From contig CAVVOP010000022.1 in the NCBI GenBank assembly GCA_963749915.1, positions 544,001 through 608,000 of the forward strand: a DNA stretch of 64,000 bases. The letters are read 5' to 3'. The position numbers and the translations under genes are program-made. This DNA is from an uncultured cyanobacterium (GTDB lineage: Bacteria; Cyanobacteriota; Cyanobacteriia; Cyanobacteriales; Cyanobacteriaceae). The notes under the pieces were generated by a model. The model did no database searches. It was not told where the DNA came from and saw only the letters and a list, made by a program, of their open reading frames with translations. Of this stretch, positions 1 to 64,000 are shown in pieces (within the stretch, counting starts at the first letter, position 1; each line of letters opens with the position of its first letter).

Positions 1-587
1 AAGGTAACCCACGCCCAGAAATTTTAGAGCAATTGTTACAAACTAGCTCAACGGTAGTGCAAGAAATTGACTCAGTGGAATACGGCTTAACGGATATTCA
101 GGAATATTATGCCAATACCGGAGGCCTAAAACGGGCGGCAGAAAAACAAAGCGGGAAAAAAGTTACGGCTAGTTTTGTGGAGAGTTTTTCACAGGATACC
201 ACCCCTCGCAAATTAGACCAAGTTTTACGGATGGAATACCGCACTAAGTTACTTAACCCTAAATGGGCAAACGCCATGGCTAATCAGGGTTCTGGTGGCG
301 CTTACGAAATATCACAACGGATGACAGCTTTAATCGGCTGGGGGGGAGTAGCGGATTTTACTGATAATTGGGCATATGATCAAGCAGTGGATACCTACGC
401 CTTAGATAAAGACATGGCGGATAAATTGAGAGAAGCGAACCCCGAAGCCTTCCGTAATATTATCGGTAGAATGTTAGAGGCTAATGGACGGGGTTTTTGG
501 GATGCGGATCAAGAGAAATTGGAGAAACTCAGAAGTTTATATGAGATGACGGAGGATGAATTGGAGGGAGTTACTGAGGTAAACTAA
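1..587 (+). CDS. bchH: Magnesium chelatase subunit H (CobN/ChlH/BchH family), C-terminal part; gene begins before the window
   Basis: EIDSVEYGLTDIQEYYANTGG, RTKLLNPKW and NPEAFRNIIGRMLEANGRGFW motifs; the frame is open to the window edge. Confidence 0.85.
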   Translation, partial: GNPRPEILEQLLQTSSTVVQEIDSVEYGLTDIQEYYANTGGLKRAAEKQSGKKVTASFVESFSQDTTPRKLDQVLRMEYRTKLLNPKWANAMANQGSGGAYEISQRMTALIGWGGVADFTDNWAYDQAVDTYALDKDMADKLREANPEAFRNIIGRMLEANGRGFWDADQEKLEKLRSLYEMTEDELEGVTEVN

Positions 588-613
588 ATCATCCAAATTA
601 GTAATATATAACT

Positions 614-637
614 TAAGGTTTTGAACCCAAAATCTTA
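614..637 (+). terminator. Stem-loop after the Mg-chelatase gene, possible terminator
   Basis: TAAGGTTTTG-aacc-CAAAATCTTA inverted repeat about 25 nt after the stop; no clear U-tract. Confidence 0.3.
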
Positions 638-710
638 CTATGAAAGAAACTTATAATTAATTGAAACGGTTTTAGTTTATAAACTGAAAATTATTAAAGG
701 AGAAAAGATC

Positions 711-3419
711 ATGACCACAGATAAAACCCATGATATCATGAGGTACAATTATAACCCCCTCGATTTTATGTTTGCACCGAAATCCGTTGCCTTAATTGGT
801 GCTAGTGAAAAAGAGGGTAGTGTCGGCCGCACTTTATTGTGGAATTTAATCAGTCATCCTTTTGGTGGCACGGTTTTCCCCATTAATCCTAAACGGAAAA
901 ATGTTCTCGGTATTAAGGCTTATAGTAGTATTAAAGATCTACCAGAAATCATAGATCTTGCCGTAATTGCAACTCCTGCGGTGACAGTACCGAATATTAT
1001 TCGGGACTGTGTCTCGGCAAAAGTGAAAGGAGCGATTATTATTTCTGCCGGATTTAGGGAAATTGGGGCACAAGGAATTGAATTGGAGCAAGAAGTCTTA
1101 ACAGAGGCTCGTAAAGGCAATTTACGCATTGTAGGTCCTAATTGCTTAGGTTTAATGTGTCCTCCCACTGGATTAAATGCTAGTTTTGCTAGTACTAGTG
1201 CCCGAACTGGTAATGTGGCTTTTATTAGTCAAAGTGGTGCTTTTTGCACTTCAATTCTCGATTGGAGTTTGAAGGAAAATCTCGGTTTTAGTGCTTTTAT
1301 CTCCGTTGGTTCGATGTTAGATGTTAATTGGGGGGATTTGATCTATTATTTAGGGGACGATCCTTTAACCAAAAGTATTGTCATCTACATGGAGTCAATC
1401 GGTGATGCAAGATCTTTTATTTCTGCCGCTAGGGAAGTTGCTTTAACAAAGCCGATTATTGTTATTAAAGGTGGGCGCACAGAGGAAGCTGCCAAAGCTG
1501 CATCATCCCACACGGGGGCCTTAACTAGCAGTGATAAAGTCTTAGCCGCTGCCTTCCGTCGTTGTGGAGTTTTACAAGTAGATACCGTCAAGGAGGTATT
1601 TAACGTAGCTGAGTTATTAGCTAAGCAACCTCGCCCCAAAGGTAGGCGCTTAAGTATCTTAACTAATGCCGGGGGACCAGGTGTTTTGGCAACGGATGCC
1701 CTAACATGGGGTAAAGGGCAATTGGCTTCCCTCAGTGAGACGACGGTACAGGCTTTAAACGAGATTTTACCTACCCATTGGAGTAAAAGTAATCCTATTG
1801 ATATTTTAGGGGATGCTACACCTCAACGTTATGCTCAAGCCCTAGAAATTGCGGCAAAAGATGAAAATAGTGATGCCTTGTTAGTTATACTAACTCCTCA
1901 AGACATGACGGATCCCACTCAAACAGCAGAAGAGTTAACTAAGATGAATGGCAAGATTATAGGTAAACCCATTTTGGCTAGTTGGATGGGAGGAAGTAGC
2001 GTAGCTACGGGGGTAGAAATCCTCAATCGGGCAAACATTTACACCCAAGCCTATCCTGATGATGCGGCGAGGTTATTTAATCTGATGTGGCGTTCTAGTT
2101 ATAATCTTCAAGGTTTGTACGAAATTCCCAGTTTTTCTGAGTCGGATAATCTCATTAATCGGGATTTAGCCACCAACATTATTAGTTATGCCCATCAAAC
2201 TAAACGCACTTTATTGACAGAATACGAATCTAAGCAGCTTTTAGAGGCTTATGCTATTCCCACCGTTACTACTATCATCGCTCAAAATATCGAAGACGCC
2301 ATCACCTCGGCGGAAAAGACGGGTTATCCCGTGGTGATGAAGCTACACTCAGAAACTATCACCCATAAAACCGATGTCGGAGGGGTTAAGTTAAATTTAA
2401 CTAGCCCAGAGGATATTAAACAAGCCTTTCTCGCTATTCAAAATAAGGTTAGTGAAGCTGACTTTTTAGGGGTAACAGTACAACCAATGGTTAATCTTGA
2501 GGGTTATGAGTTAATTTTAGGTAGTACTGTAGATCCCCAATTTGGCCCCGTGTTATTATTTGGTACGGGAGGCCAATTAGTAGAAGTGTATCAGGATCAG
2601 GCTTTGGGTCTTCCTCCTCTTAATAGTACTTTAGCTCGGCGCATGATGGAGCAAACGAAAATTTATAGGGCTTTACAGGGCATTAGAGGGCGAAAACCTG
2701 TAGATTTAGAGAAATTAGAGCAAATTTTAGTATTCTTTAGTCAATTGGTGATCGAACAACCTTTAATTAAGGAAATTGACATTAATCCCCTGTTAGTGGG
2801 AGAAAATCAGTTAATTGCTTTAGACGCACGGGTGTTATTATATGACCCTGAAACTGATAAAAATGACATCACTCTTCCTGCCATTCGTCCTTATCCTAAT
2901 CAACATATATCTCTGGCTCAATTAGCCGACGGTAAACAGATTACAATTCGTCCTATTCGCCCAGAAGATGAACCACAAGTAGTCGATTTCTGTACCGGTT
3001 TATCTCAAGAAACTGTTTATTTACGTTTTTTCCAGTCTATCAGTTATCAGTCTTTGATTTCCCATGAACGTCTTGCCCGGATTTGCTTTGTCGATTACGA
3101 TCAAGAAATTGCTCTAGTGGCTAGTTATCGCCATCCTGATACTAATGAAAGGGAAATTTTGGCCATCGCACGTTTAAGTAGAATACACGGCAATACGGAA
3201 CAGGCAGAGTTGGGCTTATTAGTCAAAGACAATTATCAGAGGCAGGGATTAGGGACATTATTGGGGCAAAGTTTAATTGAAATAGCAGAAAAAGAGGGTA
3301 TTAAAACAATTATTGCCGATATTTTACCCCGTAATCAAGGAGTGCAGAGTTTGTGTAAAAAATTGGGCTTTAAATTGGAAAAAAGTTCTGATTTAGTCAG
3401 AGCAATTTACGTTTTATAA
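711..3419 (+). CDS. Acetate-CoA ligase (ADP-forming) family protein fused to a GNAT domain (Pat-type protein lysine acetyltransferase)
   Basis: CoA-binding N-terminus ([13 protein letters not shown]), [17 protein letters not shown]-grasp HKTDVGGV, C-terminal GNAT (YQRQGLGT). Confidence 0.92.
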
Positions 3420-3421
3420 TT

Positions 3422-5899
3422 TTATTTTAAAACGGCTACCGTAACCCCGGCACCACCCTCGTTTTGAGGAGCTAGTTCAAAATTACTAACTTGAGGGTGA
3501 TGTTTCAAAAATTCATGAACTCCTGCCCGTAGGCTTCCTGTCCCTTTCCCGTGTATGATCCACAATGATCCCATATCGGTAGCATCAGCGATCGCCTTTT
3601 CCAACATTGGTTCAGCTAAATGCACTCTTTTGCCGCGAATATCGACAGTATTTTGGGACGTTCTCACATTAATAGGCTTAGACGCAGGTTTAGACGAGGT
3701 GACTTGTTTAGAAGGTTGTTTATTAACTGTTACTTTCGTTTTTTCAGGGGTTTGGTCAACTTTTTCAAAGCGTTTGCCGTCTAAAGATTCAATATCTGTG
3801 AAGGGTATTACCATTTTCATGATACCGAAACGGACGCTTAATTGCTCCGTGGCCTCATCAACTGTTAAAACCTCTGCGGTTTGCCCAATGCTTAAAATCC
3901 GCACTTTTTCGCCAACTTTTGGCTTATAGCTTGATTTTACTTGAGATTGCTCTACAGGACTTAAAAAGCGATCGCTAATTTTGGTTAAAGTTTCTGTCGC
4001 TTGGTGAGCATCTTGAGCAGTCGGCTCACCTTTTTTCTGTAATTCCTTGATAACTTGAGCAATTTGACTTTTAGCATCAAATAATAGTTTTTGTACCTCT
4101 TTTTCTTGCTGTAGCTTCAAATCTCTTTCCCTAGCTTGTAAAGACAAGGCTTTTTCTTCTACTTGCTGATAAAATAACTCCGTTTTAGTTAATAAATCTT
4201 GTGCCTGTTTATGTTTATTTTCCTGTTCCCTGCGTTGATTTTCAAGTGCCGCAATTAACTCATTGACATCCTGAGAAAAACCCCCTACTAATTCTTGTGC
4301 CTCGGCGACAATATCCGAAGGTAAACCCAATCTTTGGGCAATAGTAATGGCATTTGATCGTCCCGGAATGCCCCATAATAGTCGATAGGTAGGCTGTAAA
4401 CTCACGTCATCAAATTCGACGGAGGCATTTTCAAAACGAGAATCATTATATTTCAAACTCTTTAACTCTCCGTAGTGGGTGGTGGCAATGGTTAACAGGT
4501 TATGTTCTGCTAAGTATTTCAATATAGCTATGGCGATCGCCGTGCCTTCACTGGGATCCGTACCTGCACCTACTTCATCCAACAACACCAAACACCCCCC
4601 TCTAGTTAAAGACATTCCCCCCGACGGCACCCCCCCCTTGACGAAGAGAGGTTGGCAGGAATCTAAAGCTTCAATAATGCGAATAATACGGCGAATATGG
4701 CCGGAAAAAGTCGATAGACTTTGTTCTAAGGATTGTTCATCGCCAATGTCAGCTAATATCTTATTAAACCAAGGAATTTGAGCGGGATGTTTAGCAGGAA
4801 TATATAAACCCACTTTTGCCATTAATGCCGCAATACCGATGGTTTTCAGGGCAACGGTTTTACCCCCAGTATTTGGTCCTGTAATAGCTACAACCCTTGT
4901 CTCTGGGGTGATCAACACATCAATAGGGACAACTTCATTGCCCTCCTCCTGTTTTTCCTGCCACACTAACAACGGGTGTCGAACTTTTCTTAAACTGATA
5001 CTTTCCCCGTCCTGAAAATTCACAAATTCTGGAGGATACCCGTTTAACCATAAACTATAACGGGCTTTGGCTGTGGCTAAATCTAAAGCTGTGGCAATAG
5101 CTAATAATTGTTCTAATTCTGGCCAAACTTGGGCTACTTTTTCCGTTAATTGCCGTAAAATCTTTTCTTCTTCCTTTTTTTCCTGATTACGGCTAGTTTG
5201 TAAGTTATTCCCTAAATCAATAATAATCCTCGGTTCTAAATACAACGTTGAGCCACTGGTAGAGGTATCATGGACTATACCTTGAATTTGCCCACTATGA
5301 CTTGATTTGACAGGCAACACAAAGCGATTGCCTCTTTGAGTGATAACAGCCTCTTGTAAAGCATTGCTATTTTTTTGAATAATACCCTGTAAAGTTTGCT
5401 GAATTTTACTGCGTAAAGCTTTTATTTTTTGGCGTATTTCACCTAATTGAGGACTAGCCCTTTCTGTGATCTCCCCACGATCATCTATACAATAGTGAAT
5501 TTCTTGCTCTAATTCAGGAAAAGTTCTTAAATCATTAACCAATTTTTGAAGGGTAAAAGTCTTTTCTTCCTCCTCAATTACCCGTCTTAATTTGCGCACT
5601 CCCGATAAAGTTGTCGCTAAATTTAACAACTCATCACCGCTTAAAATGCCGCCAATTTTTGCTCTTTCAATGGAATCCCCAATATCATGAATACCATTAA
5701 AAGACCAATTAGCATTTATGTTAGTTTCTATTTGACAAACTTCCTTCGTCTGCTCTAATAAATGCTCAGTTTCGGTGATACTCGAGGGTATGGGCAAGTT
5801 ACTAGATGCCATCGCACCTAATTTAGTAGCAGCAAAAGTGGAGAGATGTTGACACAACCTCTGCCATTCTAATAAACGGAAAGTTTCTTGTTCAATCAA
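3422..5899 (-). CDS. mutS2: Endonuclease MutS2
   Basis: ITGPNTGGKT Walker A, ADIGDEQSLEQSLSTFSGH, LLDEVGAGTDP, C-terminal Smr domain (IIHGKGTGSLR...GGAGVT). Confidence 0.96.
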   Translation of the reverse strand: MIEQETFRLLEWQRLCQHLSTFAATKLGAMASSNLPIPSSITETEHLLEQTKEVCQIETNINANWSFNGIHDIGDSIERAKIGGILSGDELLNLATTLSGVRKLRRVIEEEEKTFTLQKLVNDLRTFPELEQEIHYCIDDRGEITERASPQLGEIRQKIKALRSKIQQTLQGIIQKNSNALQEAVITQRGNRFVLPVKSSHSGQIQGIVHDTSTSGSTLYLEPRIIIDLGNNLQTSRNQEKKEEEKILRQLTEKVAQVWPELEQLLAIATALDLATAKARYSLWLNGYPPEFVNFQDGESISLRKVRHPLLVWQEKQEEGNEVVPIDVLITPETRVVAITGPNTGGKTVALKTIGIAALMAKVGLYIPAKHPAQIPWFNKILADIGDEQSLEQSLSTFSGHIRRIIRIIEALDSCQPLFVKGGVPSGGMSLTRGGCLVLLDEVGAGTDPSEGTAIAIAILKYLAEHNLLTIATTHYGELKSLKYNDSRFENASVEFDDVSLQPTYRLLWGIPGRSNAITIAQRLGLPSDIVAEAQELVGGFSQDVNELIAALENQRREQENKHKQAQDLLTKTELFYQQVEEKALSLQARERDLKLQQEKEVQKLLFDAKSQIAQVIKELQKKGEPTAQDAHQATETLTKISDRFLSPVEQSQVKSSYKPKVGEKVRILSIGQTAEVLTVDEATEQLSVRFGIMKMVIPFTDIESLDGKRFEKVDQTPEKTKVTVNKQPSKQVTSSKPASKPINVRTSQNTVDIRGKRVHLAEPMLEKAIADATDMGSLWIIHGKGTGSLRAGVHEFLKHHPQVSNFELAPQNEGGAGVTVAVLK
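4594..4660. repeat. GC-rich palindromic small dispersed repeat inserted in frame in mutS2
   Basis: C-tract/G-tract sequence encodes an extra CQPLFVKGGVPSGGMSLTRGG segment just before the Walker B motif; it resembles the repeats in the DUF1156 gene. Confidence 0.55.
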
Positions 5900-5948
5900 G
5901 GCTTAATCATGGGATAACAGTCTCATTAATTATCAATAGTACATCAAA

Positions 5949-6305
5949 TTAACGAACTAAGAGACTATGATCATAACTTGGGGCTTTACTGTCAACGGAC
6001 TTAATCTGATATTTGACTAGATTAGCTAATTCTTCTAATTGGCTGATAGCTTCTGCACCTTCTAACTTCATTAATTCTCTGTCGTCTTGCATTTCAGTCC
6101 AAGTAATACCATAATCAGAGACGAGAAAACGAATTAAATGATTGTCCCCCAGGCTGACCATAAAGGAAGCACTAGTTAAATTAGTACCACAAGTGTAACA
6201 CGAGGCAATGTAGTTTCTTTTTTCCAAAACGATTGCTAAGGCTTGAAGATTCATCACTAAATCCTTAACAAATTCCCGATACTGATGTGCTAATCGAATA
6301 AACAT
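5949..6305 (-). CDS. Conserved cyanobacterial protein (DUF1815-like)
   Basis: MFIRLAHQYREFVKDLVMNLQALA...ASCYTCG...SASFMVSLGDNHLIRFLVSDYGITWTEM; start taken at the internal ATG. Confidence 0.75.
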   Translation of the reverse strand: MFIRLAHQYREFVKDLVMNLQALAIVLEKRNYIASCYTCGTNLTSASFMVSLGDNHLIRFLVSDYGITWTEMQDDRELMKLEGAEAISQLEELANLVKYQIKSVDSKAPSYDHSLLVR

Positions 6306-6524
6306 TGATTCCTCCTGATGACACCATACTAATTTCAAAGATTCTTAATATTTTTTTAAGATTCTCTCCTTGGATTATATGATATTTTTTCCAAAAAGTG
6401 CAAAATTCCCAATATTTGCTCTAATATCAACATATACCACATAGACGATAATTGATCAATAAGGGAATGGAGAATAAGGAGACAGTTAATTATTTATTAT
6501 AATTCCGAACCCCCGAAATCATCA

Positions 6525-8174
6525 TCAATTACCCATTGCCAAACTGGACTCTATAGCGGTTGAGTTTGTTCCCGCAATTTGGACATAAGATTGACGGATT
6601 TCCCCATTTACCGCTACAGTTTTCGCATCATATAGTTGAGTAGCCAATTTGGGATATAATCCAACACTGATAATTAAGGCTAAGAAACAAGTGGCAATAA
6701 ATATCTCTCTTGGTTTGGCATCTTCGTAAACCGCTTCACCTGGTAAAACACAGTTAGTGCCAAAACAGACAGCAGGATCATTCTCAAAGTTTTCTTTTTC
6801 TTCAGTATCTCCAATAACACACATTTGAATTTTATCTGTGCCATAGAATAGTTGCCTTAACATCGAGAGTAGATAAATAGGAGTCAAAATTAAACCCACC
6901 GCACTAAGAATTACCGTTACGGTGCGGAAACTTGAGTCATAAACATCACTATTACTAAAACCAACAAATACTGCTAATTCACTGACAAAACCACTCATGC
7001 CGGGTAAGGCTAAAGAAGCCATGGCACCAGCCGTAAATAGGGCGAATACTTTGGGCATTGCTTTTCCTATATCCCCCATTTCATCTAAGAACATTGTATG
7101 TGTGCGATCGTATGTTACCCCTGCAAGGAAGAATAATAAGGAGGCGATTAAACCATGAGATAACATTTGCAACATGGCACCACTGATACCTAAATCAGTA
7201 AAAGAAGCGATACCGATTAATACAAAACCCATGTGGGAAACGGAAGAATAGGCTAAACGGCGTTTCATGTTAGTTTGACCAAAAGAGGCAAAACCGCCAT
7301 AAACTATGTTTACAACGCCTAAAATCACTAACACAGGAGCAAAATAAACATGGGCTTCAGGTAATAATCCTAAATTAAGGCGAATTAAGCCGTAACCTCC
7401 CATTTTCAACAAAACTCCCGCTAAAATCATTGACACAGGAGAAGAGGCTTCTCCATGTGCATCAGGTAGCCATGTATGAAGGGGAAAAACCGCCAATTTG
7501 ACACCGAAGGCAATTAATAAACCGCCATAGAGGAGAACTTCTAAACTGATGGGATATTCTTTTAACCCTAATGCCACCATATCGAAGGTGATTTCTCCAC
7601 CACCATATAAAGCCATGGCTAAACCAGCGATAAGGATAAAAACAGAGGCGAAAGCAGTGTATAGCAAAAATTTTGTAGCGGCATAACGTCTTTTTTGTCC
7701 ACCCCAAATAGAGACTAATAAATAGACAGGTACTAATTCTAATTCCCACATGATAAATAGTAGTAAAATATCTTGGGCAACAAATACTCCTATTTGTGCG
7801 GAGTATAGTACTAACATTAAAAAGTAAAATAAACGGGGTTTTCGATCGACTTGCCAAGCAGAAAAGATTGATAAAGTGGTAACTAAACCGGCTAAAAGCA
7901 CTAAAGGCATAGATAAACCATCTACCGATACCGACCAACTTAAACCCAGTTGGGGAATCCATGAATACTGTTCGACAAGTTGTAAACTGGCATTACTTGT
8001 ATCGTAGTGTTGCCAAAAAACGTAGCACATTAAAATAAAATCAATTAATCCGACTCCTAAAGCATACCATCGTAGGTTTTTACCTTCTTTATCCGGCACC
8101 AAGGGAATAAGTAGTGCAGCAGCGAGAGGAAAGGCAATTATTACGGTAAGCCAGGGAAATTGATCCGTTATCAT
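6525..8174 (-). CDS. ndhD2: NDH-1 subunit 4 (NdhD2 type)
   Basis: NuoM/NdhD motifs ([41 protein letters not shown]); Cys-containing C-terminal loop (CFGTNCVLP) as in NdhD2. Confidence 0.88.
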
Positions 8175-8222
8175 AATTACTTGAATTTAATTTTTAATTT
8201 TTAGTGTAATCATCATACTATG

Positions 8223-8241
8223 TTTTGTTAACTTTTGTTAA
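8223..8241 (-). promoter_or_regulatory. Direct repeat upstream of ndhD2, HLR1/RpaB-like site
   Basis: TTTTGTTAA-c-TTTTGTTAA with a 10-bp period, about 50 nt upstream of the start; an OmpR-type tandem arrangement. Confidence 0.35.
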
Positions 8242-8398
8242 AATTCATCTGATAGATCCCTTGGAAAATTAAAATCAGAATCAACCATGAGCGGGAAATC
8301 ATCAATTTTAACAATTATTGCCCATTTCCCATCCCCCATTCCCCACTTCTCCAAGAATTCTAAATGTTGTTTTGCTAATTCTTCATTGTTAATTATCT

Positions 8399-9517
8399 AT
8401 GTATGATTGTATTATAGTTGGTTCAGGTCCAGCTGGTGGCACTGCGGCTTATCATTTGGCGAAAAAAGGGCATTCGATTTTGATTTTAGATAAGGCAGAT
8501 TTACCCCGTTATAAACCCTGTGGCGGTGGTGTTTCTTCTGTAATTCAAGAATGGTTCGATTTTGATTTTACCCCTGCTATTTCTTTAAAAACCAACACGG
8601 TTTATTGTACATGGGAACATGAAAAAGCCATCGCCGTAGATATGAAAGATTATCCGATTTGGATGGTGCGAAGGGATGTATTTGATTATTTTTTAGTACG
8701 ACAAGCCGTCAAACAGGGTGCAATATTGCAGGATAAAACAGAGGTTATTGATGTTGATTATAAAGGCGATCGTTGGATTGTGAAAACCTCTCAGGAAGAA
8801 TTTTTCGGACGTTATCTCATCGCCGCCGACGGTGCAAAAGGTACGATGGTGAAATTATTGGATTTCAAAAAACAAAAAAAATTAGTCTCCGGGGCCCTAG
8901 AAATCGAAATCCCTTTTGAGAATCCATCTAATGATACTTATTTTGAATTTGGCTTTGTGCACCATGGTTATGCTTGGAATTTTCCGAAAGCTGATGGTTT
9001 TTCAATGGGTGCTGGGGTTTTTGCCCAACAACGCAAGGCTCAAAACTACCATAAAATTATCGCCCATTACGCTAGTTTATTCGATCTTACCCTCGATAAT
9101 GCCATAGAACATGGACATCCCATCGCCTTATGGAATGGGGATCAAAAATTACACACCGATAACGCAATTTTAGCGGGGGAAGCGGCCTGTGTGGTTGATC
9201 CTTTTACTGCTGAGGGTATTCGCCCGTCTATTTTTAGCGGTTTAAAAGCCTCGGAAGCAATCCACAACGCCTTATCTGGGGATATTAACGCCTTAGAAAA
9301 ATATAGCGAAATTATGGTAGAACAATGGGGGAAAGAGATGATTTGGGCACAAAGATTATCACAAGTATTTTATCGTTTCCCTCGATTGGGGTATCAAGTC
9401 ATGGAAAAACGTCCTTCTTCAGCTTCGACGATGACGAAAATTTTTAGCGGGAAATTAAGTTATTCTCAAGTCGCACAAAAAGGTATTAATTTGTTAACTA
9501 AATCTCTCCTGCAGTGA
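8399..9517 (+). CDS. Geranylgeranyl reductase family FAD-dependent oxidoreductase
   Basis: IIVGSGPAG, PRYKPCGGG, LIAADGA, LAGEAACVVDPFTAEGIRPS. Confidence 0.9.
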   Translation: MYDCIIVGSGPAGGTAAYHLAKKGHSILILDKADLPRYKPCGGGVSSVIQEWFDFDFTPAISLKTNTVYCTWEHEKAIAVDMKDYPIWMVRRDVFDYFLVRQAVKQGAILQDKTEVIDVDYKGDRWIVKTSQEEFFGRYLIAADGAKGTMVKLLDFKKQKKLVSGALEIEIPFENPSNDTYFEFGFVHHGYAWNFPKADGFSMGAGVFAQQRKAQNYHKIIAHYASLFDLTLDNAIEHGHPIALWNGDQKLHTDNAILAGEAACVVDPFTAEGIRPSIFSGLKASEAIHNALSGDINALEKYSEIMVEQWGKEMIWAQRLSQVFYRFPRLGYQVMEKRPSSASTMTKIFSGKLSYSQVAQKGINLLTKSLLQ

Positions 9518-9900
9518 CATGCTCCCGACTTTGATGCTTACGCATACAGAGCGGGCTTCTCATCGACTCCAGCTATTGCTTCGGACGTTAGATGAGCTTT
9601 AAGAACGGAATGCCCTACCGCTGTGTATTTGATGTTTCTGGCTGCGTTGTGGTCACGGTCAAGAGAACATCCGCAATTTGAGCAGGAATGCCATCGGTCG
9701 GAAAGCTCTTTCTTGACCTTGTAACCACAATTCGAGCAGTCTTGAGAAGTACCCTTTGGATTCACCGCAATCGTAAGCAATCCGGCTCTTTCAGCCTTGA
9801 TTGAGAGAATTGAGAGGAATTGACCCCAGCCAGCATCATGGGTTGATTTTGCGAGTCTTGTTCTCGCAAACCTTTTGATATTTAACTTTTCATGTGCAAT
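9514..9900 (-). pseudogene. tnpB: IS200/IS605-family tnpB 3' fragment with transposon right end
   Basis: Minus frame IAHEKLNIK...HDAGWGQF...[14 protein letters not shown]...[18 protein letters not shown] (RuvC-II Glu, Zn finger, RuvC-III Asp); the N-terminal two thirds are missing; followed by GAAG-CCCGC...GTCGGG-AGCATG-TCAC. Confidence 0.88.
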
Positions 9901-9929
9901 TTGGGCGCATGGTAGGAGAGTATTTATAC

Positions 9930-12900
9930 TTAAGTTTGAGTTTCTTGACTCATTCTACGATTTTTCAAACACTCTCTCTTAGTTAAACTTAATAATCGAT
10001 CGAATAAAGGCTCACCGATCGTCATTAACTTCAATGAAGGGTATTCATCAAAAATATCGGGATAAAAAGTAACACGGTAACTTTTATGATCAAAATGTAA
10101 CAACCAGGTATTATTTTCTTGAGGTTTAAATCCAATTCCTTTGCTTTTTAGCAGGCGTGAATTAGTAACTATTTCTTCTACTTGTTTACCAGAGATAGGA
10201 CTAGGAGGAATTGATTCATTGATTAGTTGTAAATCTGCATCAACATTCATCGCCATCATCTGTCCTAAATCTGAACGAATGGAGGGATTATTCAATAAAT
10301 CTTCTAATTCACTTAATAACACACCCTCTTCCTCTGGATCTGCCGACATTACAGCTTGTTCAATGAAAGTAGGAACTTGAGCTAATATGGGCTGTAAATT
10401 GCCTACAACTGTTTCAAAAGCATTAATTCTGCTTCTTAACTTTTGATAGACTTTTGCCTCTACCGTGCCATCGTAATAAAAGTTGTGGATACGAATAGTT
10501 GCATGAATTTGTCCGATTCTATCTAAACGTCCTATTTGTTGCTCAATTTGCATCGGATTCCAAGGACAAGAATATTGAAATAAGACACCACAAGTTTGCA
10601 GGTTTAGCCCCTCACTAGCAGACTTAGTACATAATAAAATCTTGATGATACCTTCACGAAATAATTTTTTTATTTCTTCTTTTTTGACAGTTCTCCAATA
10701 ACCATCTTGATACAACTCTCCTCCTCTTCCTGAGTAACAAGCTATCTGAGAACCATATAACTGGACAAGTGTATCTCTAACATAATCCATTGTATCTGTG
10801 TATTGAAAGAAGGTAATTACTGTTTCTCGATTAATCAATTCCTGTCTTAAAAGGGTTAAATAGTGTGAAAGTTTGGTATCTTCTCCTGTTTGTTCGCATT
10901 GTCTTAAAATGTTTTCTAAATACTCTATTTCAGCAGGATCTGTTGGTTGAAAATAGGACTCTAATCCTTGAATGATATTATCATCAGCATCATCTAAGTC
11001 GATTAAGTCATCATCAGTAATGCTGATACCGTCTAAACGACGTTCTAAAGATTTTTTAATGGCATAAAATGAACTCGTTAAACGGCGGCGATACAATGTC
11101 ATTAAAAAGCCTAGTCCCTTTCTATTTTCTTGTTGGGCTAAGTTGTAAAAATGACGCACATAATCACTTACAGCTTGGTATAAGGGAATTTCTCGTTGTG
11201 GTTCAAGGACGATCGCATTATCAAAAACAATTCTATCTGGTATTGGTTTATCTAAAATGCCTCGGCGGTGATATTCCCTTAAAGTATCTCTGGTATGACG
11301 AAACATTAAATCTTTGAGAGGGGTATTCACAGTTAAAAATTGTCGGGAAGCATCGATAAAACTTTTATCTTGAGATAGTCGTTTGGAGTTAGCGATCGCT
11401 TTTCCTTTTTCCCATGTATCTTTAAGAGAATAGAGTAATAAACGGTTATTGTTTCTCAAATATTGCTCTAGTAAAGGACAAGACTTACCTCCTTGTTGAA
11501 AGTAATCTACGGCTAGAGATTGCCAAAATTCAAGTTTTTGAGGGTTAGCTGGTTGCGGTAAACTATCAAAATAGTCACAAAAGTTATCTTGATATTGCCA
11601 CAATCCTTTTAAACCAACCAGATGCAGTAAGTCAAAAATTTCTACCGCATCCATTTGCATAGGGGTAGCGGTTAATAGTAACAAGGATTTGGTTTTATCT
11701 TTCAACTTCCTGAGTAAACTCAGTAAGCGATTGGGGTTATCTTCCCTTTGTTGAGGGTTACGACGACGGGCATGATGTGCTTCATCTACTACTACTAAAT
11801 CCCAATCATTAGCCTCTAATAATTCGTTAGCACGCTCTTGCATTCGCACAAGGTGGGAAGAAGCTAAGATTAAATCGACTTCATTCCAAGGGTTAGAAAT
11901 AGGTGTAATAGTTTCTCCGTCAGGATTGGTAAAAATTCCTTTACTGTAACTCCAAAAATGAAGGTTAAATTTTTCTCTTAATTCTTCATGCCATTGAGGT
12001 TGTACACTAGCAGGTGCAAGGATTAAGACTCGTTTTGCTTGACGGGAAACTAATAAATATCTGGTGATAATACCAGTACTAATAGTTTTACCTAAGCCTA
12101 CTTCATCACTGATCAAAGCAGAGGTAGGAAACTTGCCAGTGAATTGTCTTAAGATTTTGGTTTGATGTATCCAAGGTTTGATGGGTATTGATTCTAAACT
12201 GTAAGCAAAACAGCCTTGATGTTGATGAATATTAAGTAAAGGCTCAAATAATTTTAACTCTCTTTCAATTTCTGTTGGGGTTAATTCAATCTTTTTAGCT
12301 TGATTTTTTTCTATTTCGTCATCATTCCCAATCCTATCATTTGATTCATCTCTACTAACTGTACTCTGTTCACTGTTATCTGTACTCTGCTCACTGTTCA
12401 CTACCAAATCATCTTCTTTTTTCCAGATGGGTTTAGTAGAGGGAGTATAACGCAGTAATTTTTTTTTAATGGCTTCAGGAATCTCAAAAACTCTGACATT
12501 TTCTGCTAAATTATTCCATAATTTATCAAATCTAAATTGCTCTTCATTAACTCTTTGTAAATCTCTTTCTCCTTCCCAAGCACAATAAACGTGAAATGAT
12601 TCTACATTTGTTTCCCAGCCTCCTATTGATTCATTATTGGAGCCACTAAAAGCAATTTTATTTCCTTCTCTATCTGTAAAAATACCCGTTTTTTCATGAA
12701 ATAATTTATGTTTATTTAATTGTTCTGGTAAGCCATTTTTTTGTAGAGGAATCGCAATTTTTATATCTAAAAAATGATGGGCTATTAACCAACTTAAAAT
12801 TTGAAAATGTTTAACCCCCGCAAAATTTTCTGGCTCTTTTAATTCTCTATTTAAACGGTACTCTAATTTCTCTTTTAATTCATAGCCAAGAGCGATCGCT

Positions 12901-13130
12901 TTCAAGTCATGATGACTAAATTCACAACCCATAATTAAACGCATTTTGCCCTCATTATAGAGCATTGCACCTAATCCTTGAGCTACTTTAGATAAAATGG
13001 CACTATTGAAAAAACCTGATTTACGATCATATGCCACTGCACTTTCAAGGGCGGGAATATAAAAGTCAGCAATGGGGTTATTTTCATTACTTGAGTAACT
13101 AATTAACCAATCTTTTTCTGTTAACAACAT
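9930..13130 (-). CDS. PLD nuclease-SNF2/SWI2 helicase fusion (restriction-like system effector)
   Basis: HEKTGIFTD (HxKxxxxD) plus [46 protein letters not shown]. Confidence 0.9.
12357..12403. repeat. In-frame heptamer repeats (TGTTCAC type) in the SNF2 linker
   Basis: Encodes [17 protein letters not shown]. Confidence 0.6.
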
Positions 13131-13181
13131 TACAGATTACAGTGAACAGATTACAGTGAACAGATTACAGTGAGCAGTGAA
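13131..13181. repeat. Heptamer/14-mer tandem array (TACAGTGAACAGAT)n
   Basis: About three copies of the 14-mer directly between the four-helix-bundle gene and the SNF2 start. Confidence 0.85.
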
Positions 13182-13187
13182 AAAATA

Positions 13188-13544
13188 TTATTTTTTGTTT
13201 TTGCTTGTCTTAATACTAGATATTAAAATTTTTAGGATTTCTTTCAAATCGAAAATAATTGAATTATAACCTTTTTCTCCAATATAGTTTGATTGATATA
13301 GTAATTCCAACCAATATTCAGATTCATTGGCTTCTTTTAAGGCGATAGATAACTTATGGATGAAATCGGCTTTGCTTTCGGCATACTCTGATTCCCTTAC
13401 CAAAGCACCAATAGAAGTACCACTTCTTAGAAGTTGTTTTGATAAAACATATTCTTTCTTTTCCTCTGTCAAATACTGATAAAGTTTAATAATTCTCAAA
13501 GCAAAAGCAAAAGACTTATTTTTCAAAAATGGTTCACTCATCAA
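13188..13544 (-). CDS. Four-helix bundle protein (23S rRNA IVS protein / bAvd-like)
   Basis: KSFAFALRIIKLY...LSKQLLRSGTSIGALVRES...SKADFIHKLSIALKEANESEYWLELL. Confidence 0.92.
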   Translation of the reverse strand: MMSEPFLKNKSFAFALRIIKLYQYLTEEKKEYVLSKQLLRSGTSIGALVRESEYAESKADFIHKLSIALKEANESEYWLELLYQSNYIGEKGYNSIIFDLKEILKILISSIKTSKNKK

Positions 13545-13572
13545 GAATTACTTTTAACACTTATAATAAACT

Positions 13573-13604
13573 ATTGTTCACTGTACTCTGCTATCTGTTC
13601 ACTG
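13573..13604. repeat. TGTTCAC-type heptamer array, inverted relative to 13131-13181
   Basis: ATTGTTCACTGTACTCTGCTATCTGTTCACTG. Confidence 0.75.
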
Positions 13605-13608
13605 AAAA

Positions 13609-14037
13609 GTGCAAGAATTTCAACTTAAGATAATTCCTTTAAAAGATAATAATTTTTTCTTAGAATTATATCAATGTGCTTACAAAAAAGCGGGACAAAA
13701 AAAACGCCCTTCGGCTCAATGTATGGGGAAAGTAAAAGGAAACAAGTTAGTTTTAATTAGACAGGCTATTTATCAAGTATTGAAAAGTAATAAATATAAT
13801 CCTCAAACTCTTTCTTATAAACGAAAATCTCCTTATATTTTAAATGAAGAATCAGGGACAAATTTAGCAATTTTATTTCAGACAATACAACCACTTAGAA
13901 AAGAAGACAAAATTGTTAATATTCGTGATGCAGTCATGGCAATGAGTAATGAAGAAGCTCATTATTGGTTTGCTAAAATTAATCACGGGAAACGTAATTC
14001 TGCTCTGAAGGCTTTAAGGATTTTACTGGGAGAATAA
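13609..14037 (+). CDS. Small system-associated protein, DUF3780-like
   Basis: GTG start; C-terminal MSNEEAHYWFAK...ALKALRILL resembles the DUF3780-type tail; occurs with DUF499, DUF1156 and SNF2. Confidence 0.55.
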   Translation: MQEFQLKIIPLKDNNFFLELYQCAYKKAGQKKRPSAQCMGKVKGNKLVLIRQAIYQVLKSNKYNPQTLSYKRKSPYILNEESGTNLAILFQTIQPLRKEDKIVNIRDAVMAMSNEEAHYWFAKINHGKRNSALKALRILLGE

Positions 14038-14102
14038 ACAATAAATAATTAATATTAAAGGCTATAGTTAAACTATAAGATCAATTATCTTTACTGTAAA
14101 TT

Positions 14103-14336
14103 ATGATGAGCGAATTAATCACTGTAACTTATGATGGGGTAGTATTAACCCCAAAAACAGCATTAGATTTGGAGACAAATAAAGAATATCACATTCAAAT
14201 AATTTCTGATTCTAATCAATCCTCAATCATCGATGAGTTAAAGACTTCTGCTGATTTATACGCTGAAATTTATCAACAAGATTTAGAGTTACAACAGTTA
14301 ACCGATGTTGCTTGTGAGGATTTTATTGAAGAATGA
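14103..14336 (+). CDS. Putative antitoxin (DUF104/AF2212-like N-terminus)
   Basis: ITVTYDGVVLTP...LE..KEYHIQII followed by an acidic tail; stop overlaps the toxin start (ATGA). Confidence 0.7.
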   Translation: MMSELITVTYDGVVLTPKTALDLETNKEYHIQIISDSNQSSIIDELKTSADLYAEIYQQDLELQQLTDVACEDFIEE

Positions 14337-14685
14337 TTTTGACAAGAGGAATGATTATTAATGTCAATCTTAATCCCACTTTAGGTTCAGAAACAGGAAA
14401 AATTAGACCATGTATTATAGTAACAAATAATATTTATAATCAACGAGTACCAGTTATTCAAGTTGTACCTATAACTAATTGGACTGAAAAAAAGCAAGAA
14501 TTAAAACCAATATTGAAATCAATCCTACTGTTACTAATAATTTAGATAAAAAATCTATTGCTGATTGTTTACAAACTCGTCCTATTGATTATAATTCTCG
14601 TTTTGTTAGTTTCAGAGGAGAATTAGAAAATGATCTTATCCAACAAATAGATACCGCCCTGAAAATAGTTTTTGCTTTAAATTAA
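14333..14685 (+). pseudogene. PemK/MazF-family toxin split by a -1 frameshift at an A7 tract
   Basis: RGMIINVNLNPTLGSETGKIRPCIIVTN; continues in the -1 frame after 14487-14493 as ARIKTNIEINP...KSIADCLQTRPID...QIDTALKIVFALN, stop at 14685. Confidence 0.85.
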
Positions 14686-14767
14686 TATTAATTCGATACA
14701 TTTATTTGAGAACGATCACTTTATAAACTCTAATTGAAGGTGGATTAGTAACAATTAAACATTTGTG

Positions 14768-14801
14768 ATTTTAACTCTTAAGAAGCTCAAAAACCGATCG
14801 C
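14768..14801 (+). repeat. Direct repeat copy 1 flanking the second TA module
   Basis: ATTTTAACTCTTAAGAAGCTCAAAAACCGATCGC; 31/34 identical to 15374-15407. Confidence 0.8.
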
Positions 14802-14848
14802 ACTTTATCCTATGATAGAAATACCCATTGTTTATTGTTTATTGAACT

Positions 14849-15064
14849 ATGTCTCAAATAATAACTGTTACCTATGACGGGGAAGTATTAAAACCTAGTC
14901 AAAAACTATTCTTAGATATAGGAAAAAAATATCAAATTGAATTGATAGACGATAATAACATACATTCTTTACCTGAAAATCAACCCCGAACAAATATACG
15001 CTCCCATGAATCATTTTTAAATGGATATGCTCCCGAAGATGAAGGATTATATGATGATTATTAA
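14849..15064 (+). CDS. Putative antitoxin (DUF104/AF2212-like N-terminus)
   Basis: IITVTYDGEVLKP similar to 14103..14336; C-terminus FLNGYAPEDEGLYDDY. Confidence 0.7.
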   Translation: MSQIITVTYDGEVLKPSQKLFLDIGKKYQIELIDDNNIHSLPENQPRTNIRSHESFLNGYAPEDEGLYDDY

Positions 15065-15380
15065 AGCAGGGGATTTTTGGGTAGCTAAAATAACTTTTAC
15101 TGATGGTATCAATTTTAAAAAACGTCCTGTGTTAATTCTTTGGTGTGACGGTGATGATGTTATTGTCGCTGTAGTAACATCCGCTCAACCTAGAACACAA
15201 ACTGATGTAGTTTTAAAAGACTGGCAAAAAAGTGGCTTAAAATTAGCCTCTACTGTACGTTTGTCTAGATTAGATTCTTTAGAAAAATCGTTATTGATAG
15301 CCAAAATTGGTCATCTCACTACTGATGATGCTCAAAATCTTCTCAATACTTGGAATAAATACATTAAACCTCAATTTTAA
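15051..15380 (+). CDS. PemK/MazF-family toxin
   Basis: GDFWVAKITFTDG...KKRPVLIL...VTS...DWQKSGLKLASTVRLSRL...IGHL; start overlaps the antitoxin 3' end. Confidence 0.85.
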   Translation: MMIIKAGDFWVAKITFTDGINFKKRPVLILWCDGDDVIVAVVTSAQPRTQTDVVLKDWQKSGLKLASTVRLSRLDSLEKSLLIAKIGHLTTDDAQNLLNTWNKYIKPQF

Positions 15381-15407
15381 CTCTTAACAAGCGCAAAAAA
15401 CGATCGC
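15374..15407 (+). repeat. Direct repeat copy 2 flanking the second TA module
   Basis: ATTTTAACTCTTAACAAGCGCAAAAAACGATCGC. Confidence 0.8.
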
Positions 15408-15473
15408 CTTTCATTCTCAGCATATAATAATCAATCACCATTAATCTTAGTTCGCAGAACGTAAAACTATTAG

Positions 15474-15493
15474 CCTTGTAATTCATTACAAGG
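15474..15493. repeat. REP-like palindrome upstream of the methyltransferase
   Basis: CCTTGTAAT-tc-ATTACAAGG, perfect 9-bp stem. Confidence 0.45.
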
Positions 15494-16130
15494 TGGGAAA
15501 ACTAAACACAACCCATAACTAATACCCATCATGAGAAAACAATTATTCATCGAAAAAATTATGCCTGTAAAATTCCTCAATGAGCAGGTATATTATGAAC
15601 ATGGCGGTAATCCTTTCAAAGGTTTACATCGCTGGTATTCTCGTAAACCTTTATCTTTTTCCCGTGCTTCGGTGTTGGCTTCCCTTCTACCTGCCGATAT
15701 TACCATGGAAGAGTTTTTATATGTGATGGGTTTATATGGTGAAGATGATGTCAGGTTTTGGGAAAGTAGTAATAAATCTGAGGAAGAAAAGGATAAACTG
15801 CGGAATAATAAGCAGGTTAGGTTATATAAATGTCCTCCTAGTAATAAGCAAATTCAAAGGTTTGAAGAACTTTGTGAGCGGGTTTGGGGTACGAAAAAAC
15901 CGTCAATTTTAGATGCTTTTGCTGGCGGTGGCAGTATTCCTTTTGAGGGTGTGCGTTATGGTTTAAATGTTTTTGCTTCCGATTTAAACCCCGTGGCGGT
16001 AATTACCATGAAGGCGGCGATGGAATATCCATTAAAGTTTGGGGCAGATTTACAAACTGATATTGATAGATGGGTTAAATATGTGGGAGATGAGGCGGAA
16101 AAAAGGTTAGCTGAGTTTTTTCCTAATTCA

Positions 16131-16317
16131 GATCCTCCCCAGCCCCCCTTAACAAAGGGGGGAGAAGAAAAAGTCCCCCTTAGTAAGGGGGATTTAGGGG
16201 GATCAAATCAGAGTAGTACGATCCCTTCTAGCCCATCTTCAAATACTTCCACCGCCGATTTAGGGGAATCAAATCAGGAGAGTGAGATCCCCCCCAACCC
16301 CCCTTTGAAAGGGGGGA
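16131..16317. repeat. In-frame GC-rich palindromic dispersed repeats
   Basis: CCCCCCTTAACAAAGGGGGG and GTCCCCCTTAGTAAGGGGGATTTAGGGGGATC, encoding PPQPPLTKGG...VPLSKGDLGGS...PPNPPLKGG. Confidence 0.8.
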
Positions 16318-16560
16318 GTAAGGTTAAAAATGCTTCAAAAGAGGGGAATACGGAAACGGTGCAAAATTATCTTTGGGCGCATACTGTTACTTGCCCTCAT
16401 TGTCATTCTACTATTCCTCTTTCTCCTAATTGGTGGATCGATCGCTCTCCTTCTGCAATCAAAAATCATCGTATTTGTGCGGTTAAACCTATCCCTAATC
16501 TTGAAGAAAAACGGGTTGATTTTGAGTTAATAAAAGGCAAAAAAGGTAAAGGGACAACTA

Positions 16561-16595
16561 TTACAGTTAACAGTGAACAGTTAACAGTGAACAAT
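16561..16595. repeat. In-frame heptamer repeats (AACAGTG/AACAGTT) in the methyltransferase
   Basis: TTACAGTTAACAGTGAACAGTTAACAGTGAACAAT, encoding TVNSEQLTVNN. Confidence 0.7.
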
Positions 16596-17868
16596 AGGGA
16601 GAGTGTAAATAACAGTCAACAGGTTATAGATTTTGATCCAAGTGATTACAATACCATCGGGCGAGGTGTAGGAAAATGTTGTAATTGTGGCAATGTGATT
16701 GAAGATGATGTTATTAAAAATCAAGCGCAAAACGGTAGGTTTAGGACATCAATTATATGCAATAGCTTTTAAGAAAGGAAAGGGAAGTTTAGAATTTAGA
16801 ATCCCTAATCAAATTGATTTAGAAGGTGTTAAAAAAGCAGAAGAATTTTTACAAGCTAAATCAGAAGAATATTAACGTTAATCAATTAATACCCTGAAAA
16901 CTACTTATAGTCATTGATGGTGAAAGAAGTACAGATGATTACAGAATATGGTATTGAAAAATGGCATAAATTATTTAACCCACGTCAATTATTAACCCTT
17001 GTTACTTATGTAGAAATAATTAACGAAGCCAAGGCAAAAATACAAGCAGAATATGAACCAGAAAAAGCCGAAGCAATTGTAACTTATTTGGCTTTGGTTT
17101 GCGATCGATGTGTTGATAGAAATTGTCGATTAGGCAGTATGGGATCCTTCAAGAACATAATGCACAAGGTAGCATCAGCACAACACGCATTAAATTTAAT
17201 GTGGAATTATCCTGAAACTAATGGAAGTAGATAGATTATGGAATGGTGTGCTGATACAGTTGCAGACGATTTTACGAAACTTTGCGAATATGTAAACCAG
17301 CAAAAAAAATCAAATCAACTAAATCTTTTAACAGAAAATTTCACTGATAAAACTATTAAAATTAACCTCGAATCTGCCGATAGTTTGTATCATATTCCTG
17401 ATAAAAGCATCGAAGCAATCATTACAGACCCACCTTATTACGGTACAATTCAATATGCCGAATTAGCCGACTTTTTTTATGTCTGGCAAAAGCGCACATT
17501 AGGAGATATATTTCCCGATATTTTCTGGCAAGAGTTAACGGATAAAGATAGAGAAGCCGTTGCCAACCCTTCCCGTTTCCGCAACATGGGAGTATCCGCT
17601 GATGAGTTAGCCAAACAAGACTACGAAGCAAAAATGGCGATGGCATGGAATGAAGCCTATCGGGTTTTAAGAGACGATGGGGTATTAACAGTACAATTTA
17701 ACCATAAAGAATCAGGGGCATGGGATGTATTAGCAAAAGCCTTAATTGATGCAGGTTTTGAAATTACCGCTAGTTGGGCAGTTTCCACCGAAAACCCCCA
17801 AAATCTCCATCAAGCAAAGAAAAACAGCGTATCTAGCACCGTTATTTTAGTATGTAGAAAACGTCAAC

Positions 17869-17949
17869 AAGTCCCCCTTACTAAGGGGGATTTAGGGGGA
17901 TCAAGTCAAGGGAATGAGATCCCCCCTAGCCCCCCTTCAAAAGGGGGGA
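17869..17949. repeat. Second in-frame GC-rich palindromic repeat in the methyltransferase
   Basis: AAGTCCCCCTTACTAAGGGGGATTTAGGGGGATCAA...GAGATCCCCCCTAGCCCCCCTTCAAAAGGGGGG; near-identical to 16171-16207 and similar to 16284-16316. Confidence 0.8.
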
Positions 17950-18696
17950 ATAATAGCTTTCAGGGTGCGTGGTGGGATGACTTACGCCCCGAAGTCGCTA
18001 ATCAAGTAGAAGCAAGGGCAAGTTACTTCGAGGATAATGATATAACGGGCATTGACTTATATTTAAGTGCCTTTGGAGTCGCCTTAAACGTCTTTTCCAA
18101 GTCTTACCCCATCCTCGACAATACAGGTAACGAAGTGCGCCCAGAAGTTGCCTTTGCCGAAGCCAGAAAAGCGATCGCCAGTTATCGTTTCCGTAAACTA
18201 TTACAAACCGATACCGCAGGATTTGATGCCTTAACCCAATGGTATTTACTAGCTTGGGATGCTTTTTCTGCCCGTGAATTTCCTTTTGATGAAGCGAGAC
18301 AGTTAGCCTTAGCCATTGGTGGATTTAACGTTAATGACTTAACTAAGGAATATAAACTAATTGATTCAGCTAGTGGCACTTGTAAATTTTTAACTCCCCA
18401 ACAACGGCTGAAAAAACGAGCTTTTACCGTTAATCCTCAAGAATTTACCATTAAATACTTAATTGATGGTTTACACGCCTTAATAGCGGTTTATGAAGAT
18501 GAAGGCAACCTCGAAGCAGTACGCCAATTTATGAAGAAAACGGGGTTGAATAGTAATGATTTACTAACCAAGACGATCGAAGTTGCGTTTAAAGTGATTC
18601 CCGATAATGTCAAGGAGAAACAGACGTTAGTTAATTTGTGGTTGGGAATTGATGAGATTAAAACGAAGGTTGTTTATTTGCAGGGAGAGGTTTTTT

Positions 18697-18738
18697 AAGT
18701 AAGAAGTAAGAAGTAAGAAGTAAGAAGTAAGAAGTAAA
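18697..18738. repeat. Heptamer tandem repeat (AAGTAAG)5-6
   Basis: Five perfect units and one imperfect unit right at the methyltransferase stop. Confidence 0.9.
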
Positions 18739-18756
18739 AAGTTTAGTTTATGAAAA

Positions 18757-20145
18757 ATGATGAAGATAAAAGTAAGAAATTTAGGCACATTAAAACAAGC
18801 TGAATTCAATTTAGGTGAATTAACAATTATATGTGGTGGTAATAATACAGGAAAAACCTATGCTACTTATGCTCTATTTGGTTTTTTATCTATTTGGAGA
18901 CAAACCATAGAAATTGAGATTAAACAAACTCAAATTAATCAGCTTTTTCAGGAAGGAGTTATTAGTATTAACTTAGAAAAATACTTAAATAATGCAGAAA
19001 ATATTCTTAGGAAAGGATGTAAAAAATATACGAATATTCTGCCTAAAATTTTTGCCTCGTCCCCTGAAAACTTCAAAAATACAGAGTTTTTTATTGATAT
19101 AAATATATCAGATAATAAGCTCAATCAAAATCATGAAGAAATTATAGGATCAACTAACAAAAAGATATTTTCTTTAGTTAAATCAGAAAATAGTAATGAA
19201 TTAATTGTTACTTTACTCACGGAGGAAGAAAATCGAAAAATTCCCGATAATGTAATTAGAGAAATTATAGGTTCAGCCATAAAAAATATTATTTTTAAAC
19301 AGTTTTTTCCCAATTGTTTTATTGCTAGTGCTGAAAGAACAGGAAGTGCTATCTTTCGTAAAGAATTAAATTTTTCTCGTAATCGTTTGTTAGAAGAAAT
19401 TAGTCAAACTGATAAAAATATTGACCCCATTGAACTTTTACTTAAAGGTTATGATGATTATGCTTTACCAATTAAAGAAAATGTTGAATTTATTAGAAAT
19501 TTAGAGACTATTGCTAAAAAAACCAGTTTTGTAGCGGAAGAAAGTCCAGATTTATTGGAAAATTTTGCTGATATTATTGGTGGACAATATACTGTTACTA
19601 AAAATGATGAACTTTATTATATTCCTAAAGGAAAAAGAATCAAGTTATCAATGGATGAAAGTTCTAGTGCTGTACGTTCACTATTAGATATTGGTTTTTA
19701 TCTCAAACACATAGCAAAAAAAGGAGATTTATTAATTATTGATGAACCCGAATTAAACTTACATCCTGAAAATCAGAGAAGAATGGCTAGACTTTTCGCT
19801 AGATTAATTAATTTAGGGATCAAAGTATTTATCACTACTCATAGTGATTATATTATTAAAGAATTAAATACTTTAATTATGCTTAATCAAGATAAAACCT
19901 ACCTCAAAGAAATTGCTCAAAGAGAAGGTTATCAAGAAGATGAATTATTAACTGTGGAACAAATTAAAGTTTATATAGCAGAAGAAGCATTAATAAAATT
20001 AGATAATCGTCAGAGAAAAAGTCGTTGTCAAACTTTAACGCTAGCTAATATTACTCAAGATTTAGGCATTGAAATTAGTAGTTTTGATACTGCTATAGAA
20101 ACAATGAATCGTATTCAAGAAGAAATCATCTGGGGAGAAGAATAA
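18757..20145 (+). CDS. ABC-type/AAA_15-21 ATPase (defence-associated)
   Basis: IICGGNNTGKTY Walker A, SSSAVRSL signature, LLIIDEPELNLHPENQ Walker B/D-loop, FITTHSDY H-loop. Confidence 0.88.
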   Translation: MMKIKVRNLGTLKQAEFNLGELTIICGGNNTGKTYATYALFGFLSIWRQTIEIEIKQTQINQLFQEGVISINLEKYLNNAENILRKGCKKYTNILPKIFASSPENFKNTEFFIDINISDNKLNQNHEEIIGSTNKKIFSLVKSENSNELIVTLLTEEENRKIPDNVIREIIGSAIKNIIFKQFFPNCFIASAERTGSAIFRKELNFSRNRLLEEISQTDKNIDPIELLLKGYDDYALPIKENVEFIRNLETIAKKTSFVAEESPDLLENFADIIGGQYTVTKNDELYYIPKGKRIKLSMDESSSAVRSLLDIGFYLKHIAKKGDLLIIDEPELNLHPENQRRMARLFARLINLGIKVFITTHSDYIIKELNTLIMLNQDKTYLKEIAQREGYQEDELLTVEQIKVYIAEEALIKLDNRQRKSRCQTLTLANITQDLGIEISSFDTAIETMNRIQEEIIWGEE

Positions 20146-20147
20146 GG

Positions 20148-20711
20148 GTGTATAGTTCTAATGATATAACTATTCTTGATCAGATAATTAAAGATAATGC
20201 CAAAGTACCTTTAATCGATAATTATGGTAAAAAACAAGTAAATTTAACTGAAACTCATGGAACAGATTATTCTGTAACTATAAGAGGAATTCCTGATGAT
20301 ACTTTAATCATAAAAATAGATCTATTTGAAGCTCCTAAAAGTTTATTTCAAGGAATAAAAGGGGAATGTAAACGTTGTGATTATGTAATTATTTCTGATT
20401 CTCCGATAAAAAAGATGATTGTATTAATTGAAATGAAAGCAGGTAAAGCCTTAGAGAAAGAAGTTATTCAGCAATTAAAAGGAGGTAAATGTTTAGTGAA
20501 ATACTGTCAACAAATAGGACAAGAGTTTTGGCGGGAAATAGACTTTTTGAATAATTATGATTATCGTTTTATTAGTTTAAAAAATATTAGTATATCTAAA
20601 AAATCTACTAGGAACAAGAAACAAGCACAATTACATGACTCTCCTGAAAATATGTTAAAAATTTACTCCCCAAAAGGATTACAATTTAATCAATTAATTG
20701 GTCAACCATAA
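20148..20711 (+). CDS. Hypothetical protein, possible PD-(D/E)XK nuclease partner of the ATPase
   Basis: KRCDYVII...VLIEMK...QQL pattern; starts 2 nt after the ATPase stop. Confidence 0.55.
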   Translation: MYSSNDITILDQIIKDNAKVPLIDNYGKKQVNLTETHGTDYSVTIRGIPDDTLIIKIDLFEAPKSLFQGIKGECKRCDYVIISDSPIKKMIVLIEMKAGKALEKEVIQQLKGGKCLVKYCQQIGQEFWREIDFLNNYDYRFISLKNISISKKSTRNKKQAQLHDSPENMLKIYSPKGLQFNQLIGQP

Positions 20712-20754
20712 TCTATTAAAATATTTATTATTTACTACCGATTTCAATTTCTTC

Positions 20755-20786
20755 ATTGTTCACTATAGTCTGTTCACTGTTCATTG
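20755..20786. repeat. TGTTCAC-type heptamer array overlapping the DUF499 stop codon
   Basis: ATTGTTCACTATAGTCTGTTCACTGTTCATTG. Confidence 0.75.
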
Positions 20787-23700
20787 ACAGAGGCTTTCAA
20801 ATTAAGTCGCTCTACAGGATTACGTTTTAAAGCATCAAAAATCATATTAATTTCTGTGCCGTCAGGAGTAACAGGTGATGTAAAGTCGATCGTCAAACTA
20901 AGAGAAAGATTAGCTTGAGCAGAAGGAGAATTAAGCAAACTATTTAAAGTATTAAAAAAGCTCTGAAATCCTCTGGTATCACCCTGATATTCTAAACGAA
21001 TAAACTGCTCTTGTGCTTGAATAGTAACAGTTTGGTCAATCAATATTGACCATAATTGAGGACGATTTAATAAAGATAAACTGGTGCCTAACTTGCGGTA
21101 ATCCATCACTGAATCAACAGTAATAATCAAGGAAGAAAGAGCAGTAATTTTATAGTCTGAACATTGATCTTTTAGGTAAGTAAAAGTGGCGTTTACAGTA
21201 CCTTCTTTGACAATTTCTGATGGTTTTAACTGAAAAATATCAGGTTCAGGATTAACAATATATCCCCCAGAAGGCTCTTTTACTCCTATGGTTGCTAAAC
21301 TAACCGTGGTTTCTTGAATAGCTGTTTCCCCACTACCATAGTCAGCTACGACTTTAAATATCGTTAACTTCTCAATTGCAGTGGTATATTCATCACTAGG
21401 GCGAAAATCATCCTTGATTAAACTATTATCCTGATAAAGACTAACCATCAAAGCACCTTTCGCTTTCCATCGCACCCTCACCTCTTTTGTTTCTTGATTA
21501 ATTACTTGAGCCGAAAGCTGAATTACTTTTGGTTCGGGGGGTTTTAATATACCTCGACGATAAAGAGTGTAATTGTCGGAAAATTCGATAATCTCAGGTA
21601 AATTAGATAAACCTGTATCAGTTTTGATATACATTTTCTCACCTAGCTGCATATCCCAAACCCCTTCAGTTAAGCCTTGACGAATAGTATCCCGTAATAA
21701 AGATATCTCTGCATCTAGTAAAAACTTCAAACTTAAATCCTTGGCAAAGGTTTCTTTCAGTGCCATAGTGCTGATAGAATCTAAACCTTTTGCCCATACC
21801 TTCTGCATAATATAAGCAGGTGCATAAGCTTTTAAAGGCTCATCGGAACGTACTTTTTGACAATCCTTAAGGGCTTTGAGTATGACATCTTGTTGGTTAT
21901 TTTTCCCCTTAACAGTGCTAGAATCTTGAGCTGGTAAAACGTAATGCTTTAAACCATCGGGAGCTTTGACTGGGTCATTGTCAGGATAGAATAAATGACG
22001 ATAGGCATTAGTTAAAGCAATTCGTACCTCTAAATCCTTCGCCCCATACCTTTGTTTTAACTGTTTTTGTTGACTTTCTGATAAGTCTTCTAAACGAGTT
22101 TGAGAATTAAGAATATTGTGGATAGCCTTATATTCTCTAGTAATATCGATCGCTCTGTCTATTTCCGCTTTATTTGCCAATAAAAATAGTAAACGATTAC
22201 GATAGATCCTAAATCGTCCCGATTCACCTGTATTATTAAATATTTGAGTAATGAAACTGGGAGCAGTATCAGTGGCATTAGTAATAATGGCTTCATCAAA
22301 ATCGAGCACGCACAAGGCGATTTCATCTGCCCGATCATCTACATCAGAAGAACTATCAGGGGCAGAAATTAAAGTAAATAACTTTTTAGCAAAAATACTG
22401 TCTCGACGGGTGCGTAATTCTTCTTTGGCTTCACTACGTCCGATTTGTTCTTTTTCTTCACTAATAATTTTATTAATTGATGGCTCTTCCTTAAACCGAG
22501 CAATATTGCTAATCGGATCTACATCTAAATACCAGGCTACTGCTTGTAAATTATTCAAGGCTCGATCGACAAAATTAGCATCTAACCCTGGTGTTAATAA
22601 AGATAAATTTAATTCCCCTAAGCGAATTCCCGCACTAATACCATAATTGAGAGAATGGAGGAAAATAGTTCTCCCAATATAGGAAGAAAAAGGGGGTTTG
22701 CCTGCTGTTAACCATTCTTCATCTTGTTGTTGAGCGTAAGCGAGTCTGCCACTGGGATTATAAATATCGGCATTAACCGCAGGACGCATGGTTCCTCTCT
22801 GTATTCTTGAGGTTAAATCATCGGTAATATTTTTTTCTAAGCCCACTGGTAAATGATGGGTATGAATCAAAGGAATATATTCAGGGGGATTTTGCCACAG
22901 ATAACGCACTAATTGAGCCAGTAATCTTAAGGCACCCCTGGTCTTCTGAAATTCAGGAATAGCAGCTATTTTCTTGGTTAAGAGGTTAAATAACTCAGGA
23001 TGAAAAGGATAACTTTGAGCGATCGCTTCTCCATAGGTAGCATCTTTGCAACTATCAGGTAAGTTGAGATGATTGGTTTTATAAGTTTGCAAATAAGTTT
23101 TAGCGATAGTGTCAGCGGTATCAACGTTAACCGAATCAAACAAACGCTGTTTGACTATATTGTAAATTTCGACATCAGTACTAGGAGTTAAGACTCTTTC
23201 TTGACGGGCAGAAGCACTAATTAACTCTTTTAATTCATTGGTATCCTCCGCAAAAGTATCACTACTAGAAGCCAAAGAATAGACTAAAACTAAATTATTA
23301 GTAGCAGAAGCTAAATCCATCAGGGAGAAAAGAAAATTAACCACCTGTTTAGCTAAATTACTATCTTGTATTGCTTTCCCTTTGGCAGTACTAAGATAAC
23401 GGGCAATTTCATCCAACATAATCACCGTGGGTCGATTATTCACTAAACGTTCAATCACAGAAGTACCGGGACTGACTCCAGAGCGATCGCTTTTTTGTAA
23501 AAGTTGATAACCTTCTATGTGTCCTATTTGATAAGCAATCTCTCCCCATAAGGTATAAGTCGTGATACCGGTATCTTGATGATAAATGCCATTCTCAGGA
23601 TCTAAATCTCTCCCATCAATAGCTGCCACTTGAATGGTATCGGCAGGGATAATCTCTAAATCAGTAAAACGTTCTAAAGCCTGAATCTTTCTGCCCTGTT

Positions 23701-23998
23701 TAGCAATATGCCAAATAGCGATTTGGTCATGGGTTTTACCGCCACCAAAACTAGTTTCTAATCTTAAAATGGGAGAACCGCTACCCTTGCCGCTGAGACG
23801 AGTAAATACCTCTCCGATTAAAGTTTTTATACCATCGGTGGGAAATGTATTAGCAAAAAATAAATCAGGGTTTTGATATACTTGTGGAGCTTTTCCTTCT
23901 ACTACTAAACGCAATTTAGCGGCAAAAAGATCTAACTGTAAATCGCCTGATAATATTTCACCTCTGGGAGTACAACTATCTAAAACAGAAGGGAGCAT
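20774..23998 (-). CDS. DUF499 family AAA+ ATPase
   Basis: C.PR.EIL.G...FAA.L N-terminus, LETSFGGGKTH Walker A, TLWGEIAYQIG, IMLDEI, SYPFHPEL, FQKTRGALRLLA. Confidence 0.92.
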   Translation of the reverse strand: MLPSVLDSCTPRGEILSGDLQLDLFAAKLRLVVEGKAPQVYQNPDLFFANTFPTDGIKTLIGEVFTRLSGKGSGSPILRLETSFGGGKTHDQIAIWHIAKQGRKIQALERFTDLEIIPADTIQVAAIDGRDLDPENGIYHQDTGITTYTLWGEIAYQIGHIEGYQLLQKSDRSGVSPGTSVIERLVNNRPTVIMLDEIARYLSTAKGKAIQDSNLAKQVVNFLFSLMDLASATNNLVLVYSLASSSDTFAEDTNELKELISASARQERVLTPSTDVEIYNIVKQRLFDSVNVDTADTIAKTYLQTYKTNHLNLPDSCKDATYGEAIAQSYPFHPELFNLLTKKIAAIPEFQKTRGALRLLAQLVRYLWQNPPEYIPLIHTHHLPVGLEKNITDDLTSRIQRGTMRPAVNADIYNPSGRLAYAQQQDEEWLTAGKPPFSSYIGRTIFLHSLNYGISAGIRLGELNLSLLTPGLDANFVDRALNNLQAVAWYLDVDPISNIARFKEEPSINKIISEEKEQIGRSEAKEELRTRRDSIFAKKLFTLISAPDSSSDVDDRADEIALCVLDFDEAIITNATDTAPSFITQIFNNTGESGRFRIYRNRLLFLLANKAEIDRAIDITREYKAIHNILNSQTRLEDLSESQQKQLKQRYGAKDLEVRIALTNAYRHLFYPDNDPVKAPDGLKHYVLPAQDSSTVKGKNNQQDVILKALKDCQKVRSDEPLKAYAPAYIMQKVWAKGLDSISTMALKETFAKDLSLKFLLDAEISLLRDTIRQGLTEGVWDMQLGEKMYIKTDTGLSNLPEIIEFSDNYTLYRRGILKPPEPKVIQLSAQVINQETKEVRVRWKAKGALMVSLYQDNSLIKDDFRPSDEYTTAIEKLTIFKVVADYGSGETAIQETTVSLATIGVKEPSGGYIVNPEPDIFQLKPSEIVKEGTVNATFTYLKDQCSDYKITALSSLIITVDSVMDYRKLGTSLSLLNRPQLWSILIDQTVTIQAQEQFIRLEYQGDTRGFQSFFNTLNSLLNSPSAQANLSLSLTIDFTSPVTPDGTEINMIFDALKRNPVERLNLKASVNEQ

Positions 23999-24021
23999 TT
24001 GTTTTTGGAAAATAAATTAAT

Positions 24022-24441
24022 AGAACTCTTGCAAAAATAAAATGAATATGATTATTCTAATTGTAATGGGCGATCGCCAAAAACAAAAATCGTCAAAATT
24101 AGTTGAATCAGGACTTAATGCATAAAAAATACTTATGTTATTCTAAAAAATCAAGAAAAAATAATTATTAATAGAAAAAAAATCAGAAATTAACCATAAT
24201 AATTATCGGAAACTTTCAGATAGTTAAATAGATTTTGTTTGGAGTTCATATTTGACTATTTCTACTAATAAATCATAGGTTTTTTTAGTTACTCCAAACC
24301 TTCTCTTAAACTTTTTTGGTGGCAATTTTTCTATTTTTTAAAATTTCATAAGCAAATCTTATACTTTTCTAGTAAGCGATCGCTTATATTAACAAATTTT
24401 GACACTTAATTTTAACTGATATTCAATTTTGCAAGAGGTTT
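24022..24441. mobile_element. Putative MITE (~420 bp, non-coding)
   Basis: Terminal inverted repeats AGAACTCTTGCAAAA / TTTTGCAAGAGGTTT (13/15); very AT-rich interior with no ORF; TAAT on both flanks. Confidence 0.55.
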
Positions 24442-24525
24442 AATATTATTACTTGAATTTCAAGCCTGCCAGGCATGACTAATATTTGCCTTAATAAGTC
24501 ATTTTTTATCTAGTTTGGGCTGGTT

Positions 24526-24669
24526 CTAACGGATTTTGTGGGTGGGCAATTTTTCGGCTGGTCGGCGACCATTCATCGAGCTGGCAATCAACAAATTGTG
24601 CAACCAGTTGTCATGGTATTGAAATCCATTGAGGTCGTTAAAGGGCGAAACGTGCCTGACTAGCGATAT
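24526..24669 (-). pseudogene. C-terminal remnant of a probable transposase
   Basis: GC-richer patch; the minus frame SPFNDLNGFQYHDNWLHNLLIASSMNGRR resembles C-termini of uncharacterised transposases (recalled, not searched). Confidence 0.4.
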
Positions 24670-24699
24670 AGGAGATTGTTCGTCTCCGCTTCGCTCCGA

Positions 24700-24763
24700 C
24701 TCACGCGCCTCTCATCCCGACGCTCACCCTATCGGTTAGAGCTCGGGGCTTCCCGGCTAGGAG
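24700..24763 (-). mobile_element. IS200/IS605-type left end hairpin
   Basis: Minus strand TTAG|CTCCTAGCCGGGAAGCCCCGAGCTCTAACCGATAGGGTGAGCGTCGGGATGAGAGGC shares the GAAGCCC.G.CTCT...GTCGGGA core with the right end at 9514-9560. Confidence 0.62.
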
Positions 24764-24876
24764 CTAAAGCAAAAGGCATAGGGAATATTTGAAAGGTTCA
24801 GTAAACCTATTTTATTTAAGGTTGACTCGATCATATAATAGTTGTAGGTTAACTTATAATTTCTCTTGAAAATAAT

Positions 24877-25449
24877 TTGACAATTCCGAATCAAAAAAAA
24901 CAGTTAAGAAAACAATTTATCAAAAAAAGATTACAACTTTCTCCCACTCAATGGCAAAAAAAAAGCGATCGCCTATGTCAAAATTTAATTGATAGTCAGA
25001 TTTTTCGCCAAGCTAAAGTGGTTTTAAGTTATGTTAGTTTTAAACAAGAGCCTGATTTAAGTTTATTGCATCAACAAGCCGACGTTATTTTTGGTCTACC
25101 CCATTGTCAAGGAAAAAGTTTAATCTGGCATCAATGGCAATGGGGGGATAAATTACAAAAAAATTCTTATGGTATCAGTGAACCTTTTTCAGATTCTCCT
25201 TTAATTGATATTAATACCGTTGATTTAATTTTAGTTCCAGCAGTGATGGGCGATCGCAAAGGTTATCGATTAGGTTACGGCGGCGGTTATTACGATCGAA
25301 TGTTAGAATTACCGTCATGGAAAAATATTCCTACCGTTGGGGTTGTGTTTGATTTTGCTTATGTGTCTGAATTGCCCCAAGAACCATGGGACAAAAGTTT
25401 GTATTGTATTTGTACAGAATCAGGAATCAAAAAGAAAGAAAAGAATTAA
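24877..25449 (+). CDS. 5-formyltetrahydrofolate cyclo-ligase
   Basis: KKQLRK, YGISEP, DLILVPAVMGDRKGYRLGYGGGYYDR, PQEPWD. Confidence 0.93.
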   Translation: MTIPNQKKQLRKQFIKKRLQLSPTQWQKKSDRLCQNLIDSQIFRQAKVVLSYVSFKQEPDLSLLHQQADVIFGLPHCQGKSLIWHQWQWGDKLQKNSYGISEPFSDSPLIDINTVDLILVPAVMGDRKGYRLGYGGGYYDRMLELPSWKNIPTVGVVFDFAYVSELPQEPWDKSLYCICTESGIKKKEKN

Positions 25450-25522
25450 GGAACAAAATCAGTAAAATTCTCCGTCACAGGGTACAGTTTGTTAGACTGA
25501 CAATGAGTAAAATTATTATCTT

Positions 25523-26077
25523 ATGTTAAATAACATGAATTTATTAAAAATTAGCCATAAAGGTTTTTGGACAACTTTAGCTTTAAGTGCAACTTTAGTT
25601 ACGGCTTTACCTCATGTTGTTTCAGCACAAGGTGGCAGTAACCCCGGATTAACCATTTTCAGCGGGGTAGATCGCCAAGATATACTTAGTTACCACCTAG
25701 ATTTTGGTGGCAAAGCGGGGGGATGGGATCGTTATCGTCTCAGAATTCCAGGTAAAAAAATCACTGAAGGAGTTGCTAAATTTTTCATCACTTACCCCGA
25801 TTATTACACTGGTAAATTTGACGTTGACTCCATTGAAGTCAGGGTAAAAAATAACAAATTGCCTATCAGAGAAATAATTTGGGATCAAGAAAGTCGTATT
25901 ATTGAAATTGACTTGGAAGAACCTTTATTGGAAAGTAACAAAGTTGAATTAGTGTTTTCTAATGTGAAAAACCCCGATCCTGGTGGTACTTTCTACTTTC
26001 AAGCCCAAGTTTTAACTCCAGGGCAAGTACCTATCAGATTAAATGTAGGTACGTGGATTGTGAGCATTAGTAAATAG
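25523..26077 (+). CDS. Secreted cyanobacterial protein (DUF2808-like)
   Basis: Signal-peptide-like N-terminus; GLTIFSGV...WDRYRLRIP...SNVKNP..GGTFYF...GTW. Confidence 0.75.
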   Translation: MLNNMNLLKISHKGFWTTLALSATLVTALPHVVSAQGGSNPGLTIFSGVDRQDILSYHLDFGGKAGGWDRYRLRIPGKKITEGVAKFFITYPDYYTGKFDVDSIEVRVKNNKLPIREIIWDQESRIIEIDLEEPLLESNKVELVFSNVKNPDPGGTFYFQAQVLTPGQVPIRLNVGTWIVSISK

Positions 26078-26088
26078 TTGAGGAACAT

Positions 26089-26119
26089 TGTGGGGGCTTA
26101 GTAATATTTCGCCCCTACA
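26089..26119. repeat. REP-like palindrome
   Basis: TGTGGGGGC-ttagtaatatttc-GCCCCTACA after the DUF2808-like gene. Confidence 0.5.
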
Positions 26120-26239
26120 AGAAATTGATAATAACAAGATAAGCTAAGATGCAGTCAAACTACTTCTTTTCAAAGTAGTTAAATAAGTTTGAGTTTTGCA
26201 TTTGCAAAAGATTTAATGCCGTCAATCACTAATTATTCA

Positions 26240-26620
26240 TTATGTCCCAGGTTTGCAAACATTGTAATCTTCATGGGAAACCACAGCTTCAGGAGCGACC
26301 AAATCACCATAGTCTCTGCAAATTAGACGGTAATTTCTAGTGACGGGAATACTAATTATAAATCGATCATGTCTTAGTCTTTTTCCCCTAAAGTTAGTAT
26401 AACTGGCTCGATTTTGAATATTGTAGATTATTTGTCTAGCCTTTAAGACTACATTTCTCGGCAAAGAACTTAAGTCAATAGGATCCTGCGAAAATGTTGC
26501 TTCCCAAGCATTCTTTTGTTTTCTCTTTTCCTCTCTAAGTGCTTGTTTTTGTTCACACTTATGACAATCTCTACCGTAGCCTAAATGACCACAAGCAAAT
26601 TTTTTTCTTCTTCTAGACAT
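26240..26620 (-). CDS. Zn-ribbon protein with a RelE/ParE-like C-terminal domain
   Basis: MSRRRKKFACGHLGYGRDCHKC; C-terminal FRGKRL...ISIPVTRNYRLI...VVSHEDYN. Confidence 0.6.
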   Translation of the reverse strand: MSRRRKKFACGHLGYGRDCHKCEQKQALREEKRKQKNAWEATFSQDPIDLSSLPRNVVLKARQIIYNIQNRASYTNFRGKRLRHDRFIISIPVTRNYRLICRDYGDLVAPEAVVSHEDYNVCKPGT

Positions 26621-27326
26621 TTCTGACCTCTCTTTGGACTGGTGTTTAGCATTTATTTGAGAATCAGTCAGCAAAGCTTACAGAAAATTTCTCACAGGTT
26701 TAAAATCTAACCTTAAGTTTTTAAAATACAAATATCCTTATTGTTACCTAAGTATTATTTAGTTATGTTTGTTAATATTTATTAATTGTGTAAAGTTGTT
26801 AATTAAAACCTTTGCATTATCAGGAATAAAAAAAGTTTGTATTTATCCACTTAAATAGTAATAACAAGATCAGTTTCCTAATTTAAAAAACTTAGATTTT
26901 AAAAAAGTAATTACTCTAAAAGCTTTGATTCAAGATTGATCCCCACATTATTAGGATACAAGATCTCCCTTAAAATCCACAAACTTTATTACAATTTCTT
27001 AAGGAAATAGCTTAATAAAACTTTAAGATCCTCAGAATTAACTCGGAGATTCAGTAAGTAGTTCTACATAATCGTTTAATCTTAGGCAATAAAAAAAAGA
27101 AAGACCAAACACAAAACTACTTAATTAAATTATTTAAGATAGTGTAAATTTGACAAAAATAGGCTAAAAAGATCCGTAAAAATACACAAAATTAATTTGA
27201 AAGAGAAAATCAAAGATTTTTTCGCTAAAATTAGTTTAGATTACAAAAATTATAAATAATTTGTTGATATTACTGGGGTAATAGACTATATTTAATAATG
27301 ATTTTTCATAACCACTGATAAAACTG

Positions 27327-29042
27327 ATGAATCAAAATAACCTTTCCGCTCAAGTTTTTTTAACCGTTAATACCCTTGAAGATCAAAACGATGGTAGCGA
27401 AGTTGATGGTTTATCTCTCAGAGATGCCATTATCCTAGCTAATGCTGATCCTAGAAGACAATACATTATCAATGTACCGGAGGGGACATATAACCTCACT
27501 CTCACAGCAGACGGTTCTTTAAATATTGCTAGTAATATTACAATTCTCGGAGTTAGTGCCGGTGGAACTTTACTCACGGCTAGTTTCCTGGGCGATCGCA
27601 TTTTTACTGTTTCTGGTACTGGAAATCTTAATCTGGCGAATGTTACTCTCCAAGATGCGAATGTCGGCACAGAAAATCCTATTATTGATGATGGGACGAC
27701 GGGAGTTATTGCCGTTGACGGTGGTGCTATTAAAATCGAATCCGCAGGAAAAGCAACTTTAAACAATACCATCATTGCCCAAAATAGCACCAATGGTAGA
27801 GGAGGTGGTATTGCTAATAATGGAATTTTAGAAATTAATGATTCTGTTGTACTGGTTAATTTTGCGGTGGGTAATGGCGGTGGAATTTATAACGGCGATG
27901 GTGGTACAGTTCGGATAAATCGTAGTACCATAGCTTTTAACTCCACCAGCAACACCCTAGACGAAAATGCGTCCCTCGGTGGTGGCGGTATTTTCAACGA
28001 TGTTGGCGGGGAGATAACGATTGTTAATAGTACTATTTCTGGGAATAACAGTATCATCGGCGGTGGGATCTGGACTCAAGGAGATCAAGCCACGATTATT
28101 AATAGTACGATCGCCCAAAATAGTGGTTCTACAGGTTCAGGTATTTTTTCGGGCAATCGCCAAGATGCTACTACTCCAGTCAACACAATACTCCGCAATA
28201 GCATTGTGGCTGAAAATATCAACAGTGCCGACATAGACGGAAAATTCGATAATCTGAGTTCTTATAATCTTATTGGTGCATCAGAAAAAGGTAGTTTAGT
28301 TAATAACTTCAATAATAATCTTGTTGGCAGTTTAGAAAGTCCTATTGATCCTCTTATTGGGGATTTACCCGGAGAATTTACCACTACTGATGGGGCGTCT
28401 GCATTATTAGTTCACCCCCTGCTTGAAGGTAGTCCTGCTATTAACGCAGGAAATAATGCCAATACTCAAATTCGTAATCTTTTTAACTATTATGGCAACC
28501 AAGATCAACGGGGTGAGGCTAGAATTATTGATGGTACGGTGGACATAGGTAGTTATGAATTTATACAAGGTTCAGGAATCGGGAATGATGACCTTACTTC
28601 AGGATTGAATACCCCCATTTATCGCTTTCAAAATACTTCCCTACCCGGTACTTATCTATTTGCAGGGGAGGAGGAAAGACAAAGTATTAAACAAAATAAT
28701 CCTAATTTTGTCGAGGAAGGTTTTGCTTTTAGTGTCGCAGTACAACCCGAAGATGATTTAATTGCTATTTATCGCTTTCAAAATAGCAGTGTCCTGGGTA
28801 CTTATCTTTATGTTGGAGAACAAGAAAGACAAAGCATAAGACAAAACAACCGCAACTTTATTGAGGAAGGTCTAGCTTTTTACGTTTATGGTGCCGATGC
28901 GAACAAAGGACAAGATATTTACCGTTTCCAAAACTTAGATCAACCCGGTACGTATTTATTTGTGGGAGAAGCCGAGAAAAATAATATTACGGCTAATTTC
29001 TCTAACTTCCGCTTAGAAGGAGTTGCTTTTGAAGTGGCTTAA
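27327..29042 (+). CDS. Exoprotein 1: CSLREA-type N-terminus, beta-helix (GGG.I repeats), choice-of-anchor Q-like domain, three C-terminal repeats
   Basis: TVNTLEDQNDG...LSLRDAI, GGGIANNG repeats, GSPAINAG...DQRG...DIGSYE, (IYRFQN...GTYL...EG.AF)x3. Confidence 0.8.
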   Translation: MNQNNLSAQVFLTVNTLEDQNDGSEVDGLSLRDAIILANADPRRQYIINVPEGTYNLTLTADGSLNIASNITILGVSAGGTLLTASFLGDRIFTVSGTGNLNLANVTLQDANVGTENPIIDDGTTGVIAVDGGAIKIESAGKATLNNTIIAQNSTNGRGGGIANNGILEINDSVVLVNFAVGNGGGIYNGDGGTVRINRSTIAFNSTSNTLDENASLGGGGIFNDVGGEITIVNSTISGNNSIIGGGIWTQGDQATIINSTIAQNSGSTGSGIFSGNRQDATTPVNTILRNSIVAENINSADIDGKFDNLSSYNLIGASEKGSLVNNFNNNLVGSLESPIDPLIGDLPGEFTTTDGASALLVHPLLEGSPAINAGNNANTQIRNLFNYYGNQDQRGEARIIDGTVDIGSYEFIQGSGIGNDDLTSGLNTPIYRFQNTSLPGTYLFAGEEERQSIKQNNPNFVEEGFAFSVAVQPEDDLIAIYRFQNSSVLGTYLYVGEQERQSIRQNNRNFIEEGLAFYVYGADANKGQDIYRFQNLDQPGTYLFVGEAEKNNITANFSNFRLEGVAFEVA

Positions 29043-29093
29043 AATATTTTTACTTTTACTGAATTTATTTATTGATAACAAGAGGTTAAAACC

Positions 29094-31745
29094 ATGACAA
29101 CATTTGATTTTTCTCGCCAAGTAGTATTAAATGTCACCACCACCGAAGACCAAAACGATGGTAGTACAGCTAATGGACTTTCATTGAGAGATGCCATCTT
29201 ACAAGCCAATGCCAATCCCTCTAAGGAATATATTATTAACCTGCCTGCGGGTACTTATAATTTAACCATTCAAAATATTTTACAACCACCTGCTATTGAC
29301 GACAGTACTCCTGATTTAGATACTTTAAAAGAAAGTCGTAAAACTACGGGAGATGTCGATATTAGCGGTAGAATTACCCTTATCGGTGAAGACCCGAATA
29401 ATACGATTATTAGCGGTGCAGGATTACAAAAAATCTTTAACGGTGCTAATTTAGAAGGGAATCCACCCAGAACTGTAACTCGTGTTTTTACCGTAGGCGA
29501 TCGAGTATTTGATGTTCTTTCAGGGGGGAATTTAACGTTAGAAAATGTTACGGTGCAAGATGGACTACTGATTGAGGATCAAACTATCTTTGTGGATACC
29601 AATGGCGATGGTAGGATTAACACTTTGGACCCGCGAGAAGTAATACAAATAGGAAATATCGATACAACACCAAACGGTGGTGCCATTAATGTTGAAATAG
29701 GTGCGACAGCCGTCATTAATAATACTATCATTGCCAATAGTATCAGTGAAGTTAAAGGAGGCGGAATTAATAACAGTGGGAATCTGATCTTAAATGACTC
29801 TATCATCAAAAACAATAAAGCTACCATAATTAATACCGCTAACTTTATTAACGCCGAAGTTAAAACAGGAGGAGGTATTTTTAATAACGGTACTTTAGAG
29901 ATAAACCGTAGTTCGATTATTGGCAATTTTGTTCAATCTTCTCAACCTACGGACATTGAGGGTGCTGGGGCCGGTATAACCAATGATTCAGGGGGTATTC
30001 TCACCATTGTTAATGGTACAATATCAGGCAATGACGCAGGAGTAGATGCCGGTGGGGGGATACTGACCAGAAGTAGAACCACGATCATTAACTCAACTAT
30101 TACTGACAATATCGGGCAAGTAGGTGGTGGTATTTATTCTGAAACTACAGGAGCAAATACAGTAATTAACAATAGCATCGTTGCCGATAATAAAATTCCC
30201 ACAGAATTAGTAGAAGAAATTACAAGGGATTTTCCTCAATTCAATTTAATTGGTGTGAACGACGTGAATTTTGTGAATGAGTTCATTTGGGATATTATTC
30301 AGGATACGAATAATCTAATTCAACCACCCCCTGATGCTGATCCTTTCAGAGATTCCTACTATGATATTCGTATTCTTTACAAAAACGGAGATCCTTTTTC
30401 TCCTTTTCCTCCTGAGGGATTAGATATAAGTTCAAGAGTGGATCTTGAAAATCTAGTCTTTGATCAAAATGCTGATGTTCAATATGTTTTTAATCGTTAT
30501 TCTGGAGAGGATTTAGATAACTTTTTTACGGAGAATAACGGTTTTGTCAATGAAGATAATAATTTAGTGACAAACGTGGATCAAAACTTTGTTTTTGCCT
30601 ATCGCAATGACTCAAATAATTTAGTTTTTCTAGAAACAGATTTTGAATTTGACTCTGAAGGAAAACTGGTTTTAGTACTTACAGATTCCACCGTTAATCC
30701 CAGTACTGAGTTTACTCAGGATATCTTTATCGCTGACAAAGAGGAAATTTTTACTTTTGATACTTTTAACAATACTTTGTTACTTGATGACGCTAATAAA
30801 CGTCAGGCTAGTTTTGTGCGAGATCAAAATAATCAGGTTCGTAACTTTTCCAATGTAGTCAATTTTCAAAATAGGACGATCGCAACTATTACTACAGAAA
30901 TACCAAATCCACCTTTACCCACGGATATTGATGGTTTTTTTGGTAGCGGTAGCTCATTTAATTTAATCGGTAGCAGTAGTGCTAATGGTATTGTGGATGG
31001 AGTTAATAATAATATTGTTGGTAGTACAAGTAATCCTCTGAATCCGCAATTGGAACCTATTACAGATTCTCAGGGAAATATTATTGCCTATGAATTATTA
31101 AGTGACAGTCCGGCTATAAACGCTGGAAATAACGAAATTGTCTCATTACGTCAGTTTTTTTCTGATAATCCCGTAGATCGATTTGGTAATCCTCGCATCA
31201 ATGACGGTACTGTAGATATTGGTAGCGTGGAATCTGGTTTTAGTAATAGTAACAATAATAATAATTTAGATCAGATCCCCGTTCTCAACGATGGTGATTC
31301 TTTATTAAATACTCCCATTTTTCGTTTTCAAAATGCTAATGTACTGGGTACTTACCTTTATGCAGGTGAACAAGAAGCCCAAAGTATTCGCTCGAATTTT
31401 CCCAATTTTATCGATGAAGGATTAGCTTTTAAAGTGGGAATTAACCCCGATGACGAATTAATTCCTATATACCGTTTCCAAAACAGTGCAAAACCCGGTA
31501 CTTATCTTTATGTTGGGATGGAAGAGAGACAAAGTATTTTAAGCAATAATCCTAATTTTCTTGATGAAGGTATCGCCTTTTATGTATATGGTGCGGATGC
31601 CAATAAAGGACAAGATATTTATCGTTTCCAAAACATTAATAATCCAGGTACTTACTTATTTGTAGGAGAAGCAGAAAAAAATAATATCCTCGCCAATTTT
31701 AACAACTTCCAATTAGAAGGAGTTGCTTTTGAAGTAAATGCGTAA
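29094..31745 (+). CDS. Exoprotein 2, paralogue with a large internal insert
   Basis: Same N- and C-terminal architecture as exoprotein 1; DTNGDGRINTLD Ca-binding-like loop; ~240-aa extra region. Confidence 0.8.
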   Translation: MTTFDFSRQVVLNVTTTEDQNDGSTANGLSLRDAILQANANPSKEYIINLPAGTYNLTIQNILQPPAIDDSTPDLDTLKESRKTTGDVDISGRITLIGEDPNNTIISGAGLQKIFNGANLEGNPPRTVTRVFTVGDRVFDVLSGGNLTLENVTVQDGLLIEDQTIFVDTNGDGRINTLDPREVIQIGNIDTTPNGGAINVEIGATAVINNTIIANSISEVKGGGINNSGNLILNDSIIKNNKATIINTANFINAEVKTGGGIFNNGTLEINRSSIIGNFVQSSQPTDIEGAGAGITNDSGGILTIVNGTISGNDAGVDAGGGILTRSRTTIINSTITDNIGQVGGGIYSETTGANTVINNSIVADNKIPTELVEEITRDFPQFNLIGVNDVNFVNEFIWDIIQDTNNLIQPPPDADPFRDSYYDIRILYKNGDPFSPFPPEGLDISSRVDLENLVFDQNADVQYVFNRYSGEDLDNFFTENNGFVNEDNNLVTNVDQNFVFAYRNDSNNLVFLETDFEFDSEGKLVLVLTDSTVNPSTEFTQDIFIADKEEIFTFDTFNNTLLLDDANKRQASFVRDQNNQVRNFSNVVNFQNRTIATITTEIPNPPLPTDIDGFFGSGSSFNLIGSSSANGIVDGVNNNIVGSTSNPLNPQLEPITDSQGNIIAYELLSDSPAINAGNNEIVSLRQFFSDNPVDRFGNPRINDGTVDIGSVESGFSNSNNNNNLDQIPVLNDGDSLLNTPIFRFQNANVLGTYLYAGEQEAQSIRSNFPNFIDEGLAFKVGINPDDELIPIYRFQNSAKPGTYLYVGMEERQSILSNNPNFLDEGIAFYVYGADANKGQDIYRFQNINNPGTYLFVGEAEKNNILANFNNFQLEGVAFEVNA

Positions 31746-31877
31746 CTAAAAAGATCGTCAAATTTTAGGAAAAAACAACAGGGTAATCGCAGCTAATAAT
31801 AGTCGATTGGTCTATTGTCTGGTTCTTTTCGTCCCAATACTGTTCGGAAGCGTGCCGAAAAGGTTACTGTGAGGGAA

Positions 31878-31905
31878 AAGTAATAAGTAATAAGTAATAA
31901 GTAAT
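31878..31905. repeat. Heptamer tandem repeat (AAGTAAT)4
   Basis: Read directly from the sequence; lies inside the MITE. Confidence 0.85.
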
Positions 31906-31994
31906 AAGTTAGTAATATATAACTTCAGATTTTGAGTCCAAAATCCTACTCTGAAAGAAACTCAGAACTATAATTTCCCTGATTTTATTACCTT

Positions 31995-32106
31995 CTAACT
32001 TGAAAGTACACACTTTCATGCTTGGGGGTGAAATTTTTTTCATGACGACTAACTTGAAAGTGCCAACTTTCATCTCTGATGGTGAAAATTTTTTTTCATG
32101 GAGACT
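31995..32106. repeat. Two tandem ~55-bp double-hairpin units
   Basis: CTAACTTGAAAGT-N4-ACTTTCAT...GGTGAAA-T-tract-CATG..GACT, starting at 31995 and 32049. Confidence 0.8.
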
Positions 32107-32802
32107 GCCTCCTGCCTTACCACCGCCGACAATTATATTTTCCAAAACCCTCGCAGTATTGCTTTTCGTCCTGAGGATCAAGTCTGCGTTCTCCGTAGTT
32201 ATATTCCCCAAAGGGAAACATTAATTAAAGAGGCGGCAACTCCAGTTCAGAGAATGCAAAAAGCATTAATTCAATCTCCGAGCAGTATTGGAAGCTACTT
32301 TATCATTTTTCAGCTTAGACCATCTAAATTAATTTTTGACCTCGGCAGTTACGTAAATATTTAGGATTAATTAAATTAAGTATTTTTACTGGTATTTTCA
32401 CTTAATAATAATCAACTAAAGTTTACTTTTATTTTAGTTTCAATCTCTTCAAAATAGAGCATTAACCTTTGTTCGTGGAATCTCTATAATAATTCTAAAT
32501 TAATTAGAATATCTGATCCGTATATACTCACTTATTAAGTAGGAATTAAGTTCAGTATATTCCTTTAATTAAAGGAATCCAGCATATTTAAAATTGATTA
32601 AGTTAAGTGTTTTTACCGATTTTTTACTTAATAAAAATTAAACTAAAATTAACTTTTATTTCAAACTATTCAAAATAAAGGATTTCCATATAAAACAACG
32701 TTTTTAACCCCCTGTTTTTACATGAAAAAATTATTTATTTCTAAAAAAAATAGATTAGAATAAAGTTAGGTAAAAAACTTTAGTTAGGAAAATATTTAAT
32801 CT

Positions 32803-35103
32803 ATGGCTACTATTTCTTTAGACGTTACCACTACCCTAGACCAAAACGATGGTAGTGATTATCAAGGCTTATCTTTAAGAGATGCCATTTTACAAGCTAA
32901 CGCTGATTCCAGTAATGAATACATTATCAATTTACCTGCAGGTATTTATGATTTAACTATCAAAAATGTGTTATTACCAACTACTGACTCTAGTGCTGAT
33001 TCTGATACGTTATTTCGTAGTCGTTTAACAACAGGGGATTTAGATATTACTGGTAACATTACTATTATCGGTGCTGATCCTGCCAATACCATTATCAATG
33101 CAGAAACTTTAACAGAGCCTCTTCCTCCTGTTATTGATCCAGATAATCCTTTTCCAGACGATCCTGTGGTACCAACAGAAACTATCGGCGATCGCATTTT
33201 TGATGTACTTTCCGCAACGACTTCAGGAAAACCCACGGATGGATCTTTAGTTGTCCAAAATGTAACCATAACAGGGGGAATTATTTCAGATGAAAACATT
33301 GAAACCATCTCCAACGGTGGTGCTTTAAATATTGAGTCAGGGGCAGAAGCCACTTTTATCAATAGTATTATTGCAAAGAGTAAAGTTACTGCGGGTCAAG
33401 GGGGTGGAATTAACAATGATGGAACTTTAACTTTAGATGGTAGTATTCTTGACGGTAATAACTCATCGGATAACGCTGGAGGTATTTACAATAGGGGCAC
33501 TTTAACTATTCGTGATAGTGCCATTATTAACAATTTAGCCGATGCAGCCGCCCCAGATATTATAGAAGGTGGAGGTGGTGGTGTTCTCAATGAGAATGGT
33601 GGAACCCTAATTATGGTTAATACTACAGTATCAGGTAACAGAAGTGCCTCCGAAAATGATACGAACCCTGACAATATTCCCAATGGTCCGGGAGATGGAG
33701 GCGGTGGTATATTATCCAGAGGAACCACCAGAATTATCAACTCTACCATTGTTAATAACTTTGCTCAAGTTGGCTCAGGTATTTATTCAGAAACCACTAC
33801 AGCGAATACTATTTTATATAATACGATCGTTGGTAATAATAGTGGTAGTCCCGACTTAGACGGCTTTTTTGATTCTCGCAGTGCATTTAACCTAGTAAGT
33901 AATGCGAATGGATCAATCTTGGATGCTAGTCAAGGGAATATTGTCGGTGGGGCCACAACTCCGAGAATAGATATATTAATTGGTCCTTTACAAGATAATG
34001 GTGGACCCACCCCAAACCACGCGTTATTGTCGGGTAGTCTAGCTATTAATGCGGGGGATAACAGTATGGTCGATTTTCCCGTCTTTTTCCCTGATAGTCC
34101 TGCTTTAGATCAAAGAGGTTCGGAACGTATCAGCGATGGAACTATTGACATTGGTGCTTATGAGGTTTTCGTTCAAGGAACTACTCCCATTACCACTCCC
34201 ACTAACCCCATTGACACCTCCACCACGGGAGTAAATGACACAGTTACCAATAGCGGATCTACTTCTACTACTGACTCCGATGACACCTCCACCACGGGAG
34301 TAAATGACACAGTTACCAATAGCGGATCTACTTCTACTACCGACTCCGATGATACCTCCACCACGGTAGTGAATGACACAGTTACCAATAGCGGATCTAC
34401 TTCTACTACTGACTCCGATGATACCTCCACCACGGTAGTAAATGACACACTTACCAATAGCGGATCTACTTCTACTACTGACTCCGATGATACCTCCACC
34501 ACGGGAGTGAATGACACACTTACCAATAGCGGATCCACTTCTACTACTAACTCCGATGATACCTCCACCACGGGAGTGAATGACACACTTACTAATTCTG
34601 TTCTTGGTATTTCTGACGGGGCGGTAGTTCTTAACCAAACCTCGGATAATAGTGATCCTCTATTAAATAGTCCTATCTTCCGCTTTCAAAATATCAGTGT
34701 ACCTGGTACTTATCTTTATGCTGGTGAGGAAGAATCTCAAAATATTCGCAGTCAATTTCCTAATTTTCAAGATGAAGGATTTGCATTCAACGTTGCACAA
34801 GCCCCCGCAGATGATTTAATTGCTATGTATCGTTTTCAAAATAGTTTAGTCCCTGGTACATATCTATTTGCCGCCGAAGAAGAAAGTATCAGTATTCGTG
34901 AAGACTTCCCGAACTTTGTTGAAGAAGGTATTGCCTTCTATGCTTATGGTGCAGATGCCGATAAAGGACAAGATATTTATCGCTTCCAAAGCGTAAATAA
35001 TCCCGGTACTTATTTATTTGCAGGAGAAGCAGAAAAGAATAGTATTTTAGCGAATTTCTCTTCTAGTTTCATTTTAGAAGGGGTTGCTTTTGAAGTTGGT
35101 TAA
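32803..35103 (+). CDS. Exoprotein 3, paralogue with a Ser/Thr/Asp-rich repeat stalk
   Basis: LDVTTTLDQNDG...LSLRDAI, GPLQDNGGPTPNHALLSGSLAINAG...DQRG...DIGAYE, three C-terminal repeats. Confidence 0.82.
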   Translation: MATISLDVTTTLDQNDGSDYQGLSLRDAILQANADSSNEYIINLPAGIYDLTIKNVLLPTTDSSADSDTLFRSRLTTGDLDITGNITIIGADPANTIINAETLTEPLPPVIDPDNPFPDDPVVPTETIGDRIFDVLSATTSGKPTDGSLVVQNVTITGGIISDENIETISNGGALNIESGAEATFINSIIAKSKVTAGQGGGINNDGTLTLDGSILDGNNSSDNAGGIYNRGTLTIRDSAIINNLADAAAPDIIEGGGGGVLNENGGTLIMVNTTVSGNRSASENDTNPDNIPNGPGDGGGGILSRGTTRIINSTIVNNFAQVGSGIYSETTTANTILYNTIVGNNSGSPDLDGFFDSRSAFNLVSNANGSILDASQGNIVGGATTPRIDILIGPLQDNGGPTPNHALLSGSLAINAGDNSMVDFPVFFPDSPALDQRGSERISDGTIDIGAYEVFVQGTTPITTPTNPIDTSTTGVNDTVTNSGSTSTTDSDDTSTTGVNDTVTNSGSTSTTDSDDTSTTVVNDTVTNSGSTSTTDSDDTSTTVVNDTLTNSGSTSTTDSDDTSTTGVNDTLTNSGSTSTTNSDDTSTTGVNDTLTNSVLGISDGAVVLNQTSDNSDPLLNSPIFRFQNISVPGTYLYAGEEESQNIRSQFPNFQDEGFAFNVAQAPADDLIAMYRFQNSLVPGTYLFAAEEESISIREDFPNFVEEGIAFYAYGADADKGQDIYRFQSVNNPGTYLFAGEAEKNSILANFSSSFILEGVAFEVG
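34213..34596 (+). repeat. 69-bp coding tandem repeat (about 5.6 copies)
   Basis: Units start at 34213, 34282, 34351, 34420, 34489 and 34558 and encode DTSTT(G/V)VNDT(V/L)TNSGSTSTTDSD. Confidence 0.95.
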
Positions 35104-35202
35104 TTTAAACCACTAGGCTTGTTCGCATCTAAATTTACTGATGGAGGAAGGGAACAGGGAATCAGGTAACAGGTAAGATATTCAATCTTATTTACTACTT
35201 TT

Positions 35203-35248
35203 AAACTCAGAACTATAATTTAGCTGATTTTATTCCCTTCTGCCTCCT
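35203..35248. repeat. Dispersed repeat matching the interior of the 31835-32161 MITE
   Basis: AAACTCAGAACTATAATTTAGCTGATTTTATTCCCTTCTGCCTCCT versus 31958-31996 joined to 32107-32113. Confidence 0.7.
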
Positions 35249-35271
35249 CTTTTTATTTATGGTATAGGATG

Positions 35272-35937
35272 TTATAGCATGGGATGTCTCCCCAAAGAAG
35301 CTAAAGCGATGGCTTGAGTAATAATCTGGTGTTCTTGAATTTGAATGCGATGATGTAAGGTATCCAGGGTATCATCGGCTAAAATAGGTACGGCGGCTTG
35401 GATTAAAATAGGACCGCTATCTACTTCTAAATCCACTAAATGTACTGTACAACCCGTAATTTTAACCTTTGCTTTTAAGGCTTGTTCAATGGCATTAATA
35501 CCTTTAAAACTCGGTAATAAACTCGGATGTATATTAATTACTTTTTGGGGAAAAGCCGTTAATAAAACGTTGGTAATAATACGCATCCAACCAGCCATCA
35601 CAATCCACTCTACTTGGTGAGCTTTAAATACTTCCACAATAGCCTGATCTAACGCTTCTCGACTAGGGTAATCACGATGATTTAATAATACCGAAGGAAT
35701 ATTAAGTCTATCGGCCCTTTCTTTTACCTTAGCATGGGGATTGTTATAAACTAATACCGCAATTTTACCATTCAGTTTCCCTTCATTAATGCCTTGGGCG
35801 ATGGCCTCGAAATTACTACCACTACCCGAAGCCATTACACCCAATTTGATAGTTTGATTTAATCGTAATTGATCCCATGTCAAAGATGGTGAAACCATAG
35901 CAGAGGGAAGAGAATGATCCATAATTGAATAGTTCAT
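35272..35937 (-). CDS. purN: Phosphoribosylglycinamide formyltransferase
   Basis: MASGSGSNFEAI, MAGWMRI, INIHPSLLPSFKG, GCTVHLV...DSGPILIQ. Confidence 0.95.
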   Translation of the reverse strand: MNYSIMDHSLPSAMVSPSLTWDQLRLNQTIKLGVMASGSGSNFEAIAQGINEGKLNGKIAVLVYNNPHAKVKERADRLNIPSVLLNHRDYPSREALDQAIVEVFKAHQVEWIVMAGWMRIITNVLLTAFPQKVINIHPSLLPSFKGINAIEQALKAKVKITGCTVHLVDLEVDSGPILIQAAVPILADDTLDTLHHRIQIQEHQIITQAIALASLGRHPML

Positions 35938-35979
35938 TACAATAATATGGTGTTTAAATACTTTTTCAGCAAATTCTAA

Positions 35980-36732
35980 CTATTCATTGCTATAAAAATT
36001 TACCAAGGGTAACTTTTTATGTTTTAAATAATAACCTAATAAGATAAATAAAGCGATCGCTATCGTGCCTAAACCGATATAATTAGGTAGCCAAAAAATG
36101 GCAGTAATATCATTAATTTGTCCAGCTTCTAGTTGAATATTATATTGATTATCATCAGTTTTTTCCCACCTAGGAAACTCGTTGTCTTTGACTAATTTCG
36201 CCCCCCAAGGAAAATTAAACTGTATTTGTAAATCAATTAAATTTCCTGAAGAAATAACAATTGTGCCATCATTAGAAATTACGCCTAAAGGACGTAAATC
36301 AGCATTGAAATGAAGAGTATTTCTTTCTAAGAAAATTAAATTATTTTGTTGAATTGACATTTCTGCTTTTAATTCTAATAGATTACCAGAGTTATTTTTA
36401 GCAAGATTTTGTTGGGATTTTTTACTTAATTGAGGGACGAAAAATTGGTTGAATTTATCTACTAATTCTTGACCATTATTAAAGGGAATTGTCACAACTA
36501 ATTCTTCTTTAGAAAGGCGCTTTGTTTTTCCTTGTAATTTTACGGCTTGACGTTCAATATTATTTAACCAAGTATTCCCCTCTCCTTCGCTAAAACTGGT
36601 TAATTGTTCCCCTAGTTTAATATGCTGAATCAGCATACCACTATTAGCTTGAGGAAATGTAACTGCTACATCATAACGAACACAGCCTGTTAGACTGATT
36701 ATTAAACAAAGAAACAATAGTATTTTTTTCAT
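35980..36732 (-). CDS. Membrane lipoprotein (DUF3153-like)
   Basis: Lipobox LTGC-VRYD and a C-terminal TM helix after FWLP. Confidence 0.7.
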   Translation of the reverse strand: MKKILLFLCLIISLTGCVRYDVAVTFPQANSGMLIQHIKLGEQLTSFSEGEGNTWLNNIERQAVKLQGKTKRLSKEELVVTIPFNNGQELVDKFNQFFVPQLSKKSQQNLAKNNSGNLLELKAEMSIQQNNLIFLERNTLHFNADLRPLGVISNDGTIVISSGNLIDLQIQFNFPWGAKLVKDNEFPRWEKTDDNQYNIQLEAGQINDITAIFWLPNYIGLGTIAIALFILLGYYLKHKKLPLVNFYSNE

Positions 36733-36943
36733 AGTTTTTAGTAAATATCAAATGATCCACCATCAATGTGGTCGCAATACACCCCACTAGCTTTAATCGT
36801 GCAATCTATTGCGAAGGGATTTGTAATCATAGAAAAAAGATGGTAGATTTTAAAACCAATTAAGAGAATCTCTATCCCCTGTTGCCCATTCCCATTGCCT
36901 ACGCTAACCAAATATACAATTAATTTTGCCTACTGAACTTACA

Positions 36944-37699
36944 TTAAAAAAGAGACTTTTCCGCCAAATCTACCACTACCCAGTCCAAAAAATCCACAGG
37001 GGCGGTAAATTCTATTTGTGCTTCAGGAGCAGGACTTTTATTAAGATCGATGGTTGTAACCTTCCCGATAGGTATATCTGGGGGGAAAATGCTACTAATA
37101 TTAGAAGTAGTGACAACATCGCCAATTTTTACGTCTCTTACTTTAGCATAAAATTCCATTAAGCCCATTTGAGTACCTTGTCCTTTGATAAAACCTTGAT
37201 AACCTGTTCGGCTAAGGGTTGCACCCACTCGACTATTATAATCGCTTACTAACAAAACTCGGCTTGTATTGGGGCTAACTTCCGTGATTTTACCTACTAA
37301 ACCGCCGACACTCATCACCACGTGATTGATTTTAATCCCTTTATTACTACCCACATCAATGGTAATTACCTGCCACCAAGCATCAGGACTTCTACCGATA
37401 ACCCTAGCAGTAATTAACGGATGTGGAGATTTTTCGACATATTTAACAATTTTTTTCAAGCTTTGATTTTGAGCCTCTAAAGCAACTATTTTATTACTTA
37501 ACTCTTGAATGGCAGGCTGTTCATATAAGCCTTGGCGATCAATTTGAGGATTAGATAACCAAGAAGGAGAAAGGTGATATAAAGTCTCAGAAATAAAAGC
37601 TCCCTGACTATAGTAAACCTGTAAAGCCACAAGAATACTCATTAGTCCGAAGACTAATTGAATTCCGTATTTTTGCCACCAGCGATAAAAAAATTTCAA
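36944..37699 (-). CDS. mreC: Rod shape-determining protein MreC
   Basis: N-terminal TM helix, coiled coil, ARVIGRSPDAWWQVITIDVGS, GLVGKI, GDVVTTS...FPPDIPIG. Confidence 0.9.
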   Translation of the reverse strand: MKFFYRWWQKYGIQLVFGLMSILVALQVYYSQGAFISETLYHLSPSWLSNPQIDRQGLYEQPAIQELSNKIVALEAQNQSLKKIVKYVEKSPHPLITARVIGRSPDAWWQVITIDVGSNKGIKINHVVMSVGGLVGKITEVSPNTSRVLLVSDYNSRVGATLSRTGYQGFIKGQGTQMGLMEFYAKVRDVKIGDVVTTSNISSIFPPDIPIGKVTTIDLNKSPAPEAQIEFTAPVDFLDWVVVDLAEKSLF

Positions 37700-37808
37700 A
37701 GCTTTAAATCTAAAATAAGAAAATTAATTTGCTACTATTGATGGCTCATTGCTATCAATAATAAAATAAATATACACTTCCTTGTACACCTGTGTTCCCG
37801 TCCCTTCT

Positions 37809-38741
37809 CTAGCGATGGCGAGGGATTTGATAACGGAAAAAATCATAAGCTAAAACTGTTTGCGGAAAAATTGATTGTGCCTCCTTCAATAAATCACTCA
37901 TCTGTAGGGCATTTCCGGGGGCGTAACGGGGGCTAAAATGAGTCATGATTAATTGCTTTACCTGTGCCGCTAAAGCCACTTGTGCCGCCATAGTCGTGGT
38001 AGAGTGCATTTTTTCAAAGGCCATTTCTGCGTCTTGATGGGCAAAAGTAGCTTCGTGAATTAAAACATCAGCATTCTCCGCTAAAGCGATGGCATTTTCA
38101 CAAAAAACTGTGTCAGTACAATAAACAAACTTCCGACCGATTTCCGTTGGTCCACAAAATCGAGAGCCAACAAATTTCCGCCCATCTTCAAGGGTGATGG
38201 TTTCACCTGCTTTGAGTTTGCCATAAACAGGCCCAAAAGGGATACCCATTTTTTTCGCTTTTTCCACATCAAATTTACCTGGTTTATCCTTTTCCGTGAT
38301 GCGATAACCAAAAGCAGTTACACGATGTTTCAGCATTTCTGTGGTAACGATAAATTCTTCATCTTCGTAGATTAGACCAGGTTCAACAGTATTAATATTC
38401 ACACCATAGGGAAAATAAGTGTAAGAGTATTTCATACAAGCTTTTAAATAAGGTTCGATACCAGGAGGTCCATATACTTCAACATTTTCTGCATGAGCTC
38501 CTAAACCACAGCTAGCTAATAATCCCATTAAACCAAAGGTATGATCCCCATGCATATGGGTAACAAAAATTTTTTTAAGTTGAGAGGTTTTTAAATCACT
38601 GCGTAACAGTTGATGTTGAGTACCCTCTCCGCAATCAAATAACCAAATTTCTCCCCGTTGAGTTAGCCGTAAAGCCACGCTGGAAACATTTCTGGATCTA
38701 GTTGGTACCCCTGAACTTGTGCCTAAAAAAGTTACTTCCAC
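37809..38741 (-). CDS. rnz: Ribonuclease Z
   Basis: FLGTSSGVPTRSRN, FDCGEGTQ, THMHGDH, IHEATF, THFSPRY. Confidence 0.96.
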   Translation of the reverse strand: MEVTFLGTSSGVPTRSRNVSSVALRLTQRGEIWLFDCGEGTQHQLLRSDLKTSQLKKIFVTHMHGDHTFGLMGLLASCGLGAHAENVEVYGPPGIEPYLKACMKYSYTYFPYGVNINTVEPGLIYEDEEFIVTTEMLKHRVTAFGYRITEKDKPGKFDVEKAKKMGIPFGPVYGKLKAGETITLEDGRKFVGSRFCGPTEIGRKFVYCTDTVFCENAIALAENADVLIHEATFAHQDAEMAFEKMHSTTTMAAQVALAAQVKQLIMTHFSPRYAPGNALQMSDLLKEAQSIFPQTVLAYDFFRYQIPRHR

Positions 38742-39018
38742 TTTTGATAATTATTATGGGTAAAATGTGATCTGCTTGGGTCTTATCCTCAATTTTAACT
38801 TAACTTAATGTCGAAAGAAGTCTCACAATGCTAATCCGCTCAATATAGCAATAAAATTACAGATAATACATTTATTCGTAATTTTTATGATTTAGTTTGT
38901 TAATGACTGATAAGTTTATTACATTTATTGTTATTTGATAGCATCAGCAATTGATTTTTTTAAACTTAATTACTAATATAAAAATAGACGGCTATCAAAG
39001 CTAAAAATCTTCTCGATA

Positions 39019-39465
39019 ATGAATAAAATTAATCTTACTTTTTGTTATTTTTGTTTACTGATTATCTCTCATCATTGGTTAACTTTAAGGGCTTTTGCTC
39101 AATCTAAAATATATAATCCCATACCGATACAAGAAAATGAACCTATCTCAGACAAACTCACCAGTGATGACATCCCAACGGGAGAAGGCGGTTTTGCGAG
39201 GGATTATGTTGTGAATCTACAAAAAGGTGATCAAATTGCCGTAGATTTGACTTCCGATGATTTTGACACGGTGGTGATTTTGATTAGTGAAGACGGTTCA
39301 ACCATAGCAGAAAATGATGATAGTCCTGATAGTGAAAGTAATTCTCTTTTATTTACCCGCATTGCGGAAAAAGGAAAATATATTATCAGAGTTAGGACTT
39401 TTGGTCCCACAGGAAATGGTAAGTTTACTCTTAAGTTAACCCGATTACAACCTATTGAACCCTAA
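39019..39465 (+). CDS. Secreted PPC (pre-peptidase C-terminal) domain protein
   Basis: Signal peptide ending AFAQ; DLTSDDFDT...ENDD...NS...GKYIIRV. Confidence 0.75.
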   Translation: MNKINLTFCYFCLLIISHHWLTLRAFAQSKIYNPIPIQENEPISDKLTSDDIPTGEGGFARDYVVNLQKGDQIAVDLTSDDFDTVVILISEDGSTIAENDDSPDSESNSLLFTRIAEKGKYIIRVRTFGPTGNGKFTLKLTRLQPIEP

Positions 39466-39592
39466 TTTTCTGAAAATTATTATGATACTCGAACAATTAT
39501 TATCAAAAATCAACTTTTTTACGATGAAGTAAAAGAAATTTTCTGTTTATTATTTAAATTCTTTAAAAAGGTCATTTATTTTTATTTGGGGT

Positions 39593-39853
39593 TTACAATT
39601 CTTCAATAATTGTATCACTTTTCTTATTATTATATTTGTTATTTTTAGGCAGATTTTCATTAAATGAATTTACTAAAACTCGATTAATGGTCTTACGAGT
39701 ATTAAGGCTAAAATCACTTAACGGAGAAGGCAAAAAAAGATCGCCATAGGCAATAAATAGTATTATGTAAACGGGAAATAATTTGCTTAATTTTAAAGCT
39801 ATATTTCCTAGTAATCCCCAAAAACCATTGAAAAGTTTAATATTAAAATTCAT
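39593..39853 (-). CDS. Hypothetical membrane protein
   Basis: One TM segment followed by YGDLFLPSPLSDFS. Confidence 0.5.
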   Translation of the reverse strand: MNFNIKLFNGFWGLLGNIALKLSKLFPVYIILFIAYGDLFLPSPLSDFSLNTRKTINRVLVNSFNENLPKNNKYNNKKSDTIIEEL

Positions 39854-39916
39854 TATCCTAGCCTTTATTCTTCAGGTTATTTTGACTAACTCCTCATTCT
39901 CTAATTTAACAAAAAG

Positions 39917-40363
39917 TTAAGATTTCACCTGTATTTGAGTAACATAATTTTTAAATCTATCTAAATCTTTTTGAATGGTAGATTCTACAATCTGACCTAA
40001 AAATAAATTATCCATTAGTTCACCCAGAATACCGGGTATGGCATAGGCGATCGTCAATTTTACAATACTACTCTGATGGCGATCATAGAAACGGACCGCA
40101 CCACGATTCGGCAAACCATCAACGGATTCCCACTGAATAATTTGATGCTTTTCTAATTTGACTATGCGAGATAACCAAGTAAATTGAAAACCGGCACTGG
40201 CTAATTTCCAACGAGACAAATCGGGATCGTCCGCCAAAATTTTGACTGAGTCAATCCATTTCATCCAGCGAGGCATCTGTTCTAAATCTGACCATAAATT
40301 CCAGACCAAATCAATCGGTGCATCAACTTCTACTTGTACACTATGTTCTAACCATTTACTCAT
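39917..40363 (-). CDS. SRPBCC/polyketide cyclase family protein
   Basis: WLEHSVQVEV...WSDLEQMPRWMKWI...WESVDGLPNRGAVRF. Confidence 0.88.
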   Translation of the reverse strand: MSKWLEHSVQVEVDAPIDLVWNLWSDLEQMPRWMKWIDSVKILADDPDLSRWKLASAGFQFTWLSRIVKLEKHQIIQWESVDGLPNRGAVRFYDRHQSSIVKLTIAYAIPGILGELMDNLFLGQIVESTIQKDLDRFKNYVTQIQVKS

Positions 40364-40529
40364 GGGAGGATCTTTGAACTCAATTCTTAAGATTCCTAGA
40401 TCATAACAGTTAATAATTAGTAATTAGCAAATATCTATGGAGGAAAAACCCTAACTGAGAAAAATGTAAATTATTGTAAAGTTAGTTAAAATAGCAAATA
40501 TAATATTTGAAGAACAAAGAAATACCGCA

Positions 40530-40856
40530 ATGTCTCCATCTCAACCCACAGAAAAAGAAATATTAAAACAAGTATTAGAACCTTTATTACAAGACTTTGA
40601 GTATTGGTTTTCTCGATCCCATTCTTTGTTAGAATCAGAGAATATACCTTTTTTATCTGTAGAGGAACAAACAAAATTACTAGAAAGAATCAAACAAGCT
40701 GAAGGTGAAGTTAAAACCGCCATGATGCTTTTTAAGGTCACCGATAGTCGAGCGGGCATTGAGACTAAAGTATTAATGTCTTGGCATCAATTAGTGTCCG
40801 AATGTTGGGGAATCGCCCGAAAATGGCGATGGGAAAAGTCTCGGGAAGACCAATAA
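40530..40856 (+). CDS. Conserved cyanobacterial protein (DUF2605-like)
   Basis: LKQVLEPLLQDFEYWFSRS...WHQLVSECW. Confidence 0.75.
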   Translation: MSPSQPTEKEILKQVLEPLLQDFEYWFSRSHSLLESENIPFLSVEEQTKLLERIKQAEGEVKTAMMLFKVTDSRAGIETKVLMSWHQLVSECWGIARKWRWEKSREDQ

Positions 40857-40975
40857 TTTTTGATGAGGATTCTTTTACCGCCCATTTATCATCTTGTTTT
40901 CAATTTTTAAAAATTATCTTTATCTCACTTCGGTTTTTAAAAACTGCACCTTACTACAATCCTTTGGAGGTTAAA

Positions 40976-41290
40976 ATGCTACATTTACTTTATATTTTGG
41001 CTTTTACCGTTATTGCTTTTTTTGCTATCAGTAATTTAATTCGCAGTTTGATTACTATTAGCGGTGAATCCCGACGTGGATCGTGGAGTGATACCCCTAG
41101 ACCGATGCGATCGCCCTATAAAAGCACCTACCGACCTACTCACCCCGAATTATTCGACAATCAAGGCAATCCCATTAACGAACCTTTATTGGTAATTCGC
41201 TCAGTGTCTGTAGAAGATGCCCGTCAAAAACTAGATTCTATCTATGAGTCTTCTCCTAGTCAAACCAGACCCACAGAAGACGAAGTTTAA
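40976..41290 (+). CDS. Conserved cyanobacterial protein (DUF2973-like)
   Basis: GGAGG RBS then MLHLLYILAFTVIAFFAISNLIRS...HPELFD..G..INEPLLVIRS...DARQKLD. Confidence 0.78.
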   Translation: MLHLLYILAFTVIAFFAISNLIRSLITISGESRRGSWSDTPRPMRSPYKSTYRPTHPELFDNQGNPINEPLLVIRSVSVEDARQKLDSIYESSPSQTRPTEDEV

Positions 41291-41315
41291 ATGGTAACAA
41301 GTTTTTAACAAAAAA

Positions 41316-41996
41316 ATGGTAATTTCAGTTGCGGATACAGATATTGATATAGCTCGCTATATAGATCAAGCAGTGCTTAATCCGATGGCAACAGCAAAAG
41401 ATGTTGAAGAATGTTGTCATCAAGCCATCCAATATAATTTCCCGGCGGTATGTGTTTATCCTAGTGCCGTCAAAAAAGCATCAAAGCTATTACATAATCA
41501 TAAAACTAACATTGCTACCGTCATCGGTTTTCCCACAGGAGCAAATACATCTGGTTGTAAACTTTATGAAGCTCAAGAAGCTGTGGAAAATGGGGCGATG
41601 GAACTTGATGTCATGATCAACTTGGGTTGGTTGAAAGAGGGCAAATCGGAATCAATTTATCAAGAAATAGCCTCTATTTGTGAAGAAACAGGGCAGGTCG
41701 TTAAGGCAATTTTGGAAACCACTCGCTTAACGGACACGGAAAAAAGACTCGCCGCCGAAATTTGTATGGATGCTGGGGCAAGTTTTTTGAAAACCTCTAC
41801 GGGATGGTTTGGCGGTGCTACCGTTGAAGATGTCAAGTTTTTACATAAAATTACCAAAGGGCAAGTGCAAATTAAAGCCTCGGGAGGTATCAAAGATTTA
41901 GAACAAGCGATCTCCTTAATCAAGGCCGGGGCAAATCGACTCGGCACATCCCAAGGAGTAGAATTAGTCCAACAACAATTAGCAATTAGTAATTAA
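41316..41996 (+). CDS. deoC: Deoxyribose-phosphate aldolase
   Basis: [40 protein letters not shown]. Confidence 0.95.
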
Positions 41997-42066
41997 CAAT
42001 CAAGAAAGAGTGTAAGTTGTAAGGAGAATCATTAACGGTCAATGGTCAATTATCAATTATTACCGA

Positions 42067-42900
42067 ATGAGTGGTACATATCAGACTACGGGAATTATTA
42101 TCAAAAAGCAAGGTTTTGGGGAAAATGATCTCTTAATTACCTTTCTTTCCCCTGACAATGGATTAGTCAAGGCGATCGCCCCTAATGCCAGAAAATATAA
42201 ATCCACCTTAAGAGGTCGCACTGAATTATTTATAGTCAATAACTTTCTGATGGTTAAAGGGAGAAATCTTGATCGCATTACACAAATTGAAATCGAAAAG
42301 CGATATCCCAAATTAAGCCAGAGTATCGGTAAATTAACTGTCAGCCAATATTTAGCCGAATTAGTCTTAAATTTAGCTCTAACACAACAACCACAACCAG
42401 AATTGTATGCCATTTTCAACGAACATTTAAGGCGGATAGAAGAATTATCCACCAGTGAGAATCTTTTTCCTTATATAGCCCAGGGAGTTTTTCATTTTTT
42501 GGCCATCGCAGGTATTGCTCCCGATGTTTATAATTGTATTGAAACCCAACAATCCATCATCCCTAACTTCGAACAAAAAGACTGGAAAGTGGGGTTTAGT
42601 TTTAAAGCTGGTGGTTTACTCAAAACTCTCAATACTGGTAAAATTAGCTACAAGTCGAACCCGATTTCGATAAATAGTCAACTTAACGCCGTTGAATTAG
42701 CATTGTTGCAAAGTTTAGCCCATAAGATTTTATTACCCATTACAGAAATTCTCCCCTGTATTTATCCCGATTCTGTCATCGAAAATGGATGGATGAGAGT
42801 GGAAAGAATACTCAAAGATTACCTCGAATTTTACTTAGGTCATGGGCTAAAATCAGCGGAGGTTATTCACGATATTTTGATGGTATTTTCGACTAGATAA
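42067..42900 (+). CDS. recO: DNA repair protein RecO
   Basis: GIIIK...GENDLLITFLS...GLVKAIAPNARKYKS.L.GRTELF; deoC-recO adjacency. Confidence 0.88.
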   Translation: MSGTYQTTGIIIKKQGFGENDLLITFLSPDNGLVKAIAPNARKYKSTLRGRTELFIVNNFLMVKGRNLDRITQIEIEKRYPKLSQSIGKLTVSQYLAELVLNLALTQQPQPELYAIFNEHLRRIEELSTSENLFPYIAQGVFHFLAIAGIAPDVYNCIETQQSIIPNFEQKDWKVGFSFKAGGLLKTLNTGKISYKSNPISINSQLNAVELALLQSLAHKILLPITEILPCIYPDSVIENGWMRVERILKDYLEFYLGHGLKSAEVIHDILMVFSTR

Positions 42901-43090
42901 TTACTTATATTTTTAGTAATCATCAAGGTCAAAAAAAGTACACTAAGCTATAATGTATTTATGTATATTGATAGAAATAAACCGTTGACGAAGGAATTTA
43001 AAATTAAACAAATATTAGGTAAGAATATTTGATTACTGAACTTAAATTGATTTATTATGAACAGTTAAAAATGAATAGACACTACTAAAA

Positions 43091-44461
43091 ATGCGAGTAT
43101 CAGACACGGAAAAAGAAGGAAATCCGCCCCTAGAATCTGTTAATTTGAATGAATTTGAATCCTTAATTAATCAAGAAGAATCTAGCACCGGATTTATGAA
43201 TGTATGGAGAAATACAAGCTTTTTAATACTTTGGTTAGGGCAAGTTTTTTCCCAGTTAGCAGACAAAATTTATCTAGTTTTAATTATTGCCATTATTAGC
43301 AGTAATTTTCAAACAGAAGGGCAAAGTATTAGCGTTTGGGTATCATTAGTAATGATCGCTTTTACTATTCCTGCGGTCTTATTTGGATCATTAGCAGGAG
43401 TATATGTCGATCGCTGGTCAAAAAAAGCAGTATTAGTAGTCTCGAATTTACTCAGGGGAATGTTAGTTTTAATGATTCCTTTTTGCTTATCAATAGAGAG
43501 CATCAATCGACAAATTTTCTCCTTACCTTTTACTTTTTTGTTAATATTACTAATCACATTTTTAGTATCTACCTGTACTCAGTTTTTTGCTCCAGCCGAA
43601 CAGTCAACAATTCCTTTAATAGTCAGAAAACCAGATCTGTTAGCCGCTAATTCTATTTATACCACCACCATGATGGCAATGTTAATTGTGGGTTTTGCCA
43701 TCGGCGATCCACTATTAGTATTAGTGGGTAATTGGGGTGAAAAATTTGCTTTTAACTATGGACAAGAATTATTAGTAGGTACTTCTTACGGCACAGCGGG
43801 TTTAGTTTTAATTGTACTCAATACCCAAGAAAAAAACTACCATAAACAAACAGAAGAAAAACACCCTTTCGAAGATATAAAAGGAGGACTAGACTACTTA
43901 AATAAAAATCATCGAGTGCGCAATGCCTTATTTCAATTAGTGATTTTATTCTCTATTTTTGCCGCTTTAGCAGTGTTAGCTGTGCGTTTAGCGGAGACAA
44001 TCCCGGGGATGGAAGCTTCTCAATTTGGCTATCTTCTGGCCTCAGCAGGGGTTGGTATCGGTCTCGGTGGAACATTTGTTACCCATCAAGGAAAAATGAC
44101 TTCCCATGCTAAACTTAGTTTCTGGGGATCCATTGGCATGGCCGGTTCATTAACGGGTTTATCGATGGCCACTAGCAGTCTTGTTTTTGCCTTAACAATG
44201 ACGGTTATTTTAGGGTTTTTTGCCGCCCTGGTGGGAGTGCCAATGCAGACAACCATTCAAGCAGAAACTCCCCCGGAGATGCGGGGAAAAGTGTTCGGCT
44301 TACAAAATAATGCCGTCAATATTGCTTTATCTTTACCTCTAGCTTTAGCAGGCGTCGCCGAAACCTATTTTGGTTTGCAGATAGTTTTAATAACCCTAGC
44401 ACTATTAGCGGCTGGTGGTAGTGCCCTAACTTCTCTTATTACTGCTAAACAAGGGAACTAA
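43091..44461 (+). CDS. MFS transporter
   Basis: LWLGQVFSQLAD, AGVYVDRWSKK, QFFAPAE, MRGKVFG; about 12 TM segments. Confidence 0.9.
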   Translation: MRVSDTEKEGNPPLESVNLNEFESLINQEESSTGFMNVWRNTSFLILWLGQVFSQLADKIYLVLIIAIISSNFQTEGQSISVWVSLVMIAFTIPAVLFGSLAGVYVDRWSKKAVLVVSNLLRGMLVLMIPFCLSIESINRQIFSLPFTFLLILLITFLVSTCTQFFAPAEQSTIPLIVRKPDLLAANSIYTTTMMAMLIVGFAIGDPLLVLVGNWGEKFAFNYGQELLVGTSYGTAGLVLIVLNTQEKNYHKQTEEKHPFEDIKGGLDYLNKNHRVRNALFQLVILFSIFAALAVLAVRLAETIPGMEASQFGYLLASAGVGIGLGGTFVTHQGKMTSHAKLSFWGSIGMAGSLTGLSMATSSLVFALTMTVILGFFAALVGVPMQTTIQAETPPEMRGKVFGLQNNAVNIALSLPLALAGVAETYFGLQIVLITLALLAAGGSALTSLITAKQGN

Positions 44462-44521
44462 TTTACATAAAAATTATTCATACTAGATTGTAGATACCTA
44501 TTCTTAATTTTTAGTTAAACT

Positions 44522-44992
44522 ATGCTAGCACACAAATACACTCTCAATCTTCTGAAAACTGGTTATCATATTCTTATTTTAATTACCTTAACTACGACTG
44601 CCATCGCACTAGGAGGAACTCCCGAAATTAATTGGCAAAATAAAACCGTCAATATAAATAATCAAGCTGTAGCTCAAGACCCCTCTGACGATGATTTAAG
44701 AAAATATGCTCAGGCAGCTGTAGAAATTGAAAATTTACGCAAAACTACTTTTACCAATATTGAAAATATTGTGGGTAAATCAAAACCAAATCAGTTAAAT
44801 TGTAATCGACAAGAAAGTTTAAACCAATTACCTGACAATGCCCGTAGTATAGCAGTTAGTTATTGCAAACAATCAGAAGCCATCGTCAAAAAATATGGTT
44901 TAAGCATCAATCAATTTAATCAAATAACCCAACAAGTTAGGCAAAATCCCGAAATTAAGCGAAAATTACAATCCATTGTCGGGCAAATGTGA
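44522..44992 (+). CDS. Secreted protein (DUF4168-like)
   Basis: LRKYAQAAVEIE...YC.QSEAIVKKYGLSINQFNQI. Confidence 0.7.
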   Translation: MLAHKYTLNLLKTGYHILILITLTTTAIALGGTPEINWQNKTVNINNQAVAQDPSDDDLRKYAQAAVEIENLRKTTFTNIENIVGKSKPNQLNCNRQESLNQLPDNARSIAVSYCKQSEAIVKKYGLSINQFNQITQQVRQNPEIKRKLQSIVGQM

Positions 44993-45201
44993 AAAATGGA
45001 CCATTAGGAATCAGGAATATTTCCTAGTTTTTCTATCTCCTACCCTTATATCTCTTTCTACCTGTCCCTTTGTCTTTTCCGCGTCGAACTCCTGACTATT
45101 CCTAAGTAAATCTGATATGCTGGTAAGGTTGATTGTTGTTAATTGTTAAACATTGTTTCATAATTATAAGAATACTTAATAATCAGGTTGATTCGATATA
45201 C

Positions 45202-48200
45202 ATGGGATACGTTAAACATTCTAACTTCGTTAATCTACTTCAAGAACGTGCAGTTTCGCATCCAGATAAAGTTATATTTACCTTCTTGGGCGATGGTGAA
45301 ACGGAGACGGAAAGTTTGACCTATCAACAATTAGATAACCAAGCGAAAGCCATCGCCGAGAATCTTTCTGAAATTGCCCGTAATTTATTGGGGAACAAAG
45401 GAGAAGGGCAAAGGGCATTATTATTGTACCAACCAGGATTAGAATTTATTACCGCCTTTTTAGGATGTTTATATGCAGGAATCATCGCCACTCCTGCTTA
45501 TCCCCCTCGTCAAAATCGCTCCTTTATCCGTTTAGAAACTATTATCAAAGATGCTGGGGCGTTGTTTGCCCTGACAACGGAATCTTTAAAACAAAAAATT
45601 GAACAGAAATTAACTAAAAATAGTGATATCATTTGTATCCCCACGGATAATATTGCTTTAGCCTTAGCCGAAAATTGGCAAAAATCCCCCTATATCCAGG
45701 AGGATAATTTGGCTTTTTTACAATATACTAGTGGTTCCACCGGCACCCCCAAAGGGGTAATGGTAAGTCATGGTAACTTAATTCATAATTCTTATTTGAT
45801 TAGTAGTTATTTTGAAAATAATGGTAAAAGTGTAGGTTGTTCATGGCTTCCTCCTTATCATGATATGGGCCTAATCGGCGGTATTTTACAGCCCATTTAC
45901 GCCGCTATATCAACCATCGTGCTTCCCCCTGTAAGCTTTCTACAGCGTCCCATACGTTGGCTGAGAGCTATTTCCCAGTACAAGGTGACGACTACCGGAG
46001 GACCAAATTTTGCCTATGAAATGTGCATAAACTCCATCAGTGAGAAACAAAAAGCGGATTTAGACTTAAGCAGTTGGGATTTGGCGTTTAGTGGTGCTGA
46101 ACCCGTAAGAGCGGAAACTATTGCCAAATTTAGTGAATATTTCGGCGATTGTGGCTTCAAACGAGAGGCTTTTTATCCTTGTTATGGCATGGCTGAAACC
46201 ACCTTAATTGTTTCGGGTGCCAGTAAAAATCAATCTCCCACGGTAAAAACAGTTTCAGCAGAGGCTTTAACCCAAAATAACATTATCCCCGTGAATGAAA
46301 ATACCCCTGACAGTCAAGTATTAGTTAGTAGCGGTAAAATTGCCGGTGAATTACAAAGTTTAATCGTCAATCCCGATACTTTGGAAGAGTGTGCAGAGAA
46401 TGAAGTTGGGGAAATTTGGGTAAAAGGTGCAAGTGTCACTCAGGGTTATTGGCAACGAGAAGAAGCCACTGAAAATATTTTTCATGCCTATACAAAAGAT
46501 ACTAAATCAGGTCCTTTTTTACGCACGGGGGATTTAGGTTTTATTAGTGATGGCGAGTTATTTGTCACAGGCAGACTCAAAGATTTGATTATAGTTCGAG
46601 GGCGTAATCATTACCCCCAAGACATAGAAGAAAGTGTCGCTAATTGTCATGAAGCCATTAATTCTGAAAATGGTGCGGCTTTTGCCATTGACGTTGCCGA
46701 TGAGGAGCAGTTGGTAGTTATATTTGAAGTTAAGAGAACTTTTTTCGCCAAAATTAACCAAGATGAAGGTTTGAAGCGGCAGATTTTTCAGCAGATTCGT
46801 CAAACCATCACCGAAAACCACGAATTGCAAGTTTATAGTATTGTTTTATTAAAAACGGGGAGTATTCCCAAAACCTCTAGCGGAAAAATTGCCCGTTATG
46901 CTTGTCGGCAAAAATTTTTAGATAATACTTTACAAGTAGTTGCCCAATGGGATTTACAAGGAGATATTAAGAGCCCCACTTTAACCACCACTAACCCAGA
47001 GATTGCCTCTTTTGTTAAGATTGATTTAGCCCAAGAAAGCGGTAAACTGTTAGAAATTGAAACATGGTTAAGGGAAAATATCGCTAACCGTTTAGGAGTA
47101 ACACCCCAAGCCATTGATGTTCAGCAACCTTTTATTAATTATGGCTTAGATTCCGTAGAAGCGGTAAGGTTAACGGCGGATTTGGAAGACTGGTTAGATT
47201 GTCGTCTCTCCCCTACTTTGGCCTATGATTACCCGAACATCGCCACTTTAGCCCATTATTTAGCAGAAGAAAAAACCGAAGAAAAAACCACCGTTATCCC
47301 TGTTACCAATAATCAATCTCGGTTGAATAATAGTAAAATCGCTATTATTGGCATGGCTTGTCGTTTTTCGGAGGCGGGTAATTGTGAGGAATACTGGCAA
47401 TTATTGTCTCAGGGTAAGGATACCATTAAACGGACACATCGCCCTAATTTGCCCTATCTTGGTGGTTATATCGACAATTATGATCAATTTGACCCCCATT
47501 TTTTTGAAATATCTCCTAGAGAAGCTGTAAATATTGATCCGCAACAGAGGATATTATTACAAGTTACCCACGAAGCCCTAGAAAATGCTAATGTCACCGT
47601 TGAGAGTTTATCGGGTAGCAATACGGGAGTTTTTATAGGCATTAGTAGCTCAGATTATGCTCAATTACAAGTTAAAAACCGTTGGGATGTCAATGTCTAT
47701 ACTGGCACTGGCAACGCCGCTTCTATTTCAGCTAATAGAATATCCTATAGTTATAATTTACTCGGACCTTCCTTGAGTGTAGATACCGCTTGTTCATCTT
47801 CCCTTGTTGCGGTACATTTGGCAGTCAATAGCTTGAAAAATGGTGAATGTAATCAAGCCATTGTCGGTGGTGTCAATCTGATTCTCTCTCCTGAGTTAAC
47901 AGAAACTTTTCAAAAAGCCGGAATGATGGCAGAAGATGGAAAGTGCAAGACTTTTTCCGCTGATGCTGATGGTTATGTGAGGGGTGAGGGTTGCGGCGTC
48001 ATTATCTTAAAACCCCTTGGTCAATCGATCACCGATGGCGATAATATTTTAGCAGTTATTCATGGTTCAGCTATCAATCAAGATGGTCGCAGTAATGGAT
48101 TGACTGCCCCTTCAGGAAAAGCACAACAAAGGGTAATACAATCCGCTTGGCAAAATGCAGGGATTACGGCGGATAAAATTAATTATATCGAGGCTCATGG

Positions 48201-51200
48201 TACTGGTACAGCATTAGGCGATCCTATTGAACTCAATTCCCTCAGTGAGTTATTATCCTCTCATCCTGAGCAAGAATTTCCTACATGGGTAGGTTCTGCA
48301 AAAACAAATATCGGACATTTGGAAGCCGCTGCAGGAATCGCAGGGTTAATTAAAACAGTTTTGGCATTAAAACATCAAATTATTCCCCCGAGTATTAATT
48401 TTACCGAACTTAATCCTTATATTAATTTAGGTAAAAGTCGAGTTAAAATCGCCAGAGAATCCATCCCTTGGCTATCTTCTCCCCAACCTCGTTACGCGGG
48501 GATAAGCTCATTTGGTTTTGGCGGTACAAATGCTCATATTATTGTCGGCGATAACAGCGAAAAATCTATCAATGAAAATGTGCCTTTAAAAGAGGATAAT
48601 CGTCCTTATCCTACCCATCATCTTTTGACAATTTCGGCACAAACTGAGACAGCTTTAGGGGATTTAATTACCCGTTACCAAGACTATTTACAGGAAAAAC
48701 CAGACATCAATTTTGCTGATATTTGTTTTACTGCTAATGTTGGGAGATCGATGTTGAAATATAAGTTGGCATTAGTAGGCAAGAATCGTGCAGAAATTTT
48801 ATCCCAATTAAAACTAGGCAAAACAAAGACAGTTAAGAATAGTCAAATTGCCTTTTTATTTACGGGGCAAGGATCACAATATAGTAAGATGGGTTATGAA
48901 TTATATCAAACTTCCCCTACTTTTAAAAATACCGTCGATTATTGTGAGCAAATACTAAATAAGTATCTCGACAAACCCATCACAGAAATCTTATTTAACT
49001 CAAAAAATCAGGGCTTATTAAATCAAACAATTTATACTCAACCGGCCCTATTTGTCATTGAATACGCCCTAGCAAAATTATGGCTAACATGGGGAATAAA
49101 ACCTGCCATAGTTGTGGGGCATAGTGTGGGTGAATATGTTGCCGCAGCAGTAGCTGGCGTATTTAGTTTAGAGGATGGTTTAAAATTAATTGCTTATCGA
49201 GGAAAATTGATGCAAAAACTGCCTCAAGATGGGGGTATGTTATGCCTATTTACCAATGAAAAAAATGTTAATAAATTAATTAAAAAATATGGTAATCAAG
49301 TAGAAATTTCAGTTATTAATGGTGATAATAATGTTGTTATTTCTGGTTATCGAAAAGTATTGGTAAGCATAGAAAGTGAAGCAATAAAACAGAAAATAAA
49401 AGCGAAAAAATTAACAGTGTCTCATGGTTTTCACTCTTTCTTAATGGAGTCAATATTATCAGAATTTAGAGAAATCGCTACCACTATTAACTATAACTTG
49501 CCAAATTTGCCCATTATTTCTAATGTCACGGGAAAAGCTAATAATAAAGAAATTGCTACGGCAGAATATTGGGTTGAGCACATCATTAAACCCGTGAAAT
49601 TTAATCAAAGTTTGGCATTATTAAGGCAAGAAAATTATCAAATATTATTAGAAATTGGGGCGAAGCCTATTCTCTTAGGTATGGCAGAACATTCCCTTAA
49701 TAGTCATAATTATGTTTATTTACCTAGTCTGAGAAAAGGTAGCTCGGATTGGCGAAATTTGCTCTCCAGTTTAGCTGAATTATATAATTTGGGCATTAAA
49801 ATTAATTGGTCAAATTTTTATCAGGATTATCCTCAATTAAAAAAAGTACAATTACCAAATTATCCTTGGCAAAATCAACGTTATTGGTTAGGAGATGAAA
49901 CTCAAAATCACGACTTATCTTTAGATTGGTTATATAAACTCCATTGGCTAAAAGGTGAAGACTTAACGGTTAATCATGATATTAAGAATAGTTATCTCAT
50001 TTTTGCCAAAAAACAATGTCAAGGAGAAAAATTAGCCAGTCAATTAATTTCCCTAGGAAATCAAGTTTATTTAGTTTATCAAGGAAAAGAATATAAACAA
50101 CAAGGTAATTGTTATTGGTTAAATCCTTGTCATCCTGAAGACTATGAAAATTTATGGCGAAATATTCACCAACCCATAGACAAGATAGTTTATTTTTGGG
50201 GTTTACAAGAATTAGCTAAAAGGGAAACATTAGATTTAGCCAAAACTGAATTTTTTGGATGTCTTCCTGTTATCTATTTATTGCAAAGTTTGGTTATAAC
50301 TGCCCATAAAACTAAATTATGGTTAATTACCCAACTCAGTCAATCTGTGACTACTCAAGACAAGATAAATCCTCAAGGGGGAAGTTTATGGGGGTTAGGA
50401 AAAGTTATCGCCGTTGAGCATCCCGAATACTGGGGGGGTATAATAGACATTGATAATGAAGAAAATTCTCTTCACTCATCTTTACTGTTGGGCAAAATAA
50501 AGGATGATAGCCCTGAAAATATGAGTGCCATTCGCGGGGAAAATATTTACTATCCTCGTTTGCAAAAACAACCCCATGGTATCAATAAAAATTCTCTTCA
50601 AATTTCTATCAATGATGAATCGAGTTATTTAATTACGGGAGGACTAGGGGCGTTAGGTATTCAATGTGCTAAGTGGTTAATTCGTCAAGGGGCAAAAAAA
50701 ATAATTTTAATGTCTCGTCGTCAACCATCGGTAACAATTCAACGTCAATTAGAGTCTTGGCAACAACAAGGGATTAAAATTATCGTAGCTAAGGGTGATG
50801 TATCAAACTTCGAAGATTTAAAGAGAGTTTTTCAACAAATCACATCTTCTTTGTTTCCTCTCAAAGGTATCATTCACAGTGCAGGAGTTTTAGCTGACGG
50901 TATCTTAACCACCCTCACTGCTGATAAGTTGGAGTCAGTAATGTCTCCTAAAATATTGGGCACATGGAATTTACACCACCTCACCCTCGATTTACCCTTA
51001 GACTTTTTTGTCATGTTTTCCTCTGTCGCTTCTTTGTTGGGCTCGGCAGGACAAGGTAATTATGGGGCGGCGAATGGTTATTTAGATAGTTTTGCCAGTT
51101 ATCGTCATAGTTTGAATCTTCCCGCCTTAACGATTAACTGGGGTGCGTTTGATGTGGGAATGGCAGAATTAAAACAACATTCTCTAACCGCTTCGGGCAT

Positions 51201-53541
51201 TGATTTAATTAATGTCCATGAAGGGATAAACTTATTAAGAGACTTGATTAACTCTTCTGTATCCCAATGGGGAGTAGTGAAGATTAATTGGGAAAAAGTG
51301 GCTCAAAAATTCCCTGATTTGTCGGCCTCTCCTTATTTAACTGATATTATTGCTGAACTAGACCAAAAAACCTTCACCAATCAATCTGTTAACAATCTCT
51401 TTACGGAATTAACTCAAGCTGACAGTCAGGAAAGAGAGATTTTATTAGTGGATTATCTCAAAAAAGCGATCGCTAGCATTTTACATTTTAACCCCGAAGA
51501 AATCAACCCCGATGAGAGTCTTTTAGATTTGGGCATGGATTCTTTGATGGTCATGGAGGTGATTAATTACCTGAAAACTGACTTACAGTTAATGCTATAT
51601 CCTCGTGAATTTTACGAGCGCCCCCGAATTTCTGCATTGGCTGGTTATTTAACCCAAGAATTTGCGACAACTCATGATCAGGCAAAAGACAAACCTCCCT
51701 TTATTTCCTCATCCCCTCAACCCTCATTTGCAGGGACAAAAGAAGGAAATCAAGAGACCACAGGGGACTATCAAACATCTATTGCTAATCCTTCATTGTC
51801 AATGGCTAATTATCAATTATCAATTAATCCTCACCCCATAGCTTTTATTTTATCAAGTCCTCGATCGGGATCAACCCTTTTAAGAGTAATGTTAGCAGGA
51901 CATCCTAATTTAGTCTCACCTCCCGAATTGCATTTACTCCCCTTTGCCGATATGCAACAAAGACAAAAAGAATTAGAGGCTTCTCATCTTGGAGAGGGAT
52001 TAATTCGCACAGTGATGGATTTAAAAAATATCTCCGCCAAAGAAAGTGAAACCCTAGTTAATCAATGGGTAGAAGAAAATTTACCTATCCCTGAGTTATA
52101 TAAAATTTTGCAAGAATTAAGTGGTAATCGTCTGTTGGTAGATAAGTCTCCTACCTATGGTATGGCAAAAGAAACCCTTGACCACGCCCAAAGGATGTTT
52201 CAAGGTGCAAAATATATACATTTAATTCGTCATCCTTATTCGGTGATAGAATCTTTCGTCCGTTTACGCATGGATAAGTTATTGGCGTTGAGTGATGCTA
52301 ACCCCTACGAAATTGCGGAGTCTATCTGGTACAAAACTAATCAGAATATCCTCGATTTTATCAGCCAACTCGATGGCAAAAAAGTCTATCAAGTTTATTA
52401 TGAAGATTTGGTGACACAACCGGCAAAAATCATGAGGGAAATGTGTAACTTTTTAAAAATACCCTTTTCGGAATCCGTCTTAAATCCTTACGAGGGTGAA
52501 AGAATGACAGATGGGGTGCATAGTAAATCTATGTCCGTGGGCGATCCTAGTTTTAATACCCGTCAACACATTGATCCTCAATTAGCTGATCATTGGCGTA
52601 AAATACAGTTACCAATTTTCCTTAATCCTGCCACTGTTAATCTGGCGGAATCTTTTAACTATCAATTACCCCATGATGCACAAAGGTTAGAAATGACGGA
52701 AAAATACGTCAATGTTAGGGGTTTAAATCTCTGTGTTTGTCGTTGGGGAAATCCTAAAAACCCGGTGATCGTTTTAATACATGGCATCTTAGATCAAGGT
52801 TATGCTTGGGAAAAGGTGGCACAATCTCTAGCTAAACAAGGTTATTATATCATTGCTCCTGATTTACGAGGTCATGGAAAATCCGACCATGTAAGTCAGG
52901 GTTGCTCTTATAATTTACTAGATTTTGTCGCCGATTTAGACGGTTTAACCGATGAGTTAACGGATAAACCTTTTACATTGGTGGGACATTCTTTAGGTTC
53001 AATCATTGCCGCCGTTTTCGCTAACATGCGTCTTCAAAAAGTCAATAAATTAGTCTTAGTTGAGCCAGTTTTACCAGTAGAAAGCAATAGCAACCAAGAT
53101 TTGAGCAATATCACTAGTCAATTAGAATATCTGGTGTCGCCTCCTCCCTTGCCAATTTTTCCTGATGTGGAAACCGTAGCCCAAAGATTACGAATGGCAA
53201 CCCATGATTTGACTCCCGACTTTGCTTTAAGTTTGGCAAAACGTACTACTCGCCTCGTCGATAACGGGGTTACTTTTATCTATGCACCCCTGTTAACTAC
53301 CCGCGCTGGTGTGGTCAATAGTATTAATCGAGGACAATATCTACAGTTACTATCACAAATAAATATACCCTTAACAATTATATATGGCGATCGCAGTAAT
53401 TTTAACCGGAAGGAAGATCTGCAAGCACAAGAGTTAGCAATGCCTCAAGCACATAAAGTAACCATTGAAGGAGGACATAATTTACCCTTAGAAAAACCCA
53501 ATAATTTAGCAGCAATAATTTTACAAAAGATAAAAGAGTAA
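45202..53541 (+). CDS. ols: Olefin synthase (FAAL-ACP-KS-AT-KR-ACP-ST-TE type I PKS; terminal alkene biosynthesis)
   Basis: FLQYTSGSTGTPKG (FAAL), GLDSV (ACP), DTACSSS and EAHGTGT (KS), GHSVGE (AT), ITGGLGALG and GQGNYGAAN (KR), GMDSL (ACP), SPRSGSTLLR (sulfotransferase), GHSLG (TE); start taken at ATG 45202. Confidence 0.93.
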   Translation: MGYVKHSNFVNLLQERAVSHPDKVIFTFLGDGETETESLTYQQLDNQAKAIAENLSEIARNLLGNKGEGQRALLLYQPGLEFITAFLGCLYAGIIATPAYPPRQNRSFIRLETIIKDAGALFALTTESLKQKIEQKLTKNSDIICIPTDNIALALAENWQKSPYIQEDNLAFLQYTSGSTGTPKGVMVSHGNLIHNSYLISSYFENNGKSVGCSWLPPYHDMGLIGGILQPIYAAISTIVLPPVSFLQRPIRWLRAISQYKVTTTGGPNFAYEMCINSISEKQKADLDLSSWDLAFSGAEPVRAETIAKFSEYFGDCGFKREAFYPCYGMAETTLIVSGASKNQSPTVKTVSAEALTQNNIIPVNENTPDSQVLVSSGKIAGELQSLIVNPDTLEECAENEVGEIWVKGASVTQGYWQREEATENIFHAYTKDTKSGPFLRTGDLGFISDGELFVTGRLKDLIIVRGRNHYPQDIEESVANCHEAINSENGAAFAIDVADEEQLVVIFEVKRTFFAKINQDEGLKRQIFQQIRQTITENHELQVYSIVLLKTGSIPKTSSGKIARYACRQKFLDNTLQVVAQWDLQGDIKSPTLTTTNPEIASFVKIDLAQESGKLLEIETWLRENIANRLGVTPQAIDVQQPFINYGLDSVEAVRLTADLEDWLDCRLSPTLAYDYPNIATLAHYLAEEKTEEKTTVIPVTNNQSRLNNSKIAIIGMACRFSEAGNCEEYWQLLSQGKDTIKRTHRPNLPYLGGYIDNYDQFDPHFFEISPREAVNIDPQQRILLQVTHEALENANVTVESLSGSNTGVFIGISSSDYAQLQVKNRWDVNVYTGTGNAASISANRISYSYNLLGPSLSVDTACSSSLVAVHLAVNSLKNGECNQAIVGGVNLILSPELTETFQKAGMMAEDGKCKTFSADADGYVRGEGCGVIILKPLGQSITDGDNILAVIHGSAINQDGRSNGLTAPSGKAQQRVIQSAWQNAGITADKINYIEAHGTGTALGDPIELNSLSELLSSHPEQEFPTWVGSAKTNIGHLEAAAGIAGLIKTVLALKHQIIPPSINFTELNPYINLGKSRVKIARESIPWLSSPQPRYAGISSFGFGGTNAHIIVGDNSEKSINENVPLKEDNRPYPTHHLLTISAQTETALGDLITRYQDYLQEKPDINFADICFTANVGRSMLKYKLALVGKNRAEILSQLKLGKTKTVKNSQIAFLFTGQGSQYSKMGYELYQTSPTFKNTVDYCEQILNKYLDKPITEILFNSKNQGLLNQTIYTQPALFVIEYALAKLWLTWGIKPAIVVGHSVGEYVAAAVAGVFSLEDGLKLIAYRGKLMQKLPQDGGMLCLFTNEKNVNKLIKKYGNQVEISVINGDNNVVISGYRKVLVSIESEAIKQKIKAKKLTVSHGFHSFLMESILSEFREIATTINYNLPNLPIISNVTGKANNKEIATAEYWVEHIIKPVKFNQSLALLRQENYQILLEIGAKPILLGMAEHSLNSHNYVYLPSLRKGSSDWRNLLSSLAELYNLGIKINWSNFYQDYPQLKKVQLPNYPWQNQRYWLGDETQNHDLSLDWLYKLHWLKGEDLTVNHDIKNSYLIFAKKQCQGEKLASQLISLGNQVYLVYQGKEYKQQGNCYWLNPCHPEDYENLWRNIHQPIDKIVYFWGLQELAKRETLDLAKTEFFGCLPVIYLLQSLVITAHKTKLWLITQLSQSVTTQDKINPQGGSLWGLGKVIAVEHPEYWGGIIDIDNEENSLHSSLLLGKIKDDSPENMSAIRGENIYYPRLQKQPHGINKNSLQISINDESSYLITGGLGALGIQCAKWLIRQGAKKIILMSRRQPSVTIQRQLESWQQQGIKIIVAKGDVSNFEDLKRVFQQITSSLFPLKGIIHSAGVLADGILTTLTADKLESVMSPKILGTWNLHHLTLDLPLDFFVMFSSVASLLGSAGQGNYGAANGYLDSFASYRHSLNLPALTINWGAFDVGMAELKQHSLTASGIDLINVHEGINLLRDLINSSVSQWGVVKINWEKVAQKFPDLSASPYLTDIIAELDQKTFTNQSVNNLFTELTQADSQEREILLVDYLKKAIASILHFNPEEINPDESLLDLGMDSLMVMEVINYLKTDLQLMLYPREFYERPRISALAGYLTQEFATTHDQAKDKPPFISSSPQPSFAGTKEGNQETTGDYQTSIANPSLSMANYQLSINPHPIAFILSSPRSGSTLLRVMLAGHPNLVSPPELHLLPFADMQQRQKELEASHLGEGLIRTVMDLKNISAKESETLVNQWVEENLPIPELYKILQELSGNRLLVDKSPTYGMAKETLDHAQRMFQGAKYIHLIRHPYSVIESFVRLRMDKLLALSDANPYEIAESIWYKTNQNILDFISQLDGKKVYQVYYEDLVTQPAKIMREMCNFLKIPFSESVLNPYEGERMTDGVHSKSMSVGDPSFNTRQHIDPQLADHWRKIQLPIFLNPATVNLAESFNYQLPHDAQRLEMTEKYVNVRGLNLCVCRWGNPKNPVIVLIHGILDQGYAWEKVAQSLAKQGYYIIAPDLRGHGKSDHVSQGCSYNLLDFVADLDGLTDELTDKPFTLVGHSLGSIIAAVFANMRLQKVNKLVLVEPVLPVESNSNQDLSNITSQLEYLVSPPPLPIFPDVETVAQRLRMATHDLTPDFALSLAKRTTRLVDNGVTFIYAPLLTTRAGVVNSINRGQYLQLLSQINIPLTIIYGDRSNFNRKEDLQAQELAMPQAHKVTIEGGHNLPLEKPNNLAAIILQKIKE

Positions 53542-53623
53542 TAAACTCCGATGATTCAAGTTGTTACCAAAAAATTTAAGAAATTAATCCCCTTCTAACT
53601 GCCATTATTAAAACAGATATTTA

Positions 53624-54532
53624 TCAAGGGTTTTCTTTTGTTAAGTTAATTTTTAAATGGGCAAATTTATTCTCTAAATTATCATTACGACGTACCCGAA
53701 TTAAATAATATCCTTTGTTAGTTAAAGGAGTGCTTTTTTCCAGAAGTTTTGTTATTTTAAACCAACTAATCGGCAAACTACATCTATCGTAAATAGTGAC
53801 GTAAATGTCATAATTATTCAAGGTAAATTTATCTATATTTATGGTTACTAATTCTCCTACATCTAAATAATCATAGAAAAACTTGGTGTCAGTAGCACCT
53901 ACAGGTAAAAATTCATTTTTTATAAAGGATTCAGGTAAATATTTTCTATATTTAAAAATTGTATAAATATAATAATGAATTGCTAAAAAATAAAAGTTTT
54001 TACGGTTAATTAAATGCTCATAAAAATTATTACTATTACTAGGGATTGATTTGGCTTGTATTAGGACTTCCCCGTCAATCTTAACTGCAGGTAAAACCAG
54101 CTGATCATAATAATCATAATATCTTAAGCCGATGGAATACTTTCCCTTTTTTAGGTTTAATGAATACCAATCATCTTCTGAATTCATTTGATTAGATTCA
54201 ACGATGGTTATGGTTTTATAACTAGGAAAATCGTAGAAAATAGCAATCCATGATAGGCAAGAATTGTTAGCAGATTTTAAGTCAATTTTCAAGGAATTAT
54301 TCACAGAAAAAGGACCCAATGTTCCAATAATTGCATGGGTATTCCAACGGGGTGCTTTGGTCATTAATACTCCTAAATTAAGATTAGAGGAGACTAAATT
54401 ATTATCAATAACACGCCACTGGCTTGTTTTTTTTTGGTTTAAACTTAGATAGATAGTATATAAATTGCCCATCAAAAATTTGTTAACTTTAGCGAAGACA
54501 AAGGATAATAAGGCTAAGGGAATTTCTATCAT
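53624..54532 (-). CDS. Conserved cyanobacterial protein (DUF6208-like)
   Basis: EIPLALLSF...QWRV...LMTKAPRWNTHAIIGTLGPF...GKYSIGLRYY...EFLPVG. Confidence 0.65.
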   Translation of the reverse strand: MIEIPLALLSFVFAKVNKFLMGNLYTIYLSLNQKKTSQWRVIDNNLVSSNLNLGVLMTKAPRWNTHAIIGTLGPFSVNNSLKIDLKSANNSCLSWIAIFYDFPSYKTITIVESNQMNSEDDWYSLNLKKGKYSIGLRYYDYYDQLVLPAVKIDGEVLIQAKSIPSNSNNFYEHLINRKNFYFLAIHYYIYTIFKYRKYLPESFIKNEFLPVGATDTKFFYDYLDVGELVTINIDKFTLNNYDIYVTIYDRCSLPISWFKITKLLEKSTPLTNKGYYLIRVRRNDNLENKFAHLKINLTKENP

Positions 54533-54755
54533 AATTAATAATCTACTATATTGAATTTAGACTATGGTAAAGTCAATAATTAAAACATCTATCATAAATT
54601 ATTTTTAACGTCAAATATTGATGAATTAATGAATCTTTTAATCCCCCCATTTCCCCTGGCCAGTTTTTAGGAATAAGTTTTATACCCAACTCACATTAGT
54701 TTGCGGTAGATTTTGAATTATAATTAGGATTGGGAACTAAATTGGGTCAAATTTC

Positions 54756-56936
54756 ATGGATGCAGAGAAGTTAAAAAAGTTAGAAGAAAAACTTTATAAT
54801 GAAACCCCTTTAATTGGCGATCGCATTAGACAACAAGCGGCCAAAGAATTAATCCAAGAAAGAAATCCCCAAACTATCGAATTGATAGCTAATGCCTTTG
54901 TTTTTACTAAGGACAAAAACTTGCAAAACTTAGTTTTAAGTGCATTACGGAACATCAAAATACAGGACAAAGAATTGGTTGATGTAGTGTGCCAAGTGTG
55001 GGCTGAAAGTAGAGATTCAGAATTAGGCAAAATCTTAAAATTAAAAGGGTGGGTAGCCTCAAAACCCTTAGAATTAAGACTTTTAACTGCTTTAAATCTG
55101 GGGTGGCAAGGAGTTATCGAAGAGAATAGTACTATAATTGTTGCCCCTTTGTTATCTTTGTTCCATGATCAAGATGCGTTTATTCGACAAACTGCTAAAG
55201 AATGGTCAGCCTCTTTTACATTTCCTGAGTTACAAGAAGAAGTGTGTCGCCTTGCCAGTGAAGAAAATAATCAGGATGCCTTAGAAGTAGCTACCCGTTG
55301 CGGTTATACCCCTACTGAACCATCCCAAGCCGCTTTATTCTTTTATTTTACGCAGTTGTGGGATAAATACCAAGAAGTTGATCCTGAATACAGATTACTA
55401 GAGGAAACTTATTATAATGCTCCAGAAGAATTAAAAAACCGCATTGATAATCAGGGCAAAGTTCATAAGCGTTTAGAATGGGTATGGATGCTTTTAGGGG
55501 GCAAAGAAGGCAGAAGGGTATCGGAAATTGATTTGCCGCAATGGCATACCATTATTGACTTTTTAGCTAATGGTAAACATTGGGAGACGATTTGGTCATT
55601 AGTTGCTTTTACTCCTGTCGTTTTCGCCAAAGTAATTATGAAGCGTCTCGAAAATAATCGTTGGTTGCCCAAAGATCCTAATGATAAAATTAGGTTTAAT
55701 GAGTTTGCCAAAATCGTCAAAAATGTTAAAACTAAAACTCCTCCTCACCGTAAATTAGTTCGCTGTATTCATACTTTAGAAGGACATACTCAAAGTATAG
55801 AGGCCATCGCTGTTACTCCTGATGGTAAAACAGTAATTAGTGTGGGGGATAATATTATTCGCCTTTGGGATGTCAGTGAAGGACAATTGGTTAAGACCCT
55901 AAAAGGGCATTTAAAAGGTGTCACTAGCATCTGTTTAAGTAAAAACGGTGCAACCTTAGCCAGTGGTAGCCGCGACAAAACCATTTCTATATGGCGCTTA
56001 CCCGACGGGAATTTGTTGGGGAATTTATCGGCAAATGTTGCTTCAGTATGGTCATTGGCCATGACAGAGGATGCTAAAATGCTCGCTAGTGCTAGTTATC
56101 GAGAAATTCGTTTATGGCAATATCCCCCCGGAAAATTATACAAAAATTTGAGAGGACATCAACGGGAAGTCGAAAAAGTAATTATCAGTGACGATGGTAG
56201 TTTATTAATCTCTGCCGGTGGTAAGAATGACAATACTGTCCGAGTTTATTCATTACCCAGTGGAGATCATAAATATACTTTAACCGGTCATGAGGACGGC
56301 ATTTGGGATTTAGCTATTAGTCCTGATAACCAAATTCTGGCAACGGCTAGTCAGGATCACACCGTAAAATTATGGTCATTGTCCGATGGCACAGAAATTG
56401 GGACATTAAAGGGTCATCAGGGTAAAATCTGGTGTTTAGGTATAACCCCCGATGGACAAACTTTAGTAACTGGTAGTGAAGATCACACCGTGAAATTATG
56501 GTCATTATCCACCGGTAAATTAAATAAAACTTTGGCAGGTCATGAAGGGGCGATATTCTGTTTAAATATTAGTAACGATGGTGAATTATTAGCCACAGGA
56601 AGCACGGATAATACTGTCAGACTTTGGAATCTAGATACAGGGGATAATATGGGGGTTTTAACAGGACATCAAGACCAGATTACGACCTTAAAAATCACCG
56701 ATGATGGTCGTACTTTAATAACAGGAAGTCGTGATTGCACCTTAAAACTATGGCGTTGGGATTTATCTCGTCTTTGCAATATCCCCGTTTCAATGATTAC
56801 AAAAGAGGATCAAGAATGGATCGAAAACGCCCTAATCAGCGAGAATATAACCCCAGAGGAACGACACTGGCTGATTTTGATGCAAAAAGTCATAATGAAC
56901 AAACAATTAATAGTACCATCTAGCTTGTCTTATTAA
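54756..56936 (+). CDS. WD40-repeat protein with a helical N-terminal region
   Basis: About eight GH...ASGS.D.TVKLW repeats in the C-terminal half. Confidence 0.9.
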   Translation: MDAEKLKKLEEKLYNETPLIGDRIRQQAAKELIQERNPQTIELIANAFVFTKDKNLQNLVLSALRNIKIQDKELVDVVCQVWAESRDSELGKILKLKGWVASKPLELRLLTALNLGWQGVIEENSTIIVAPLLSLFHDQDAFIRQTAKEWSASFTFPELQEEVCRLASEENNQDALEVATRCGYTPTEPSQAALFFYFTQLWDKYQEVDPEYRLLEETYYNAPEELKNRIDNQGKVHKRLEWVWMLLGGKEGRRVSEIDLPQWHTIIDFLANGKHWETIWSLVAFTPVVFAKVIMKRLENNRWLPKDPNDKIRFNEFAKIVKNVKTKTPPHRKLVRCIHTLEGHTQSIEAIAVTPDGKTVISVGDNIIRLWDVSEGQLVKTLKGHLKGVTSICLSKNGATLASGSRDKTISIWRLPDGNLLGNLSANVASVWSLAMTEDAKMLASASYREIRLWQYPPGKLYKNLRGHQREVEKVIISDDGSLLISAGGKNDNTVRVYSLPSGDHKYTLTGHEDGIWDLAISPDNQILATASQDHTVKLWSLSDGTEIGTLKGHQGKIWCLGITPDGQTLVTGSEDHTVKLWSLSTGKLNKTLAGHEGAIFCLNISNDGELLATGSTDNTVRLWNLDTGDNMGVLTGHQDQITTLKITDDGRTLITGSRDCTLKLWRWDLSRLCNIPVSMITKEDQEWIENALISENITPEERHWLILMQKVIMNKQLIVPSSLSY

Positions 56937-57499
56937 TAATTAACTTCTAATTCAAAATCTGGTAAAACATCCTCTCCTGACAATAAACAAGGCATTTTCA
57001 ATGGTTGGACTGGTTTTTCAGGTTGATAAATTTCTACTTCTCGATCTTGGGGATTAATTAACCAACCTAACCGTAACCCACAGTTTAAATATTCTTGCAT
57101 TTTTGCTTGTAGTAGCTTTAATCTATCACTTTGAGAACGTAATTCAATGACAAAATCAGGGCAAATAGGCGGAAATTGCCGTTTTTCTTCCTCTGTTAAA
57201 CTATTCCATCTTTCTGTCGTAACCCAAGCTACATCAGGAGATCGATCGCCTCCATGTGGTAATTTAAAAACAGTAGATGAACTAAAAACAAATCCCAACC
57301 TACTTTTGTCATTCCAGACACTAACTTTAAAAATTAAATTAGCTTCTCGATTGCCACTTTCTCCACCTACTGGCGACATAATAATTAATTCTCCTTGAGC
57401 ACTTCTTTCCATTGGTATATCGGGGTTACCAAGGCATAGTTGATAAAATCTCTCACTGGTTAACTTTGTCAGAGATTCCATATTAATTACTGTAATCAT
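56933..57499 (-). CDS. Uma2 family endonuclease (DUF820)
   Basis: GELIIMSPVGGESG, RSPDVAWV, ICPDFVIELRS, KMQEY...LGWLINP. Confidence 0.93.
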   Translation of the reverse strand: MITVINMESLTKLTSERFYQLCLGNPDIPMERSAQGELIIMSPVGGESGNREANLIFKVSVWNDKSRLGFVFSSSTVFKLPHGGDRSPDVAWVTTERWNSLTEEEKRQFPPICPDFVIELRSQSDRLKLLQAKMQEYLNCGLRLGWLINPQDREVEIYQPEKPVQPLKMPCLLSGEDVLPDFELEVNY

Positions 57500-57540
57500 A
57501 AAGGATGTATAGTTTGTTTTGCTAACGACAACGACTAAAA

Positions 57541-58458
57541 TTATTGATCTAGATTATCGGTTTCGATAATTGAACCAATACCCTGTAAGGTAGAGAGAAT
57601 TGAGTTAGGATTCATAAACATAACTTTGCTACTGTTGCTACTACCAATAATTTTACCCGTGTCTAAATACTGTTGAGTTAAGAGAAATTGTAAGGCTTTT
57701 TGCGATCCCTCATCGCTGTTAAGTTGCTTCATGATAATTGCCAAAGATTGTGCGGTGGCCTCCGCTTGAAGAAGTTGCTGTTGTTTTTTGGCTTCGGCTT
57801 CCAAAATGGCCGCCTTTTTCGTTGACTCTGCTTCTAACAGTTGCGCTTCAGCCCTACCTTTAGCAGAGTTAACCGCCGAATCTCTCTCTCCTTCAGAATT
57901 TAAAATTATCGCCCGTTTTTTTCTTTCTGCAGTCATTTGTTGTTCCATAGACTGTTGTACTGCGGTGGAAGGAGTAATATCTTTTAATTCTACCCTTAGC
58001 ACTTTTACTCCCCAAGGATCTGTAGCCGTATCTAATTCTCTAAGTAATATATTGTTGATTTCGGTTCGTGCCACGAAAGTCTCATCTAATTCTAACTTGC
58101 CAATTTCTGAGCGAATTTGAGTTAAAACTAAGTTTTCCATGCCCAATTGTAGATTTTCAATCTTATAATAGGCTTTCTCCATATCTACAATACGCCAATA
58201 AACTACAGCATCAACGCTAATGGCAACGTTATCTTTAGTGATGCAGGATTGAGGAGGAACATCTAAAATTTTGTCTCTGATAGTGTCTTTATAAACAACT
58301 TTATCGAGGAAAGGCACGACAAAATTTAATCCTGGAGAAAGTTTTTTATTGTAACTACCAAGACGTTCTACGAGATACTCATTTTTTTCGTTAACGATTT
58401 TTACACTACCAAATAATGCTGAACCGCCTAAAATCACTAAGACTAGTAACTGTTCCAT
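57541..58458 (-). CDS. SPFH/stomatin family protein
   Basis: VERLG.Y...[11 protein letters not shown]...[28 protein letters not shown]. Confidence 0.92.
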
Positions 58459-58468
58459 AATTTTTCAC

Positions 58469-58918
58469 CTAAAAACTTGAACTTTTTAAAAATCTTGTGG
58501 GTAAAACAGATAAAGTGTTACCGTTTCTACTGACAATATAAACCTTTTCATCGGGAAGAATCTTTATATTTTCGTCGGCACAAGTAGCACTCCATGAATT
58601 GCCTTCATACATAACTTGACCGGTTTTTCCTGGTTCAATGACGGTAATAGTCACCCCTTCTTGTGCTTCCTCTAAAATAGGGTCTTTTCTTTTGGGCATA
58701 ATAAACTTTTTCGTAAGAAGGATTAGGGCTACGGAAATAACCATCCAGAAAATTATTAAAATGTTATTGTCGGGAATTATTAGGGCTAAACCGGCTACAA
58801 TAATAGCACTCACTCCCATGGCAAACTCAACAAAAGCCGTAGGAAAAATAAGTTCTAAAACACATAAAGTACAGCCAATTATGAGCCAAAAAAGTACGGG
58901 AGAAAACATAAAGCTCAT
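58469..58918 (-). CDS. NfeD family protein
   Basis: N-terminal TM helices, G.V.YEGNSWSA OB fold; adjacent to the SPFH gene. Confidence 0.88.
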   Translation of the reverse strand: MSFMFSPVLFWLIIGCTLCVLELIFPTAFVEFAMGVSAIIVAGLALIIPDNNILIIFWMVISVALILLTKKFIMPKRKDPILEEAQEGVTITVIEPGKTGQVMYEGNSWSATCADENIKILPDEKVYIVSRNGNTLSVLPTRFLKSSSF

Positions 58919-59045
58919 TACTATTTATCTATTCTCCTAATATAATCAGATTCTTTGGCTATTGACCATTGTTAGAGTGTATTTCTTCATAATTAGGAGT
59001 TCAGGTTTTAGATTCCCTTGTCTTTCTCCCAAACCCAGACTCAAC

Positions 59046-59900
59046 TTATTTAGTGAAAATTCCCTGAGGGCGAATTAATAATATGCCGATCATAATAATT
59101 AACGCCACTCCCAATTTATATTCAGATCCGAAGAATGGTACACTTAGTTCCTGGGCAACGCCAATAATTAACCCCCCGGCGATCGCACCATAGGGATTAC
59201 CTATGCCTCCCAAAATTACTGCCGCAAACATAGGTAGTATTAAAAACCATCCCATATTGGGGCGTACTGCGGTCATTAAACCGTATAAACCTCCCCCCAT
59301 GGCCGTTAATATCGCGGTAATGATCCAAGTAAATAAAACTACTTGCTCAACATTAATACCTGAAACCCTGGCTAAATCAATATTGTCCGCCACCGCACGC
59401 ATGGCTTTCCCGATTTTGGTATTTTTTAAAATAAGATGAAGTGCCACGATGGCTAGAATAGTTAAAGCAATGACAATAACTCGATAGTAAGCAATTTTTA
59501 TGCCGCCAATATCAATTGCTTCTAAGATAGGTAAATCATAATTTTGGTTACTACCACCCCAAATAAAAAGAATGCCGTTGCGCAAAAATAATGCCAAACC
59601 GATGGAAAGAATAACCAGAGAAGTACTATTCGCCCGTCTATCTCGCATGGGTTTCCATAACAATTGCTCACAGATTAATGCTAAAAGTACTGTGCCCATG
59701 GCACCGACAATCATAGACAACCAAATATTGACACCACTATCATTAACTAACCATGTTAGATAAGCACCCACCGTTAAAAAATCACCGTGGGCAAAATTTG
59801 ATAGTCTCAAAATTCCCAGAGTGAGAGTTAAACCTACGGCCGCTAAAGCAATAACACTACCCACCGCCACACCATTAAAAAGTGATTGTATTGTTTCCAT
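59046..59900 (-). CDS. natD: Branched-chain/neutral amino acid ABC transporter permease (LivH/NatD type)
   Basis: LAAVGLTL..GIL...NFAHGDF, GKAMRAVADN, VILGGIGNPYGAIAG. Confidence 0.85.
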   Translation of the reverse strand: METIQSLFNGVAVGSVIALAAVGLTLTLGILRLSNFAHGDFLTVGAYLTWLVNDSGVNIWLSMIVGAMGTVLLALICEQLLWKPMRDRRANSTSLVILSIGLALFLRNGILFIWGGSNQNYDLPILEAIDIGGIKIAYYRVIVIALTILAIVALHLILKNTKIGKAMRAVADNIDLARVSGINVEQVVLFTWIITAILTAMGGGLYGLMTAVRPNMGWFLILPMFAAVILGGIGNPYGAIAGGLIIGVAQELSVPFFGSEYKLGVALIIMIGILLIRPQGIFTK

Positions 59901-60101
59901 TAATCAAACTTGTTAATTTTTTTTAATATTAAGATTAAATAACCAGTAATCAAAGCATTTAATTGAGAATCCTTGACAAAAAATCATGCAGATTCGCAAT
60001 CACCAATTATAATGTTCACTATGAAGAAAAAATATTATTTACACAATCAACCGCTTTTATTAAACCATTTGATCGCATATTGGAGAAGTTAATCAAAACC
60101 T

Positions 60102-60641
60102 GTGACCTATAGCAACAACAAAAGAACCAGTCAAAGAGATCTACCAAAAATCAATAATAATATTCGTTTTCCTCAAGTGCGGGTAATTGGCACCGAAGGA
60201 GAACAATTGGGCATCCTTGACACCAGAGACGCAAATCGGATGGCTGAGGAACAAGAATTAGACTTAGTATTGGTCAGTGAAACTTCTGATCCTCCTGTTT
60301 GTCGTATCATGGATTACGGCAAGTTTAAATTTGAACAGGAAAAAAAAGCTAGGGCAATTCGCAAAAAGCAACATACGGCGGATATAAAAGAAGTTAAAAT
60401 GCGTTACAAAATTGATGAGCATGATTATCAAGTGCGTGTCAGTCAAGCAAAACGTTTTCTTAATGCTGGGGATAAAGTTAAAGCCACTATTAACTTTAGA
60501 GGCCGAGAAGCACAACACGTTCATTTGGGACAAGAATTACTGGAACGCATGGCTCAAGATTTGGCAGAGATGGCAGAAATCCAACAAAAACCAAAAAAAG
60601 AAGGCCGTAATATGATTATGTTTCTCTCCCCTAAAAAATAG
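60102..60641 (+). CDS. infC: Translation initiation factor IF-3
   Basis: IN..IR...[42 protein letters not shown] start. Confidence 0.96.
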
Positions 60642-60703
60642 AATGGGGGGACAGGTGTTGGGGGCTGGAGATTATTCAGCCTCTACGGGGGGAGACTAGT
60701 GGA

Positions 60704-60737
60704 AGAATGCAGAATTAAGAATGCAGAATGCAGAATG
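60704..60737. repeat. Heptamer repeat (AGAATGC)-like
   Basis: AGAATGCAGAATTAAGAATGCAGAATGCAGAATG, intergenic. Confidence 0.65.
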
Positions 60738-60864
60738 AAAAATCTTTAATTTCCAAGGCTTAAAAATTAGAAACTCTCGTTTTATTTCCGCACTCTATCA
60801 CTAGAACACTAGAAGAAAATTAATTAATTGTCTATTATCCATTATCCATTAACTATTAACCATT

Positions 60865-62106
60865 ATGTCTGATTGGCAAGTAATTGAAGGGGGTATCACC
60901 GCCCCTAAGGGCTTTAAATCTTCAGGAATTACCGCAGGATTAAAACCCTCCAAAGCACCAGATTTATCCTTAATTTACTCAGAAACCGATGCGATCGCCG
61001 CCGGGGTTTTTACCACTTCCGAAGTTCGTGCCGCTTGTGTAGATTATTGTCGCCAAAAATTACAAAAAAAGTCTAGTGCCAGAGCCATTATCTGTAATGC
61101 TGGTCAGGCCAATGCTGCCACTGGAGAACAAGGTTTGCAAGATGCTTTAGATACGGCTTCGGTTTTAGCTAAAGAATTAAATATCGATGCAGACTCCATT
61201 TTATTAGCCTCTACCGGGGTAATTGGACAACGCATCAAAATGGATATATTGATAAATGCCATACCTCAATTGGTGGCGGAATTATCGGAAAATGGTGGGG
61301 AGGCAACGGCAAAAGCCATTATTACCACTGACTTAGTTACCAAATCCATCGCCCTTGAAACTATGATAGATGATCGCCCAGTGCGCATTGGCGGTATTTC
61401 TAAAGGTTCGGGGATGATTCACCCTAATATGGCTACTATGCTTGGTTTTATTACCTGTGATGCGGCGGTTTCTACTCAACTATGGCAACAAATGTTAAAA
61501 CGGGCGACGGATAAGAGTTTTAATCAAATTACCGTTGACGGCGACACCAGCACTAATGATAGTTTAATCGCTCTTGCCAATGGGCAATCTCGCACCCCTG
61601 CTATTACTAGGTTAGACGAAAATGGGCAAAAATTAGAGGCGATGCTTACGGAAGTATGTCAACATTTAGCGAAGGCGATCGCCCGTGATGGTGAGGGTGC
61701 AACTTGTTTAATCGAAGTAGAGGTGCAAGGCGCTAACGATGAAGCCTCCGCCCGTCAAATAGCTAAAACCATTGTGGGATCATCCCTCGTGAAATCGGCC
61801 ATTTTTGGACGAGATCCTAATTGGGGCAGAATTGCCGCCGCCGCAGGTCGAGCGGGAGTAGCATTTAACCAAAATGATTTAATGATTAAACTTGGTGACT
61901 TTTTGTTAATGGAAAGAGGACAACCTCAAGCTTTCGATCGCCAAGGTGCAAGTAATTATCTTAAACAAGCCGCCGCTGGGGAATATTTAAAAACAGACAC
62001 TGTCACGATTTCTGTGACTGTGGGTAACGGTTCGGGAGTTGGAAAGGCTTGGGGCTGTGATTTGAGCTACGATTACGTCAAGATTAACGCTGAATATACA
62101 ACTTAA
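60865..62106 (+). CDS. argJ: Bifunctional ornithine acetyltransferase/N-acetylglutamate synthase
   Basis: KGSGMIHPNMATML, VDGDTSTND, RDGEGAT, DPNWGRI, WGCDLSYDYVKINAEY. Confidence 0.97.
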   Translation: MSDWQVIEGGITAPKGFKSSGITAGLKPSKAPDLSLIYSETDAIAAGVFTTSEVRAACVDYCRQKLQKKSSARAIICNAGQANAATGEQGLQDALDTASVLAKELNIDADSILLASTGVIGQRIKMDILINAIPQLVAELSENGGEATAKAIITTDLVTKSIALETMIDDRPVRIGGISKGSGMIHPNMATMLGFITCDAAVSTQLWQQMLKRATDKSFNQITVDGDTSTNDSLIALANGQSRTPAITRLDENGQKLEAMLTEVCQHLAKAIARDGEGATCLIEVEVQGANDEASARQIAKTIVGSSLVKSAIFGRDPNWGRIAAAAGRAGVAFNQNDLMIKLGDFLLMERGQPQAFDRQGASNYLKQAAAGEYLKTDTVTISVTVGNGSGVGKAWGCDLSYDYVKINAEYTT

Positions 62107-62119
62107 CAATGAACAATAA

Positions 62120-62674
62120 ATGGAGAATATTTTAAGAGGTTTAAACGTTTATTTGATAGGTATGATGGGTTCAGGTAAAACTACTGTAGGCAAGTTATTA
62201 GCAGAAAAATTACATTATCGTTTCTTAGATACCGATTCCATCATCGAAAAAGTCAGCCAAAAAACCATTAATCAAATTTTTGCCGAAGAAGGAGAAGCGA
62301 GTTTCCGTCAATTAGAAAGTGATGTTTTAAAGGAAGTTTCTGCTTATATTCGCACCGTTATCGCCACGGGGGGGGGTATTATTCTCCTTCAGAATAATTG
62401 GAGTCACTTGCGTGATGGTATAGTTATTTGGTTAGATTTACCTGTAAATGTATTAGTCAAAAGATTGGCCGGTGATAACACTCGCCCATTATTACATCAA
62501 GAAGAGTTAACCGCAAAATTAACAGATTTACTACAACAAAGACAGTCATTGTATCAACAAGCTGATATTACCCTTCCTCTCAGCGATAAAGATACCCCTG
62601 AAGATATTGTCAACAAATTACTTAGGGAAATTCCCCTTCACGTCAAGCCAGAGTTTAACCCAGATTTAAATTAA
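62120..62674 (+). CDS. aroK: Shikimate kinase
   Basis: LIGMMGSGKTTVG, DTD, GEASFRQLE, ATGGG, RPLL. Confidence 0.95.
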   Translation: MENILRGLNVYLIGMMGSGKTTVGKLLAEKLHYRFLDTDSIIEKVSQKTINQIFAEEGEASFRQLESDVLKEVSAYIRTVIATGGGIILLQNNWSHLRDGIVIWLDLPVNVLVKRLAGDNTRPLLHQEELTAKLTDLLQQRQSLYQQADITLPLSDKDTPEDIVNKLLREIPLHVKPEFNPDLN

Positions 62675-62718
62675 AAATTAACAACTAATTTATCATAACT
62701 ACTGTAGAAGAACCACAA

Positions 62719-64000
62719 TTATAATCGATTTTCGATGGCATTTGACCAAGTATTAGTTATAGTCTTAACATCTAAATTAATCAGATTATTAATACTTAAA
62801 ACCGTTGATTTTACTTGCCCAATTTGTTGCCAGCTATTGCCTAGTTTTTTTGTTAATAAAGTATTCCATTGGGCCTTATTTTCGGGCTTAATCGACACAA
62901 TAATGAAACTCGCTAATTCTCCGAATAAAACATTATCTAAACGAGTATTAATTGCTGGTAAAGTCACTTCACAGCCTAAATTACCACTGATGCAGCACTC
63001 CGCTAAAGCCACAGAAATCCCTCCTTCCGTGCAATCATGAGCAGATTTAACAAAACCTTGGCGAATACCCTCACGACAAACCATTTGTACCTGTTTTTCT
63101 AACTTATAATCCAGTTCTGGTGGTTTTCCAGCTACGATATTGTGAATAGTAGCTAAATATTCCGATGCACCTAAATTGGGGCTAAATTTACCCAAAATAT
63201 AGATTAAATCGCCTTCTTTTTGCCAACCCTGCCCACAAATTTTGTTGATGTCAGGAATTAACCCCACCATGCCAATAACGGGGGTTGGGTAAATGGGTTG
63301 GGGGTTGCCTTCACTGTCAACGGTTTCGTTATACAAGGAGACATTACCGCCTGTTACGGGGGTGTTAAACTCTCCACAAGCCTCTGAAATTCCCCGACAA
63401 GCGTGGTGTAACTGCCAATAACCGGTGGGTTTTTCAGGGCTACCAAAATTAAGATTATCTGTAACTGCAATAGGTTCAGCTCCAACACAACTCAAGTTAC
63501 GGGCGGCCTCAGCTACGGCTAATTTTGCCCCCAAATACGGATCTAAATATACATAACGGGGGTTGCAGTCAGTAGTTGCTGCTATGGCTGTCTTGGCTAA
63601 CTCTGGCTTACTGCTAAGAGGGCGCACTCTAATGATTGCCGCATCTGCACCGCCCGGAAGCATTACGGTGTTATTTTGTACCTGGTGATCATATTGACGA
63701 TATATCCACCGTTTCGAGGCAATGGTAGGAGTATCTAACAAATTTAAGAGAATTTGCCCCCAATTTTCACCATTAACGCCGTTTTTCTCTACTTTTGTTA
63801 ATTCTGCTTCTGTCCAAAACCCTGCTTTCCTTGCATATTCTGGAGGATTTATCAAGACTTGATGATGATAAATGGGGGTATTATCAGCTAAAGCAGTAGA
63901 TGGCACTTCGGCGGCGATGGTTCCCTGATGTAGTATTCTAACCATAGATTCAGGGATAACCTTACCGGCGACAACGGCATGAAGTCCCCACCTTTCAAAG
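62719..64000 (-). CDS. purL: Phosphoribosylformylglycinamidine synthase subunit PurL, C-terminal part; gene begins beyond the window
   Basis: [37 protein letters not shown]; the frame is open to the window edge. Confidence 0.95.

Follow-up and report, generated by a model that had tools for sequence, protein, structure and literature searches.

IS200/IS605 elements are described, in the relevant parts of PMC10691335 and PMC10734217, as almost free of cargo. The locus analyzed here resembles the IS605 group (IS608, ISDra2 and the cyanobacterial TTAG/TCAC subfamily, e.g., elements G609:C128 and L056) in its subterminal hairpins, in a guide 5' of the hairpin that pairs with the cleavage site, in insertion 3' of a tetranucleotide without duplication, and in its divergent tnpA and tnpB remnants. 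Unlike those elements, which measure 1.35-1.87 kb, it spans 15,250 bp, contains no functional tnpA or tnpB, and has a foreign interior.

PATEs are non-autonomous IS605 miniatures. As in other such miniatures, among them the mini-IS605 of H. pylori (part of PMC2924317), both ends were kept here and genes were lost by internal deletion. Miniatures of the locus's own family, 0.2-0.5 kb long, were also seen; whereas miniatures shrink and carry nothing, the island element grew. In the published accounts of the cagPAI considered here, mini-IS605 is moreover inserted into the island, while here the IS605 ends bracket it. Among cargo-bearing TnpB elements, the example named in the part of PMC10691335 (Altae-Tran et al.) that treats them belongs to the serine-recombinase branch, carries one or a few genes, and retains TnpB, in contrast to the Y1-type ends, multisystem defence block, and destroyed TnpB found here.

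The interior is close to the type-2 DUF499-centred BREX-related (BR), MANTIS or Gao_RL systems (PMC12839542; 10.64898/2026.09.23.753747) and to Hma, with which it shares a DUF499 ATPase, a DUF1156 N6-methyltransferase, an N-terminal PLD nuclease fused to an SNF2 helicase, and a small fourth gene. It departs from them in that the small gene encodes DUF7680 and not DUF3780, which is present as a stand-alone gene in 98% of type-2 BR taxa (PMC12839542), in the inverted order of its middle block, in a methyltransferase broken in the assembly, and in the toxin-antitoxin pairs and PD-T4-4-like pair lying inside. The kind of defence system is already known; a full-text literature search, mostly of openly available papers, found no paper on a defence island bracketed by IS605 ends.

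The window, that is, the whole 64,000-nt stretch of cyanobacterial DNA analyzed, carries the island at 9514-24763, with the following features.

8399..9517, +, geranylgeranyl-reductase-family gene, left flank (TIGR02032 above cut-off)
9514..9566, -, IS605-family right end: guide GAAG, hairpin, cleavage TCAC
9514..9900, -, tnpB 3' stub, last 120 of about 406 codons (PF07282, E 6.8e-23)
9898..9982, -, IS5-family left-end stub, 85 bp, 85-88% to three copies on contig C21 (transposase DUF4096/NF033580)
9930..13130, -, PLD-nuclease/SNF2 helicase (MtsD/HmaA-like), essentially full length
13188..13544, -, four-helix-bundle (23S rRNA IVP) protein, between short heptamer repeats
13609..14037, +, DUF7680 small protein, at the DUF3780 place of type-2 BR systems
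14103..15380, +, two AF2212-like antitoxin/PemK-MazF pairs
15531..18698, +, DUF1156 N6-adenine methyltransferase
18757..20711, +, AAA_15 ATPase and partner gene, PDC-M47/PD-T4-4-like pair (PADLOC E 1.5e-235 and 3.1e-77)
20774..23998, -, DUF499 AAA+ ATPase (MtsA/HmaC-like)
24015..24451, no strand assigned, internally deleted IS5-family element with both ends kept, 95-98% to the ends of longer copies on contigs C8, C19 and C34
24520..24650, no strand assigned, right-end stub of an unclassified element, 131 bp, 22-bp terminal inverted repeats
24649..24663, +, tnpA remnant, last four codons and stop, common to the C8 tnpA remnant
24696..24763, -, IS605-family left end: 12 nt, guide AAGC, hairpin
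24764..24768, -, target TTTAG, unduplicated
24877..25449, +, 5-formyl-THF cyclo-ligase, right flank

The two IS605-family ends

The coordinates and motifs given for both ends in an earlier note on this DNA were re-read unchanged. The right end matched its profile at E 2.9e-12, and its stem shows one mismatch relative to a decayed IS605 copy on contig C8 of the same assembly (G000), an allele also carried by sequencing run X1. The tnpB stub contains one extra base near 9873, is 90% identical in amino acids to L056 TnpB over 105 residues, and is expected to contain the region encoding a predicted omega RNA; an Rfam search returned 0 matches. The left end was matched (24767-24696, E 1e-19) by a profile of 33 left ends from other genomes, window excluded, most of which had been found using the window end as the query. 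It was also matched, at E 6.5e-9, by the earlier version of this profile, made of six TGAG-type ends found solely via right-end similarity and later rebuilt with the 33 ends. At 24743, the window has a private A where 32 of the 33 relatives have C and where runs X1, X2 and X6 have the consensus base.

Both hairpins are of one family and lie on the same strand. L056, a complete tnpB-only element of 1,348 bp, aligned with the window left end at 90.5% over 95 nt and with the right-end stub at 88.6% over 387 nt, and the complete tnpA+tnpB element G609:C128 (1,872 bp) matched both stubs; the C8 copy has the first 18 nt of the left end and TTTAG in common with the window, and its right end is 97% identical over 182 nt. 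Complete relatives thus carry both ends, as the alignment proposed in the earlier note was meant to establish, which supports its view that the two stem from a single IS605-family insertion. Its claim that defence genes took the place of tnpA and the larger part of tnpB, some 1.37 of 1.87 kb, likewise stands; with four codons of tnpA and 120 of tnpB left, the element is non-autonomous.

Target and guide covary, TTAG going with AAGC in 27 of 33 left ends and TGAG with CAGC in four. The guide-target pairing rule was taken partly from passages of PMC3201880 and PMC5934647, its fourth base pair from general background. A target-free pattern search gave nine matches, three of them IS ends, all three following TTAG. 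TTAG was also found at 27/29 left-end loci in one search, a count biased because the query included the target. Hairpin free energies were not above those of shuffled sequences (z -0.28 and -0.83) and, being nonsignificant, were dropped as proof of the ends. The call of both ends as cognate IS605-family ends rests on homology and covariation, by which it is confirmed at the sequence level.

Empty site and strain variants

According to the earlier note, joining the flanks would return a stop codon to the reductase gene. This proved correct: the product ends in LLH-stop in place of the present LLQ-stop and has 372 amino acids with or without the element, whose right end now gives the last base and the stop codon. 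The predicted junction was present in run X2, a metagenome, in which one 197-nt contig (depth 16.4) joins 9513 exactly to 24764 and skips 15,250 nt, in agreement with insertion 3' of TTAG without target duplication. Of its length, 167 nt match 9347-9513 perfectly and 30 nt continue from 24764; this joint is one contig, placed at 88% likeness, with a 30-nt short side against a 31-nt bridging rule. Among congeners, the reductase was matched in 5/6, and the cyclo-ligase directly follows it in G002 only; the expected adjacency of the flanking genes was thus found there, but not the nucleotide empty site, the 66-bp gap in G002 being unalignable. Run X2 also contains left-end copies that run on into tnpA before 24652, as well as helicase pieces diverged by 3-6 differences per 200-560 nt. 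It was read to 37%, and its coverage gaps, like runs X4, X5 and X7, were given no weight.

Run X1, from a near-identical strain, has the right end at the same site (8932-9542, 0 differences; junction short side 29 nt), with tnpB continuing behind 9900. A contig across the left-end flank, whose position (about 24652-24995) comes from two variant rows, ends at the tnpA join. Cargo depth was present in 29/30 bins, and a helicase-IS5 record matched 9898-10273 with 0 differences and has 25 further letters that depart from the window. Assembled from contig ends at depth 4-5 among the records listed, this picture suggests that the X1 strain holds the ends at the same site but seems to lack the window's two internal joins; X1 may be a strain mixture. 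A plain IS605 was never seen at the site as one contiguous sequence in the runs examined, and no right-end-left-end joint occurred among the joints listed for the runs, in which contigs drop rare forms.

Defence genes and internal joins

Judged by its predicted genes, the cargo belongs to a known kind, the type-2 BREX-related (MANTIS-like) systems, having their DUF499 ATPase, N6-methyltransferase and PLD-SNF2 helicase; it also includes a PD-T4-4-like pair and toxin-antitoxin genes. For the helicase, PLDc_2 alone was weak (E 0.0011), but the PADLOC PLD_Helicase and PbeA matches were strong. The small protein matched DUF7680 at E 2.6e-43 and gave no DUF3780 match at E<=10. In the G000 assembly, the first PemK gene is frameshifted at 14486, where runs X1, X3 and X6 have the extra base, and a cluster of single-base indels (about 16730-17235) breaks the methyltransferase gene, leaving nine in-frame stops. 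A recent inversion of 13600-20770 within the event was considered and rejected: the same inverted order is common to G006, G211 and G195, so the inversion is older than the event. Most order-level relatives are colinear, not inverted.

Each IS605 stub is joined to the stub of a different insertion sequence through 2-3 nt of microhomology, which the earlier note did not mention. At the left join, the IS5-family stub, inserted into the last helicase codons, overlaps tnpB by 3 nt at 9898-9900; at the right join, the 131-bp stub, with its repeat toward the cargo, meets tnpA in a 2-nt overlap at 24649-24650. The longest open reading frame in a longer relative of this latter element had no family match, while the C19 copy of the IS5-family element at 24015..24451 matched NF033581. 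Neither internal join had independent support among the records listed for the sequencing runs.

Competing histories of the island

None of 40 regions from 38 related defence loci (27 of which show both ATPase and helicase) had a left- or right-end match at E<0.01, the window itself being recovered. Eight left-end loci, namely, five without tnp genes or a first-pass right end and three second copies, were extended to 8.6-19.9 kb: four were miniatures, four had no right end in that span, and none bracketed cargo. These searches, together with nine collection matches and 29 left-end loci in all, covered genomes other than conspecific ones and yielded no second site and no second cargo-bearing pair of ends; a search for the same cargo between such ends at other TTAG sites had been proposed in the earlier note. 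In G000, no intact cognate TnpA was found (only a 74-amino-acid remnant at 85%, the longest other copy being at 48%). An intact cognate TnpB was likewise absent, the closest full-length copies sharing 34-38% identity with the protein of this family. Of the two possibilities the earlier note had raised, the landing site is favoured over the cargo transposon, for which these searches gave no positive evidence; in the sequences compared, we saw no sign of the unit having moved as a whole.

We consider it probable that the IS605 element inserted first, that a probably plasmid-derived block then entered it, and that the compact form arose in situ through deletions. An ordinary 1.4-1.9-kb element would have inserted 3' of TTTAG at the reductase gene end, as the cognate ends and exact empty site suggest. 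A type-2 BREX-related block flanked by DDE-type insertion sequences would have entered it later. It could have come on a circle that carried a second IS605 copy, through a single crossover between the two copies, or have been captured directly by illegitimate recombination, two routes that our data do not separate. Microhomology deletions on both sides would have taken away tnpA and the greater part of both tnpB and the adjoining insertion sequences; the joins are seen, and their order is the one we infer. This history is favoured because at each internal join an IS605 stub runs into the stub of another insertion sequence via a 2-3-nt overlap, because X1 seems to have the ends without these joins, because the 40 regions with the same defence system gave no end match, because the system occurs in 51/301 genomes of the order and 15 cyanobacterial plasmids carry it at full length (58-69% identity), and because the C8 copy decayed likewise through two internal deletions. 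It is also favoured by size, the usual IS200/IS605 content being 600-2000 nt (part of PMC10734217) and lagging-strand single-stranded DNA about 1.5-2 kb (part of PMC5027513). It is weakened because no contiguous plain IS605 was seen at the site, because a plasmid DNA search for the donor found nothing above 80% identity, and because X1 may be a mixture or may reflect a longer composite inserted whole by TnpA. The outcome would be a defence island now fixed within an IS605 shell, which TnpA in trans could formally excise and which the toxin-antitoxin pairs may help keep in place; the stubs have no remaining sequence overlap, and homologous recombination therefore cannot loop the block out. If true, this would be a clean case of an insertion sequence as a landing pad fixing plasmid-type defence genes in the chromosome, useful but ordinary.

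A mobile defence cassette driven in trans appears doubtful; TnpA would then move a single-stranded piece, with the X2 joint as its excision scar, and/or TnpB would home the island into empty chromosome copies via the retained predicted omega RNA. The locus would in that case represent a naturally occurring cargo element of a Y1 transposase, roughly eightfold larger than usual. It is quite unlikely that TnpA inserted the whole unit, as the 15.25-kb compact form or as a longer two-copy composite, by single-strand peel-and-paste, which would make it a true HUH cargo transposon. Such an event would be expected to leave the ends as oriented here, the guide-target pairing and an exact empty joint, and X2 combines that joint with the left-end copies running into tnpA and the diverged helicase pieces; its empty contig ends exactly 30 nt beyond the joint, as an assembly graph with k=31 would if an occupied allele joined there. 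However, a plain element with later capture gives identical outer junctions, no second site was found, X1 seems to be without the internal joins, and the length is 8-10 times the usual single-stranded window. The private change in the left-end stem would, in addition, pair a T that IS608 requires to be extrahelical in its end hairpin (part of PMC3201880).

A mis-join during G000 assembly, the true genome having a plain IS605 here and the defence block elsewhere, is slightly less likely still. Joins from IS stub to IS stub are frequent at contig ends, X1 shows neither of them, and the clustered insertions in the methyltransferase, three of which are missing from X3, suggest a weak local consensus. 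On the other hand, the assembly is without N and resolves near-identical multicopy repeats inside contigs, none of the four stubs has a second copy in it at more than 90% identity save for the 182 nt in common with C8, no more than 3/95 core orthologues are broken, and comparable internal deletions occur in other insertion sequences of G000, one as four identical 295-bp copies. We regard as very improbable that the island, however formed, now spreads by TnpB homing, in which a cognate TnpB in trans, loaded with the predicted omega RNA of the stub, would cut empty alleles at a site made up of TTTAG and reductase sequence, all 15 kb then being copied in by repair. The 387-bp stub retains the tnpB 3' region and right end, and motif and guide match are restored in the empty allele. 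Homing is also free of the single-stranded length limit, and cyanobacteria are polyploid, both of which count in its favour. TnpB is documented to act in restorative homing and in gene drive (parts of PMC13565253 and 10.1101/2025.02.20.638934), but the G000 assembly has no intact cognate TnpB, and X2 still has an empty allele. This natural 15-kb unit, whose two ends are cognate and whose empty allele is exact to the base, offers a substrate for testing the TnpA length limit and whether TnpB homing drags a defence island through a population; it is a natural test of large cargo on single-strand transposons, not proof.

Viral contigs gave no left-end match and no DUF499 relative. A foreign (noncyanobacterial) composition of the island was ruled out: its GC content is 0.346 versus 0.375 and HIP1 sites are not depleted (seven in 15.25 kb), which points to a cyanobacterial donor.

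Ends and empty site of the island

The window covers positions 544001-608000 of contig C22 in the source genome, G000; judged by gene content and relatives, the host is a cyanobacterium.

IS605-bracketed island in the window
9514-24763, island of 15,250 bp, with a geranylgeranyl-reductase-family gene on one side and a 5-formyl-THF cyclo-ligase gene on the other
9514, IS605 right end, terminating in TCAC and preceded by a tnpB 3' fragment

The two ends are genuine and cognate. Both matched when aligned to two complete copies, thus confirming the earlier proposal that they belong to one IS family: L056, a 1,348-bp tnpB-only element, matches the left end at 90.5% over 95 nt and the right stub at 88.6% over 387 nt, and the window retains about 115 and 387 bp of an element of the type of G609:C128, a 1,872-bp tnpA+tnpB family member. 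Searching G000 with both ends identified a decayed 895-bp element on contig C8. After TTTAG it shares the first 18 nt of the window left end, its right end is 97% identical over 182 nt, and it retains a tnpA remnant. The left-end interior of this second copy (C8 118006-117112) differs beyond these 18 nt, meaning that the hairpin has been replaced, although the copy still lies 3' of TTTAG.

The window left end was matched in 51 of 401 genomes. TTAG was found at the cut in 27 of 29 non-self left-end loci, with a query that contained the target, and tnpA or tnpB came next in 15. A left-end pattern lacking the target, and hence unbiased for it, gave nine matches in two collections; six were unrelated and three, including L056, proved to be IS ends from cyanobacteria, each preceded by TTAG. 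IS608-type guide-cleavage pairing has a fourth base pair. Among 33 collected left ends, TTAG occurred with guide AAGC in 27 and TGAG with guide CAGC in 4, with two exceptions, a covariation of target and guide as IS608 guide-cleavage pairing predicts (PMC3201880; PMC5934647). The folding energy of the hairpins at the window ends showed no excess over shuffled sequences.

An empty site had been predicted at the 9513/24764 junction. We compared four of the seven sequencing runs in which the left flank was present, and in run X2 a single 197-nt contig, one letter under the bridging rule, carries 167 nt on 9347-9513 with 0 differences and then 30 nt from 24764, with zero letters between. The joint falls exactly on the predicted base, and the flanking words on either side are single-copy in G000. 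It represents either an allele that was never occupied or the scar of an excision. Together, the cognate ends and the precise empty site support the earlier view that both ends stem from a single insertion event. Related genomes bore out the empty site in part: in the congener G002 (about 83%) reductase and cyclo-ligase lie next to each other and synteny extends to either side, but the gap sequence does not align and the adjacency is seen in only one of six congeners.

The defence cargo

The cargo core consists of a DUF499 ATPase, a DUF1156 methyltransferase and a PLD-SNF2 helicase, which are described as defining a type-2 BREX-related system (PMC12839542), characterised as MANTIS (10.64898/2026.09.23.753747). 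Since DUF7680 stands in place of the DUF3780 of the canonical system, the window system would by analogy function like a canonical type-2 system while falling outside that class. The cargo also harbors a PDC-M47/PD-T4-4-like pair, two PemK pairs and a four-helix-bundle gene.

This defence system is already known and occurs elsewhere without IS605 ends of the window family. Within the order, 51 of 301 genomes encode close relatives of the ATPase, and 15 cyanobacterial plasmids carry them at full length. We searched 40 regions representing 38 defence loci (ATPase and helicase both visible in 27, most fragmented loci left out, flanks reaching about 3 kb beyond the ATPase, contigs permitting). At E<0.01 the search detected the window control but no left or right end in any of these regions; one locus had a tnpB nearby, with no end match. 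The suggestion of a non-autonomous HUH cargo transposon thus found no counterpart at the related loci, and cargo transposition is not supported. In G006 (C17; L121-L122, L069), a larger island beside chromosomal housekeeping genes holds the same system together with type I restriction genes.

The methyltransferase contains nine in-frame stops arising from clustered single-base indels, at least six of them at 16730-17235; core genes are seldom broken. One possible cause of this cluster is shallow local read depth, as expected, for instance, were the island present in only a fraction of the sequenced culture. As run X3 lacks three of these indels and X1, X3 and X6 restore the frame of the first PemK, part of the methyltransferase and PemK damage may be consensus error.

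The window and three family relatives have the DUF7680-methyltransferase block (13600-20770) in inverted order, and most order-level relatives have it colinear (compared with L069, L071, L073, L156, L168 and L135-L169). G004 has a third arrangement, methyltransferase forward and DUF7680 reversed, and repeated inversions of the block seem to have occurred. Upstream of the methyltransferase lies a 41-nt motif, possibly a recombination or regulatory site, of which relatives carry copies near the same system in either orientation. Heptamer tandem repeats lie on both sides of the four-helix-bundle gene and again at block edges and within genes, and GC-rich palindromic repeats, also found elsewhere in the genome, lie in frame within the methyltransferase.

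Repeats in and around the defence system
15457-15497, 41-nt motif; copies at L070 11239-11278 and 15525-15565, and L073 17517-17566
13135-13180, 13575-13605, 16560-16600 and 20755-20785, short heptamer repeats
18698-18737, separate heptamer run between the methyltransferase and the ATPase pair
16130-16320 and 17866-17953, GC-rich palindromic repeats

Inner joins, mobility and probable order of events

The joins between IS605 and other insertion sequences are absent from the earlier note.

Foreign insertion sequences
9898-9900, tnpB stub; fusion partner, initial 85 bp of an IS5-family element located in the last helicase codons
24649-24650, left stub, with four tnpA codons left; fusion partner, right end of a 22-bp-inverted-repeat element
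24015-24451, third foreign IS, an internally deleted IS5

At both joins the foreign terminal repeats point toward the cargo, with overlaps of 2-3 nt. In the IS605 copy on C8, two deletions have likewise removed the interior.

Run X1, from a close strain, has coverage in 29 of 30 bins of the island, at about the depth of the flanks. Its right end sits on the reductase (8932-9542, 0 differences, 29 nt beyond the junction), and a contig of about 24652-24995, placed by two variant rows of equal depth, spans the left end and flank and halts at the tnpA join. The helicase-IS5 record (9898-10273, 0 differences) continues with 25 letters departing from the window, and tnpB runs on behind 9900. From these low-depth contig ends, drawn from a minority of the records, we infer that X1 carries IS605 at the same site and the cargo, without the two inner joins, which suggests that the compact form arose in place after insertion. 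The best explanation, which we consider probable, is that IS605 would have inserted first, the defence block would have arrived later, and deletions in place would then have led to the compact form.

The X1 pattern, with no inner joins, also fits an assembly mis-join of the cargo into IS605 in G000. This is quite improbable, as the assembly contains no N, repeats are resolved inside contigs, the stubs are unique in G000 at high identity, and only 3 of 95 core orthologues are broken. Insertion of the whole unit by TnpA is unlikely given the 38 related loci devoid of such ends and the state of G000, where no intact cognate TnpA was found (remnant 85% over 74 aa, longest other copy 48%). TnpB homing is known (PMC13565253; 10.1101/2025.02.20.638934) and would bypass the length limit, but as the present mode of spread it is very improbable, since it requires a protein absent from G000, in which no intact cognate TnpB was found (copies 34-38%).

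IS605 excision declines as length grows. Typical IS200/IS605 content is given as 600-2000 nt (PMC10734217), and single-stranded lagging-strand stretches as 1.5-2 kb (PMC5027513). Position 24743 in the left hairpin is a private A: of 33 relatives, 32 carry C and one T, and X1, X2 and X6 carry the consensus base. This A would pair a T that the consensus hairpin leaves extra-helical; the corresponding T is described as important in IS608 (PMC3201880).

The 22-bp-repeat family occurs at 24520-24650 in the window and in G000 on C8 (400147, 406901, 710076 and 723135) and C32 (177924-179076), and includes four miniatures of identical length, 295 bp. A longer relative encodes a 340-aa ORF, possibly an unclassified transposase, that matched no Pfam or NCBIfam family. 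In an X3 contig, the 22-bp-repeat element is joined by its left end, at 24068, to the IS5 remnant at the HIP1 site 24069; this may reflect recombination between IS families at HIP1 sites.
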